In this document: piece after piece, positions 1 through 64,000 of the stretch
Position numbering within the stretch: position 1 is the first letter of the stretch
How the letters are laid out: each line of letters opens with the position of its first letter
NCBI GenBank assembly: GCA_001179505.1
Contig: CDMY01000221.1
Location: 98,636-162,635 of the forward strand
From: Vitrella brassicaformis CCMP3155
Lineage: Eukaryota; Protista; Chromerida
Direction: 5' to 3'
DNA length: 64,000 bases
Position numbers and translations under genes: made by a program
Notes under the pieces: generated by a model
The model's database searches: none
The model's input: the letters and a program-made list of their open reading frames with translations, nothing else
What the model was told of the DNA's origin: nothing

Positions 1-291
1 GACAGACAATCATCAAGACACGAGTGTTGAATGTCACATCAGCTGTACCTCAGCTCCACCGCCATCACCCTTCTCTTCTTCCTGCCTCTTCTGACGCTTC
101 GATGCCATTCGTTTGTCCAGCTTCAAGTTGGTTGAGCCTCTCTGCCTCTCTCTCCGCGTTCAAGTTCGAGACTGGGGGGTGGCTTGCCCCCACCAGAACC
201 CCGAGTCACTGGCAGTCCCCTTTATCTCCCGCAGAGGCATCGTTTCGAAAGGCGAAGGAGCATTGATCACACTCCCCTTCATTCATCGGCC

Positions 292-2309
292 ATGGCCCGC
301 ATCCATCCACACGCCCTCCTCCTCTCAACGCTGGCGCTCTTGCCGATATGGGCCGGCGGCGAGGGGGGTTTCATGGCTCAGGAGGACAAGAAGTCCCGGA
401 AGCTGGTCGGCAAGTGGGGTGATTTCGAAGAGGGTGACCTGACGGGCGACGACATCCCCCGCTTCAACCCCGACGTGTTCCCCTTCCCCACCAAGGCCCC
501 GCTGCCTGACAAGCTGACCAAGGATGATATCGAGAAGAGCATCGACATGAAGATCCCCGACTCATGGAAGAAAGACGAGGACGGCTACGTCGCGATCAAG
601 GACCCCGAGTACTGGGAGCAGTACAAGGTCACCAAGCCGCCCATCCCAACCATACCTGAGGACAAGCCCGAGCCGCCCGACCTCAGCAAGCCGACCCAGG
701 GGCCCAAGAAGGAGAAGACAGTCAAGGTGCCCCAGTTCTTGTACGAGATGGGGCTCTTCACCCCCTATGAGGAATTGGGACCAGAGGACAAGGATAAGAT
801 TGAGGTCGTCCCGGATCCTGAGATCGACAAAGAAGAACTCCAAGAAAAGTTCGACCTCGCTAAGGAAATTGCCAGGGCCGTCGCCGCAAATGCACGTACG
901 ACCAGATGCACGCAGGCACAGCAAGAGAGACACACCAAGAGACGAGAAGAATCTCGGAATCGTGATTTCTTTCGCATGCAGGGGGTGAAGATGCTGAGGT
1001 GCCAGAGTTCGTTGAGGACCAGGAGGGGCCGCTGCCCAACACGGATGAACTCTTGGACTCAATCCCGACCAAAAGCCTCACCGAATTAGGGCAAGAAATT
1101 GGCCTTCCCCTTCGGGAAAAGTACAAGTCGTCCAAAATTGGGCAAACCCAAAGGAAAATCGGCGACATTGTCAACTACGCTGAGGTATGATTTGTCAGAG
1201 AGACATGACAACAGTTATGGCTCCACTGGTCCTGTGCGCCCACCCCACCCCACGCACAGGAGCTGCTGACCTATTGGCTAACTCCCGAGATGATTGATTT
1301 CCTGGAGTGTGACGCGCTGGTGAGCAGCGTGGAGAACTTCCTCCTGGACAACATTTCGCCCTTCATCTCCATCGAAGAGGACGACCCCGTATGGCAGTAT
1401 GTGCGGGGCCTGACGGAGGCGATTCTGTGGTCCAAGCTGGACATCATCGATCCACCCGAGAGCGAGCAGGAGAAGTACCAGGAGTATCGAGACGCATACT
1501 CCGACGCAATCGTCTGCGAATTGATCAACAACAACTCGCCCAACTGCCCTGTGGAGTTCCCACCTAAAGACGAGGATGATGATGACGACGATGATGACGA
1601 GGACCGGCGTAGGCTCACAGCTCGGGCAGCTCATTCCTGTCAGCCGCCAGGGGTCACCCCGAAGGGCTTTCCAGGTCTTGCAGGCGGACACACGTACATG
1701 GCCGCGTGTCTCACCGGCTCTTCTTTTTTGCAGAGTGTGTGTACGTGAGCGGCTTTGCGGCTTCCTGCAGCCCCCACAACCTCCTGGGGGGGCGTGGCTG
1801 TGCTGCGGGCAGGAACATTATGGCGCAGGAGCTTGACGGCCTGTATCGATATGACACGACGGACGTCTCCGGCTGGCCCGTCTATTCAAAGACTGTCCAC
1901 AACATCCCAGGGGCCGACAAGGTGTTCCTCAACAAGCCCCACGGCACGAGCGGCGCCTACGCAGCTTTTGCCTGCCTCCAAGCGGATTCAGAGGTGAGCG
2001 AGACACGACAAGAGACGCATTGCACCAGCTGGTCTGTCTCATTTCCATGCACTCACTTGTGTCATGTCTTGCCTGCAGGCGCCGCGGCGCAAGTTGGAAA
2101 AGAGCCCCTTTGCCTTTACCTATCAGTCTGGGGCATGCAGCAGCCTGGACCCGAGGACCTTCCCTGCATGCCTCTCATCGGCAGGGCCATGGGCGCTGGC
2201 CAGGCTGGGGACCAAGGGGTGCAATGGAGCCGTATCTGAACGGTCGTCTGTCTGCTGGTTCCCCGCCAGAGTCAAGATATTTCCTTGCGCATGTGGCTCA
2301 TTCGCTTAG
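292..2309 (+). CDS. Secreted acidic protein with Cys-rich C-terminal region, unknown family (5 exons: ~292-895, 982-1184, 1260-1674, 1733-1992, 2079-2309)
   Basis: Signal-peptide-like N-terminus MARIHPHALLLSTLALLPIWAGG. GT-AG splicing joins the listed ORFs (184, 999, 1290, 1706, 2064) in frame. The C-terminal half aligns by eye with the gene at 3591-6540. Confidence 0.75.
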
Positions 2310-2894
2310 AGAGACAGACTGTGGGCAATGCGTCTGTTGGCGTTGGGTGTTTGGCACCGTCCTGGGTTTGGTCAGTTGGTCGGTCGGTCGGTCGGTCGCT
2401 GCATGTCGTGTTTACGTCTGCTTATGGATTTATTTCGGCGTGCGTGTGGATGGTGTGATGTGGTCGGATTTTGGTGCTACGCCTGCTGCCCATGAAATGA
2501 ACGAGTGAATGAGAGGCAAGGGAGCATTACATCCATCCATCCCTCCACCCAGCCACGATGCGGTGCAGTGTCCACTCAAGGCACAGAGTCTGGCAGACAG
2601 ACACCACACCCAGCAGCCAGCTACTTACCGTCTACCTACCTACCTAGTCTCGTCAGCACCCTCCCTCCCGTCTTGTCTTGTCTGAGGTTACGTGTGTGTG
2701 TAGAGCATGCAATGGCAGGCACGTCACCCGGTAGGTCAGTCAGTAAGCTCATGCCATGCAGCAGGTGGGGACTGGCGACTCATCCCATCTATCTGTGTCC
2801 GTCCGTCTGTCCGTCCGTCTGTCGATCTGCCATCCACCGTCCGACAACCACCACCACAATCCACAATACGATAACACCACCCACGAGAGCACTA

Positions 2895-3260
2895 GACGTA
2901 CGCACACAGGCGGACTGACTGACTGACAGACTGACTGACAGACGGATGGGATGGTTAAGTCCAAACGAACCTGCCGACGACTGACTGCACGCAACGACAA
3001 GGGGGAGAGGGAGAGGGGGAGAGAGAGAGAGAGGGAGAGGCATATGCTACGAGAAGGGAGGGGAGGGGAGAGGGGAGGGAGGAGGGATTGACGGCAAAAT
3101 AGTCACCACGAGTACACACGTACAGACATACAAGGAGAGAGAGGGGGATGCGAACACGCATACACACACACAACACGCAGCAGCATAATAGATATCGGTA
3201 GGTCATTCAGTCGATGAGCGAGCGAGACAGTCAGTCAGTGAGTGATCCAATCCAAAAAGG
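2895..3260. repeat. Microsatellite-rich intergenic tract (GACT/GACA, GA-rich, CA, CAGT); representative of tracts in most introns of the window
   Basis: Directly visible simple repeats. Confidence 0.9.
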
Positions 3261-3590
3261 AACGGAAGAAAGAACGAGGCACGCTGCCCCCCCGAGCCCT
3301 ATCTGCCTAGCCAACCGGCCTGCCTACCTGCCTGCCTGCCTGCCCAGCCGCTCCCTCATGCGTGCGCGCCAGCAGCGCTCTATCTACCGACCAACTTTGG
3401 ATCTGACGGCATGCATCCACATGAGCGAGCGGCAAGCTGGCGACAAGTCGATAATCATAATCATAATGATAAGTTGTGTGTACTGCCGGCCAGCCAACCG
3501 CACCACAGCCCACCCCAGACATACGCACACTGATTCAATATGTATGCACATCTACTACACAGGCCACGCCGCCCCAGCCCGCCCGCTGAT

Positions 3591-6540
3591 CTAGTCAATT
3601 GGGAACCCTGGTGCAAGAGGGCCATCGTTGTTAGAACACGGGACGGGTGTGATGGTGATTTGGTCGACTTGTGGCGATGGTAGGCCGAAGAAGCATGAGG
3701 CACCTCCCTGGACGAGGTTGCCGGTGCATGTGCCTGATCCCGCCCTGGCGAGGACCCATGTGCCGCCGGTGAGGCACTGGGGGAAGCCTTCGCCTGCCTG
3801 GGGGTCGTTGAGGTCGCACCCGATGGGGGCGATGCTCTCGCCCTCACCCGCTGTCGTCGTCGCGAATGGAGGGCGCTGACCGATACCTATGTTCTGCATG
3901 CACGCACACACACACACACACAGGCAGAGAGAGAGAGAAAGACATACATACCGATGACATGCAGCCCATCCATCCGTCCATCGGATGAGTGTGGTGCGTG
4001 TTTGGTGTGTTTATTGATGTTTACCGAGAAGTCATCTACGTTGGCTGTGATGGATCCGAAAGTGCCGACCTCGGGCAGGACGCTGTTGGAGCCCACCTCG
4101 CCGGGAGTGCGCGAGAGCAACAACTGCGAGATGGACTGATCGAAGGGGAAGTTGACGATCACGTTAGTGGTCGCAAGACCCTTGGAATAGACGGGAAACC
4201 CGGCCTCGTCCAGGAATACAAATGTGTAGACGCCATCGAAATTCTGCGGCTCCAGCGACCGACCCGAAATGCACCCCAACCCGCCCCTGTCGTTGACCGG
4301 CTCGCACAACGGCTGGTATCCTGTCACCTCGATGCACTCTGCACACAGCACACACATTCATGCAGTCAGTGAGTAGAGTGAGTGGGTCGGCGTGTCCATG
4401 TGTGTTGACGGACGGACGGACAGGCGGGCGGAGAGAGAAATGACACTCACGTGGGAATCCGAACGAGTTGAGATCCCCGCCGGGCGCGGGCGTCGTCACG
4501 ACTGTCTCAGGGGGCACGGGGAATGCCGAGTCCACAGGGCACTTGTCAGAGTTGGCGTTGCCAATGATCGCACACCTACACCACACACACACACACATGC
4601 ATGGAGGCGAACAGGCCGAGCGGACCATTTCCTCAACCATGTGTGGGTCTGTCTATGTGGGTCTGCCTGTGTGGGTGAATGGGTGGCTTACGCGATGGCA
4701 TCGACGATTCGGTTCTGCACCTCATCGTCGACAATGCGCTGTGCTTCGGGCCGGTCGACGAGCTCCGACGTTTGCCACACCTGCAGAGAAGGAACAAAGT
4801 CCAATACACAACGGACAGATGAACAAACAGGTGGCGTGTGTTTCTTTGTTTCGACGAACGTTCTCTGTGATAGACTTGGCGAACGTCCTGGCAGGCAGCC
4901 GCACAGACCACACAGCGTCCAACGATCCACGTGTGAATGGATTGTGCCAAGCTGCTGACTAATGCGCACGTACCAGATGGGGTCAGTTTCGTTGACTTGG
5001 TAGAGGGGCGATAGGGCGACCGTCGCCTGCTCAACCGCACTCACAATCGGCTCCAGCTCCAACCTATCAATGTTCTCCTTCGTGAGATACGCAGTGGCGA
5101 ACTCCTATAGACAGACAGACAGACAGCCACACACACACACACACACATAATACACATTCATTCCACAGCTGTGTCATTCGGTGTGTGTGTCTCGTCTGAC
5201 TGGCTGACCTCGATGGAGTTGACGATGTCGCCGATGGCATTCTGCACTTGCCCCACGGTACTGTTGACGTATCTCTGTGTAATGGGCACACCGATGGCTC
5301 GCAGCGCGTCACCCAGTGTGGTGGAGGGCACCGCATCCACGAGCTCATCGAGCCGAGGGAAGACGCCGTCCTGGCCGGGCACGATCGTCGGCACCACGAG
5401 GTTGGGCACCTTCTCTTGTGTGGGTGCCTCGGTGATGGGCTTCTTGACCAGCTTGGCCACCGTGTCCTTGACGGGGTCGCCGAACGGCAGGAAGCCCTCG
5501 GCATGTGCAGCCTCCTCGGGTCCTCTGTGCGGGGCACGGCGGTACCGCCGCTGCAGCTCTCGCCTCGTCTCCTCCTCCTCCTTGACGGCATCCTGGTAGG
5601 GCTTCAGAAGCTTGAGCAGACCCGGCTCGTCGACGGAGGGGCGCTGGATGGCCGGCTTGGTGAGCGGCTTGGTGAGCTTGTCGCCCTCGGCGGCCGCCTT
5701 GCGCTTGGGGAAGGAGAGCTTGACCTGCTTGCCGTCGGCACTGACGGCCACGCGGGGGTTCTCAATCTCCATCTGCTCGGCCAGCTTGTCAAACATGGCG
5801 TCGAGCGCCTTCGTGGCGTTCTCATCCTCCTCATCTGCACCGTCGTCCTCGTTGTCGTCGGTCTTGTCGAGGCCGAGGTCATCAACAATGTCGGTCTTGT
5901 CGACGATGTCCTGGACGATATCTTCGTAAATATCAATGTCGGCCAGCCCCGTGTCCTCCTTGCCCTTGAAGATAGTGTCGTTGATGTCGACGAACGTGTT
6001 GATGACGACATCGAAGGTGTCATCGACGGCGTTGTTGGTGAGGTTGCTGAGGAACCCGCTGATAGTGATGAAGCCGTCTTCGAGCAGGATGGCGCTGTCG
6101 AGCACCTTGGGGAAGACATTGAAGGGGTCACCGAAGAGGAGGTTCGGGAAAAGGGCCTGGAAGGTGAGGTCGATCGTCTCGGACGCCAGGTCGCCCAGCG
6201 TGACGGCCGTGGGGACGAAGCTGATGCGCGGCCCTTGTATCTCGAACTTGGGCAGTGACTCGCCCGCCGAGCCGATGTGTTGGTTGACAGCCCTCAGCTG
6301 ATTGAAGATGGCATTGGTGAACCGCTCGACGGTCTTGTTAAAGAAGCGGTCGTTGGGGAAATCCTCCTTGATGGGCTCGAGAGCCGCATTGACAGCGTTG
6401 TCAACCACCGCATACGCCTTGGCGACGGGGCAGCTGCCGCCGCAGATCTTGCGAGCAATCTGACCATTGGCCGCCGAGCCGAGGAGGAGCAGGCCGAACA
6501 GAGGCAGCAGTAGTACTCGGCTACCCAGCAGCCCCTTCAT
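3591..6540 (-). CDS. Secreted protein, paralogue of 292-2309, unknown family (~6 exons)
   Basis: Signal peptide MKGLLGSRVLLLPLFGLLLLGSAANG. Long first exon (ORF 5158-6600), then exons in ORFs 4688, 4164, 3887 and 3591 that match the partner gene block by block. Confidence 0.75.
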
Positions 6541-6646
6541 CCCGCTACTCTCGCTCACTCGCCTTCTACGTGCCTCTTCCACAAGTACAAAACACAACAA
6601 CCACTGTACAGTGCGTACGGCGAATTTACAGAGTCAAGGATTTCTA

Positions 6647-6653
6647 AGCTCGC
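6647..6653 (-). promoter_or_regulatory. GCGAGCT motif in divergent spacer
   Basis: AGCTCGC between starts at 6540 and 6887. Confidence 0.5.
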
Positions 6654-6886
6654 GCTCGTGAGACCCCTCGCAAACCACACTGTGACCCTGCACAGGTGGG
6701 GAATTTTGCTGAGCGCACAGGCGGAAGGTACGCAGACGAGATAGAAAGCGCGGCCGTGGTGTATGTATTCTGTGTGTGTCCATCTCGCTTGTCTCAGCGG
6801 TTGGCAGGAGAGCCTGTCAGCCACCGCAGCGGTCAAGGCACCGCTTCGCTTTCGTGTGAGTGCGCGTGCGTCCTTTACAGAGCACA

Positions 6887-8166
6887 ATGGGTGGTTCATC
6901 ACGTCCTCAATGGCGAGCGCTGCTCCTGCTGGTCCCCTTGGTGGGGCTGGGGATGTTCACCGGGTCCGCAGAAGGGTTTGATCTCTTCCCGGGCATCGGT
7001 GACATCACCGACCTCATCTTCAGCCCACCCCTTATTGTAGGCGACCGGCCCACACGCGTCAAACGAGTCACGCCTATCTATCTTCGTCATTTGCTGTGTG
7101 TGGGCGGGCTGATCTGGCTGATCTGGCTGACTGGGTGGCTGGGCTGCAGGGTTCGTCGGTGAACAATCCGGACATCGGCAACTTGAACTACGACCTGTTC
7201 TACGTTGAGCTGGAGCAGGAGAACCTCCCCGGTGCGTGCCTGTTCAATGCCCTGGGCGCCGTCCGCAACCCCAACCCCAGTGTGGATACCGTGGAGGAGT
7301 GCCTCGAGGACTGCGCAGCGAAAGAATCCAACAGCCGGTGCCTCGGCGTACAGTTCTCCGGCAGCGACGATCCTGGTGGTACGTACCTGGGGTGGGTGGG
7401 GACTGCCGCCCACCACACACACCATTTGTGTGTCTGTTTGTGTGTGTCCATTGTCTGTCTGTCTGTCTGTCTGCGTGTGTCCCCGTCGGCCGTTTGCTTG
7501 GTGTTTGTGTTGTGTGCCAATTGGCACTCCACTCACTCAGAGTTTGAGAATGTGTGTCTGTTTTCGATTGGGTCTCTTACGGAGAGTGACGTGACAGCGA
7601 TAGCCTGCTTCAAGAGGAACATAACAGACGACGACCCCGCCCTCGCCACCGAGGACGACGAGTTCATCGAGGTGGGCTTGGGCGAGTGCAGAGATGATGA
7701 CGGCAACATCCTCATTGAAGCCATTGGTACGATTCAGCCAATGCACACACACACACATAGACAGACGGACGGACAGGGGCATCTGTTCTTCTGTCTCCCT
7801 CCCTCTCAGACCCGACTGACGACCTGAAAGTGGGCAGCAAGGACGAGTGTGATGAGGCATGTCTCACTGGAGACCCCCGGATTTTCCCAGCGGGCTTCGA
7901 CTTCGAGGGCCAGACGTGCCTGGGCTACGAGTTCGCATCCATCGGGTCCATCTTCGGCGCCTGTGAGTTCATCTTCAGCGCAACACCAAACACATCCGCC
8001 CCCACAAGTTGCTTCTCAAAGAGTAAGTAATCCACACGCTCGTGCACACACATACAGAGCGAGCGCGAGCGAGAGGGAGAGACGTGTTCGCCTCTCTCTC
8101 CTTCCTTCAGACTTGGTGATCCAGGCGATAGACACGACCAACAAGATCCAGTTCCTGACGCGATAG
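6887..8166 (+). CDS. Secreted protein with two PAN/apple-like Cys modules
   Basis: Signal peptide (RALLLLVPLVGLGMFTGSAEG). Two repeats of the pattern C..(EC..xC)..C.G(V/Y)xF...C...CF: TVEECLEDCAAKESNSRCLGVQF...CLF...CFKR and SKDECDEACLT...CLGYEF...CEF...CFSK. Stop TAG at 8164-8166. A probable 5'UTR intron acceptor lies just upstream (cctttacag at ~6880). Confidence 0.65.
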
Positions 8167-9241
8167 GCCAACATCAGCCACGTCAGCACACCCTGCGCCA
8201 CACAGACGTGCACGTGTGTACTTATTGTGGATGGACGAGTGGGCACCCGTCTGACTGTCCTGGGCTTGTGGCCCAGCCGGACCTTTTCGGCTGGTTCATG
8301 CTACGTTCGTGCTACGTGTTGAGGTGTGTGGGCGTGGTGGCGTAGCGTAGTAGCGTGTTGGCGTAGTGTAAGCAGGACCGTTCGTGAGGTCGGGGGCGAC
8401 GCACCACAAAGCGGGTGTTGGGTCCGCTCACGGCAAACGACCTCCTGCAAGATGTCGGCCGTGCCGTGGGTGGCGCATGGCGTGCATGTGCTGTTGACGC
8501 ATTGGTGGGGCCGTCGGTGCATGCGAGCTGCCTGCCTGCCTGCCTGCACGTGGACGAGTGATTTCACATATGACGTGCGTCAAACTGACTGTTCTGGTCT
8601 GTTGGTGGGAAAGGGCCAGGTGGATAGAGTGCGGCGCCTTGATCATCCTCCCTCAGCAAGTCATCCACAGTCTCGTCCGCATCGATATCATATACACACA
8701 CAGCCTGGGCGCACCGTCGCTGAGCAGCAAAAGGGCGATACGCCACCAACCAATCAATCGATCAATCAATCTAGCACCCCCGACCCAACCACCAATAAGA
8801 AGCACCTCGTCCATCCATCGGGCAAGTACGAGCGCCGCTACACTCTCTCTCATTCCTCGTCTGTCTATTTAGACGTCCAGGTATGTATGTCGGCGCCCAT
8901 CTCTGTGTTGTGTGTGTGCCGAACCCCCTCCAGCAAAATGGACACACATATATTCACCCACGAAAAAAACCGTTTGCAAGTGTACACTGGCCCCACACAA
9001 AACACCCTCCCCCCCCCGGGCACCAACAAAGGGTAAGAAAGCCAAGAGGACCTGCTTGGCCTCTCTGCCTGGGTGTATGGATGGTATGCAGCTGACAGCC
9101 TGACATGACGGCTGTGCCTCCCTTTCCCCTGCCTGCATGCTTTATCTATCGACCACAGAATGAATCTCAAGTCACCCCGCACCCACGGTGGATGGGTGTG
9201 TGTCCGTACGTCCGTGCGTGAGCGGTCGGCAAGTAAGTAGG

Positions 9242-9597
9242 TCACGAGTAGAACCAGGTGAGTCCTGCCGATGCCTGCCTCTGGATGAGGTAGTCGCGGC
9301 TCTCGCAGTCCACGTCCATGCGATCCAATATCCACCTCAACACCTGATAAATCCGTAAGTAAACCAGCCGTTCGTTCTTTTGACGCTTCGGGGTAACACA
9401 CCTCCACCCAGTGCGTGCCGGCTCAGCTCAGCTGATCAGCTTGCCTGTTTTTTGTCTTGTCCGAAGTCATTGGCGTAGTGTTTGAAGAAGAGAGGGACGT
9501 GTGCCGAGTGGAGCGTGAAGCGCACCCGCTCGTTGAGGTACTGCCGGGTCAACACATTCAGCTGCTCGTCCACACGAGAACTGACACACCGACCACA

Positions 9598-9635
<38 letters not shown>

Positions 9636-12600
9636 TGAGCGGGCCGTGTCGGATGGGCGTGTGTGTGTGTGGNNNNNNNNNNNNNNNNNNNNNNNNNNNN
9701 NNNNNNNNNNNNNNNNNNNNNNNNNNNNNNNNNNNNNNNNNNNNNNNNNNNNNNNNNNNNNNNNNNNNNNNNNNNNNNNNNNNNNNNNNNNNNNNNNNNN
9801 NNNNNNNNNNNNNNNNNNNNNNNNNNNNNNNNNNNNNNNNNNNNNNNNNNNNNNNNNNNNNNNNNNNNNNNNNNNNNNNNNNNNNNNNNNNNNNNNNNNN
9901 NNNNNNNNNNNNNNNNNNNNNNNNNNNNNNNNNNNNNNNNNNNNNNNNNNNNNNNNNNNNNNNNNNNNNNNNCCCCCCCCCCCCCCCTTTTCCCACGTAC
10001 CCTTCACTTGTGAACCATCCAGCGGGGTCGAGCCACGACCTGGCGCTGTCGTCCCTCATACTGCCGTCGCCGCACTCTATCATCTCGTGCCTGACGTCAC
10101 GCAGCCACATACATAAATCAGAAATCCATCAGGAAGGAACAACTACGTCGTCTGTCTGTTGCTCGATGTCGTTGTCTGCCTACTTTTGCAGGAGGAGGGC
10201 GATGTTCAGGAAGAAGGCCTTGCGCTCCGTGCGGTTGAGCTTGGACGCGTCGATGCCCTGCACCGCACGCAAATTGCTCACAAACCTGCACACCCACACC
10301 CACCCACCCACCCACCCACACAGACACAGAGACACAAAACATGCGGCCATTCATTCAATGGCTGGTGTCTTTCCCCTTTCTTTCCTCACTGACTGTCTGT
10401 ATTCCTCGGATATTCTGACGGCGGCGATGTCAACGCCCGGCAGGCCGGTGGGGGGCCGGGATCCGTCGTCGGACAAGAGGGATGAGAGGCGAGTAGTCCT
10501 GCTGCCGCTGCCGCTGCTGGTGGTGGTGTCGTCTCGCGGCCGGTGGTCGTCGTGGAAGGCGGGGCTCTCCAGCACACAACGCAGCTGATCCACCAGCTGA
10601 CAGGATATCTGAGTGAAGAGACAGACAGACAGCACGGGCCCGATTGGGTGCGGTTGGTTAAAGTGTGTGATCCGTCGTGCATGTGTGTGTGCGTGTGTCA
10701 CTGTCTGTTATTTCTTGCCATGAGTGGGTCGGCGATGGTGCCTTTGAACTCTCCCAGCGTCATGTTGAGCGGCAGACCCGGCGTGTCCTGCGTGCAACAC
10801 ACAGACACACAGACACACAGACGGGGGCTGTGCTGTGCTGTGCTGTGCTTTGTCGCCAGACAGCCAGCCATCCATCCATGGGTACTGACGTAGTAGAATC
10901 GGAGTTTCTTGCTGGGGTCGTCCTCGAACCCCGCGCCGCTGGACCCCACCACCACCAAAAGACCCACGTCCACCATGTCCTGACACACACACACACACAC
11001 ACACAGACATACACGAGTGGATCCGCCTGGCTGCCTGCATGCCTGGCTGGCTGGCTGACCTACCTGAGCAATGCCGCCCGCCCTCTCTCTGACGACGTCG
11101 AAGTGTTCGCACAGAAAGTCCACCAGATTGGGGGCCGAGAAGACACGCTGGCTCACACCAAACACACCGGATCGCTGCACCTCGGTCGGCAATACGCTGA
11201 TCGATCGATCACACAAACAGACACACAGACTGTTGTATGTATCTCTTCTCCATCTGCGTGTGTGTGGCGTGGCGGACCCCCGAGCGACGAAGGCGATGCT
11301 TGAGAGGGTATCATAGTTGTCCAGCAGAGAGCTCGGCAGCTGACACATTCCACCCACACAAACACACATCACACAAGACACAAACACAACTCCCACACAG
11401 TGCGCCGTCCGCCCTCCCCTCTCCTCCCCTCCCTCTCTACCTCCCCATTCGCAAATGGCGCCGTAGCCGACAAGGCCAGGGCGCTGCGTGCTCCACTGCC
11501 CGTCCTGCTCCTGCTGCCGGTATCAGACGCCTTGCTGCGTGCCAGGTCAGGTGAGCCAGCCGACAGCGGCGGGCTGGCGATCGACTCGGCCCCACCGCTG
11601 CCCGACCGGTGTGAGGCCATCAGCCGCTCGGACGACGCCAGGGGTAGGGCGAGGTTGCTGGTGAGAGCGGCGGGGCCTGCCCTGTTGGAGCGGGAAGAGG
11701 CCGCCAAGCCGCGGGACATGGACAGGTTGCTGTCGTCCTCGCTGTCCTTCCGCTGGTGCTGGGGGTGGGTCGGCCGCTGCTGGGACTGGGAAGGGGACAG
11801 GGGGTGGCTCGACAAGTCGGTGGTGTCGGTGGGCCCCACTGTGGCCCGTTGCTGCTGCTGCTGCTGATTCTTGTGGCGCGCCCGGAGTCCTTCGCTGAGA
11901 GAGAAGGGGTGGTGGTCATCGCTGCGCTGGGAGGCCAGGGGGGCTGCTGCTGCTGCTGCTGTTGCTCCTGATACGCTGTTTCTCGGCTTGTTGGTGTGTG
12001 GTGCGTTGTTTGATGTGAGATGTGTGTCGGGTGAGGGTGGGAGGCCCACCACAGGCACACCCACCACATCCGCAAAGCTCCTGCGGCTCTCGCTGTGGTA
12101 CTGCTGAGACTGATCCAACACACACACACACGCACACCGAGACAGAGGCATGAGAATGGAGGGAGGGAGGGCTTTGTGGGGTGTGTGGGCCATGTGTGTG
12201 GGTGTGTTCTACGAAAGGTGTCCTCTCGTCGGGCTGTGCCGCCTCGTTCGGGGTGGTGTCCATCTCAAAAGGCCCCGCTACCTCGCCGCCCTTGCCGTTG
12301 TCGACGACCATCAAGCCATTCGCTTGGTCACCGCTGCCCGACACCGACAAGGCACCCTCCCCCCTTGATGCTGCCGCTGGTGCTGCGGCTGGTGTCTTGT
12401 CTGGGAGTGATTTTTCCGACGCCGAGTTGGAGGGGTCGAAGAATGGCCGCACGGCGTCGGCGCACTTCCACTCGTGGACGAAGTAGTTGATGCGCGCGTG
12501 GATAATTGGGTCTTGCGCCAGCCTAACGATCCACAGAGAGAGAGAGAGAGGGAGAGAGAGAGAGAGAGTGGTGTGTGAGGGTGGAGGGATTGCGTGTGGG

Positions 12601-15153
12601 GTGTGGCTGACTCCCAGCAGCTGGGTCGTTTCCTGGGGTCCTTTTGCAGCAGCCAGTAGCAGATGCGCGTGATGACCTCGGGGGTGTCTTCGGGCAGGGG
12701 GTCCGGGTCGCTCTCACAGATCTCCACAAACAAGGCTTGCATCGAACTCTTAAGAAATAGCCACACACAACACAAAGGGGAAACACAACACGACACGCAA
12801 CCATGTTGTGTTGCTCGCCTCGCCGCAGGGAGTGGCTGGCCCGGCTCAACCGTGTGCCTGCCTGCCTGCATACGATACGTACGTGTTCAAATGGCCTCTT
12901 GAGTGTCACCATCTCATACACAATGCAGCCTGACACAGACAGACAGACAGACAGACACACAGACCAACATCCACAANNNNNNNNNNNNNNNNNNNNNNNN
13001 NNNNNNNNNNNNNNNNNNNNNNNNNNNNNNNNNNNNNNNNNNNNNNNNNNNNNNNNNNNNNNNNNNNNNNNNNNNNNNNNNNNNNNNNNNNNNNNNNNNN
13101 NNNNNNNNNNNNNNNNNNNNNNNNNNNNNNNNNNNNNNNNNNNNNNNNNNNNNNNNNNNNNNNNNNNNNNNNNNNNNNNNNNNNNNNNNNNNNNNNNNNN
13201 NNNNNNNNNNNNNNNNNNNNNNNNNNNNNNNNNNNNNNNNNNNNNNNNNNNNNNNNNNNNNNNNNNNNNNNNNNNNACCGATGTATTAGCTATCGCTGGC
13301 TCACTCACCGAATGCCCACATGTCGGACTCGCGTCCGTAGGACTCGCCGCGGCACAGCTCCGGGCTCATGAAGTAGGGCGTGCCCACGGACGTCTGGGCC
13401 ATGGCCGACGTGTTGGACAGCGCCTTGGCGATCCCAAAGTCACCCAACTTGATGCTGTTCTCCTGCAGACAGACAGACAGCCAAGTCAGCGGTGTGTGTG
13501 TGTGGGGTGTGTGGGGTGCGTGTGTGGATGGTGGTGCTGGTTTTCCTGATGCTGACTGACTTTGGTGAGGAAGAGGTTTTGCGACTTGAGGTCTCTGTGG
13601 AGGATGCTCTTTGAGTGGAGGGACATGATGCCCAAAACTATCTGAGCGATCCAATCTGACACACATACATCAGAAGGCATACAAACAAACTGTGTGTGGT
13701 GGGGTGGGGTGCAGCACGTGTGTGAAGTGGGCACCGACCGGTGATTTGTTCGTGTGGGAACTTCTGGCCCCTCTCCCTGGTGTCGCGGATCTTGTGGTAC
13801 AGATTCCCGCCCTCAGCATACTCCTACGACCGCACACGCACACGCACACGCACATCCATCCATCCACTCATGCACACATCTCTCTCGTCACACAGCCAGA
13901 CATCCTCTCTCTCTGTGTGTGTGTGTGTGTGTGTGTGCCCACCATGACGATGCTGATAGTGTCGTCGCTGATCCAGCTGTCGTAATAGCGCACGACAGTG
14001 GGACCGGACAGCAACTGAACATACACACACACACACACACACGCATTCGTGCATCCATCCATCCATCCATCCATTGGTCCACACGCTGGCTGGCTGACTT
14101 TGAGAAGGACGACTTCGTTTTCAGCCAGCTTGCGCTCAGCGTCGGACATGTACTCGGTCTTGATCTCCTTGAGAGCCAAGATCTCATTGTCACGCACACG
14201 ACGAACCAAATGCACAGACCTGACACACAGACAGACAGACAGACAGACGGACGACTCACATGTGCATCTGAGTGTCCGCAGCTAGCTATGTGTGCGACAC
14301 GCACCCCGAGGCGCCTCTGCCGATGGTTTCCAGCCGCTCGTAGACCTCGTTGCCGGCCGGCTTGGCCTTGTTCTTTTTCCCGAAGTACTTGTACACCCCC
14401 TTCAACACCTGCACAGGCACAGGCACACAGCCAGTGAGTGACACACAGACACAGACACAGTAGTGGGTGGATTGGGAGAGGGAGGGGAGCGAGTGAAGGG
14501 TATGGTTGCAATATGCCTGCCTGCAGCTGAATGGGTTTGACGAGGTAGTCTTTGGCGCCCCGGTCGATGCACATGGAAATGATCGACACCTCCTCGTTGG
14601 CACTCATCATCACCACCGGCACGTCAGCCAACCGGTGGTCCTCCTTCAAATGAGTCAGCAACTCTATACCATCCTGCCACCAGCCAAACAACACGACCAG
14701 CCAGCCCCACACAGACACACACACAATAAGACAGTCAATGTGAGAATATGTCGGTCGGTGTGCCTGCCTGTCTGTCTGTCTGTCTGTTAACTCCCCGCCC
14801 CCCCTCTGACCATTTCAGGCATGACAATGTCACACAGCACGAGATCGATGAAGTCCTCGTCGCCCCGCGCCTCGGCCTCCTCCGCCATGCGGGTCATCCC
14901 ATCCAGTGCCAGCGCACCATTGTCAAACGCACTCACTGCACACCACACACCGAAAGAACGAAACACAGCAAAAGACAGACAGACAGTGTGGTTGGTCCTT
15001 CTTCCACGTGTCTGTCGTCTGTCGTGTTGTGTGTTGGGGTGAGGGGCACGAACCCTTGTATCCACAGAGTGTGAGGATGTCGATGAGTGCCAGCCGCTGG
15101 AAGGCGTTGTCCTCCACCAACACGATGTGCCGCGTCTGGCTCACTATCGACAT
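9242..15153 (-). CDS. Receiver (REC) domain - NIMA-related (NEK) Ser/Thr kinase - DEP - DUF547 multidomain protein (~20 exons)
   Basis: REC motifs LVEDN, LCDIVMPEMDG, MMSA, LVKP. Kinase motifs GRGASG, LALKEI, HRDLKSQNLFLTK, KLGDFGIAK, GTPYFMSPE. DEP-like VFSAPNLVDFLCEHFDVVRERAGGIAQDMVDVGLL...FEDDPSKKLRF. DUF547-like VQGIDASKLNRTERKAFFLNI and LNVLTRQYL...PLFFKHYANDFG. Inter-domain junctions checked and in frame. One N-gap (9673-9971) lies inside the DUF547 part. Confidence 0.8.
9673..9971. other. Assembly gap (~300 N) inside the DUF547-coding region
   Basis: Run of N. Confidence 1.
12977..13276. other. Assembly gap (300 N), within a kinase-gene intron
   Basis: Run of N; the flanking exons (DMWAFG|CIVYEM) join without missing kinase sequence. 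Confidence 1.
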
Positions 15154-15435
15154 GATGACTCCTCACCGCCGAACAAACACTCAAATGGATGGCCCAGCAA
15201 AGAGGAAGAGCACACGGACGGCTGTGAGTGAGTGAGGCCCCTCTGCCGACTCAAAAATCCCTGCTCTGCTGTAGAGGGAGGCCTCTGCGCCTTCAGCTTA
15301 TTTATTGATGGTTGTTTCTGCCTTGCCTGTTTCTGTCGTTCGAAGGCGGGGGCTCGGGCTGCGTGGGAGCCCTTCCGACGACTTGTCCAGTGCTGTTCTC
15401 GTGTTTCTTTTCCCCTTCCCCTTTCCTGCGAGCCA

Positions 15436-15442
15436 AGCTCGC
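15436..15442 (-). promoter_or_regulatory. GCGAGCT motif in divergent spacer
   Basis: aAGCTCGCa between starts at 15153 and 15561. Confidence 0.5.
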
Positions 15443-15560
15443 AGCCCGGCTTCCGTGAAACCACACAGGGGAGGTAGTGAAGCCGGATGAAGGCAAGATG
15501 AGCAGCCTTCTCCCCAGCAGAGGCGTGTGTATCAGCACTTGACGCGAGGTGAGGCCGGCC

Positions 15561-18500
15561 ATGGATGACGAGGCGTCCCGTAAGCCAAAGAAGACCAGGA
15601 GAGGAGGCAAGTCAAAGAGGAAAAAGGACGACGGAACACCAGCACCCACAGATCCACCGCCAGCGCCACCACCGCCCGAAGACGAGGCAACAGATGCCGT
15701 CCAACCGCCCTCATCTTCGTCGGCAGATCTGCCTGGGCCTGCGCCGGCTGCAGCAGCAGAAGCTGCAACTGCAGCAGCTGCAACTGTAGGGGGTGGAGCG
15801 GTGCTGCAGGCTGAGGAAGCGCCTGGTCACGGTCATGCGGATGTGGCAGTGACCGGCGAGGACACTGGGGATGTGGTCGAGTGCGCGTGGAAGGACATCA
15901 CCCAAGTGGTCAGGCAGGCGCCCAAAGGTCAGTCCGTCAGTGAGCCACCCACTCAGTCAGTCAGTCAGTCAGTCAGTCAAATTGACGGGGCGGGGGAGTG
16001 CTCACTCTCACTCCCTCTGCATGGACTGGCTGTGCCTGTGTGTGCTGATTGCATATACGCCATCCACCGATGCATCTGTCCATCCATATGTCCATCAGAG
16101 ATGCCGCTAGGCCACTACGTGGCGAGCAACCGTTTCTCGCTGGAGCACGGCCTCAACTGCATCGAGATGATGGACCCCAAGATGGACAGCGGCATCCACC
16201 CGCAGCGCAGGCTCACTGTCGACAAGTGCCGGCGCAAGAGGCTCGTCCCCACGACCCTCTCCGGCCGCATGCTGCAGAAGATCACCAACCAGCTGCTGGT
16301 CGTCTGGGAGCTCGTCCTGCAGGGCTACGCCCCCTCCTACACCCTCATGACCTTCCTCTTCTACCACGACACCACCCTCCTCCGACCATTCCCACTCCTC
16401 CAGGCCTTCAGCAAGGGCGTCTTGATCGCCTGCAGCGCAGCACTGAGGCTCACTTGCAAGTCAGACGTCATGGACGACGAGGAGGCCTTCGCCAGCCTGG
16501 AGCACTTCTCGCCCCAGCCCCCACCCACCCCGCCGGTCGCAGAGACCCTGCGGGAGCTGGAGAGCGCCCGGGGGCAGCTGAGCGACGCGCAGAAGCGGCT
16601 CGAGGCCGAGGGCAAGGTCGGTGAGCTCGACTACATGATGGGCGAGAACGACAACCGCACCCTCGACACGTCCGACCTGCCGGGCGGCGAGACGGAGGCC
16701 CTGGAGACGGCCAGGGAGGCCAAGTCGCTCCTGGCGCGCTTCACCTTTCTGCTGCACTACCTGAGGGGGCTGGAGGCCTTCGAGAAGCTTGCGAGCTCCG
16801 CCCCGAGCACATCCGCAGCCACATCCAGCCCCACCGCCCCGCCCTCGTCAGTGGTCAAGCAGCTGGATCAGGTGTGTGTGAGCATGCGCAAGGCCAAGGA
16901 GGCCTTTCACGATGGCTACAAGGTCATGTACTCGGCCCCCCCGCCGTCGCCCATCTTCGACATGGAGCTCATCCGACACGAGATGACGCTGGGGGCGCCC
17001 CGGTACCCCCCGCCGATGGATGTCCTCGAGGCCGTCAAGAGCTTTCAGCTGCACCTGGCCGACATCCTGTTCGCCCTCGAGTCGGCACCAAGGGCCTACA
17101 GGCAGTCGTATGCCGACCTCTTCGCCTACCAGCGGGAGCTCCTCTCACGCCCCTCGAGCGACTCGGAGGCCCTCCCCCGGGTCATGTCCAAGCTCCTCAT
17201 CGAGACCCTCCTCGACTCGGCCACACGTGAGGAGCGGTCGGCGGGCGAGCCGAGCGGCGGGTGGTCCACCCCCTCCACACACACATCCACGACGCCTTCA
17301 TCGTCGTCTCAGCGGATGGCCAACGGGACGGACAAGGGCAGCGGGTCGCTTCCCAACCTCCCCAGCACACGGGGGCTGATTGTCAAGCTCCTCGTCGACG
17401 CAATGGTGCCCAGCGAGGCTCTCGTCGAGCCGGAGGATGACGGCGACCACCATCAGCAGCAGCAGCAGCAGGAGACCGAGGGCGCCTCCACGCCAGCCAG
17501 CGGCAACGGCAGCGTTGTGAGCGGGCCGAGGGACAGGAGGGGCAATGGCAAGAAGAAGAAGGGCAGCCAGCTGCCGTCGCTGTCGCCAGCGTCCAAGAAG
17601 GCTGACAAGGGCGGCGGCAAGAAGGCCGGGAGCGGCAATGCGGCTGGGGGGGCGGACGAGCTGGAGCTGGAGATGAGCGAAAACGACCAGACGATGCAGA
17701 GGTGTCGGCACGTGTGCAAGCGGTTCATCGACGCCGCGGCACTGCTCCTCAGGTCACTCATCAAGGTACGGACGTACGTACGGGTTGAGCAGATGGATGG
17801 AATATATAGATGGCTGCAGTCACTGCAGTCAGGCCGGCCAGTGTAGTGTATTGATTGCGTGTGTCGTGTCTTATTCTATGCACGTATCGCATGCATCAGT
17901 TGGCCCACCAGCACAAGAGTCGGATCTACCGGAAGTTCACGCACATCTTCGCTGAGGTGGAGACGCTGCTGCCCCTCGCAGAGCAGGTCGACAAACAACT
18001 CGCGGACACATTCGGCGGAAACCTCGCCATCAGGTGGGGAAAACGACTTCCCCCCCCTCGCCACCCAACCCACCGTAGCGCGCGCTCACGTGTGTGTGTG
18101 TGTGTGTGTGTGATGATGATGATGTGTGCAGGGGTCCGTGTGTGCGATGGCTGCAGGAGTTGTCCCTTCAGTTCCTGGGCGAGCGGCTGGCGCTGGGCTT
18201 CGAGCTGCAGCTCTACGACGACGAGGAGAACTGGATGATCTACTGGTACGCACGATCCAACAATAACGACCCTCTCCGTCTCTTTGTCTGTCCATCGACA
18301 CGTCCCCCTGTCTGTCTGTGTGTGCGTCGTGTGGTGCCCCAGGGTCCTGTCACGTGTGCACGAGTGCCGTGCAGCGATCCTCAGCGAGCGACAGGTGGGT
18401 AGGTACCTAAGCCACAAAAACACACACAGCCACACCATGCAGTGCAGGCAATCAAGTCCCTGTCTGCCTGTGTGTTTGTTAATCAGCTGGCGTCTGAGGA

Positions 18501-19577
18501 GCCCCAGGGGTCGAGCACCATCGGCGGTGCCAACAGGCGGAAGGGCGGCGGCAGACTCGCCCTGGCGGGTCGGGCGGGGGAGGCACGTGACCGCCGAGGA
18601 GGTCCGAGTGAGCGGCCAGAGCCGCCCGCCGTGGCACCTGGTGTGGAGAAGACGCGCAAGCCAGCGCCGCGCCACCCGTCGTCGCAGCTCCTGTATGTCC
18701 GCGTGCAGCAGCTCGTTTCCGAGGGGCTCTGGAGGTGCGCAGGCAGACAGATTGGGGCATCGATGGATGGATGGATGGATGTGGGTCATGTCATGCGTCT
18801 TGTGTGTGTGTCAGGTTGTTGTGTCACACCAATTTCGAGGCATCTCATCGGAATCAGCTCAACCGCGAGTACTTCCTCGAGGTCGAAAGAAAGTGGTTCG
18901 TCAGGTCAGCCAGCAAGAAACAGACAGACAGACAGGCAGACAGACAGATGGACGGATGGATGGATGGATTGCCATCATACTGAACGCCTCGTGGTGTGTG
19001 TGGTTGGGTGGTGGTTGCAGGCTTGCGAATGCGTTGCAGCACGTGGAAATGGGCAAGATATGTTCGTCTCTCGGCCTGGAGCACTCCTTCTCCTTTAGGG
19101 AGTTCCACGACCAAAGCGTCCGCAGCGTCTGGCACGTGAGACACACACACACGCACCTACACGCTATGTTCTCTCTGTGTCCCCCCCTGCTGTGCACATC
19201 TCGGGGTGCTGTGTTGGTGTCTGTGTCTGTATCCTCCTTAGCATGAAAAGACGCTGCAGCGTGCGTGCGAGGCGCTGACTGAGGGTCAACAGCTCAACGA
19301 CAAGCTGCTGAAGAGGAAGAAGGACGGCACCGAAGTGCTGCACCCCGAGATACAGGTGGGTGGGGGAGCTACAGACTGCACTGCACTGCACCTGAGGCCC
19401 GTCATTGGGGGGAGGGGAGTGTATGGCTGTGGGTGTGGGTCGATACGTAGGCTGATTTGCTGGAAGAGATGAAGGCCCCGATGGAAGCCAACCTCAAGGC
19501 AGCCAAGCAGTGAGTAACCACACACACACGGGCAGGGCACACACCTGACCTGTCCACTCATCCTACACTCACTCATG

Positions 19578-19623
<46 letters not shown>

Positions 19624-19948
19624 GTGCAGCTATGCGATGGCGATGAATCGGTTCATCAGCGTGGCCCACAAGCGCGCCTTCCTGCCCTACGTCCTGCTCA
19701 CCGAGATCGAAATCACACAACACACCAGACAGCCGTACGCCACACACCACGTACCACAACCCTACGCTGCGCAGCGCAATACGATCCGACATGCGACCCA
19801 TCCTGTCGGTCTGTCGCATGGCATGCACGTGTGCGCTGCGCTGTGTGCTGTGCAGTCCACCCCACCACCCGATGCCAACGCATTCGCCGCACCCCATCCC
19901 CCGCCCCTCCCCGCCGCCATTCCCCCCCGCTCCCGCTGGCGGGACTAG
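15561..19948 (+). CDS. NAA35: NatC N-alpha-acetyltransferase auxiliary subunit (Mak10 family)
   Basis: Mak10 signature SNRFSLEHGLNCIEMMDPKMDSG, followed by LWLQELSLQFLGERLALGFELQLYDDEENWMIYWY. The 3' end is uncertain (last exon starts ~19624). Confidence 0.8.
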
Positions 19949-20469
19949 GCACATAGACTCAGACGGACACAACACATGACCCACTCAGTAGCACTCGTGT
20001 GCGTCATCTGGTGAGGATGGTGGGTTGATGGAGTGACTGGGTGGGTGGGATGGCTGAGTGAATGAGTCATTGTGTAGCTTTCGAGAGCGCACGTGCACGC
20101 TTGATGCGTGCAGTGAGTGCCTTCGTGGTAGAGTCAGCTGACGTTGACCTTCCCGTGTGAGATGGATGGATGGACGGACGGATGATACACACCACACCAC
20201 ACCCTTTCTTTGTGTGTGTTTTAATGCGTAATGACGGCCTGCCTTGTCTCGTCTGTCTCCACTCTCACACAAGAAGTGAGTGTCACGTCACGTGCAGGAG
20301 TCGAGTCTAAGAGCTACCCTCGTGAATGCATTTGCAATGCCGAGCCCCATTCACCGGCCACCACCTACGGTAGGCACACATTTCTCTCTGAATGGGAAAA
20401 TCCCCATGGACGCCAGTGTGTCCGTCCATCCATCCATCCATCGACTGCACACCACACCCGACCACCCAT

Positions 20470-21865
20470 TCATTCACTTCTTCTCTCCCCCCTTCTCTCC
20501 CCACCGCTGTCGTCGCCGCCTTCTCCGTCAGATTGTTGCTGGTCTGCATCCGCTGCAGGCCTTGGCGTCGTCGACTCCTGCTGCTGCTCTTTTTGTTGCT
20601 GCTGGGTAGGGGTAGGGGTTGGGGGCTCGTCCAGCACATCGACATCAGGCTGCTGCCACGACAGCGTCCACGGCCGGCCCTCCTGTTTCTGCAGATCCTC
20701 CAAGATGCTCAGCGTCAGGAAGATAATCCTCATCTGCACCCCAACACACACAGGTGGGTGACAGACAGAGTGTCTCCCTGAATGGAATCAAGTACCCCTC
20801 CTTCCTCTGGGGGTTTTGTGTGTGGTGGAACGTACCGATTGCTGAAGCATGGCCTGCTCGATTGGCGTCCGAACCTTGTCGCTTCCCGTGCGCGAGATCA
20901 TTTCCTCCTGAGGTGGCAGACAGCAGATCGAGATCCTCCTGCCCGCTCAGCCCGTGCGCTCACCAGCTTGAGCCGCCTGAGGTCGAATCCCCTCCTGTGG
21001 GCCTCCACGACGTTTGCCACGAAGGGGCTGAACTTCTCCTCAAACGAAATCGAGAGCTGACTCGGCGACTCGCGCAGCTGCGGCCATCTGAGAGAACACA
21101 CAGCAGACCCCAAGCACTAGGAGATGCTGCCCGTGTGCCGGCGGTGTGCGTGAGGTCTGTGTGTTCATTGCATACCCGACGGTTTGCAAGGTCAGGAAGA
21201 TCAGCGACATCCATATCGTCCTCAGCTCGGCCTCATCTGGCTGGCACAAACCATGGCAAAGAAAGGCAAACAAACGGTCGTGTACACGCGTCAAGCTGGC
21301 TGGCACGTCAGTCACCCATGTCACCTCACCCACCATCAGCGGCCTGCACACAGCGACAGACAAAAAACAGCAGACCAGATTAGCTATCGGATGCTCACTC
21401 AGTCGGGCACTCATTCACTCACTCACTGACCGTTCGATGGATGGCTTGTCGACAGTGGAGACCTCCAAAAGCAGCGCCGGCATGTTGAACCCCTTCTCGT
21501 ACGCCGTTATCACGGGTCGGATGAACTGACGCAGCGTCTCCTGGTAGTCCTGCACACACACAGAGATCAGCACCCACAGATCACATCATTAAGTGGGATC
21601 AGGCCACCGGATGACATGACCGACTGACCAGATCAGTCCTGCTGCAGGCAGCGATGAAGGCCTTCTCAATCGCCTCCGCCACCTCGTGAGTCCCCCCTCC
21701 GCTCTGCGGCAGCAGTGACATCCTCATGGGCCACCTGATGTGGTGGTGATGGAGCGCACCGCGATAGCTGGAACACAGGTGATGCGGCCTTGATGGGGAG
21801 ATGAAGGCGGCCGCGGTTGTGGTTGTAAGAGCAAGGCAGGCAATACAGACCAGCCTCCTCTTCAT
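20470..21865 (-). CDS. Putative plastid-targeted protein of unknown function with two internal repeats
   Basis: Leader MKRRLVCIACLALTTTTAAA|FISPSRPHH (signal peptide, then Phe, then Ser/Arg/His-rich transit-like stretch). Repeat 1: AYEKGFNMPALLLE...RPLMVDEAELRTIWMSLIFLTL. Repeat 2: AHRRGFDLRRLKL...RTPIEQAMLQQ..MRIIFLTL. Confidence 0.6.
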
Positions 21866-22090
21866 CCACCCCCGTACGCTTGCCGCTCCAGCTCCTCGCC
21901 TCAATGCATCATGCTCGCGCTCAACCGCAAGATCTGCCTCGGCATCCCTTCCCAAGTCATCTGGTTGGGCCTGCATCTCTCGTTTGCGACCTGGCATGAT
22001 CTCCGGCCGTTGTCCGCTGGTTGACCTGGTCTCACCCATCAGAGTAAGCTTCGGGGAACGCAGACGTCTTGGCACTCTCTTTTTGAGACT

Positions 22091-22097
22091 GCGAGCT
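22091..22097 (+). promoter_or_regulatory. GCGAGCT motif in divergent spacer
   Basis: tGCGAGCTc between starts at 21865 and 22170. Confidence 0.5.
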
Positions 22098-22169
22098 CCA
22101 TTAGAGTGGGGGCGGTCTCAACGAAGCTTGTCTCAACGAAGCCTCTCCCCCGCTTCTTCCGATTCGACG

Positions 22170-23580
22170 ATGCTTTTTTTGCTGGGCCTCGTGTTTCTTC
22201 CCAGTTTGGTGTCTTCCGGCTTCCTTCCTGTGTCCACCAACAATAGCAATGCCATCGGGAAGCCCCGCGGTGTGACGGCACCCGTTCCTGACCTCCTGGT
22301 AGGCTGCCACAGCCCCTTCCACGCGCTGCCCTTCCCCGTTCCCTTGAACTACAAGCAGACCAAGGCAGAGAAACAAGCATGGCTCCACGAGTATGTTAAG
22401 CGATGATCAATGATGACGAGACACAATTGACGAAAGACTTCTGCATGCATGCATGACATTGTGTGCAGTTACGACCAGCATGTGGCATATGCTGACCTTC
22501 CATACCGCAACTTTAGCGCCCCTGAAGTGCCAACAACCTCTGCAGCGTTCCCCAAAGGAGTTTTCCCTCGAAAGCTCTGTGAGGCTCGCTCTCAAAAATA
22601 TGCATGTCACAAAGTGCAAATCGACCATCGTGACGTCTTTTCTCTTGATCACCGTGCGTGTCTGCTTTGTCAAGATGGGTTCAACCCGGATGAGTTCCAG
22701 GTATTCTGGCAGACTCAAGAAGGGAACATTCTGGTGGACTCCGGCCGCTTGTGTGGGAAGAAAGATGGCGATTCCTGTATGCCCCGTAAGTGAGTTCGGG
22801 TTGTTGGCGTTTCCATGAAGATAAGCACGTCAGGTCATGAATTTCACATCCGTGTGTGCACAGACAAATGGCCGCGGGACGTGCTGGCCGGCCCCGTCCC
22901 GCACTACTGGCAGATGAACCTTTTGGACACGGAACAGATCCAAATCGGTAGGACGTCTTCGTCTTCGATGATTTCGTCTCAAGCGCTCCTCCGGCAAAAG
23001 TGTGTAAATGCTTTGTCTCCTGTCTGTATGCCCACAGCTCTCAATAATTTAGACCTGCCGCTCAATCACTTCACCGGAATTTGGTTCCACAACTGTCATC
23101 GAGTGAGACACCACACAGTGTGGGCTCCTTTTCTCGCAACACCGCTGTGCCATCTCCGAATGTGTCTCTCTTCCTATCTTGTAGGACATGTTTTTCGAGG
23201 AAGCCATGCAGTTGGCCCCGGATGAAGCCAACCCTGGCAGGTATCTTCCGTATCGGGCCCCCAATCAGATCATGTGGATGGTGACCGCGTCCCTCCTGGC
23301 ACATACGGAAGACGCCTATATGATCAACACCATCTTCCCCGCCCTCTTCTGGCAAGGAGAGCCGTGCGAGTGCGCATTCGCCAACCAGTACTGCGCCTTT
23401 CATTCGGCGTTTGGACGAGAGATGTGCTGGCCATCGCACAGCGTGGCTCTTAACTTCGACATGAGCATGTCGGTCCTTGAGGGCCTCGGATGGCGCATCG
23501 CCGGCGGAGTGGACGTGGGGGACTATATCTCAGGAAAGGAAATATTCCAAAAATTTGCAACGATTTTCCAGCGTATTTAA
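22170..23580 (+). CDS. Secreted Cys/His-rich protein of unknown family (5 exons, short introns)
   Basis: Signal peptide MLFLLGLVFLPSLVSSG. In-frame GT-AG joins through ORFs 21801, 22449, 22815 and 23188. No recognised domain. Confidence 0.6.
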
Positions 23581-23625
23581 ATCAACAGACACCGACAAAG
23601 AGCGATGGGGGCAGGGAGAGAGGGG

Positions 23626-23660
<35 letters not shown>

Positions 23661-24000
23661 AGAGAGTGCTCGACGTCAAGACAGAATCGATACGAGTGAG
23701 GAAATCGATAGAACGAGCGGTCGGGAGGATAAATGACGGGGGGCCGGCGGAAGTGACGCGACTTGTGTCTGCAAACATTGACAGTCTGAGGTGGATACAC
23801 AGACACGTACACCGAGCAAACCTTCATACGTCCAAGCCTTCTCACACATCGAAGAAAAAGACGGCTACATGTGTGATCCGTGCCGTTCGACGCACCAGCA
23901 GAGCATGAGTGACGTATTGAAGTACACACAGCACAGACAGATGGAAGCCATTCGTCGCGCGGACGGAATCTTGCACACACGCAGTCTCACGCACCCAATC

Positions 24001-24114
24001 GAGATGCACACGCAATTGGCACCATGCCGAGATGCACACGCACCCAACGTTCATCGACTGTTCGTTGCACATGCACCCGACCGATCGTTCGTTGCACACG
24101 CACCCAACCGACCT
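24001..24114 (+). repeat. Degenerate ~27-30 bp tandem repeat, 4 units with GCACAYGCA core
   Basis: ttcgttgcacatgcacccgaccgatcg / ttcgttgcacacgcacccaaccgacct, preceded by two gagatgcacacgca units. Confidence 0.75.
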
Positions 24115-24594
24115 TTCGTCATTGCAGATCTGCCCATCTTGTGGCTGTTGGCTGCTTCCAGTGGCTAATCTGTCTGCAACTGCAGATATGTCGGTAGATG
24201 GAGGTGCGCGTTTTCCTGCGCCACGTATGTTATGGCCGCCGCGTGAACTCTACCTACTCTGCAGTGGACTCTGAGCGGATGGTACTCTTGGTTCATGTCC
24301 AAATGCATGTGTCTCCTTTCTCATGCAGCCGTCCACCGATCCAGTCATCCATTCAGACAGACAGACAGACAGACAGACAGATATGCACAGGACACGCGCA
24401 GTCGCGACAGCAGCTGGTGCTTAAAGGAAAAGGCAGCGTGTAATGCAACGAGGAACGGCTGCTTTGATTTCCCACAAACAGGTCAAGCACTCACTTAGTC
24501 GCATTTTCCTCTGAAGGATCCCTGTCCGGTTGCTTTTATGATGTCCTTGTTGTTCCTCACTTGTTGTTCTGCCATGCAGCCCTTCGCGGGCGGT

Positions 24595-27380
<2,786 letters not shown>

Positions 27381-27451
27381 CGGCGACAATCCCAAGACAA
27401 CGCCAAGCTCTCGCTGTCGGGTCAAGGGTTTCGGGTCAAGGGTTTGGATTT

Positions 27452-27458
27452 GCGAGCT
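27452..27458 (+). promoter_or_regulatory. GCGAGCT motif in divergent spacer
   Basis: atttGCGAGCTt in the 117-bp spacer between 27380 and 27498. Confidence 0.55.
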
Positions 27459-27497
27459 TGAATGAGGAGATGACGAAACCAGATCCCGCCAGATCTG

Positions 27498-30400
27498 ATG
27501 GACGAGGATAACGACGTTGACAAGGAGTCGTGCCGTCACGACGTTGTGGTGTTTGGCATGTGTGCCGCCTGCGGGAGCCGTATGGCGCCCCTCTCGCCAA
27601 AGAAATCGGCCACATCAGCCAAGGAGATGGCCACACACAGCCAGGCCATGGCTGCCGAGCCGTCCGGCGCCTCCTCTGCTACGGGCGATGGGAAGGCTCA
27701 CGTGGCTGCGGGGTTTGTGTCGTCCAAGAAGGCGCTCAAGGTCTCCAACCATGTGCGTGTGTAGGCGGGACAGAGGCCTGCAGGGAGCACACGCACCAAG
27801 CAAGAGCGAGAAAGACTGTGAGGAAGGAGGTCATACCAAGCGTTGATCGCTTGTGTGTGTCTGTCGTGGTTGTGTTCCGTCTGTTTGTCAGGTGGCATTG
27901 CGTCTTGAGCGAGAGCGCCTGTTCGAGCTGCTGACAGAGAAGCGCCTCTGCATGGTCAGCCAGGCAGCCACTCAGTCACTGTGACTCGGTTTGATGGCCT
28001 GTTCGTTCGTTGATGTGTGCAGGTGTTGGATCTGGACAACACGCTGGTGCACTGTGTGGGGTGCAGCATCCCCACACCCGTCCTCACCTTCCCATCTAAG
28101 ACGGCAAGGGACCGGCACCTACACAAGCTCAGACAACAGATGGCCTCAACCGCCACCCAGCCGACGGCCAGTGGGTCGGCGGAGGGGAGGGTGAGAGTGG
28201 GGAGTGTGGATGAGCGGCTTGAGGCCGTCATGGAGTCGGCCATACACATGATACGCACCGATGCCCCGCCGGGTACGTTACGTACGCAGGGGAGGAAGCG
28301 CCGCGCCGTGTACGGGACGGGCTCATTTCCCTCATGGCTTTTCTCTTTCTGTGCGTCTCTCTGGTGTGTGCTGTGCAGGATATCCCGACTCCGCGGGCAT
28401 TCCGTTGTATCTGAAGCTGCGTCCCGGTCTGCATCGGTTCCTGCAGGAGGCGTCCCTCCTGTTCGAGCTGTACCTCTTCACGCAGGGCACGGCAGACTAC
28501 GCCGCTAAGGCAAGCCAACAGCAAGCCGCCAAACGAACCACACCACACCACACCACACCACAGTGTGTTCCATCACGCGGACACATGCTGGCTGCAGGCG
28601 CTGGACATATTCGACCCGGATCGGCGTCTGTTTGGCCAGCGAGTCTTCACCAGGTGATTGATTGATGGACCTACACCGACCCATGCGTCGGTCTGATCTG
28701 ACCGACCCACATTGACTGACTGACAATGGGTTACCCTACCCGTATGTATGTGTATGTGTGGGTGTCAGGGACCACACGAGTGCATTGGGTGGCAAGTCGA
28801 TCGACCGCATCTTCCCTTACACCAAGAAGACGGTGGTGGTCGTCGACGACAGGGAGGACGTCTGGCCAAAGCGCACTCCCATCATACGGGTGGGTTGGGT
28901 GGGTGGGTGTGGTGTGGTGTGGTGTGTTGTGGTGTGGTGTCCTGTCTGCATCTCCCTCTCTCTTATTGGTCAGGTGTTTCCGTATCTCGTGCTCATGCCG
29001 CTCATCAATGGAAGTAAGTACGTATGCATAAGTGACAGACACCTATCGATAGATCGACACACAGACAGACATGATCACCTGGGTGACACATACATATATT
29101 CTCCACCCCATCCGTCAGACCGTACGTCGCTACCCGTGATCGCTCCCCCCTCACCGTCCCTCGCACCGCCCCCCACCCCTACCGATGAGGCACCATCAGC
29201 CAAGCGCTCCCGTGGCCGCGACGACACCAATGGCGTCTCACAGCCAACAACACCACCACCACAACCAGCAGTTGCTGCCGTTCCCTCGACCCCGCCCCCA
29301 GGCGTCCCTCTCACCAATGGCGTGGTGGATGCGGCCAATGATCATCCACCCCCGGCCAAGAAAGCGCGACGTGAGGAGGAGGGGGGAGGTGGGGGTAGCG
29401 AGGCTGGCCCGGCTGCCGCTTCGGCTGGTGCCGCTGCTAGTGGTGGTGGTGATGATGTGTATGATGAGAGGGACGTATGGCAGGGGCCTTCGCTTGAGGA
29501 TGTGGACCACCAGCTGCCGGCGCTAATGCACATTCTCCGCACCGTCCACGACATCTTCTTCAGGCTGGTCAGCTCAGCCAGACGGCTGTGTGAGTGTCTG
29601 TCTATGTGGGCGTTGATGTGCGTCTGGCGTGGCGTGTCAGATCGAGCGTGGCGGAGGTTTTGCGTCTCTGCACGGCGAGTCGGCGGAGACCCTCGACATC
29701 GGTGCCATCCCAGACCTGGAGGAGATAGTCAAAGAGCAAAAGGCACTCACACTCAACGGTCCGTGGGCAACGGAGGGAACTTGATGGATGGATGGATGGA
29801 CGGATGGGTTCATGCATAATTAATGTTGGGCTGTGTCTCATTGATTCGTTGTGTTGTTCAGGTGTGGTGATGACGACCACGGGCATGACCAACGCCTCAC
29901 AGCCGGTTTTCCAGACCACTGTGCTCGGAAGGTGAGACCGCACGGAGGCCCAATTTGGGGTTGTGGATGGATGGAGCCTCTGCATGTAGAGACCTGTCTA
30001 TGCCTATGTATGTGTGTGTGGTGGTCAGGCTGGCCGACCAGGCGGGGGCACAAGTGGAGGTGGGCAACCAAGGGGAGCTAGCTGTGCATCCAGCATCTTA
30101 TCTTGTGCTATCTATGTGAAAACAAAACTTCAGGATCACCTGTCGCCACGCACCACACACCTGGTGGCCGCTCGGAGAAGTAAGACCCGCTCACACACAC
30201 ACACACACACACAGGGATAGAGAGAGAGAGAGGGGGAGGTACGAAGGGTCCTATCCACACACACCGCTCTCCTTGTCTGTGTGGTCAGACACGAGGAAGT
30301 ACTACGATTCTCAGCGGGAGAAATCGCACCACATCGTGAGTCTAGTCTCCATCCATCCAATCCATCCATCCCATTCGCACACGCCGTTTGTGTGAGAACC

Positions 30401-31150
30401 AACATCTCTTGTGTCTTTTTGTGCTGTCGGCTCACCCACTCACACAATCAGGTGCACGATTGGTGGCTCCAGCGGTGCCTCTACACATGGACGTACGCCA
30501 ACAAACACACACACACACACACGCTCAGTACGGCATGCGCCCATTGCCGTGTTTCTGTCAGGCGTGTGTGCGAGCGGGCCTTCCCAGCCGACATCGGCCA
30601 GAAGTGCTTCAGCCAGCGCTACCCAGAACTGGCAAAGGCAGAGAAACAACAACAGCAGCAGCAGCATAGCAGCGCCCCCACCATCACCGTCACCATGCCC
30701 CCCACTGCCAGCAAGAAGCCAAGCGCCCCCGAGCCACCACAACCCCAGCCAGGAGTGAAGAAGGAGAAGGCAAAGGAGCCGAGCAAGACCCCCGGTCCGT
30801 CCAAGGGCACGGTCAAGGGTCGCAGCGACTTTGTGGTGCCGTCTGAGCTGACCCCCTACCTCAACGCATGGACTGTCGACCTGCCGGCGATGCCCTTGCC
30901 GTCCCTCGACATCGACGCGGCGTTCCCCAGGGCTGCGGGCGGGGAAGGGGAGCAGCAGCCCCAGGGGGGAGAGGGAGAGGGCGACATGCAGGACGAGAAT
31001 GGCGAAAATGGAGACGATCTGGTAGGAGTGGGGAGAGGGGACGTACATTCGATGTCCGTACAGGGTGTGTGTGTGTGTGTGTGTGTGGCGTTGCTTGCGT
31101 CCACCCTCTGTCAGGTGGACATGTTGGAGGCCGAGCTATTCGAGGGATAG
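27498..31150 (+). CDS. FCP1: RNA polymerase II CTD phosphatase (FCP1/CTDP1-like; FCPH plus BRCT)
   Basis: N-terminal CRHDVVVFGMCAACG. Catalytic VLDLDNTLVH, KLRPGLHRFL, FELYLFTQGTADYA, VVVVDDREDVW. BRCT-like SPRTTHLVAAR...VHDWWLQRCLYTW. Confidence 0.9.
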
Positions 31151-31920
31151 ATCGATTGGTTGATAGGGAGGTCGCAGGCTAGTCTGAATTCGAAGACCGG
31201 GCGCGGCGCGGTGGTGTTGATGCGGCCGGCTGTAGGGATGGATGGATGGATCCACTCTCTGTAGACGGAAGGTCAGTCAGTCAGTCAGTCAATCACACAC
31301 GAGACAGATCAGATCCACAGATCAGAGAAGCTGAGGACGGGACGATGGGGGCTGGGCTGACAGAAAGGCAGAAGGACAGGCACACGTGCTCTCCATGCGC
31401 CTTTGTATGTATGGGCCTGCCTGGCCTGCACCGTTTTTGTGTGACTTGAATGAGAATGACTTAGTCACTGAGTGCGTGTCGATGGCTTGTGGGTGCGGTT
31501 CGGGGCGGTGGACGCACCGACCGACCTGTGTGTTGATTGACTGACTCATGTCATGGGGGCCTTTTGGTATGTAGGTCGTACACACAACACAACATGCGAT
31601 GCGATGGATGCGTTATCTTTGCATGTCCGTGTATGTGTTGTGTTGTGCTTGGTGCTGTTCGTCGCGCGCACGATGGACAGCGAGTCTTGTATACAGACAG
31701 CCCTGACGATTCGCCGTTGGAACAACGATTGATTCATGGTGGTGTCACAACAAAGGAAAGGACCATTGTCTGTCAGGGCATGGCCATGCAGTGAGGTGCC
31801 GCATGCATCGCGGACCCTGGATGCACACACGATCCGAAAAAGTACCACAGCCTCACTGCCTGCCTCGATTGGTGCAAACACAGCACCATAGCCTAGGTAG
31901 GCATCACGCAGGCATAGCGA

Positions 31921-34680
31921 TCACCTTCTCCCAGCTGCACTGCTGCCGCTGGCAGCCGACTTGGCTCCCCCGCCTCCCCCCCGAGCAGCGGGTCTGTCAA
32001 GCGAGCCGGCGCCCTTCATGCCGGCCATCCGGTGCATGTCCTTGGCGCTCTGCTTGTCCTTCTGAGCCCACGCCGCCGTCCAGTCCGTCGTGTCGACGTC
32101 CGTGAGGTGCGTGTGCTTGGTGCGACCCGTGTGGCCCCATTGACCTAATGTGAAGTGCAGTGCACACACATCACGTCCGCACAATTACATGATAGAGCAC
32201 ATGGATGGATGGATGGATGGATGAGTGTGTGTGTGACGCCTGTCAGGACCTCTTCTCAGCTGCATGGGCTTGGGCAGCAGGTTCTTGTCGACAGTGTCGT
32301 CACTGCACACAGACGGACGGACGGACACAGACAGAACAAACAAACGGGGGTACACAACACACAGGGGCTTCCTTCTTTGTCTGTCTGTTGTGCTGTGTGT
32401 GTATGTTGTGCAGGCAGGTTGGCTTACGCGGTGGGCGCCTGGAAGTCCCTGAGGTAGAGCTCCTCTTCACCCTTCTGTGCCTTGTCCATGAAGAACGCAC
32501 CCTATCAGACAGACACACAGACAGACAAGCCGGCATAGACAGAGAGGGAGGGAGGGTACGTGGCGTATGTGTGTGTGGTTGGTTGGTTGGTTACCCTACC
32601 TACCTTGTGGTAGTATTTCTGCATGAATGTGAATTTGTGTTTCTTCTCCTGTCGGGGTGCGAGTGCGTCGAGTCGCTTGTCGTCCTCCAGCCGCTCCTCC
32701 TCAGTCATGTTGCGCCGACGCTCCACCTCGGCCAACTGCACACGCATACAATACACCCAACACACACATGTAGTTATTGTGGCGTGTGTTGTGTTGTCGG
32801 TGACGTCACTCACGCACCTCTTTGGCCCTCTCTTCGCGCTCCTCCTTGTCCCGTTTGATGCGTCGCAGCTCTCGTATCCGCCACATCTCATACTGACACA
32901 CAGAAAACAAACAGGCATGCACCGCACCCACACACCCGATAAGCACACACGGCGGTTGCCTGCGTATGTGTGTATAATGTGTATTAGCCACCTCACCTCC
33001 TCCTGTTCGTTGTCCTCATCGTTGTCGTCGGGCATCTCCTGCAGGCAGGAAAACCAGACAGACCAAACCACAGCAGCGAGCGCACGTGCATTGGCATACA
33101 CCTGGGATTTGTTTGGCTGGCTGCGCGTCTGTGGCGTCCGTCGTGTTGGTTGGTAGGCAGGTACCTACCTGGTCCGAGAGTTCGTGTTCAGCCTTGGCTG
33201 ATGCGGCCATCTCCTCCTCACGACGAATCTGCAGCCACACAGGCAGGCAGGCAGCCATGAACCTTGAGGTGGTGGTGGATAGATAGATCGTGAGATGCGT
33301 CCCGTGTCAATGTGTGTGGAGTGCTGGACGGACGCACTGACGTACCGTTTCGACGAGCATGTGCTTGCTCTCCCTCTGCCTGTCCACAAGCTGCACACAC
33401 CCACACACACCAAGCACCACGCACCAAAAGCCGGCCGGTGAGCAATCAATGCAGCAATGAAGGGTTCTTCTCCCTCCGTCATTTGCTGGCTCCCTACCTT
33501 TTGTCTGTGCTCCTCCTCTCGCGCGATCTCCTCAGCCTGCATCAACACACCAAACACAAGAACCGCCACAGACAGACAGGCAGTCACATGACGCCAAACG
33601 CGCCAATGCCGGCGTAGGTACCTCAAGCAATTCTCTTTCTCTGACGGTTTCCCTTTTCTTCTTTGGGACGAAGACGGGTTTGTGTCTGGCGTTTAGCTGG
33701 CGCTCTGCCTCTGAGTCAGTCTCGTACTCGCTCTCCTCATCCTCCTCGTCATCGTCCTCAGCCTCCGCCGCCATCGCCTCCTCCTCCTCCTTGCGACGCT
33801 GACGGACGGACGGACGGATGCCATCCCACACAGACAGACAGACAGACAGGCATGGCGGTGGATGACATTTCTGCACAGGTACCTGCAGAGCGGCCTGTCT
33901 GATCCGCTCGCGCCGCATCTCTATCTCCTTGTCCTCGTCAATGGCCTCCCTGTCCTCATCCGCCTTACCCTCAGCCCCCGAACTGATGACGACCGCCTCG
34001 GCCTGCCTCTCACGCCTGCTGCTGGCGGCGGGGGCCTTGTCGAGGCTGATGGGCTCGTCGGCGGTGCTGAGCACGGCCGCCTCGCGGATCTGACGGTGAC
34101 GGGCGAGGCGGTCTTGGGCGCCCGACCCGCCCTCCTCACGCTCAGCTGCACCACACAGACACAGAGAGCCGAGGTATCAGTATCAGAAAACGAGACATCG
34201 ACAAATGGGTGTGTTGTGGTGCATGAAGGAGCAGGTGTGACCTTGTTTGGCGGCGAGGAGCCGCTGCAGTCTCCTGTCGGATGTGTCGGCGGGCTGGGGA
34301 GCAGCGGAGGGGACGTCGTCCTCATCCTCGTCGCCCTCGTCTTCGCCGCGACCCTCCGCCCACTTGGGCGCCTGACTCACATACACACACACACCGCACC
34401 ATGCACCAGAGGCTCCCTCCTTGCGTGTATGTGTGTGGGTCTCTCTGCCTATCCATGTGCAGGCGAGGCACCTTGCCGGGGAAGTATCTGGCGACTCCTT
34501 TGGATGGATCATACTTTGGCTTGGCTGCTGACAGCGGGTCAGCGCCGCGGAACAGAATGCTGTGGGGATCTGCCGCACCTGTCAGATGACACAGACAATC
34601 AACACAGACAGACAACCATGTGCGCACAAAGTGAATCAACGACACACAGCGTGAGCGTGTTCCTCCTCGACATACTCATC
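31921..34680 (-). CDS. MFAP1: Microfibrillar-associated protein 1 / spliceosomal B-complex protein (Spp381 homologue)
   Basis: VARYFPGKVPKWAE, acidic ESEYETDSE, KPVFVPKKKRETVRERE, KFTFMQKYYHKGAFF, LYLRDFQAPTA, GRTKHTHLTDVDTT. Confidence 0.92.
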
Positions 34681-34741
34681 GTGGATGCGTCGGTTTCCTC
34701 TTCCCTTTCCTTCTCCTCCCTCCCACGAGCTTCGCAATTTA

Positions 34742-34748
34742 AGCTCGC
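34742..34748 (-). promoter_or_regulatory. GCGAGCT motif in divergent spacer
   Basis: aatttaAGCTCGCa between 34680 and 34877. Confidence 0.55.
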
Positions 34749-34876
34749 AGGGCGCGCGAGGACTCCGAGCGCAAAGAGGGCGACAGCCGAAGTGCCTGTA
34801 GAGTGAGCGTGTAGAAGCACTCGCGTGAGAGGCGGCGAGATCCATAGATACGACCGACGGCGGGACCCTCAGCGGC

Positions 34877-37800
34877 ATGGCCGCCTCGTCCGCGGCAAAT
34901 GCAGCTGCCGCAGCCGCCACACCACATGGCATGCGGCCTGCCAAGCGCGAGGAGGCCTTGCGGACAGCCGCCTACGCCAAGCAGCAGGTGCTGAGCAGCG
35001 ATGCTCAGGCCCTCAAGACCCGCCTACAGGAGCGGTACGGCAAAGACAAAGATTCGCCCTTCCTTTACTCTCCGACGCTTGGCAAGGGAGCGGGTGGCGA
35101 GATCGACCCGCTGCGGCAGGCGGGGCTGTGGAAGAGTGTGCGGCATACGCTGTCCCAAGGGTCAGCAGCATATATCTAGACAGCCAGGACAGGCGTTATC
35201 GAGGTGGTTTGACTGTGGTGTTGTGTGTGTGTGTTGCAATGCATGCATTTGCTGTCAGGTGTGGTGCATGCTGGTGTGGAGGCGGTCGAGGTGTGTGATC
35301 ACTTCCACCCGGTGCGCCTGGCCACACCGGCAGACGACAAGTGCTTCAGCCTCCGGTTTAGGGGAGAGAAGCCAATACCAAATACACACCAGGTGAGGTG
35401 CGTGCAGGGCGGTCTGTGTGCGGCACATGGATGGATGGATGGATGGATGTGTGTGTGCAGGTGCATGTAGTGTTGGGTGAGTACGTGGGTCTGGTGCAGC
35501 GGTCTGCCGACCCTGAGGGCGAGTCGGCCGCACCCTGCAGCCACGTCTTCCAGCTGCGCTTCGACCCAAAAGCCTTCACACGCGACGACGACAACCACGC
35601 CGACACAGACAGCACACACAACATGACAAACGGTACACACAACACAACACACACACCAGCCCGCCTGCCTCTCTGTACCTGTGAGTGGATGGCTGTGTCG
35701 GGCCATGTATGACCCATTGCTTGGCCAGGCTGTGGTGCTGTGGCAGCTGAGGAGCTGCCTGGGGACTGTGACTACGTGATAGACGCGACAATGCACCAGA
35801 ATGAGATGACATGCGTCAACCACTATGCGGCGGTGGACGCAGTGGCGGGCCGAAACCTCAAAATCAACGCTCACTGGCACATGGTACGTATTCACTACTT
35901 GTGGGGTGGGTGGGTGGGTGGGGTGGGATGAGGAGTGAGTGCTGCCCAGATCGATGAGATGGATGCATGTGCTGTGCTGAGTGGTTGCGTGCAGGTGTAC
36001 GAGGACGGGTGGCCGCATGTGATTCTCACGAGCATTCCCGGCATCGGCATCAAGGCGGGGGTGAGTCGCCACAGGCAGGCAGCAGCCCGACCTAGCACAT
36101 CGTCGTTGACCCATCTGTGTGGGTGTGTGGTCGTCAGGATGAGATTGTGGCAGACTTCGGGTATCCCTGGTTTCGAAACGTGCGTGAGACGGCCATGAGA
36201 ACACTCACGAGGGAGGTCATCCGCGCAAGGCTCGCCGCCAAAGGTAGGCAGCCACGGCACGATAGATATGGCATACATACACGAACGAACACGGGCACTT
36301 CATTCACCTGGTCTGTGCGTGCCGTGCAGGTGAGGAGATGCCTGCAGAGGGCAGCGAGCCGCAATATGGGTAAGTAAGCTGTACAGTCCATCCATCCATC
36401 CATCCATCCATGGTGTCGTACTCCCCGTCACTGATTCAGTTCCGTGGAGCCTTCCGAGCCCCTGTGCAGCATATGTCGCCAGGCCGACCCACCCGCACAA
36501 CAACACGACCCGTCAGCAGGAGCCGCAGCAGATGGGTGTGAGGCGATTGTGTGTGACGGGTGTGACACGGCCTACCATCTGCAGTGTGTGCGCATCAAGC
36601 AACACGATACGAAACGTGCGGACGCACAGACAGACAGACAGACAGACGGGAGAGATGGAGAAGAGCGTGTGTGTGTGTGTGTGTGTGGCGTCTTTGTGTG
36701 TCAGGGGTGCTTGAGTGGTTCTGCGCCAACTGTGAGGACCTGGCCAGGTACCTTGATCAATGGATGGATGGATGGATGGATGCTGTCAGTACTGCCCACG
36801 GTTGGTTCATCCCTACTCTGCCGTGTCGTGCGCTTCAGGCGTGTGTCAGCCAGTGTGCAGGGGCGTGAGCCACCCACCACCGACAGCCAACTAGCCAAGC
36901 GCCCCCTGCGGCTGCACAAGACCATCAAACAAGCACACAAAATCTCCAATGTGAGCCCACCAACACGCCCAACTCCCACACAACCATCACCTCCATCTCC
37001 CTGATTCCCACAGGCAGCGGCCAAGTGCCCCTCTGGCCCCTCACCACCCCGGCACCAGCAGCAGCAGCAGCAGCAGGAGGGCGGCGTCTCATGGTCTCCG
37101 GCCATTCATGAGTGCGAGGCCCTGAGCGAGCTGAAGGCATGCAAGGAGTGCTACGAGAAGGAAGCCAACGCGGGGCTCCCCGCCTTACACATCAGCTGCA
37201 GGTGCGCACGGACAACAGACAGACACAGGAAGGATGGAAAGAAAGGCACCCTACTAGAATTTGTGGATTGGCGTGTGGGTGCGTGTGTGTCAGGGTGCAC
37301 AAGAAGCATTTCGGTGCCGATTACGACGCCCCCGATGGGTTCCACCAGCCACTCGAGGCCGCACGAGACACCATCGCATGCCGTAAGCCAACCACACACA
37401 GCTACCCCGGCCAACGGACACTCACCAGCCCCTCCCTCCTTATGTGTGAATGCAGTGGAGCAGGCCTTGCGTGACGCCGAGCTTCGTGTCCTCGAAATCT
37501 GCAGCAAGCGTGATGCCCTCGCTGCGCAGCACAAGGCCGTGCAGCAGGAGCTCGCCGCGGCCAAGCGGGAGTGCTTGCGGCTCGACCAGGAGAACCGTGT
37601 GTGGGAGCGGAAGCACGCCGAGCTCGAACAGCGGCTCGGCAAGGGGGCTACGAGACGGAGGAAGCCTGACAGAGAAGGTAAGTGAGCGGATGGCCGGCCA
37701 TTTGCTCCTCTCTCACTCACTGCCTCCATGCCATGTGTGTATGTGTGTGTGTGTGTGTGTCGGTCAGGCGTGTCGTTGGTAGCCCCTGATGCCACCCACT

Positions 37801-39906
37801 GGGTCATCCGAGGGGCGGGTGTGTGGGTGCCGCTCACGGGCATCCGGCTGGAGAAGACAAAGATCTCTCGCCAGTTCACCGATGGCTGGTGGCAGGTACC
37901 CGCACATGACGCATTCATTACAGACACTTCCTTCAGACACACACGAAAAGGGCAGGGCACATACATGTGCTTCCTGCCTATGTGTTCCTTCCGAGGGTAC
38001 GGTGATGGACTACGAGTACGGTTCGTGGCGCATTCAGTATGACGATGGGGACGAAGAAGTGGTCAGCAGGTCAGTGACGCATGTGTTGACACAAACACCC
38101 CGTTACGTTACCCCCACACACGTCACGTCGATCGATGTGTCGTTTCTCTGCGAGCAGCGACGACCTGATGGACATCATCGTCGACGGCACAAGAGACCTA
38201 CACTCATGTACCGTACCCCCCACATGCACCCAGACCAACCCACCCACGCACATGGGCGGATGTCATTTCTGGCTGTGACTGCGTGTGTATTCCCCCCGAT
38301 GGATCGATCAGTGTTTAGCAGGATGGTCATCCCCCGTGGCGTGTGGTCCAACGCCCGCTGGACACATGCCCTCTCGCTCCTACGGAATGACCTCCGCCAG
38401 GGCCAGGGCGAGACAGGGCCCGCTGACGAGGGGTCCGCCGGCAGCGTCGCCCCACCACCCAGCAACAGCAACCGCAGCAACGGCAGCAATCCCGGTGGGC
38501 GGGCTGCCGGCCGCAACCGGCGCAAAAAGCCTGACAATGACGTTGCTGCAGGAGGCAAGGACGGCAAGCCCAAAGGACCAGCACAGCCGTCGGCAGCAAA
38601 GCCCTCCCGGCGCTCCCTCTCGCCCTCCGCCTCTCCATCTCCCCCTCCCGCCCCTGCTCCCGCCGTCAGCGAGATGATCAATGGCCACTCCTCACCTTCT
38701 GCGGCCCACGGAGGAGGCACAACGAGTCAAGTGGACATGACCGAGGCGGCCCTCAGTGCGCTCAAGCAGCTGGGCGGCGACGCCCTCGTCGAGGGCTCCC
38801 TCCACTGGCTGCCGATTACCCAGTGCTTCCAGGCCAAGGCCAAGACAGAGGCGTCCGGCGACGGTGTGCGGCACTTCGCCCCCAGCGGCGTGGCTGACGT
38901 CGAGAGCACATGCAGCCGCGCCCTGGCCTGGCTGCGGGGAGACAACGGGACCACTGCCACAGCGGCTCCCGCACCCGCCCCGACACAGAAGATGGCCCGC
39001 GACAAAGAGGCCGCGAGGATGCCGGGCATGCCAGCCGAGGTCAAATGGAGTCGGAAGCAGCAGGCTTATCGTGTGCCTTACATCGACAACGACACGCAGG
39101 CCCCAAGGCTGCGGGCCTTCACGCTGCAGCGATACGGCACGGTGCAGGAGGCATTCGCCAAGGCGGAAGCCTTCCATGCCAAACACATAGACCGCTATCG
39201 CGCATATGCCAGCCTAAGGGACAAGCCAGACGGCCAGGCTGTGGCGGCCAACGGGCAGCCGGCGGTCGACGGAGGCGAGAAGAACAAACAGGGCGGCGAC
39301 GCTGTCATGAGTGAGACCTTCGATGCGATCATGTCGGGAGGTGATGGGGCACTTGCCGCCCAAAACGGCAACAACAAACGCAAGCGATCCGGTGTGTGAG
39401 AATACACACACAGGCAAACACACAAACATCGACGCATCAGCGCTGCCTGTGTGTGTCCTTCCCTTCCCCTCCCCTCACAGAGCGGTTGTCTGCCTCGCCA
39501 TCGCGCCAGGCGCCCTTGAAGAAGGCAGCCGGGCGCCCCCCCTCCCCCTCGCCGTCCGATCCCCTTCCACAGTCCCGCAAAGATGGTCAAAACAATGGCC
39601 GCCGCTGACGGCAGCGACGAGCCGATGGAAGGAGGCTCAGCCAAGGGACGAGACAGCAAGAGTGATGACGGCCATGGTGCTGGTGGTGATGGTGGTGGGT
39701 GGAGGTGCCCGTCATGCACGTTTGTCAACCAGGAGCAGTCGCGTCTGTGTCAGTTGTGCAATGGGCTGCGCAAGAGGGGCGGGTGGATGTGCATGACCTG
39801 TGGGATGGCCAACGAGCCGGTGGTGGCCGTGTGCGAGCGGTGCGTCAGAGAGGCTGCGGATGCTGGATACCTACTACTGCAGGGAGGGAGGGAGGGAGTC
39901 GTGTAG
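34877..39906 (+). CDS. SET - PHD - coiled coil - Tudor-like - AP2-like - 2x RanBP2 zinc finger chromatin protein
   Basis: SET-like VLGEYVG, YVIDA...NEMTCVNH, GDEIVADFG. PHD LCSIC...IVCDGCDTAYHLQC...WFCANC. Tudor-like KISRQFTDGWWQGTVMDY..WRIQYDDGDEE. ApiAP2-like VKWSRKQQAYRVPY...RAFTLQRYGTVQEAFAKA. Zinc fingers WRCPSCTFVNQEQSRLCQLC and WMCMTCGMANEPVVAVCERC. The 3' end is approximate. Confidence 0.7.
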
Positions 39907-40053
39907 TCTGTATTTGTGGCCATTTTGTGTTGACTTAAAATGTGTGTAAGCACGTGTGTAAGTATATGATTCCATTGTCAAATCATCAAAAGAGAAAACT
40001 CCTTCGCATGCAGCCTTGGGGGGAAGGAGGGGGCGTCTCCCTTCTGCGTCCAG

Positions 40054-40063
40054 GCGAGCTCGC
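40054..40063. promoter_or_regulatory. Palindromic GCGAGCTCGC upstream of the PH-GYF gene
   Basis: Perfect 10-bp palindrome ending 38 bp before ATG 40102. Confidence 0.4.
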
Positions 40064-40101
40064 CAGCGAAAGGGGAGTTCGTCGTGGAGGAAGATACACA
40101 C

Positions 40102-42578
40102 ATGGAGGAGGACGACAAGAACATTGTTCCTCCGCCATACTCGCCGGTTGCAGGTCAGCCAGGACTTTAGAGGGATTGCATCATTGTTCCGTTCTGCCTG
40201 CAGGTGACACTGTCAGGAGGAAGCCGGGCAAGAAGAAGAACAGGGAGGAGAAGAAAGGCGAGAGGCAGCAGAGGCCACCCTCGCGGCAGCGAGAGCAGCG
40301 CAGCAAGAGTCCGCAACCTGAGCTCCAACAGCAGAACGACAATGAGCGACGCAGGCAAGCGCTCCAGAAGACGAGAGGATGCTCAAGTCTGTCGTCTTGG
40401 TTGTTGCTTCTCCTCAGGAGCCAGCGGTACGTCAGCACCGAGCAGCCTGAACCAAACGTCCCAGCATCAACGTCATCTGGCAAGAAGGGCAAGGAGCAGG
40501 GCCAGACGGACCAGCCAAAGCCAGGTACCGTTCCCAGCGCCAAGAGCCGGTCTCGGTTCAGCGTCATCAAGCCAGAAGACTCCCCACCTCCACCGGCATT
40601 CGCCCATGGCGCCTCACCCGCCAGGAGCGGCCCTGAGGGTCAGCCTTCCACACGAGGCATGACATTGGGTGAGGAGACTGCCAAGTTGGCAGAGGAGAAG
40701 CGGCGACTCGAATACGAGATGAAGAAGCTGGCGTCTGAGAGGGAGTGTCTCGAGTTGGAACAGCAGGTCAGGAAGGAGAGGGAGGCCCTCGAGGCATTGA
40801 AGAAAGAGCGACCTGGCCACCAGCAGCAGCAGCATCAGCAGCAGCAAAGGAGCCAGCCGTCCGTCAAGGCCGCCAGCATCCCCTCTGTGCCGCCCCACCT
40901 GGCCGCCCAGCAACCGAGGCGCAACTCTGTCATCATGGCGGAGCACCCCTGGACCGACCCCTCACAGACGCAGGAAGGAGGGGAGACACCCATCCGGAGT
41001 GGCCGCAGAGACACGGAGGCCGATATGCCCGCCGTGCCAGCCCCGGGGCCACATACGACTGTGTACCCATTGACCGAGATATCTGTGTATACAATGGGCG
41101 GCCAGTGCTTCACCGTGTACGAGATCGGTGATGCCATCGACCAACAGCCGGAGGCCCTGGGGTGGTCTCGAGTGGCCGGCGACACGGCAACACTTGCGGG
41201 GTCGCCATTTAATGTCGTAGACGTGTCACAAGACAGGAGGACCTCGATGCGGCGAATCACACTGACGGCCGCGGGCATCCATGCCAGCGAGAAGCCACAG
41301 GGGAAGGGGGCTCCTTCGGAATGCGCCGTGGGCAAGTTTGAGGAAAATGCTCAGACTCCGGTGAGTGAGCTGCAGCAGGAGATGCAGCACCGTCAGGTGG
41401 CTGAAGTGTCGGGATGGGTCAAGAAGAAGGCTCGATATGGGCTCTGGAAGGACCGGTACATGCGTCTGCGGGATGGTGCGCTGCTCTACCACAGCGATGC
41501 CAAGAAGGACAGCACCCCCAATGGTGAGCAGACCGGAGAAAGGCTGTAAACCATAACATAGTTGAGTCTGTGTCTCTTCCTTATGCGTCGTCAGCGGTCT
41601 TTCCCTTCTGGTCACACATTGTCCGGGGCCAGGTGAGCACCCACCGCACGCATCCGTCCATGGCTGGGCGGCTGATGAGTTAGTCCGTCTTTCTGCATCT
41701 CACTAATCAGGCTCATCCAAAGGAGACGCAGCAATTCACGTGAGACACGAGCTACCCGGGAGAACATGTATATGTATGTGTACCCATAGATAATGATCTG
41801 TTTGCTCCCTCTTCTTGCCTCGGTTGCTTAGCGTGAGCTACGACGATCTCAATGGCGACGCGAGAGACCTGCACTTGTAACCAGATAAACCAGAGAGAGG
41901 GATTTAGCGGATGGATGTCCGTCCATCCATCCATCCATCTAGTTCCTCATGTCTGCTGCGTATTCAGTTCATCGCGTGATGCGTCGAGGAGTGGGCAGGG
42001 ATGGGTGGATCTGATCAACAAATACACCATGCGAACCGCCATGCAAATCGCTCTGGTCGGTGAATGAAGACACATACATACAACCAGGGACGGGATTGAG
42101 GAACCGAGGGAGACACGAGACCATGCAGCCAGCCCCATGTGTGTGTTCTCAGTATCACTATGAGGACATTTTGGTGTCGTACAATGAGTGGTACTACAAG
42201 GACCCCGCCAATGTGGAGCGGGGTCCCTTCCCGCTCCTTCATCTTCTATGGTGGCATCAGAACGGCATGCTGTGTGACGCCACCCCAGTCAAGATGCGTG
42301 GCCACCAGTCATTTCAACCTCTGGGCAACGGCGACGCCCTCAGGTGAGGATGAGCGTATCGACGCGGCATGGCAGACTGGCACCGCAGCAAGAAGCATCC
42401 TGTCTCAGAGTAGCCATGTCTGTCTCTGTCGGTGGTCTGTGTGTCTGTGTCTGTGTGCCTGTGCATGTGCAGGGAAGCGGCAGTGCGTTGGCAGCACGTG
42501 TGTGACAGTGAGGACTTCCTGAGGGCGTTCCCCCTGGCCACCAGTGGAGATGACGAGGAACATGAGCGGCAGGACTGA
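40102..42578 (+). CDS. Coiled-coil, PH-domain and GYF-domain protein
   Basis: PH-like VSGWVKKKARYGLWKDRYMRLRDGALLYH...KGDAAI...WVDLINKY. GYF-like EWYYKDPANVERGPFPLLHLLWWHQNGML. Start inferred at MEEDDKNIVPPPY. Confidence 0.7.
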
Positions 42579-43410
42579 CGAGTAGATGAGTGTGAAGGCT
42601 TTCTTGAGGCAGGCAGGCATTTGGCACGATCGGGCGTGTGAGGAGTAGTACTGTTGAACTTTGTTCATCGTTTTTCAGCTGAGTATATCATGCATAATAC
42701 ACTGATAAGTCTTGTAGGGTCATGCAACGTGTTCATAAATGCACTAAGGCGTCTTGCTGTTCGCCGTGTCGCCCCCGCCCGCCCGCCCGCCAGCCAGCCA
42801 GCCAGCCAGGCAGCCAGCCAGGAAGGATGAACCATAAGAACTAAATAACGCGCTTCCTCCTCTCACAACCCCATAGGCTATGAAGAAGGGGAAGACCAAG
42901 GTTCGATGGATATATGAGAAAAACACAAGACTCGAAAGCTTAGAACACGTTTCGTCATCGAGTGCTAGCTATAGGTGGGGGTGCACCCAAGGAGATGCTC
43001 GTACGTATGCAGGTAGGTATGTATGTATGTACGTATGTACGTGTGGTTGTGCCCGTCCGTCCCCACGCCACCTACTATCAAAGGACCGCACAGACGCCTT
43101 TCGCATCATCGATCTCACTCACCCCGTCCCCAGAGATCGACGCAAAGCAAGGCGTCCGTGCAGCCCACATCATGACGCGCAATGCACGTCAGTCCGTCGG
43201 TTCGAGACCCGGCTACCGCCGTCCCCCTCCCCGGATCAAAACAAGGGCGACCGGCTGCTGTGTCAATCACTGACGCTACACCACGCCACGTAAGGTGTGT
43301 ATGTGTGTATGTATGTGTGTGTCAGAGAAAGGCCCCCAGCAAATGGCGCTGCTACCTTGTCGCCCACTGGCACCCACCCCCATCACACATCCCACAGGCC
43401 TATGGATCGA

Positions 43411-44743
43411 TCAGACCTTGACTGCCTCGGTGTTTGTGGCAGTGTCTGCATCCACGTCCTCGAGAGCCACTTTGTTGCTTCTGCTAGCCTTGGTGTCTCC
43501 CATCTCCTCTGCCTCGCTCGCATCGGTGTGCTCCAGCCCCTTGAGCCCCGGGACGAAGAACCGCTGCGCCCACAGGGCCACGTAGACGAGGCCAAGCAGC
43601 ATGGGGACCTCGATGAGGGGGCCGATGGTCGTGGCCAGTGCTTGCTGGCTGTCGATGCCGTACGTCGACACCGCCACGGCTGCACACACAGACAAGACAA
43701 GAAAAAGGCATTCATGAGGGAAGCGACGACAAATGTCGTCTTGTCCGCTGACCAATCGCGAGCTCAAAGTTGTTTGACGACGTCGTGAAGGCCTGCGTGA
43801 CAGTCACCTCGTACGTCATGCCGATCGCCTTGACGATGAGGAAGGTCGAGACGAAGGTGATGCCGAAGTAGAGGATCAGCGGCACCGCCACGCGACACAC
43901 ATTGCCGATCTCATCTATCACTCTTTCACCCTGGGCGGCGAACATGACGACGATTGTGAAGAGCAAGCCCACCAGCGCCAGAGGGCCCATGACCGGCATG
44001 AGCTTGTTGTCGTACCAGTCGCGCAGGCCGCACATGCCGCGGATGATCAGCCGTGTGAGGAAGCCTGCGACTACCGGGATGCCGAGGAAGATTGCGACGC
44101 TCTTGAGGATCATGACAAGAGACACATTGACGACATCGTCGCTGCCGCCGAGAAGCTCTATGTAGATGTAGGCGAATGGAGAATAGAGAAATATCTGCAG
44201 CACACTGTTAACCGCCACCAGCACGGCGCAAAACTCGCTGTGTCCGCTAGCCAGCATGTTCCAGATCAGCACCATGGCGATGCACCGCGCCAGCCCCACC
44301 ATGATAATCCCGACTCTGAAGGCCGGCAGGTCGGGCAGCGTCGCCCAAGCCAGCGCCGTCATCAGGGCAGGCCCGATGATCCAGTTGAGAACGAGGCTGA
44401 GTAGCAGCTGCTGCAGGAAGCCTTTGTAGCGAAAGATCTCGGGCAGTTTTTCGTACCGAACCTTGCACAGGACGGGGTACCTGACACACACAGGGAGGGC
44501 ACCAGACGGACAACTCAGATGACGTGAGAGGTTAGCTTGTCCCTGGACGTCTTACATCATGACGAGCAATCCGACAGCGATGGGTATTGAGACTCCCTCT
44601 ATCTCTCCCTGGTCCCACAGCACCCGAATGCCGGTGTTGTAGTAGCCCAGGAGAATGCCACCCGCCATCGCCACGAGGACGAGAATGGGAAGAAGCTGGT
44701 CCAGCAGACCGAGCTGGCGGACGACGCTCCGCTGCTGTCCCAT
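43411..44743 (-). CDS. ACR3: Arsenite efflux transporter, ACR3 family (3 exons)
   Basis: [56 protein letters not shown] and GPLIEVP motifs; about 10 hydrophobic segments. Confidence 0.95.
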
Positions 44744-44885
44744 GCCGCAACGCTGTCAGCTTCTGCCGATTTTTCGCCTGTCGTCAGCGACTCAAATCTA
44801 CTTCAAGGACGTGTGAGCGGTCAGATCTTTCCTTATCCTTTCCAGCGGAAGAATCCAAAAACATTTCACGAGCAGCTTCCGGTCT

Positions 44886-44892
44886 GCGAGCT
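44886..44892 (+). promoter_or_regulatory. GCGAGCT motif in divergent spacer
   Basis: tGCGAGCTa between 44743 and 45007. Confidence 0.5.
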
Positions 44893-45006
44893 AGGCGGAG
44901 AGGTGTTCACTGTATGGGGCGGTTCTGGGAAATCTACCTGTCAGAGAAGGCCCTTTGCTGCCTATGTAGGAAGACGAAAGCGTCGGTCCCGTAGTTTTCT
45001 TTTCCG

Positions 45007-46985
45007 ATGTTCGGCTCAGCCTCGCTGGCGCGGCTGCTGATCTGCAGCGTGGCAGTGCTCCAGCCATTGGTGCTCCAGCTGGTGTCTGCCCATAGAGAGG
45101 AGTACAGCCCCCGTGACAGAAACCACGTCGCAGCCCGACGCTGGCGCCGGCTGCAGGAGGCAGACGCAGGAGCACCACCGAATCTGACCGCCGAGAGCAC
45201 GAGGGTGGACATATGGCCACAGATAGAGGAGAGGGTGACGCAGCAAGGAGGGTTCACTGAAGTTGCCGACGCATTGCAGGTGCGCACAGCGCGACTGCCT
45301 GTCGGCATCCGTCACTTGTTGTCTGGTCTGGTGTGTGTTGCCAGGCGGCTCTGGACATCGCTGTCGAGTATAATGGCGCTTATGGTAAGGCAAAGGCGGC
45401 TGCCAGGTCATGGCGCGGCTGCAGCACTCACTGCACGTGTGTTTCCTTTTCCGGCTTACCTTCAGGGAGCGGCATTCTCCGAATCGAGAGCAGTGATCGT
45501 GATGTTGGCCTCCTCTTTGCCGGCGCCTCCGGCAATGTCAAGAACAACTCCGATCCGTCAGATGAAGCCACCACATAGTAAGTGCGGCACCCTTGCCCCG
45601 TGACGGCACACCTAGACACGGCACTGTTGTTTTATTTTGCCTGCAGTGCTATGCCATTCGAGATTGCGTCGATAGGGAAGATGTTTACAGCCGCGGTCAT
45701 CCTGCAGCTGCGGGATGAGGGCCTGCTGGACCTCGACGACACGATCGCCCAGTACCTGTCCTTCAGCAACCAGTTCGTGCGGCCGAGCGAGCTGTCGGTG
45801 ACTTCTGAGGGTGGGGGGTTCGTCATCCCTGCCAGCCTGCACCACTACGACGGCGACATCTACACGGCAAACCTGACGATCCGGGAGCTGCTGAGCCACA
45901 CGAGCGGTGTGGTCGATTACTGGGAGCTGGAAGAGTTCTGGGACGACTATGAGGCTGATGCTGATCGGTACTGGTTCGGCGTCGATACGCTCATCTACCC
46001 TGCCGAAGAGGAGGCGCGGTTCGTGCCCAGTGATGGGTCCAACTTCCACTACACCGACACGGCCTATGTGGTGCTGGGGCTCGTCATCGAGAGGATTGAG
46101 GAGAAGAAGCTCTCGCAGGTCTACCGTGAGCGGATATTCGACCCACTACGGCTCAACTCGACCTACTCCCAGTACCGGGAAACCCGCCCGTAAGCGACAC
46201 ACACGCATGATAACAGAGGGAAGCGACAAGGGTGAAAGGCAAGGCGAGCTTCCCGTGCTGTGTGTTGTCATTCATTCATTCAGGAGCGTCAAGCGCGAGG
46301 TGAGTCGGTACGCCATCGAGGGCGGGTTGGGGATGGTGGACATGACAAACACCTTGAGGAACACGGCTGAGTGGGCGGGCGGATGCATGGCCAGTGATGC
46401 GGGAGACCTGGCTCTCTTCCTCTTCCGGCTGCTGAATGGCAGTCTGGTGTCACTCGAGAGCCGACAGGAGATGCAGCGCTTCGACATCGGCAGCCCGTCA
46501 TACGGACTCGGTAGGTCGCACCCACACACAGACGCACACTTCGGAACACACTGTGTGTGTTGTGTTGTGTTGGCGTAGGTCTGAGCAAGCAGACCATTGA
46601 GACTGATGAGGAGACAGTGACTCTGCTGGGCCACAGCGGCTACGGGCAGGCTTTCGCCTACTTCTCTCCCGAGCTGCGTGTGGCCATCACGGGGTCGCTC
46701 AACAACAACCTCAACAGCGCCAACCAGCTACTGGAGGCCCTGGTCAAGGCACTCGCCTACTACAACCCCAAACCCATCAACGATGATGTCATCGACGATG
46801 ACCCAATCGACGATGACATCATCAGGCTGCCCCCTGGCAACACGACACAGGCACAGGGCAGCAACAACAGCAGCAACGGGACGGCCGCGGGAGAAGCAGG
46901 TGGGCCCAACAAGGGGAGCGCCAAGGGCAAGGGCGCGAGGGCGAAGGAGGGGGAGAAGGATACCCGGCTGCGGAACAGGCAATAG
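45007..46985 (+). CDS. Secreted serine hydrolase, class C beta-lactamase / D-Ala-D-Ala carboxypeptidase superfamily
   Basis: SxxK (FEIASIGKMFTA), LLSHTSG, the YxN position read as YTD, and GHSG. Signal peptide present; Asp-rich C-terminal tail. Confidence 0.85.
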
Positions 46986-47087
46986 GGGGATACGTGTGGG
47001 CGGGGTGTGGACGGGAGGGGTCGAATTGGCTAACCATGTCGGTCTTTTGTAAGGGTGTAAATGGTGTTTTGTGTGTGAGGGTGGTGT

Positions 47088-47387
47088 NNNNNNNNNNNNN
47101 NNNNNNNNNNNNNNNNNNNNNNNNNNNNNNNNNNNNNNNNNNNNNNNNNNNNNNNNNNNNNNNNNNNNNNNNNNNNNNNNNNNNNNNNNNNNNNNNNNNN
47201 NNNNNNNNNNNNNNNNNNNNNNNNNNNNNNNNNNNNNNNNNNNNNNNNNNNNNNNNNNNNNNNNNNNNNNNNNNNNNNNNNNNNNNNNNNNNNNNNNNNN
47301 NNNNNNNNNNNNNNNNNNNNNNNNNNNNNNNNNNNNNNNNNNNNNNNNNNNNNNNNNNNNNNNNNNNNNNNNNNNNNNNNNNNNNNN
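47088..47387. other. Assembly gap (300 N), intergenic
   Basis: Run of N. Confidence 1.
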
Positions 47388-47619
47388 CGACTGATCGCAT
47401 AGCAATCCGTGTGTGTGTGTGTACAGATTTCCTGCTGCCTGGTCCCCCCACTGGACCGACCTGTGGGCGTGGCGTGCGTCCTGCCAATGTAAGTGTATAT
47501 ACATACCCTCCTTGAAGCCTATATACTCATATCTGCATACATACATACATCCGTCATGCCTTCATGAGGCGCCTGGCTATGCTGCGTCGTTCATGCCTCC
47601 TGAGTGAGTGATTGTGACT

Positions 47620-48080
47620 ATCTAATGAATGAATGGGACAAACAGAACAGACAGACAGACAGACAGGTGGATCGGATCGGATCGGATTGGATTGGACAGA
47701 GAGAGAGATTTCTTTGTGCGTACATGTCGACCCGTTTAGAAGTAGAGGTGTTCATCATGCTCCATCCATCCATCCATCTAGCCATCCATTCCATTCCACC
47801 TTGCCTTGTGTGCGTGTCCGCTCGAACCTGTCAAAGCACATGGGGGGGCGGGCGGCCAGACCCACAGCGAAGTGAGATGGTTTTTTGTATCCATCCTTTC
47901 TGTTTTATTAGGGTGCTGACTGACTGATTGATTGATTGATTGGTTCACTGATTGATTGATTGGTTGATTGATTGGTTGGTGCGGCGCGGTGCGGCGCGGT
48001 GCAGTGTGAGTATGCATACACACGGCGCGGCGTAGCGTAGCGTAGAGTTAAGTGTGTGAGTGCACGCAACAGTGGCACCC
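47620..48080. repeat. Microsatellite-rich intergenic tract (GACA, GGATC/GGATT, CATC, GATT, GCGGT, CGTAG)
   Basis: Directly visible simple repeats. Confidence 0.9.
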
Positions 48081-48717
48081 GTGTGTGTGTGTGTGGATGT
48101 TGCCTTTCTGTGTTCGTTCGGGGTACCAGCCAGCCGTGATCGAGGCGTGCAGATGCCATCATGTGCGCGTGTGGTGCGTTTTGTCCCCCTCCGGCCCCTG
48201 ATGCCAGCGATGCCATTCCTTTCTTTCATCCTTCTCTGCATGGCCTGCCTGCCTGCTTGTCTGTCTGTCTGCCGGATTGGCGAACCGACCGACCTCTGAA
48301 GCCTGTCACATGCAGTGCTGGATCAAGACATTGATTGATGCTGAATCAAGAGAGAGGCCCACACTGTGGCACTGCTTCCCTTTATGTGCTCGTGCATGCT
48401 ATGCATGCCTTCCTTGTGTGGATGGATGACTCTGTCTGTCTGCATTTGTGTGTGAGTTTATCTGTGACGAGACGTTGAGAGTGACTGACGTGAATGACGG
48501 ACGACAGTGAAGTTGATTGAGAGTGACTCGGTCGGTCAGGCAGTCAGTCATGACATCAACACTGCGGATACGTCACGTCCACTGCCGCCGCGCCTACAGT
48601 CAGTCACCTCCCGACCCACCCACGTGTCGTGTCGTGTCGTGTCGTGTCGAGTCAACCCACACAAGAAGGAAAAAACCCCAGTCGACTGCCATCTGTCTGT
48701 CTGTCTGTCCGAGTCCG

Positions 48718-50885
48718 TCACGAAGTGTTCATCTGCTGTGGCATCGTTTTGTCGAGTTTGTCCATGGCCTCTTCCACCGTGGCGTACGCGTCCTTCTTGG
48801 GCTGGAAGAACCTGCGCCTGTTCCTGGGCTCCTGCAGCCACGCCAGAAACAAACGGCACCTGCACACACACACACAGGGCACACAGAGAGCACTTAGAGA
48901 TGCACTCACTCAGAGATACGGAATGGGTGTCCATAAATGTTCGACGTGTCTGTCTGTCTGTGTATGTCTGACCGGTCCATGACGTTGGCCATGGCTCCCT
49001 CTTCTAGCACAGCCCTGGGTGCGGCCGCGAGCATCTTAGGCAGGCGCACGAAGAGCCGCAGCAGGTAGATGCCGCCCGCCACCTCACTGGGCTTGGGGAA
49101 GTCCTCACGCACACTGCCGCTCCCCGCACGCTGCGGAGACACCGGCGACTCGCCCCCCTCACTCTGGCCGTGGGCACCGCTGATAGAGGATGGACAAACA
49201 GACAGACAGACAGTAAAGGCATGACCAGACATGCCACCAGGGCCGCGTGCGGTAGTATCGAGCCGGCTCACGTGTCCTGGTTGGCCAGGTAGTTGTCTCT
49301 GATGCGGGTGAAGACGGCTTTGACGTAGGCCATCTCGTCCTCGGTCACCAGGTGCGACTCGAAGTAGGTGTCGAAGTACCACTCAACCGCAGCAGCAAAA
49401 TCAACCAACACAGTCTGGCTGGCCTCCGTCTTGGGCATGCTCAGCTGACTCCCGCCACCTGCTGGCGACGCTGCTGCAGCGGCGGCCGCGGCGGCAGGCG
49501 CAGGCGCAGCTGCTGCTACATAGACGACACAAGCAGCAAAGAAGGAAGCCAAATGGATGGATGGATGGATGAGTGGTATTGTGTTTTGGTGTTCTACATA
49601 CCCTGTGTGTCGGATGCCGCTGCAGCAGCTGCTGCGGGCGCCTCGAGTCGCTGCCGCTTGTTGGGCTCGAACTCCGAATCTCCATCCAGATGACGCTCCA
49701 GGATGCCTGACACACATCACAAGACAACACAACACAACACCAGAAAACAAGCTCACACCTCCCGCTGCCCGACCGCCCCCCTTCGGTCATTTGCTCACTC
49801 ACTTGTGTCGACCTTCCTGTCCCAGATGGGGTGCCCCTGCTGTCGCCCCTTGGTGTGGCGCACCGACCGCCGCTCCCGCTCGACATCCATGCGCGACTCG
49901 CCGTCGGCACTGTCGTCGTCGTCGCTGGTGCCCCGTGCCTTGTCGTGCTGCTGCTTCTGGAAGTCGAGGATGATGTCGTAGACGGAGATGGGTGCGGGGA
50001 GGAGTGGCACCTTGCCGTCCTGCACCATCTCCCAGTCCTGGTTGATCCTCTTCTTGAGGTCCTCGGGGATGGCCATCCTGTCCCACAGGTGCTTGTAGTG
50101 CTTCTGGTTCGTGTCGGCCGATGATGTGTCGACGGGCAGGACGCGACGCTGGCTCTTGTAGGCCTCCATCTGGCTCTGGCACTGCTTGCACTTCCACACG
50201 AACTCGTCGCTCAGCGGGTCGATCGACTCGCGACGCTCGCCCACCACAATGCACTTCGCCAGATCAGCCTCCAGACACTTCTGGTGACACCAACTGCAAC
50301 ACACACACACACACACACACACACATCCAGTCCTGTGCACGTGCCTGTGGTGTGTGTGTGTGTGTCACCGCTCGCAGAAGTTGCACCCGACCCAGGGATT
50401 GCCGTCCTCGTCCGGATACTCCTCAAACACAATCTGGTAGCAAAACGGACTGCACACAACAGCGCACGCGAGACGCACCAAGAGACCACGGATGCCGAGA
50501 CGATAACGGAGTGACAGACTGCTCTGCTGACCCACCAGTATCGCTTCTCTTTGTAGGATTTGTAGCATTGGCTGCAGTAGACGTTCTTGCTGTCCTTGCG
50601 GCCGCCGGGCGGCAGGTGCCGACGGTCAACGAACCCTCCAACATTCTGCAGGCGTGACACCACATATCCACCGTGCGATTGCGGTTGAGTGACTCAATTG
50701 GAGTGACTGCTCATTTGTTTGGCACGTGCCTCACTGACCTTGAGGTTGAGTAGGGTGGGCTCATTCTCGCCGGGCGGATGGTCCTCGTCTGCGTTGCAAA
50801 GGATGTTGGAGCACTTGGTTCCCTGATGCCCCTTCATCCACCGCACTAGAGTCGGGTCGACCTCCTGCTGCTCCTCCATGCTCAT
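48718..50885 (-). CDS. Zinc-finger/PHD plus MRG-domain protein (EAF3/MRG15-like, no chromodomain seen)
   Basis: MRG motifs IPEDLKKRINQDWEMV...LPAPISVYDII, YFDTYF..HL and PSEVAGGIYLLRLFVRLPKML. PHD CYQIV...WVGCNFCERWCHQKC...WKCKQC. Additional upstream Cys pairs. Confidence 0.8.
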
Positions 50886-51017
50886 CTCGACGAGGTATGC
50901 AGTAGCACAAGATCAGAGTATCCTTGCTCGACGGCTGGCAGGGTTGCCCAAGGTCCAAATGCCAAGCAACCCTTGCTCAGCTCCCACAGAGAGCGGTTTC
51001 ACGGAGCTCCTAAATTT

Positions 51018-51024
51018 GCGAGCT
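51018..51024 (+). promoter_or_regulatory. GCGAGCT motif in divergent spacer
   Basis: aaatttGCGAGCTt between 50885 and 51082. Confidence 0.55.
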
Positions 51025-51081
51025 TGAAGCCAGAAGGCAAACTGTATGAGTAGAGGAGTTAGACACAAGGAAGGAGTAAGT

Positions 51082-54000
51082 ATGAGTGAGCATCGCAAGA
51101 GGAAGAGCAACGCTGCGAGAGGTAGGCACGAACATTGCACGAACGCAGGACAGGTGACCCTCGCCATCGTGGCACTCGCTCATTCATTTCGGTGCTTTGC
51201 TTTGATTGATGTCACTCACAGAGCGAGGAATCGAGCTGCTGGAGTTCCTCCCATCTATCGGCGTCAAGGCGCCGCAGGTGCCTGTCGAGCCGCAGTGGCG
51301 CATCTTGTTTGACGTGTCGATGGACGCCTTCTACGCCAGGCTGCTGGTCAACGGACAGGAGCATCTGTTCGGCCCGTACCAGTCGCTCCATGAGGCACGG
51401 CAGCGCCATGACCTGGAGGCAGTCAGATACCTGGGTCTGCGGCAGGGGTCGAGGATAGCATTCGACGGCCACCTCATGCAGCCGCATCGGCTCGACCCTG
51501 CCCTGCGCCAGCTCTACTACTTGGGCCACCCTGAGGAGGGGGACAAGACGCCCACAGCCAAACGGAAGCAGGCATCGCGAGAGCAGGCGCCAATGGGGAG
51601 CAGCAGCGCATCCTCAGCAACGGCATCAGCACCATCACCGGCAGCGGCGGCAGCAGCACCAGTGGCGGCAGATGTGTGCGAGGATCTCAACGATGAAACG
51701 ATGGAGGAGACCGAGGAGAAGGACTTTGACGTCATCGTGATTGGAGCGGGCACTTCAGGTGGGCAGCAAACACGACACAGCTATACAAGGAACAAAACAA
51801 TCATGCCACCTGTGCCTGTGTGTGTGTGTGTGTGTGTGTGGTCGTTGGTTCTGTCCTCAGGTTTAGTTGCCGCTCGTGAGTGTGTAGCCGCGGGCCTCAC
51901 TGTCGGCATATTCGAGTCACGCAATGAGCCAGGCGGCAGATTGCGGACGCACACTCTCCGTCACACCTCCTCGTCGTCGGCCGCTGCGTCATCGGCCCAG
52001 CCGCCCCACTCTGGCGACGTCCATGTGGAGCTCGGGGCCCAGTACATCCACGGGTGCGCCGGGGAGCAGCAGCACAAGGGCAACCCCGTCCTACGCGCCA
52101 GCATCACACAGGAGCGACGAGTGGGCTATGTGGCCGGCCCAGAGGGCACCTCAGAGCCATGCGACACGGCCATGTTCTTCGACACGAAGAGCGGCCATCC
52201 CGTGGCGTCGTATGACGTGGCGAGGGTCGACATGGTCATGAAGGCCATGACCGAGGAGGTGCGGTATGAGGTGCGGCTGGCGTGCAACCCTTGTGCGGCC
52301 CACCCCTACTGGCAGGCGACGCCCGTGTCCCACCTGCGGACCATCCACGACCTGGCCCTGCACGCCAAGGCCGCCGGCGCCAAGAGGAGGGGCGACATCA
52401 GCAACCGATGGCGCGACCACCAGCTGTGGCTGGAGCATGAGGCAACCATCGAGAGCTACCTCGACACCATCTTCCCCGACCGACACGAAATCCTGTCGCC
52501 ATCCACCCAGCCCCCTTCGCCCACCTTCAGCCCAGCCAGGACGGGCGACTCAGCGTCATCCAAGTCCAAGAAGAAAGACGGGGAGAGCGAGGCTGCCGAG
52601 ACCCAGGAGGGCGTGTGGCCCCCTCCGGTCAAGTCAGATCGCATCAGGCGGAGCGTGCGTGTGCGGCGGGGGACTGAGGGGTCAGAGGATGGGAGGGGGG
52701 GCGGAAGCAAGCATGTGGAGGATCTCGAGTCGGCGTCGCGTCGGCTGCTACCCAAGGTACTCGAGCGCCACCTGATCGTCCTCTATGTGCGATTGCATGT
52801 ATGTGTGTATGGCCGATTGCCTGCAGGTCCTCAAGCGCCTGGGGCTGCAGGGCCACTGGACCGACCTCCACGACCAGATGCTCGCCAAAGCCAAAGCGCG
52901 GACGTAGGAGGGGGAGCCGAGGAGGCACGAAACCATCAGATACATTACATCAGACATTTTCTTTCTCTCTCTCTCTCTGTGTGTGTGTGTGAATGTGTGT
53001 GTCTGTATCAGTTGGATGATGTGTTGCTCTCCGTGTGACTTGGATCTGCAGTACGAGCACTACTTGGACACCATCAAGTGGAGCGACCAGGACGGCTGGC
53101 AGTGGGAGGAGCACATGTCGCCCAAAGACGACGACGCCTTCCGCCACGAGTACCTCGACATGAGCCGTGGCGAGGGCGACACCTGGCTGCACGACGCCCG
53201 CCTGGCCCCATCCATCGACGACCTCCTCTCTGCACACGACAAGCGCCTCGTCAGCACCGGCCGCAAGGACTTCGAGAGCAAGAGGGCCGCCGATCAGCAC
53301 CGCAGAGTGGCTAAGCCCACTCCCGTCAACCTCACCAAGGCCGACTGGATCGTGCTCGAGGGATACCGCCAGATGGTCATCGACCCACTCATCCAGCACC
53401 ACTGCACCACCGCCACGGTGCCGGACGGCCGCGAGGTGGACGGACAGCTGGCCGTCGTCCACTATCGGTGTCCGGTGGCGAGCATAGAGCATCGCACCGA
53501 CTGTCGGCTGGTGAGGGCGGATGGCGTTGCTGAGGGAGCCGAGGGCTTCATGGAGGTGCGGCTGGCCGAGGGCGCCGATGCCGCTCGCAAGGTGGGCAAA
53601 GGACAATGACGGGTGCGCATGGGTCGGTGGGCTGACGACTCTTCGTTCTGTGTGTCTGCAGGTGTATCGCAGTCTGTACGTGGTCGCGACCTTACCCTTG
53701 GGCATCCTCAAAGCGTCCCTTAGCTGCCACCGCGACCAGGCCAAGATAGACGCATCCGACACACTCAAGAAGAAGTGAACCACAACACAATCACGAACAC
53801 AAAGCCCCAAACAGCCTCTTCATCGTCGCTGCTCTGTCGTCTTCCTCTTCGTCTTTGCCGTCAGTTTGGTGACGTTCGTCCCGCCCCTCTCATCGGCCAA
53901 GCAAGAGGTGATCACGACCCTGGGGTTCGGCATCCACAACAAAGTGCTGCTGCGGTTCGACACGCACATCGGCAAGGGGTCGCTGCGGCCGCCCAAGCCA

Positions 54001-55132
54001 TCCGGCACCAGGTCGGGTGATGCACAGGGGCAGGGTGAGGGTGCGGGCGACACGGCTCTGCACCCGCTGTGGTCGGAGTTCGGTGGTGTGCCCAACTGGA
54101 CCAACACCCAACCCGACTACCCGGTGCAGATACTCAACCTTCACGCATACGGTACGGTAGGCACACACACAACACCACATAGACAGACGACAGAGGTGAT
54201 TGCGTGTGTGGCGTGTGCCTGTCTGTGTGTCGATCCGTTCAGGCAAGCCGGGGACGCTGTGCATGCACGTGTATCCCCCGCTGTCTGACGGCTTCAACGG
54301 CAAAGACGACCAACAGGTACGTGTGTGGCGTCGACAAATACAAAGGGATAGGGAGCGACCAGTCGACCATTCCATGTGTGTGTGTTGGTGGTGTGCGCGT
54401 GTGTGTCCGCAGGCGCTAGAGGAGTGTCTGGGCGTGCTCGAGAACATGTTCAGAGGACCCCTTAAACCGCGACTGGTGGGCGACTGAACCGACACGTGTA
54501 TGCATACCAACGACAAGACACCCTTCCATCCACCTTGACTTGTGCGTGGCGTGCATTAGTGTGAGGGTGCGCCTGTGCTGCCCACTCTCCTGGACTGGAA
54601 GATCACCCACTGGGAGAGGGAGCCCGAGGCGCTCGGATCCTACTCATACCTAGCAAAGGTCAACACCACACACACCACACCTAATTGCTCTCCTGCATGC
54701 TGTGCTTTGCCTTTTCTCTCATCTCTCTGTTTGCAGGGCTGCGGTGAGGAGGCCGTGACCGAGTTGGGACAGCCCGAACACTCGGGGAGGCTGCAGTTCG
54801 CAGGTAGGCCACCTCACCCACCCCCTCCCTCTATCTGCTGTCATATGCGTCCCTGTCGTCGTGTGTCAGGTGAGGCCACCTCTCGTGAGGGCTTCCAGTG
54901 TGTCACGGGTGCGTGGATGAGCGGCGAGCGGGCGGCCAAGCACATCAGGAACCACATCCGGGACACCAACCCCAACCACCCCATGGTGTCTACATCGGCT
55001 GCAGGCGGCACGGGGTCGGCCTCTATGGTGGCTGGGGGCGAGCAGCAGCGCGCGCGGCGGCCGTCGCTGAAGCGCAAGGAGAACGAGGAGCTGCTGGCCG
55101 ATATCAAGGACAAGAAACTCAGGTTTGAGTGA
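51082..55132 (+). CDS. Flavin-dependent amine oxidase (LSD1/polyamine-oxidase type) with N-terminal AP2/ERF-like domain
   Basis: VIVIGAGTSGLVAA, ESRNEPGGRLRT, VELGAQYIHG, VATLPLGILK, LGFGIHNKVLLRF, WEREPEALGSYSY, LQFAGEAT...VTGAWMSGERAA. First exon MSEHRKRK (NLS-like) splices in frame at 51222. No SWIRM domain seen. Confidence 0.85.
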
Positions 55133-55351
55133 GTGATGAGTAGTGTAGGTCTTCGTCGTCTTGCTCTGGGATGGGATGGGGTGGGATGGGTGTATCGTGC
55201 GAGGATGACACTCCCGCCATGCAATGACTTTTTGCATGACGCGTTGCACGTATGAATGAATGGCCATTCATTTGATCAAGCGAAGGAACACTGGTCCAAT
55301 GAAACATCACACACGCACATAGATACCCACACGCACATCTGCCTGCACTCA

Positions 55352-56356
55352 TCAGCCGGTCACCTTGACATGTGGGGGCACACAGGTCAGAATGGAGCAG
55401 TCAGGCGGAATGAAAGTGAAGTCCTCATTGCGTAATACCCCCACCTGTGGCCGCGTGCACCCAAAGAAGCAGCTGTACGTCCCCTTGCCGGCTGCCGAAT
55501 CGAGAAAGGCAGGCACAGTCTGGGGGCTCGATAGGTCGGCCTCCACCATCAGCACCGGCAGGTGCCGTGCAGTGGTCTGCATGGCCCCCTGCAGCACCTG
55601 CATCCCCATCCTCTCCACGTCAATCTTGATGACATCAAGCCGGGGCCACTCCATGTCATCCAGACGAACCCGCCACACTGCCTCTGTGGCCTTCCCAGCC
55701 GTTCCAATCCAATCTGACGGACGGTCCGTGTCGACCGTGGACGCACCGAAATTGCCAATATGGTCGTAGTCGTATGTCGGTATGGTCATCAGCTCCTTCG
55801 CGTTGCCCACCGCAGCATTGACCGTCCGCACCACTGACCCAAGGCCGTTCAGCACCACGTTGGCAGCGAGCACCTGGAAGATCCGTCTAAATGGCTCGAA
55901 CGCCACCACACGCCCGTGGGGCGCCACTCTGCGTGCCATCGGGACGGTGAGTGAGCCGATGTTGGCGCCCACGTCGGCCACCCAGCAGCCGGGCTGGAGA
56001 AGCTTCTCCACACTCATGAGTAAGGTTTCCTCCCACACGCCGTGGACAATGAGGGATGCGCTGACGAAGAAGTCCAGCGGGAAGACCACAAAGCTGCCGT
56101 GTTTGCCCCGTGTCAACAGGTAGGAGGCGGCATCGTGCTTGAAGGCGAAGCCGTTTTGGTTCTCGTCATGGGTGGATTCATTGAAGAGGCGCTGTGGATC
56201 TAGCTGCTGGCCGATGCGATGATGGAGATGGCCATCCGCCAGGCTGCACTCGAGTGCGCCGTCGGTGCTGCATTGGCCCGCAGTGGTCGAGTTGACAGCC
56301 GATGATTCCGCACCAGCGTAGAAGAGGGAGAGGAAGAGAAGCGAAATCAACAACAT
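55352..56356 (-). CDS. FkbM-family SAM-dependent methyltransferase, intronless, with N-terminal signal/anchor
   Basis: VADVGANIGS, AFEPFRRIFQVLAANV, VNAAVG, LDVIKIDVE, PVLMVE; N-terminus MLLISLLFLSLFYAG. Confidence 0.9.
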   Translation of the reverse strand: MLLISLLFLSLFYAGAESSAVNSTTAGQCSTDGALECSLADGHLHHRIGQQLDPQRLFNESTHDENQNGFAFKHDAASYLLTRGKHGSFVVFPLDFFVSASLIVHGVWEETLLMSVEKLLQPGCWVADVGANIGSLTVPMARRVAPHGRVVAFEPFRRIFQVLAANVVLNGLGSVVRTVNAAVGNAKELMTIPTYDYDHIGNFGASTVDTDRPSDWIGTAGKATEAVWRVRLDDMEWPRLDVIKIDVERMGMQVLQGAMQTTARHLPVLMVEADLSSPQTVPAFLDSAAGKGTYSCFFGCTRPQVGVLRNEDFTFIPPDCSILTCVPPHVKVTG

Positions 56357-56393
56357 CGGAAGATCCCTGTATTTACAGAGTCTGGGGGCTCAT

Positions 56394-57260
56394 ATGAGAC
56401 TGGACAGAGCGCGCAAGAGAGAATTGACGGCCACACGGGAAGGTGTCTGGGGCAGGGTCACAGGCTGGCTGAAGGGTCAGATGAGCAGCCTGGTGGCCCC
56501 CAACCCTCAGCCCAACGGGCCCATCCAGTACAGCCACATGTGGACATGCTGCTACGACGACCTGATGGTGTCCGAGGCCCTCACGTAAGCATTGAATGCT
56601 CATCCACAGGGAGGAGCCGGTTAGAGAGAGAGCCGTGCCAGTCAGCAGCCAGGCATGATGTGTGATGTGATGAGAGGGAAACACTGATGACTAGAGAGAC
56701 TGCCAAGCCTCTTTGTTCCTGTGTCCCCTCTGTCTCTCTCTCTCTCCCTCTGTCTCTCTCTGTCTGTTTGTGTGTGTGACCAGGTTCAGCGGCAGCCCCA
56801 TCATCCACCCACGAGACAGGCTGCCGCTGTTCAATGAGGAGATCCCCCGCGTGGAGTACAACCCCGAGCCACAGGTACGTGTGGCCTCGAGGCATCACAG
56901 ACGCACACACACCTGTTCCTTGCTTCTTTCATCTCCCTGTGCCATCCATCCGTCCACCAGAGCATCTTTGACCAAATCCGAGGCCCTACCGACGACAGCA
57001 TCAGGCCGGTGGCCAAGTTCATGGGGGTGCTGAAGGACCCCGCTGAGGGCACTTTCAGGAGGGGCGTTGGCGTCGATATGGTTCGGGAGTGGACAGCACA
57101 TTGACACAGAGAGAGATAGACATGCGGGCATCGCCTCATCGTGGCTGTCTGTCTGGCTGTTTGTGTGTCAAACTGTCGATCTCATCAGTGGTGGCCATAC
57201 GTCGCCTTCGAGCCGAAGAGCGGCCGCTGCGTCAATACTTGCCCGCGGGACGACTGGTGA
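56394..57260 (+). CDS. Small hypothetical protein (4 exons)
   Basis: In-frame GT-AG joins: ...TCCYDDLMVSEALT|FSGSPIIHPRDRLPLFNEEIPRVEYNPEPQ|SIFDQIRG...GVGVDM|WWPYVAFEPKSGRCVNTCPRDDW*. No recognised domain. Confidence 0.6.
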
Positions 57261-57278
57261 AATGGACGGTGAAGCGCC

Positions 57279-57310
<32 letters not shown>

Positions 57311-57937
57311 GGTAGACAGGCAGGCAAAGAGAGAGGCAGACACAGAGGTTGTACAAATCTGACCAACTCATGTCTCTCTCTCTGTCTGTGCGTGTGTGCA
57401 TGCTCAGGCCATCCAACCACGCCCCACTGGCGATATGATGGATGGATGGATGGAGATACGGACGGATGGACGACTGTGTGTGCATCTCTCATGGATTGCG
57501 GTCAAGAAGCTGGGAATGAGAAAGGCGACTAGTGAAAGCGCGCTATGCGGTCCATTCTTTCATGCCTCACTCACTGTCCACATGTACGTATCATGCAAGT
57601 GAGCTGTGTGTGCACTGCAGTCCTTCTATCTTGTGAAAGCCCTCTCAGCGAGACGGGCACACGGGTGTGCACTGGCACACCCCTCATGACATGAGTGAGT
57701 GAGTGAGTACGTCTGCTGCCTGACTTCATTCATTCATTCGTGCAGTCAGTGTTATGTTACTCAACTAATTGCAAATGACAAATCAATCAATTGATCAACA
57801 CTCCTCGTTCGGCCTTTGGCACCAATACACAGGATCAACTCTTCTCATTGTGCACCTGCACAGAAAGACGGTTCCATAGGCGGTCTGCCGCGTAGGCAGC
57901 GTGTGCGTGTTTCGTCTTCTCTCTCACCATCGGTGTC

Positions 57938-60817
57938 TTAGTATGGTTGGTATCGGTGGCTGCTGCCGCCCCCAGCCCCCCGTGCGTCGGCGCCTGCCCC
58001 CGCTCTCGGGTCGCCCGGTGGCCCGCCCATGCCGCGCTCGCTGCCTCGTGACGGGCCTGACACACACACACACACACGCACACACATACACGCATCAACC
58101 AACATGGCTGCGTGTCGTGTCGGTTTTTGGTTTGCTGCTTACCATAGGAGCCACGGTAGTACTCGTCAGCCTCACCGCCATAGCCTGCCAGACACAGAGA
58201 GAGTCTCGGGCCTCAGTCAGTGGCTTTGTTTGTTGAGGCTGCGTGTCTGTGTGTGTGTGCACGGGGCACCTCTTGATCCGTATCCGCCTTGTCTGTCGTT
58301 GTACCCGGCTCCCCCGCCATAGCCCCCTCCATACCCACCGCCATAGTCATACCCGCCGCCCCCATACCCAGACCCACTGCCGTAGTACCCACCACCTGCC
58401 ATTATCACATCACACACGGACAGCGTGATCAGCGATGGTATCCTGTCTGTCACTCTCTGTCTGTCCATGTGTGTGTGTGTCTGTGTCTGTGTCTGTCTGC
58501 TGCCGCACCTCTCGACCCGTAGGAGCCTCCCCCTGCTTCATATCCGGCGTAGTAGTCACGGCCGTAGTCATTTCTCTGGTAGTACTGGCTGGCAGGGGCG
58601 CCGCGAGACCCGTACGCGTAGCCACCCTGGTACCCTGATGACAACAACACATAGACCATTTGACAGGAATGCACATGAGGCCTTTTCATGTTTCGGATAA
58701 GCGACTGATTGGTGCTCACCGCCGTATCCCCCTCCCTGTCCGCCACCGTAGTATCCGCCAGGGCTGCCATACTGCCCGCCCCCTGACGACCGGCCGTAGG
58801 ACGGGCCATAGCCACCGCCGCCGCCATACCCACCCCCATAGCTGCCAGACGCATAACCTGACATTAGCCGTGGACGGAGAAACAGAGAGATCAGTCGACG
58901 AAGAGTGCATGTGGTGTCTGTTTCTTGTTCGGTCACTTTGTCTGTTGTTGTATGCGGCGCCGCCGCCATAGCCGCCGTATCCGCCTCCTCCCCCTCCCCC
59001 TCCATATGGTGCGGCGCCGTATCCGCCTCCGTAGGGCCCGCCCCTGTCGCCGCTCCGACTAGCCATCGCCGCCCTCTCGCGGTCGCGCCGCTTCGGCTCG
59101 GCCTTCTTCACCTCAACCTATCCGACACGCAAAGTGCGAGTGGGGGGGACGTCACACGGCGTGTGTGTGTGTGTGTGTGTGCCATCTTCGGTACCCGTCT
59201 CTCGCCGATTTTGTGTTCGGCGTTGAGGGCGGCCTCGACGGCTCCATCGTCGCGGAAGGTCACGAAGCCGAAACCGCGAGATGTGCCGTCGACTGCACAT
59301 TACAAAAAACGCAGGGAGACAGGCAGACATGCATGAGCGGTCGTGTCAATGGCTGCACGGAATGCGTGTGTCTTACGGTCTTTGATGACGGTGCAGTCTT
59401 CGATCTCGCCGAACTTAACGAACGACTCCTGCAGATGCTCTGCATGCACGCACACAGATACACATGGACACACATCTCCCTCCTCCCTCCCTCCCTGTGT
59501 GGTGCATCTAACGTGACATACGTTCGGTGAGTTCGGGTGCCAGCCCTCCGATGAAGATCTTCCGGGGCACCTCGCTGCTGAACTGCTGTTGCTGCTGCTG
59601 CTGGGCCGCGGCGTTCTGGCTCTCCTCACGCACATCAACCTGACGCGCAAGTCCATCCACACAGATGAATGACCCGCGTGTGCGTGTCTATGTCTGTCGG
59701 TGTGCGTACTCGTTTGCCCTTGATTTCGTGTTTGGCTTCGAAGATGATTTTCTTGAAGTTTTTGTCGGCGATGGTGACGAACCCAAAGCCCTTGGACCGT
59801 TTGGTCTCTCTGTCCTTCATGACAAACACCTCCTTGACATCGCAGAACTGCTCAAAGTACGAACGGACGTCATCTACACATACAAGACATACAGCCAGGC
59901 GACCACACACGGTGGCAAAGACCGGCAGACACACACAACAAACAACACTCAATCAACCAACAGCTGGGGATGTCGATAACAGGCTATGAATCGGGGCACT
60001 GGGAGACTACATATACGCTCGTGTATGTTTGTATCATCTCTGTCGGTCACTGCTGGGCGAGTCGAGTCGAGTCGAGTCGAGTCGATGGACACATACCTTC
60101 GTTGCAGTCAGGCAGACCCCCAACAAAGAACTTGCTGCAAAGACAACAACAGCCAACACAGCCACACATAGCTATCAACACTCCTCGCCGGCAGGCAGGC
60201 CATCAAGCTGTCACAGAGCTATGCACACTGCAACTGCATTCATCCTCTCAGAAGCAGCAGCTCACATCTCTTGGCATTACCGACCGACCGACCGACTCAT
60301 ATCGACACTCATCCCTCGCTATCAACAAGCACGGCTACACTCATCCAGCCAGCCCCCAAACTCACTAGGGCTCTAAAGGTCCAGACGCCTGATGCTCGGT
60401 CGGATGCTCCCCTCCAGCGGTAAAACCACCAGCACCAGCACCAGCGGCACCAGCACCGGTAGGCATCTCAGCTCCAGAGGCGGCTGCCTCCACCTGACCG
60501 CCGCTGACGCCGTTGGCAGCCGGCGCTGCGGGAGCAGTGGCGTTGTCAGCCGTCTGCATGCCGCTCTGCTGTCCATTGCCGGCCGCTCCTGCCGCCGTCA
60601 CGTCCTGCTGCCCCTGCACCTCCACCGGCAGCTGAGACGCGTGGCCATGGGTGTCCTGGTCAGGCTGTTTGGGCTGCTCGGGCTGCTCGGGGGGATGATG
60701 ATCCTCAGGGGGATGATGCTGATGCTCATCGGCTGCCTCCTCTGCCTCTCCCTCCCCCTGTTGATCATAGAGGCTGCACTCCACATGGTCTTCTCCCTGC
60801 ATCTCAGTCTCCGCCAT
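57938..60817 (-). CDS. hnRNP A/B/D- or Musashi-like RNA-binding protein (2 RRMs plus Gly/Tyr-rich tail)
   Basis: RNP2 motifs KFFVGGL and KIFIGGL; RNP1 RSKGFGFVTI and a second GFGFVTF. Gly/Tyr-rich exons follow, and the protein ends HRYQPY* (PY-NLS-like). Confidence 0.9.
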
Positions 60818-60879
60818 TGCTTCGCACAAGGGGTGTGTGCGAACCTTCAAAGGGACGGAAGATGAGCCGGCCGAGCTCT

Positions 60880-60905
60880 GCGAGCTTAGCCCGAAAGTGC
60901 GAGCT
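60880..60905 (+). promoter_or_regulatory. Two GCGAGCT motifs in divergent spacer
   Basis: tGCGAGCTt at 60880-60886 and 60899-60905, between 60817 and 61044. Confidence 0.55.
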
Positions 60906-61043
60906 TGTAAAAGCTCCTGGAGGAGGAGCATGCTTATCTCCCTGCGGCCTGCAGGACGCTGATCTGATTATCCTGTTCCAAGCTGAATCAGATCTGGTCT
61001 TCAGCATCTGGAGTTCAGCATCTGCCGAGGTCTGCTGAAGATC

Positions 61044-62387
61044 ATGCTGGGGCGTCCGCCGAGGGACTATTCATCCGCATCTCGGCGTCGCGCAAGCCCA
61101 TCCCTCTCCCCTTCCACCTCCGTTCCCCGGATGCCGCCAGCGGATGCGGGTGATTCCACTCATCGCAGGAGGGTGCATTCGGCAGTGAAGACGGCATCGT
61201 TTGCGGCTTGTTTGTTCATTCATCTCGTGGCCATGCCACCTGCCTTATGCTGGAGATCAACGAGGCTTTCATTCATGAGGATCCATCTTCCCAGACATGG
61301 CGCTTGGCCACCGTGGAGGCCTCCGAGGACTGCATTACATGCTGCTGAGAGCACTGAGGACTTTATGCGTCGCCTTGCGCCGAGGCTGGGTCGGTCTGCT
61401 GATGACCTGTCGCCTTACATCCGCAAGCTGCGAGAAGAGTGGATCACCGAGCCGGCGTTATTACTGGAGGGCCACTCTGTGCAGGAGACAAAGGACATGC
61501 TGAGGGAATGGGGCTTCCCGCGTGGGCTCATTAATGTCATGATGAAGGAGCTGCAATCAACGACGGCTGGCAAACAGGGGCCTTCTCTACCGCAAAAAAG
61601 ATCAGACACCACGGCTGCCCCTCCGACCGCCAAAAAGAGCGCAGCCCCCTCCCCTCCACCGTCGACGGTCGAAGGGCCTTCTGATATCGTGCTAGTGAAG
61701 CAGGAGGTGATGGAGCGCGTCAAGCGAGACCATGCCCCGCAGCGGAGGAGCCTCGGGCAAAGACTCAAGGCCCTTGCCGAGCGCGGACCACTCCCTTCGC
61801 CGCCCCCCAGCCAGCAATATCTCGGGACATTTCATCTTCTCCCAGTCGACAACAGGACGGTGGCTGTTGATCAGCGAGGCGGTGCTGCTCAGTCCAAGAG
61901 GACTCCACAGTCGAAAGCAGACCAAGTGCCCACAAGCGAGACACCAAACCGACTAGATCTCAGACGTACCGGCCGTCAGCGTGCCAGGGCACCCCCCGTC
62001 CCCCAGTTATCCGTCCCACCCAGAGCGCCCCAGAACGTCACATCGATGGACCTGTCGCCCCCTCAGCTGAGTTTATCGATGGATGGCTTGTTCGACTTCG
62101 ATGCCAGCAGGCTGGCGGCTGATGGCCACGGCCTCGACGACTTCTATGACATCCCGCTGGAGGGAGAGGGCGATGATACGGACGTCGAGGGCGGCGGGAG
62201 TGGTGTGCGTTTGAATGGCACCGACCTGGGCGAGGCGCGAGAACTGATCCAGAACCTGCTGGAGGGCTTCATTAGCAAACAGGGGAAGGGTACTGGTACT
62301 GCCCCGGGTGCTGACGTTGGCGATGCGAGAGGGGAGGTGAATGCTGACGGAGAGAAAGTGAGAGTGACGGAGACCAAGCAGACATGA
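61044..62387 (+). CDS. Intronless hypothetical protein, possible organelle-targeting leader and small helical domain
   Basis: 447-aa ORF with coding-like composition. Hydrophobic patch ASFAACLFIHLVAMPPALCW followed by an Arg/Ser/Pro-rich stretch; LREEWITE...LREWGFPRGLI segment. True start uncertain. Confidence 0.55.
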   Translation: MLGRPPRDYSSASRRRASPSLSPSTSVPRMPPADAGDSTHRRRVHSAVKTASFAACLFIHLVAMPPALCWRSTRLSFMRIHLPRHGAWPPWRPPRTALHAAESTEDFMRRLAPRLGRSADDLSPYIRKLREEWITEPALLLEGHSVQETKDMLREWGFPRGLINVMMKELQSTTAGKQGPSLPQKRSDTTAAPPTAKKSAAPSPPPSTVEGPSDIVLVKQEVMERVKRDHAPQRRSLGQRLKALAERGPLPSPPPSQQYLGTFHLLPVDNRTVAVDQRGGAAQSKRTPQSKADQVPTSETPNRLDLRRTGRQRARAPPVPQLSVPPRAPQNVTSMDLSPPQLSLSMDGLFDFDASRLAADGHGLDDFYDIPLEGEGDDTDVEGGGSGVRLNGTDLGEARELIQNLLEGFISKQGKGTGTAPGADVGDARGEVNADGEKVRVTETKQT

Positions 62388-62559
62388 TGCCTGGTGGGCA
62401 CGGCTGTATAGGTTATGCGTGTAATGACGTGGCTGTGACACATGAGAGAGAGATTGATGTGATTGCACCAATACGCGGTGTTGAAATAACGTCAGCGGAA
62501 TGCATCCGATCCATGATACGCACGACACCAGACGTTACGCATTGAGAGGGTATCAGAAC

Positions 62560-62919
62560 GGACAATCAGATATAAAACGTAGACAGCGATCATGTGCGCT
62601 GTGATCGCACATGGAACGAAAGTGAGGCTGACGTGTCTCCTCTTCTCTGGGGGGAGGTGGGGGAGCTGATGAGTCTTGAAATGGTCTCGTTGCCTCTCAA
62701 GACGTTCTCCCACTTCAGTCGTATCCGCCGCAGCTGAAAGATCCATCCATGCATCCACCCATTGCCCAACACAGCCATGGAGCAGACAGAGACACACGTC
62801 ACTAGTCGTTACCTAGCACTCCACATCCCGAACTGGGGGCGGATGCCTGTCTTCTTTCTCAAAGTAATCCTCGGGGTCGCTGGTGGGCTTGCCGCTGCAC
62901 AGACAAGGAGACACACACA

Positions 62920-62950
<31 letters not shown>

Positions 62951-64000
62951 CACACACACCACGGATTCAGGCAGGCTCATATGGGGGCAGCCGGCTCGGT
63001 TGTACTCGCTTCGTGGGCCCGTTGTCTGGGTAGTACACGACCATTGGGTACTTGAACGACCTGCAGGGGGAAAAGGAGAGCCGATGGATCATGTCTCTGT
63101 GCGTCGCGTCTGTGTGTGTGGACGTCCACCCGTCAGCCAGGGCCACAGGTGAGAAGTCCTCGCTCACTGACAACCAAGCACAGCGGATGTCGGTGTGTGG
63201 TTCTGTGAGGGCTGCATGGGTACCGTCGTACTGGCTGCCACGCTTCGTGTGCTGATCTTTGTCCAACACTGTGAGAAGAATGCTCCAGATGGGCGGGGAG
63301 GATGAAGGCGATCAACGTGAGCCTGGTCAGATAGGGGTCTCACGGTCCTTGGCTGTGGTGGACTGGTCCCCAGCCATGAAGAAGATCCGCATTCAACATC
63401 TGTCCCTCTCCGCCTGCGGCAGCTGGGCCCATCGCCGCAGGAGCCGCTCGTTGACGCCCTCGATCATCGTCTGGTCGATGAGCGCTAGGCCGTGTCTGTC
63501 CACAAACAAGTGGACTCTCTTCGTCAGGGGTCCATACTTTTCCAGCAGATCCACAGCAGCACACAATCCCATCGCCTGAAGGCGGATCTTGGCGGTCGCG
63601 ACCCAGGCTTCGGGCGGGTCGATAGTCTTGATGATGGCTTCATTGAGCTCATCGCGGGTGAGGAGCTTGTCGGGGTTTGTGAGCAGCACGTTGAACATGC
63701 CTCAGTGTGGTTGGATCCTTGAGTTCGCTCTTCTCAAAGAAGCTGTAGATGTGCTTTCGTAGGCGGCATGGGATGGATTTCTCCACGTTCGCTGCCGTCT
63801 CTGTCACAGCTGCTCTATTGAAGATCCTTGTCCGACTTACTAGTGTGTGGTACGTATCGATCGCAGAAAGAAGCCCCTCGAATATAAAATGTAGGCAACG
63901 ATGACCTGTTGAAAGAGACGTTGGAGACGCCTTTCGGTGTTTCGCTGAGGCTGAAAGATCCACCCTCCTACCCATTTGCCAACACATAGCCATGGAGCAG
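62560..64000. repeat. Diverged direct duplication (62560-62783 vs ~63860-64000)
   Basis: Both copies contain gctgaaagatcca...acccatt(t)gcc(c)aacaca(t)agccatggagcag, with upstream atataaaacgtagacagcgatc vs atataaaatgtaggcaacgatg. Confidence 0.7.
62967..63993 (-). CDS. 3' part of a hypothetical gene or gene relic extending beyond the window
   Basis: Coding-like ORFs 63649-63993, 63393-63698 and 62967-63269 lie in different frames. I could not resolve the junctions. Confidence 0.35.

What the first reader, a model, noticed from the sequence alone, without database searches (positions are those of the whole stretch)
34877..39906. SET + PHD + Tudor-like + ApiAP2-like + two RanBP2 zinc fingers in one polypeptide
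Seen: the exons can be joined in frame across all modules, including the last junction (GT|GTGAGA at ~39396 to CCACAG|T at 39572) that attaches the two perfect W-x-C-x2-C-x3-N-x6-C-x2-C fingers. The segment at 39019-39180 resembles the apicomplexan AP2 consensus (V.W......W...Y......R.F....YG...A...A). Inference: a writer, histone readers, a DNA reader and RNA/ubiquitin readers combined in one protein. It mirrors the AP2-oxidase 12 kb away, suggesting this lineage hard-wires AP2 domains onto both methyl writers and erasers.
Basis: partly seen in the sequence, partly recalled or inferred. Interest (0 to 1): 0.75.

Follow-up and report, generated by a model that had tools for sequence, protein, structure and literature searches.

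The report
SET10-type chromatin gene with AP2-fold module
This is the already-annotated Vitrella gene for a SET10-type chromatin protein (SET-like, PHD, Tudor) whose tail carries a previously unrecognised AP2-shaped module shared with Cryptosporidium, while the two RanBP2/NZF zinc fingers lie after the stop codon in another reading frame and are not shown to belong to it.

Summary
The window is Vitrella brassicaformis CCMP3155. The locus is an 18-exon gene, 34877-39608, whose translation equals the public protein CEL94555.1 (1073 aa). A 2889-nt transcript contig confirms 13 of its last 14 junctions.

- **Confirmed:** a divergent SET-like domain, a PHD finger and a PTM/DIR17-type Tudor, in one protein. 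Its closest relatives are Cryptosporidium proteins and the Babesia protein named SET10, so it belongs to the apicomplexan SET10 family.
- **AP2-like segment (39007-39222):** it fails the AP2 HMMs. It is nonetheless conserved, with three copies in the Cryptosporidium orthologues. A profile comparison with Vitrella AP2 domains gives P 1.9e-4. Its AlphaFold model (pLDDT 84) has only apicomplexan AP2 domains as top PDB neighbours. I read it as a cryptic AP2-fold module.
- **Not confirmed:**
  - The real last junction, 39391|39481, leads to a stop at 39606-39608.
  - The two zinc fingers are real and ubiquitin-binding NZF-like, but they sit in another frame downstream. Orthologues and paralogues lack them.

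The parts
34877..39608 (+). Whole gene. Eighteen coding exons: 34877-35135, 35259-35392, 35461-35632, 35729-35883, 35995-36060, 36138-36243, 36330-36369, 36440-36615, 36705-36747, 36839-36950, 37014-37201, 37294-37382, 37456-37677, 37768-37895, 37996-38069, 38158-38207, 38312-39391, 39481-39608 (stop 39606-39608).
   Evidence: The translation is identical to P0002 = CEL94555.1 / A0A0G4EGF3. Thirteen of the 14 junctions from exon 4 onward are present in transcript contig L001. The fourteenth falls in the contig's 10-N gap.
35264..36239 (+). Divergent SET-like domain (aa 89-296, exons 2-6). The N219-H220 motif is at 35818-35823. The 'ADFG' motif that replaces the usual 'YDY' is at 36150-36161.
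   Evidence: Orthologues in Cryptosporidium and in Babesia 'SET10' score E 1e-31 to 1e-35. A family profile against the PDB gives SETD8/KMT5A as 13 of 18 hits, E 0.09. hhalign against genuine Vitrella SET exons gives P 2.7e-5, probability 74%. Pfam SET matches 2 of 9 family members at E 0.006 and does not match this protein.
36465..36733 (+). PHD finger (aa 320-379, exons 8-9) with a long insert.
   Evidence: PF00628 scores 30.7 bits against a cut-off of 24. C320, C323, C349, C352, H357, C360, C376 and C379 are invariant in 10 sequences.
37134..37327 (+). Conserved K-x-C-x2-C...C-R-x4-H...D motif (aa 462-495). It may bind zinc. No family name.
   Evidence: K462, C464, C467, C483 and R484 are invariant; H489 and D495 are nearly so. 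No Pfam hit.
37456..37677 (+). Coiled-coil exon (aa 514-588).
   Evidence: Only weak coiled-coil-type Pfam hits: CENP-H, APG6_N.
37803..38179 (+). PTM/DIR17-type Tudor domain (aa about 600-662, exons 14-16).
   Evidence: PF21743 scores 26.6 bits here and 38-40 bits in the Cryptosporidium orthologues.
39007..39222 (+). AP2-fold module (aa 904-975). Strands fall at aa 916-918, 923-929 and 936-942; the long helix at aa 949-974.
   Evidence: BLASTP against the C-terminal module of the Cryptosporidium orthologue gives E 7e-9. Each Cryptosporidium protein has three such modules. hhalign against 19 Vitrella AP2 domains gives P 1.9e-4. The AlphaFold model has pLDDT 84.3. The top structural neighbours are all ApiAP2 domains. 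The Pfam and local AP2 HMMs are negative.
38785..38937 (+). Possible degenerate second module (aa 830-880). Unsupported.
   Evidence: It aligns in register with the module profile, but with P 0.25. The single-sequence model shows low-confidence helices here.
39481..39608 (+). Last coding exon. It encodes a low-complexity tail and ends at the stop 39606-39608.
   Evidence: The junction 39391|39481 is in L001 and in the annotated protein.
39583..39906 (+). Separate 107-codon ORF with two RanBP2/NZF zinc fingers. It is in a different frame from the main ORF and overlaps its last 26 bases. Finger 1 is about 39699-39758; finger 2 about 39783-39842.
   Evidence: The pattern matches twice and only here in the window. 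PF00641 scores 23.5 bits against a cut-off of 27, in two stretches. Finger 1 is nearest to the HOIL-1L, HOIP, TAB2/3 and Npl4 NZF domains, E 3e-4 to 2e-2. The ORF is transcribed on L001 up to 39881. It is not in the protein collection under three possible starts.

Best explanation
The locus encodes the Vitrella member of the apicomplexan/chromerid SET10 family. This is a nuclear chromatin protein built from six parts: a divergent SET-like domain, a PHD finger, a small conserved Cys/His motif, a coiled coil, a PTM/DIR17-type Tudor domain and, near the C-terminus, one AP2-fold module.

**Likely mechanism (inferred).** The PHD and Tudor domains dock the protein on modified histone tails. The basic AP2-fold module contacts nucleic acid, either DNA or RNA. 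The SET-like domain then acts on nearby lysines or serves as a scaffold.

**Age of the module.** It is an old feature of the family. Cryptosporidium orthologues carry three copies. The Babesia orthologue and two Vitrella paralogues have none.

**The zinc fingers.** The two RanBP2/NZF fingers downstream form a separate, unannotated reading frame. They are most likely a small ubiquitin-binding protein of their own, or part of a minor splice form. They are not part of the main product.
For: - **Identity.** The genome matches Vitrella brassicaformis in size and contig number. The gene equals CEL94555.1.
- **One transcription unit.** Contig L001 carries 13 of 14 junctions from exon 4 to the last exon.
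- **Family.** The N-domain hits only a Vitrella paralogue, Cryptosporidium proteins and Babesia microti 'histone-lysine N-methyltransferase, H3 lysine-4 specific (SET10)', E 4e-44 to 2e-31. The domain order is shared in the alignment.
- **SET.**
  - The PDB profile search returns SETD8.
  - hhalign against Vitrella SET exons gives P 2.7e-5.
- **PHD and Tudor.**
- **AP2 fold.**
  - The module is conserved with Cryptosporidium, E 7e-9.
  - The profile-profile comparison gives P 1.9e-4, in register.
  - The model has pLDDT 84.3 and a strand-strand-strand-helix order.
  - The top 12 of 350,542 chains in Foldseek are all apicomplexan AP2 chains, E from 0.018, probability up to 1.0.
  - Chain identities were checked with an AP2 profile and against PMC11652630.
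- **Fingers outside the protein.**. Orthologues end without them. There is no finger ORF near the paralogues.
Against: - Pfam AP2 and a Vitrella-specific AP2 HMM do not detect the module.
- The single sequence against the AP2 profile gives P 0.19.
- A search of 1.84 billion representatives found no AP2 protein, only two spurious repeat proteins.
- The alignment behind the model has 16 rows, and all the rows besides Vitrella come from one genus.
- The SET motif 'ELxYDY' reads 'EIVADFG', so both tyrosines are missing. Catalysis is therefore not assured.
- PfSET10 itself could not be fetched, so the link to it rests on a database name.
- The zinc-finger ORF is clearly coding and is transcribed on the same contig, so a minor fused isoform cannot be excluded.
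Confidence: 0.7

Rival explanations
1. One reading: one polypeptide that also carries the two RanBP2/NZF fingers, made by splicing GT at 39396 to AG at 39572.
For: - The junction is in frame, with a good polypyrimidine tract and acceptor.
- The finger ORF is genuine coding sequence and lies on the same transcript contig.
- It has no annotation of its own.
- Codon-usage scoring favours the finger frame from 39574 onward, at +15 bits.
Against: - The only transcript uses 39391|39481 and keeps 39481-39881 unspliced.
- The annotation ends at 39608.
- Cryptosporidium, Babesia and the Vitrella paralogues have no such fingers.
- ATG 39583 has A at -3 and G at +4, as an independent start codon would.
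Confidence: 0.17
2. The 'AP2-like' segment is not related to AP2. It is a lineage-specific small sheet-plus-helix unit, or a protein-interaction motif, whose resemblance is convergent or an artefact of the model.
For: - There are no HMM hits.
- It has no sequence relatives outside the family among 1.84 billion representatives.
- hhalign probability is only 47%.
- Four of the five models have mean pLDDT of 68 or less.
Against: - Two independent structural searches put only AP2 domains at the top.
- Each alignment covers exactly the AP2 domain of its hit: 9i05_Xn residues 496-561 against the HMM range 499-551, and 9hqv_Yn residues 355-417 against 360-410.
- The sequence profile aligns in the same register.
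- The tandem repetition in Cryptosporidium is typical of ApiAP2 proteins.
Confidence: 0.2
3. The N-terminal domain is a pseudo-SET: it has the SET fold but no methyltransferase activity. The protein would then be a reader or scaffold rather than a writer.
For: - Both tyrosines of the 'ELxYDY' motif are replaced (A267, F269), invariantly across the family.
- Pfam SET misses the protein.
- A Cryptosporidium annotation calls the region an 'apicomplexan-specific globular domain'.
Against: - The N-H motif and the GEY and GDE motifs are kept and invariant.
- PfSET10 is described in the literature as a histone methyltransferase (PMC11580448).
- From my own knowledge, Tyr-to-Phe changes at this site in other SET enzymes alter product specificity rather than abolish activity.
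Confidence: 0.3

Closest known systems
Apicomplexan SET10 family (PfSET10, PF3D7_1221000; Babesia microti 'SET10'; Cryptosporidium 'N-terminal apicomplexan-specific globular domain plus PHD domain' proteins)
   Same: The N-terminal SET-like domain is shared at 31-35% identity over 95-99% of its length. The order is the same: SET-like, PHD, Cys/His motif, coiled coil, Tudor. The C-terminal module is shared with Cryptosporidium.
   Different: - Vitrella has one module, or perhaps a second decayed one, against three in Cryptosporidium and none in Babesia.
- It is shorter: 1073 aa against about 1470 in Cryptosporidium and 2329 in PfSET10.
- PfSET10 itself was not compared here.
ApiAP2 / AP2-ERF DNA-binding domain (Pfam PF00847; PDB 3IGM, 6SY0; the T. 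gondii mitoribosomal AP2 proteins in 9G6K, 9FI8, 9I05, 9HQV)
   Same: The predicted three-stranded sheet packed on a helix matches. These domains are the best structural neighbours. The aromatic and basic pattern on the strands aligns in register.
   Different: - It fails the family HMM.
- It lacks the near-invariant G-V...W-x-A-x-W...G signature of the 19 Vitrella AP2 domains.
- It has a much longer C-terminal helix and a conserved P-x-P lead-in.
- It sits inside a chromatin enzyme rather than a transcription factor.
SETD8/KMT5A-type SET domain
   Same: It is the best solved match to the family profile. The alignment runs over the N-H motif and the GDEL..D.G core.
   Different: E is only 0.09. 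Large inserts are present, and the two channel tyrosines are replaced by Ala and Phe.
Ubiquitin-binding NZF fingers (HOIL-1L/RBCK1, HOIP/RNF31, TAB2/3, Npl4)
   Same: Finger 1 has the W-x-C-x2-C-T-F-x-N...C-x-hydrophobic-C pattern, and these are its nearest solved relatives.
   Different: Finger 2 lacks the T-F pair. The fingers lie in a separate frame after the stop of the SET10-type gene.

Membership tests
SET-domain lysine methyltransferase (PF00856) | Significant match to a SET profile | tested here: met
   There is no Pfam hit for this protein, and 2 of 9 family members match at E 0.006. The family profile against genuine Vitrella SET exons gives hhalign P 2.7e-5, probability 74%. In the PDB profile search 13 of 18 hits are SETD8, E 0.09.
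SET-domain lysine methyltransferase (PF00856) | N-H-(S/C) cofactor-binding motif | tested here: met
   N219 and H220 are invariant in 10 sequences and align to the N-H of SETD8.
SET-domain lysine methyltransferase (PF00856) | Tyrosines of the ELxF/YDY motif | tested here: not met
   The motif reads E-I-V-A-D-F-G. A267 and F269 take the two tyrosine positions of SETD8 and are invariant in the family.
SET-domain lysine methyltransferase (PF00856) | Methyl transfer to lysine | not testable with these tools
   This needs an enzyme assay.
Apicomplexan SET10 family | Closest relatives of the catalytic-type domain are SET10 proteins | tested here: met
   Only SET10-type proteins were returned, E 4e-44 to 2e-31, including Babesia microti 'SET10'.
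Apicomplexan SET10 family | Shared domain order: SET-like, PHD, then Tudor | tested here: met
   Pfam on five relatives and the full alignment.
Apicomplexan SET10 family | Direct orthology to PfSET10 (PF3D7_1221000) | not tested
The link rests on the Babesia annotation.
PHD finger (PF00628) | Profile match above the cut-off and Cys4-His-Cys3 ligands | tested here: met
   30.7 bits against 24. All eight ligands are invariant.
PTM/DIR17-like Tudor (PF21743) | Profile match above the cut-off | tested here: inconclusive
   26.6 bits against a cut-off of 27.2 for this protein. The aligned region of the Cryptosporidium orthologues scores 38-40 bits.
AP2/ERF, ApiAP2 (PF00847) | Match to the family HMM | tested here: not met
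   No hit at E up to 1 for the segment or for the whole protein. It is not among the 150 best AP2 matches of the genome. An HMM built from 19 Vitrella AP2 domains finds nothing at this locus.
AP2/ERF, ApiAP2 (PF00847) | Profile-profile similarity | tested here: inconclusive
   The module alignment against the Vitrella AP2 alignment gives P 1.9e-4, probability 47%, 43 columns in register. The single sequence gives P 0.19.
AP2/ERF, ApiAP2 (PF00847) | Three-stranded antiparallel sheet packed on a C-terminal helix, with AP2 domains as nearest structures | tested here: met
   The model has pLDDT 84.3 with elements E-E-E-H. Foldseek's top 12 and VIA's top 5 are all ApiAP2 domains. This rests on a predicted structure, not a solved one.
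AP2/ERF, ApiAP2 (PF00847) | Sequence-specific DNA binding | not testable with these tools
   This needs EMSA, PBM or DAP-seq.
RanBP2/NZF zinc finger (PF00641) | W-x-C-x2-C-x3-N-x6-C-x2-C pattern and profile match | tested here: met
   There are two exact pattern matches, the only ones in the window. Pfam gives 23.5 bits, below the cut-off of 27, E 3e-5, in two stretches. PDB NZF domains match at E 3e-4.
   The fingers lie in a different frame after the stop 39606-39608, both in the transcript and in the annotation.

The most novel reading that the evidence does not exclude
SET10-family chromatin enzymes of the chromerid-apicomplexan lineage ancestrally carry cryptic AP2-fold modules: three in Cryptosporidium and one in Vitrella. 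These modules bind DNA or RNA sequence-specifically. The enzyme would then be recruited to its target loci directly, without a separate ApiAP2 factor. That would offer a testable route to how SET10-type proteins find particular genes.
Probability: 0.3. Interest if true: 0.7.

Novelty: new variant of a known kind. Interest (0 to 1): 0.5.

Why it matters
ApiAP2 proteins are the main known sequence-specific regulators in apicomplexans and their algal relatives. Chromatin writers are thought to be brought to their targets by such factors. A writer-type protein with its own AP2-shaped module, conserved from a free-living alga to Cryptosporidium, would be a direct fusion of targeting and modifying functions. 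It would also add to the count of AP2-fold domains that the standard HMMs miss.

The gene itself, with its SET-like, PHD and Tudor parts, is already annotated and ordinary for this family. The attractive five-module fusion with RanBP2 fingers does not hold.

Tried and rejected
- **Pfam exon by exon.** The SET exons were too short to score, so I moved to the public full-length protein.
- **Word searches.** Searches with the large exon and with the whole protein returned only the protein itself.
- **Large representative search.** Residues 808-980 found only the protein itself plus a phage-fibre repeat protein and a TIG-repeat protein. I rejected both as chance matches multiplied by repeats.
- **PDB sequence searches.** The SET region, the AP2-like region and the module profile gave nothing usable for AP2.
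- **Own-genome search with the module.** No paralogue.
- **Second AP2-like stretch.** My idea of a second module at aa 830-880 was not supported: P 0.25 and low-confidence helices.
- **'Alternative acceptor at 36453'.** I noted this early, but it is an artefact of a 10-N scaffold gap in the transcript contig.
- **Metagenome scans.** Scans for more transcripts and for more family members found nothing.
- **Exact look-ups of the zinc-finger ORF.** Three possible starts all failed.
- **Annotated contig.** A look-up of the contig carrying the annotation failed.
- **Codon-usage scoring.** Scoring the overlapping frames at 39481-39605 was not decisive.
- **Vitrella paralogues P0005 and P0016.** They have no module.


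Full report
**Source and gene model**

The window is contig C221:98636-162635 of a 72.7-Mb, 1064-contig genome. The public protein that matches the locus is CEL94555.1 / A0A0G4EGF3 of Vitrella brassicaformis CCMP3155, named 'PHD-type domain-containing protein', 1073 aa (P0002).

The family scans of the window were done exon by exon, by reference. All full-length work used the database protein P0002 by its id. Inside a script I compared an 18-exon coordinate list with P0002 for equality only. The translation is identical.

A 2889-nt JGI transcript contig (L001, sample 3300017148) aligns to 35757-39881 at 100% identity.
- It contains 13 of the 14 junctions from exon 4 to the last exon.
- The fourteenth junction falls in a 10-N scaffold gap of the contig.
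- All 17 introns are GT-AG and 63-123 nt long (for the splice sites; for the final coordinates, which shift one acceptor by 3 nt).

The start (34877) and most exons are right. The errors are these:
- Two exons were missed: 36839-36950 and 38158-38207. The second encodes the end of the Tudor domain.
- The junction '38070>38320' is really 38069|38158 followed by 38207|38312.
- The junction '39396>39572', which was meant to attach the fingers, is absent from the transcript. The transcript splices 39391|39481 and then runs unspliced to 39881.
- After the real junction the frame reads 42 low-complexity residues and stops at 39606-39608, as in the annotation.

**The N-terminal domain is SET-like and places the gene in the SET10 family**

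Pfam gives no SET hit for the whole protein. A word search restricted to aa 85-300 returned 11 proteins:
- a Vitrella paralogue;
- Cryptosporidium proteins of about 1470 aa (one is annotated 'protein with N-terminal apicomplexan-specific globular domain plus PHD domain');
- Babesia microti 'histone-lysine N-methyltransferase, H3 lysine-4 specific (SET10)'.

Their E-values run from 4e-44 to 2e-31.

The evidence that the domain is SET-like:
- A profile of nine of these domains, searched against all PDB sequences, returns SETD8/KMT5A as 13 of 18 hits. E is 0.09. The alignment runs over the N-H motif and the G-D-E-L..D.G core.
- The same profile against an alignment of genuine SET exons from this genome gives hhalign P 2.7e-5, probability 74%.
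- Two of the nine members touch Pfam SET at E 0.006.

So the domain is SET-like. It is atypical, however. The two tyrosines of 'ELLYDYG' in SETD8 are Ala and Phe here, invariantly across the family.

PfSET10 is described in the literature as a 2329-aa protein with SET and PHD domains, previously reported as an H3K4 methyltransferase (PMC11580448). I could not fetch its sequence for a direct comparison.

**PHD, Cys/His motif, coiled coil and Tudor**

- The PHD finger passes its cut-off (30.7 bits), and all eight ligands are invariant.
- A conserved K-x-C-x2-C...C-R-x4-H motif (aa 462-495) follows. It has no family name.
- Next come a coiled-coil exon and a PTM/DIR17-type Tudor domain. The Tudor scores 26.6 bits here against a cut-off of 27.2, and 38-40 bits in the orthologues.

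**The AP2-like segment: evidence against**

- Pfam AP2 finds nothing in the segment or in the protein.
- The genome has at least 150 canonical AP2 matches. None of the 150 best is on this contig.
- An HMM built from 19 of those domains finds nothing at this locus.
- The single sequence against that alignment gives P 0.19.
- There is no paralogue in the genome.
- A search of 1.84 billion representatives found only the protein itself and two repeat proteins. I reject those two as chance.

**The AP2-like segment: evidence for**

The segment is conserved.
- It matches the C-terminal module of the Cryptosporidium orthologues, BLASTP E 7e-9 over 92 residues.
- It shares motifs such as S/T-V-x-E-A-F and H-I-D-x-Y with that module.
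- Each Cryptosporidium protein has three such modules.

Sequence and structure then point to AP2.
- The alignment of 16 modules against the Vitrella AP2 alignment gives hhalign P 1.9e-4, probability 47%.
- AlphaFold2 with this alignment gives mean pLDDT 84.3 and pTM 0.69, with three strands followed by a long helix.
- A single-sequence run had already given the last two strands and the helix at pLDDT about 80.

The fold searches agree with each other.
- Foldseek against 350,542 PDB chains ranks only apicomplexan AP2 chains in places 1-12. They are T. gondii AP2VIIb-2, AP2IX-6, AP2IV-1, an AP2-bearing chain labelled RPL22, PfSIP2 and PF14_0633. E runs from 0.018 to 0.6, and the probability for the top three is 1.00.
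- I confirmed what those chains are by searching the PDB with the Vitrella AP2 profile. The matched residue ranges coincide with the ranges aligned to the model.
- The mitoribosome paper describes four AP2 proteins repurposed as RNA binders (PMC11652630).

My reading is an AP2-fold module too divergent for the HMM, with probability about 0.75. The scores are individually modest and the model is a prediction.

A second stretch that I suspected (aa 830-880) is not supported.

**The zinc fingers**

- The two fingers fit the pattern exactly and occur nowhere else in the window.
- Finger 1 carries the T-F pair. It is nearest to the ubiquitin-binding NZF domains of HOIL-1L, HOIP, TAB2/3 and Npl4.
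- The fingers lie in the frame open from 39520 to 39903, with an ATG at 39583 in a strong start context. The main ORF arrives in another frame and stops at 39606-39608.
- Genome and transcript agree base for base over 39480-39881, so a sequencing frameshift is unlikely.
- The Cryptosporidium and Babesia orthologues end without fingers.
- The two Vitrella paralogues have none nearby, and the finger ORF has no paralogue.
- The ORF is not in the protein collection under three possible starts.
- Codon-usage scoring supports coding in the finger frame from 39574 onward. It is ambiguous in the overlap.

I conclude that the fusion is unsupported, at about 0.17. The fingers are most likely an unannotated small protein, or belong to a minor isoform or to the next gene.

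**Relation to the neighbouring AP2-oxidase**

Neither the module profile nor the canonical AP2 profile hits that region.

Another note (s1-205586) reports a further SET10-type gene elsewhere in this genome with an unproven AP2-like end. This kind of observation was therefore made before on other DNA. I did not examine that locus.

**Verdict**

This is a real, expressed and already annotated SET10-family gene. The new element is the cryptic AP2-fold module, shared with Cryptosporidium. The five-module fusion is not supported.

Noticed in passing
window 39583-39906 (+): An unannotated 107-codon ORF with two RanBP2/NZF fingers. It overlaps the last 26 bases of the SET10-type ORF in another frame. 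It is transcribed, has no paralogue in the genome, and is absent from the protein collection.
   Followed up: partly
window 37134-37327 (+), aa 462-495 of P0002: A K-x-C-x2-C...C-R-x4-H...D motif that is invariant from Vitrella to Cryptosporidium and Babesia. It has no Pfam family and may be a small zinc-binding unit specific to SET10-type proteins.
   Followed up: no
window 39942-41549 (+): A long downstream open frame with a coiled-coil stretch and the start of a PH domain (PF00169, 20.9 bits, below its cut-off). Whether the finger ORF is spliced into this gene is unknown.
   Followed up: no
window 35428-35450, 36385-36410, 36760-36782, 36628-36650: Several introns of this gene hold short (GGAT)n or (GACA)n microsatellites and (TG)n runs.
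   Followed up: no
window 38153-38158: Tandem acceptor GAG|CAG|. The transcript and the annotation use 38158. Using 38155 instead would add one serine.
   Followed up: yes
L001:340-349: The transcript contig is a scaffold with a 10-N gap that replaces 23 real bases. This made the source's gene caller split the ORF into two.
   Followed up: yes
G000:C1019:182721-186775 and G000:C1028:4051-7991: Two near-identical SET10-type paralogues (CEM39041.1 and CEM39131.1, 801 and 823 aa) without the AP2-fold module. Weaker SET-like exon matches occur on C336, C441 and C887.
   Followed up: partly
P0006-P0015 (Cryptosporidium orthologues), e.g. P0006:1047-1118, 1172-1243, 1395-1466: Three tandem AP2-fold-like modules in proteins that do not come up in a text search ('PHD', 'methyltransferase') of the C. 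parvum ApiAP2 paper (PMC4117751); its gene list was not checked by gene id.
   Followed up: partly

Follow-up and report, generated by a model that had tools for sequence, protein, structure and literature searches.

A predicted AP2-fold domain joined to a PAO/LSD1-clade amine oxidase in Vitrella brassicaformis

Can an AP2 domain and a flavin amine oxidase be parts of a single enzyme, and if so, would the one direct the other to chromatin? In apicomplexan parasites and their algal relatives, transcription is regulated predominantly by AP2 proteins, and the means by which these recruit chromatin enzymes are under active study. The gene considered here belongs to Vitrella brassicaformis, an alga that is a free-living relative of the malaria parasites, and lies within a window of 64,000 nucleotides (the whole stretch analysed, from contig CDMY01000221.1), where it occupies positions 51082-55132 of the plus strand with 12 GT-AG-spliced exons encoding 1031 amino acids (Table 1). 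The explanation we favor, with a probability of roughly 0.6, is that this is a flavoenzyme whose N-terminal AP2-fold domain tethers a PAO/LSD1-clade amine oxidase to DNA or chromatin. Its architecture is very probably a divergent AP2/ERF-superfamily domain, a disordered linker of about 90 residues, and a PAO/LSD1-clade oxidase with lineage-specific insertions and no SWIRM domain. A literature search found no paper describing the combination of AP2 with an amine oxidase, and the Vitrella genome paper mentions neither amine oxidases nor demethylases.

A preliminary description of the locus had reported a stretch with the AP2 residue pattern at about 51290-51465, and we find it at 51293-51463. 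The pattern is more than chance, because six paralogues share the domain, and in them it is the best-conserved segment of the protein (46-58% identity, versus about 25% across the whole oxidase). The proposed check with HMMER and PF00847 went the other way, as the domain was not scored at E<=1 or even at E<=10, and neither were those of paralogues C562 and C275; the same model matched P0001, with its diatom-type AP2 repeats, at 5.7e-37 and found at least 150 places in the Vitrella genome. An HMM built from 24 canonical AP2 domains gave nothing at E<=0.01 anywhere in the window, nor in 10-kb pieces (mostly one flank) beside 20 other PF01593 loci.

Other comparisons did find AP2 proteins. A phmmer search of 1.84 billion representative proteins returned one match at E<=1e-3, a tandem-AP2 protein (E 3.7e-4) that carries six Pfam AP2 domains. 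When a profile of the paralogues was compared to the PDB, WRI1 (E 0.0033) and AtERF1 (0.35/0.42) made up the top three of four matches, and hhalign against AP2 repeats gave a probability of 74% (E 2.9e-5), with a weak match (55%, 21 columns) to Vitrella's own ApiAP2-type domains. In the ESM Atlas, 99 of the 100 nearest named clusters by features were AP2 (64 + 35), with a best score of 0.93 and 179 of 256 features in common, and the neighbors by shape include HNH+AP2 and viral AP2 clusters. The NG turn, the G-aromatic pair and the EA...D.EA helix pattern of AP2/ERF and ApiAP2 domains are all in register with WRI1 and AtERF1, and the domain is nearer to the diatom, plant or viral type of AP2 than to the ApiAP2-type domains that are so numerous in this genome. 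The sequence-level matches (phmmer, the paralogue profile, hhalign and the ESM Atlas), singly weak, agree in register, and with the AlphaFold fold they converge on AP2; we assign the domain to that superfamily, as a remote homologue of bona fide AP2 domains.

A three-stranded sheet with a helix had been named beforehand as the structural test of the AP2 reading. The AlphaFold (AF2) model of 51272-51520 predicts exactly this arrangement with high confidence, in the order strand-strand-strand-helix (strands at residues 8-14, 19-26 and 29-36, helix at 39-54), with pLDDT of 86-91 in the core and 81-91 in the blocks. Among the closest structures are 2gcc (Z 5.1), 7wq5, 7et4 (rmsd 1.7-2.8 A) and 6sy0, and in VIA rank 1 overall falls to 2gcc, a GCC-box binding domain, with WRI1, TEM1 and PfSIP2 at Z 4.4-4.7; these Z-scores (about 5) are no higher than for unrelated small sheet-helix folds such as the dsRBD or PH. 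Foldseek against the PDB gave nothing at E<=0.001, and dsRBDs and the TEM1 AP2 domain were interleaved in its ranking.

Whether the domain binds nucleic acid is a separate matter, on which we put the odds at about even. Taking as reference the base-contact residues of AtERF1 from the literature, and extending the HMMER alignment by eye, we count one or two of about seven ERF base contacts as kept, and most of the base-contacting Arg/Trp positions as not conserved; relative to AP2/ERF domains (PF00847), this one falls under the Pfam threshold, is weakly basic and appears to have its ERF base contacts largely replaced. Its net charge is +1/+2, whereas canonical AP2 domains (20 from Vitrella and four repeats of P0001) average +4.5. 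Because few base contacts appear to be kept and the charge is low, the domain could bind protein, or the oxidase itself, instead. A sheet-helix module that lost nucleic-acid binding, or never had it, and that plays a protein-protein or an intramolecular regulatory or structural role would account for both features, as well as for the domain's occurring in the genome with this oxidase subfamily only (6/6) and for dsRBDs ranking level with AP2 in Foldseek. We nevertheless think such a module improbable, as every sequence-based and language-model test indicates AP2 specifically and nearly all AP2-superfamily domains known so far bind DNA. The predicted outer face of the sheet, although it also presents Leu and Tyr, has two Arg conserved among the paralogues, and the P0001 repeats are equally weakly charged.

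The association of domain and oxidase is not peculiar to this one gene. The genome has six copies of the domain, each directly upstream of a PF01593 match on the same strand, and the six adjoining oxidases are each other's closest relatives, so that the window gene has five sisters of the same layout. In paralogue C562, an Arg is found in place of the Lys at the catalytic position, and therefore not every member of the family need be an enzyme. The C321 oxidase is an ordinary PAO-like gene without AP2.

As for the oxidase, PF01593 (flavin amine oxidase) is matched on three exons, and the GxGxxG, GGR, GSYSY and FAGEAT motifs are kept, along with a Lys aligned to LSD1 K661. The preliminary description had equated the GFGIHNKV motif with the K661 position of LSD1. 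HMMER does align the exon carrying it to LSD1 637-668 with the Lys on K661, but aligns it equally to mouse PAOX 292-321, where the Lys meets the NNK motif, and against the PDB this exon scores 18.2 bits with PAOX and 15.1 with LSD1; thus the position stands, and its specificity for LSD1 does not. The N-terminal oxidase profile favors putrescine oxidase and SMOX over LSD2 and LSD1 (SMOX 21.9 bits, LSD2 18.7, maize PAO 18.1, LSD1 17.7), with SMOX aligned across the GGR and ELGA..IHG blocks, while exon 10 matches LSD1 alone, and weakly, at 12 bits. The enzyme is an FAD-dependent amine oxidase of the PAO/LSD1 clade, different pieces of which favor putrescine oxidase/SMOX, PAOX or LSD1.

The large insertions that had been described in the oxidase are real. 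Profile positions 50 to 263 of PF01593 are stretched over about 485 residues, roughly 270 of them extra, in an insertion that spans three exons, and a second insert of about 50 amino acids follows the Lys motif. The large insertion has no match in the PDB or Pfam, and phmmer searches of the PDB with exon 3 and with exon 5 returned nothing. Word-index protein searches with the 609-aa read-through frame, with the FAD region of that frame and with the 582-aa exon of C275 found no relatives, a result that is uninformative as to absence and likely reflects low-complexity words together with strong divergence.

The LSD1/KDM1 demethylases carry a SWIRM domain N-terminal to the oxidase, and LSD1 only has a coiled-coil Tower insertion. 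In the Vitrella protein the insertion starts some 140 residues beyond GxGxxG, roughly at the site of the Tower in LSD1. Still, the likeness to LSD1/KDM1A and LSD2/KDM1B is limited to the generic motifs of the clade, with the Lys on K661, GSYSY and FAGEAT-type motifs in common; the Lys is not diagnostic, because PAOX has it too. The Vitrella gene has no recognizable Tower, and its added N-terminal domain is of AP2 type. A Pfam search of the gene confirmed the earlier observation that SWIRM (PF04433) is absent, and the genome's sole SWIRM match lies on contig C395, which yielded no PF01593 match. Of the interpretation first offered for this locus, then, the AP2-type domain and the PAO/LSD1-clade oxidase are retained, the nuclear location and sequence-specific DNA targeting stay hypotheses, and an LSD1-like histone demethylase does not follow from motifs shared with the PAOs in a gene lacking SWIRM. 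That the substrate is histone methyl-lysine rather than a polyamine seems doubtful to us.

PAOX, SMOX, plant PAO and yeast Fms1 have the same oxidase fold and motifs, and the protein might be a polyamine oxidase, acting on spermine/spermidine or in acetyl-polyamine back-conversion, with the AP2-fold module serving in localization, regulation or partner binding and with no histone demethylase role. The best PDB score of the Lys motif, the rank of putrescine oxidase and SMOX in the N-terminal profile and the missing SWIRM all lean this way, yet the scores differ by a few bits and exon 10 points to LSD1. Known PAOs are oxidase only, at about 450-560 aa, which contrasts with a 1031-aa protein that also has the insertions, an AP2-fold domain and a linker. 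The peroxisomal ones end in PTS1, and here the C-terminus (...LRFE) is not PTS1-like. A function at chromatin would more easily explain a DNA-binding-type fold, though polyamines are chromatin-bound as well. On balance we consider this polyamine-oxidase reading unlikely, and return to an oxidase tethered to DNA or chromatin as the preferred reading.

There are precedents for this kind of arrangement. Some JmjC demethylases have built-in DNA-binding domains, the ARID of KDM5 and the CxxC of KDM2, and are alike in concept, in that an oxidase acting on chromatin also contains a module for DNA recognition, although both their catalytic fold (an Fe/2-oxoglutarate dioxygenase) and their DNA-binding domains are unrelated to those in Vitrella. 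Closer in catalytic domain, Lsd1 and Lsd2 of S. pombe have a C-terminal HMG box on an LSD-type oxidase (PMC7226997). An LSD-type oxidase can therefore carry a DNA-binding-type domain of its own.

The gene is intact and at least partly transcribed. Its eleven introns, all GT-AG and 66-108 nt long, leave a single open frame of 1031 codons, and the seven 3' introns are confirmed by junctions present in spliced RNA-like contigs from two runs and missing from the DNA runs. RNA-like contigs also cover 52365-52602 in exon 3, 53081-53360 and 53480-53589 in exon 5 (with the junction 53591|53662 observed) and 54867-55133 at exon 12. Exon 3 has Pfam matches to PF01593 (6.9e-6) and PF13450, with further support from paralogue alignment A3 and the PDB matches of its profile, and its half of the insertion includes a low-complexity stretch. 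The frame through exon 4, whose junctions have no RNA cover, closes only if exon 5 begins at 53012; a start at 53052 breaks the frame, and comparison with the C275 paralogue, which is unspliced here, led us to favor 53012. Exon 7 is placed by PF01593 positions 263-301, the LSD1/PAOX alignment, paralogue comparison and junctions seen in RNA-like contigs, and exon 12 matches PF01593 positions 418-442. The limits 51082-55132 given in the preliminary description fit the flanking genes, both on the minus strand: a divergent MRG-domain gene upstream and an FkbM methyltransferase gene downstream.

At the 5' end, the 40-nt exon 1 is placed by a GT at 51122, an AG at 51220-51221 and frame continuity alone. 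The start codon is thus uncertain, and an in-frame ATG at 51046 or an intronless start at the ATG at 51209 could replace it. The two basic, NLS-like ends noted earlier consequently differ in standing, since LKRK...KDKK in the tail of exon 12 lies under a spliced RNA-like contig, and HRKRK belongs to exon 1. An artefact of annotation or assembly, in which a small AP2 gene stands apart from an oxidase gene or the whole is a pseudogene, might be suspected from exons 1-2 (the AP2 exon among them) having no RNA-like contig, and from the protein being absent from, or undetected in, protein libraries, but it is highly improbable given that the domain and GxGxxG lie together in a single unbroken exon, both in this gene and in its paralogues C562, C275 and C793, that the 12-exon frame is open throughout with canonical splice sites, and that DNA contigs from independent runs agree with the assembly at the locus.

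Table 1. Positions in the window of the exons, motifs and predicted structural elements of the gene.
Feature	Position	Strand	Content or basis
Exon 1 (putative)	51082..51121	+	13 codons + 1 nt, MSEHRKRK...; without RNA support
Exon 2	51222..51758	+	AP2-fold domain, linker and FAD-binding GxGxxG in one open frame
Divergent AP2-fold domain	51293..51463	+	Predicted fold and remote sequence matches; exon 2
Strand 1	51293-51313	+	AF2 model
Strand 2	51326-51349	+	AF2 model
Strand 3	51356-51379	+	AF2 model
Helix	51386-51433	+	AF2 model
Exon 2 linker	Between AP2 fold and GxGxxG	+	Low-complexity Ser/Ala/acidic
GxGxxG motif VIGAGTSG	51737-51758+	+	Exon 2
Exon 3	51861..52756	+	Remaining FAD-binding fold (ESRNEPGGR, VELGAQYIHG), first half of large insertion
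Exon 4	52827..52903	+	Within insertion; GT-AG, homology to unspliced C275 paralogue
Exon 5	53012..53591	+	Second half of insertion, then oxidase substrate-domain strands
Exon 6	53662..53774	+	ATLPLGILK strand; both junctions in spliced contigs, runs X1 and X2
Exon 7	53865..54151	+	GFGIHNKV with catalytic-position Lys774, then subfamily-specific insert (HPLW...NLHAYG)
GFGIHNKV motif	53923-53946	+	Exon 7; Lys774 codon 53941-53943
Exon 8	54243..54316	+	Junctions in spliced contigs, X1 and X2
Exon 9	54413..54475	+	Junctions in spliced contigs, X1 and X2
Exon 10	54560..54658	+	W...GSYSY motif; junctions seen; weak alignment to LSD1 738-765
Exon 11	54737..54803	+	Junctions seen in spliced contigs
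Exon 12	54870..55132	+	FAGEAT...GA..SG FAD-binding end, Ser/Gly/Ala-rich tail, stop 55130-55132

If the protein works as we suppose, the oxidase would act on a secondary or tertiary amine, either methyl-lysine or a chromatin-bound polyamine, oxidizing a C-N bond and yielding H2O2 and an aldehyde, while the AP2-fold domain would hold the enzyme to DNA or chromatin. Where LSD1 has targeting of the SWIRM/CoREST type, this enzyme would carry the targeting module itself. A decorated polyamine oxidase would be of modest interest. More speculatively, and with the odds well against it, Vitrella and perhaps the chromerid lineage may have evolved a family of self-targeting chromatin amine oxidases, each with a private AP2-type domain that evolves fast, recognizes DNA sequence and brings an LSD1-like demethylase or chromatin polyamine oxidase to particular loci; if this were true, the master-regulator domain of the apicomplexan lineage and an epigenetic eraser would be found in one polypeptide, without SWIRM/CoREST-type partners. 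Conserved across six paralogues, the fusion amounts to a natural experiment that connects AP2 proteins with chromatin enzymes; it would offer a directly testable flavin oxidase whose targeting domain is built in, and it hints at partnerships worth seeking in the parasites.

The fusion of an AP2-type domain to a flavin amine oxidase, proposed in the preliminary description, is real and is conserved at six loci. In the window gene (51082-55132), a single exon encodes both the AP2-fold domain and the FAD-binding motif GxGxxG. Searches of assembly G000 (72,700,666 bases in 1064 contigs; the window is G000:C221:98636-162635), first with the domain itself and next with a profile of it, gave loci on contigs C221 (the window copy), C275, C562, C793, C274 and C13. 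All six have PF01593 matches just downstream on the same strand, and on three of the contigs (C562, C275 and C793) one open frame runs through GxGxxG and the domain or the helix half of it. Searches with the window gene's exons indicate that the six oxidases are most closely related to one another; these exons also match pieces on C262 and C772, and the same searches found no further oxidase in the genome. Since every locus is fused and the oxidases are mutually closest, we conclude that the fusion preceded the duplications that gave rise to the family. In the domain, four paralogues are 46-58% identical to the window copy, and C275 and C13 29-33%, against ~25% across the oxidase, which suggests that the domain is under constraint.

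In the HMMER check against PF00847 the N-terminal domain had no score even at E<=10; all the other comparisons favour AP2. A phmmer search with residues 15-121 against 1.84 billion representatives found a single protein at E<=1e-3 (P0001; 3.7e-4, four stretches), which carries six Pfam AP2 domains (5.7e-37). A1, a profile built from the domain sequences of all six paralogues, matched four PDB sequences at E<=10, and the top three were AP2 proteins, WRI1 (0.0033) and AtERF1 twice, aligned in one register through the NG turn, the G-aromatic end of strand 3 and the EA...D.EA...G helix. With hhalign, A1 matched the six P0001 repeats at 74% probability (E 2.9e-5, 36 columns), as against 55% over 21 columns for a mixed set of mostly Vitrella ApiAP2-type domains; thus the domain is more like the plant, diatom or viral-type AP2 than to the local ApiAP2 type.

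The predicted structure has the expected fold: AlphaFold2 on A1 gives three strands (8-14, 19-26, 29-36) and a helix (39-54), with pLDDT 81-91 in the core block and disorder past residue 59. Foldseek returned weak matches only, to dsRBDs and the TEM1 AP2 domain (rmsd 1.7-2.4 A). An exhaustive VIA search had the GCC-box domain of AtERF1 as its top match (Z 5.1), with WRI1, TEM1 and PfSIP2 at Z 4.4-4.7, but these values are no higher than those of unrelated small sheet-helix folds, so that structural matching by itself is no more than consistent with AP2. By ESM Atlas features, AP2 was named for 64 + 35 of the nearest 100 named clusters; the best score was 0.93 with 179 features in common, exceeding the mark of 170 for true family members. 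Among the neighbours by shape are HNH+AP2 endonucleases and a viral AP2 cluster (TM 0.52/0.60, rmsd 2.1 A). We put the probability that the domain belongs to the AP2 superfamily at about 0.9. The Vitrella AP2 complement is very large: PF00847 scores above or close to threshold at 150 or more places in the genome, often in tandem, with clusters on C290, C269, C488, C781 and C708 among other contigs.

Whether the domain binds nucleic acid is a separate question. Extending the HMMER alignment by eye to the base-contacting residues of AtERF1 described in the literature, we found most of the Arg/Trp positions replaced by hydrophobic or acidic residues. Two Arg of the first two strands are conserved across paralogues. 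The core has a net charge of +1 to +2, compared with a mean of +4.5 for 24 canonical AP2 domains (20 from Vitrella and four diatom-type P0001 repeats), of which the P0001 repeats by themselves carry +1 to +3. Nucleic-acid binding has roughly an even chance, the alternative being a protein-binding or intramolecular role for the AP2-fold domain.

The oxidase matches PF01593 in exon 3 (E 6.9e-6, profile positions 4-50), exon 7 (263-301) and exon 12 (418-442). As had been proposed, the Lys of GFGIHNKV occupies the LSD1 catalytic position, HMMER aligning exon 7 to LSD1 637-668 with Lys774 on K661; against the PDB this exon scored 18.2 bits with mouse PAOX (292-321) and 15.1 with LSD1. An N-terminal oxidase profile built from five paralogues scored 27.1 bits against putrescine oxidase, 21.9 against SMOX, 18.7 against LSD2, 18.1 against maize PAO and 17.7 against LSD1, and LSD1 was the sole PDB entry for exon 10 (12 bits, non-significant). 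Given these mixed scores, we place the predicted enzyme among the flavin amine oxidases, in the PAO/LSD1 clade, either subtype being compatible. The large insertions described earlier were borne out (~485 residues across 213 PF01593 profile positions); the main one begins ~140 residues past GxGxxG and has no match in Pfam or the PDB, and a second, of ~50 residues after the Lys motif, is common to the paralogues. A Pfam search likewise found no SWIRM domain in the gene, and the genome's sole SWIRM match (C395:31378-31506) is on a contig without a PF01593 match. The protein ends in ...LRFE, which does not resemble a PTS1.

The paralogues differ in detail. The catalytic-position Lys is present in the window gene, C275 and C13, while C562 has Arg (...GSHTRVVMRF against GIHNKVLLRF in the window; G000:C562:181500-187500, minus, ~3194-3316), and this paralogue may therefore be non-catalytic. 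C562 further carries a long insert of poly-Gln/His and, upstream of the domain, a 446-aa open frame (G000:C562:185174-188386, 1820-3160 minus) with stretches that by eye resemble more sheet-helix modules (e.g. GVWYQEKGGKLVLSV...) and no Pfam match at E<=0.1. The C275 copy has an extra open frame upstream of its AP2-fold domain (G000:C275:182000-188000, 413-625 +; SGVRLNGQ...YRYQGYVKVGGR...), with no Pfam match and with ESM features pointing to AP2 clusters (0.92, 173 in common; borderline recognition). If splicing joins this frame to the rest of the gene, the C275 paralogue may have two AP2-type modules.

Exons were read from the sequence, with frames checked by script. All 11 introns are GT...AG, 66-108 nt long, and the predicted product of 1031 aa has no internal stops. 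A start for exon 5 at 53052 was rejected as it breaks the frame; C275, unspliced here, puts the coding start 40 nt earlier. Contigs of X1 and X2, sequencing runs guessed to be RNA, skip the last seven introns exactly, and the window is collinear with contigs of X3 and X5, both DNA runs. Exons 1-2 had only low-complexity cross-matches among the run contigs, so that the prediction of the 5' end, of HRKRK as the start and of a transcribed AP2 exon draws on sequence logic and paralogue homology only.

Features of the AP2-oxidase gene and its neighbours (window positions, or residues where marked aa)
Feature	Position	Strand	Remarks
MRG-domain gene	49795-50885	minus	PF05712, E 7.5e-9; upstream, divergent
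Exon 1	51082-51121	+	read, frame-checked
Exon 2	51222-51758	+	read, frame-checked
Exon 3	51861-52756	+	read, frame-checked; partly covered by X1/X2
Exon 4	52827-52903	+	read, frame-checked
Exon 5	53012-53591	+	start from C275; partly covered by X1/X2
Exon 6	53662-53774	+	read, frame-checked; both introns skipped in X1/X2
Exon 7	53865-54151	+	as exon 6
Exon 8	54243-54316	+	as exon 6
Exon 9	54413-54475	+	as exon 6
Exon 10	54560-54658	+	as exon 6
Exon 11	54737-54803	+	as exon 6
Exon 12	54870-55132	+	read, frame-checked; preceding intron skipped in X1/X2
FkbM-type methyltransferase gene	55352-56356	minus	PF05050, E 3.9e-14; downstream, convergent
VIGAGTSG (GxGxxG)	aa 186		kept
ESRNEPGGR			kept
VELGAQYIHG			kept
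ATLPLGILK			kept
GFGIHNKV	aa 768; Lys774		kept
GSYSY	aa 915		kept
FAGEAT	aa 943		kept

With minus-strand genes on both flanks, the AP2-oxidase gene fills one intergenic-to-intergenic interval. The region has a G+C content of ~59-63%, and its introns are short, of the GT-AG type and rich in TG repeats; an assembly gap of ~300 bases (~47090-47390) lies upstream. The MRG neighbour, a chromatin-type gene, has PHD-like Cys/His spacing by eye preceding the MRG domain, a stretch with no Pfam match. Its likely first exon (near 50694-50885) ends ~200 nt from the putative oxidase start, and thus the two genes may have a common promoter region. The downstream FkbM-type frame is open over 334 aa, with a hydrophobic N-terminus.

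In architecture the protein departs from both the LSD1 family, whose SWIRM domain it lacks, and the PAOs. One conceptual precedent is the JmjC demethylases that carry an ARID or CxxC domain. The closest is found in fission yeast, where the LSD-type oxidases Lsd1 and Lsd2 each bear an HMG box (PMC7226997). Amine oxidases and demethylases go unmentioned in the paper on the chromerid genomes (PMC4501334), and full-text literature searches that paired AP2 with amine oxidase, LSD1 or histone demethylase gave nothing relevant for chromerids. Both kinds combined in the gene, the AP2 domain and the PAO/LSD-clade oxidase, are already known; histone demethylation and sequence-specific targeting are offered as hypotheses. 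What Vitrella has is a six-gene subfamily that carries a single AP2 fold of a kind that Pfam does not detect.
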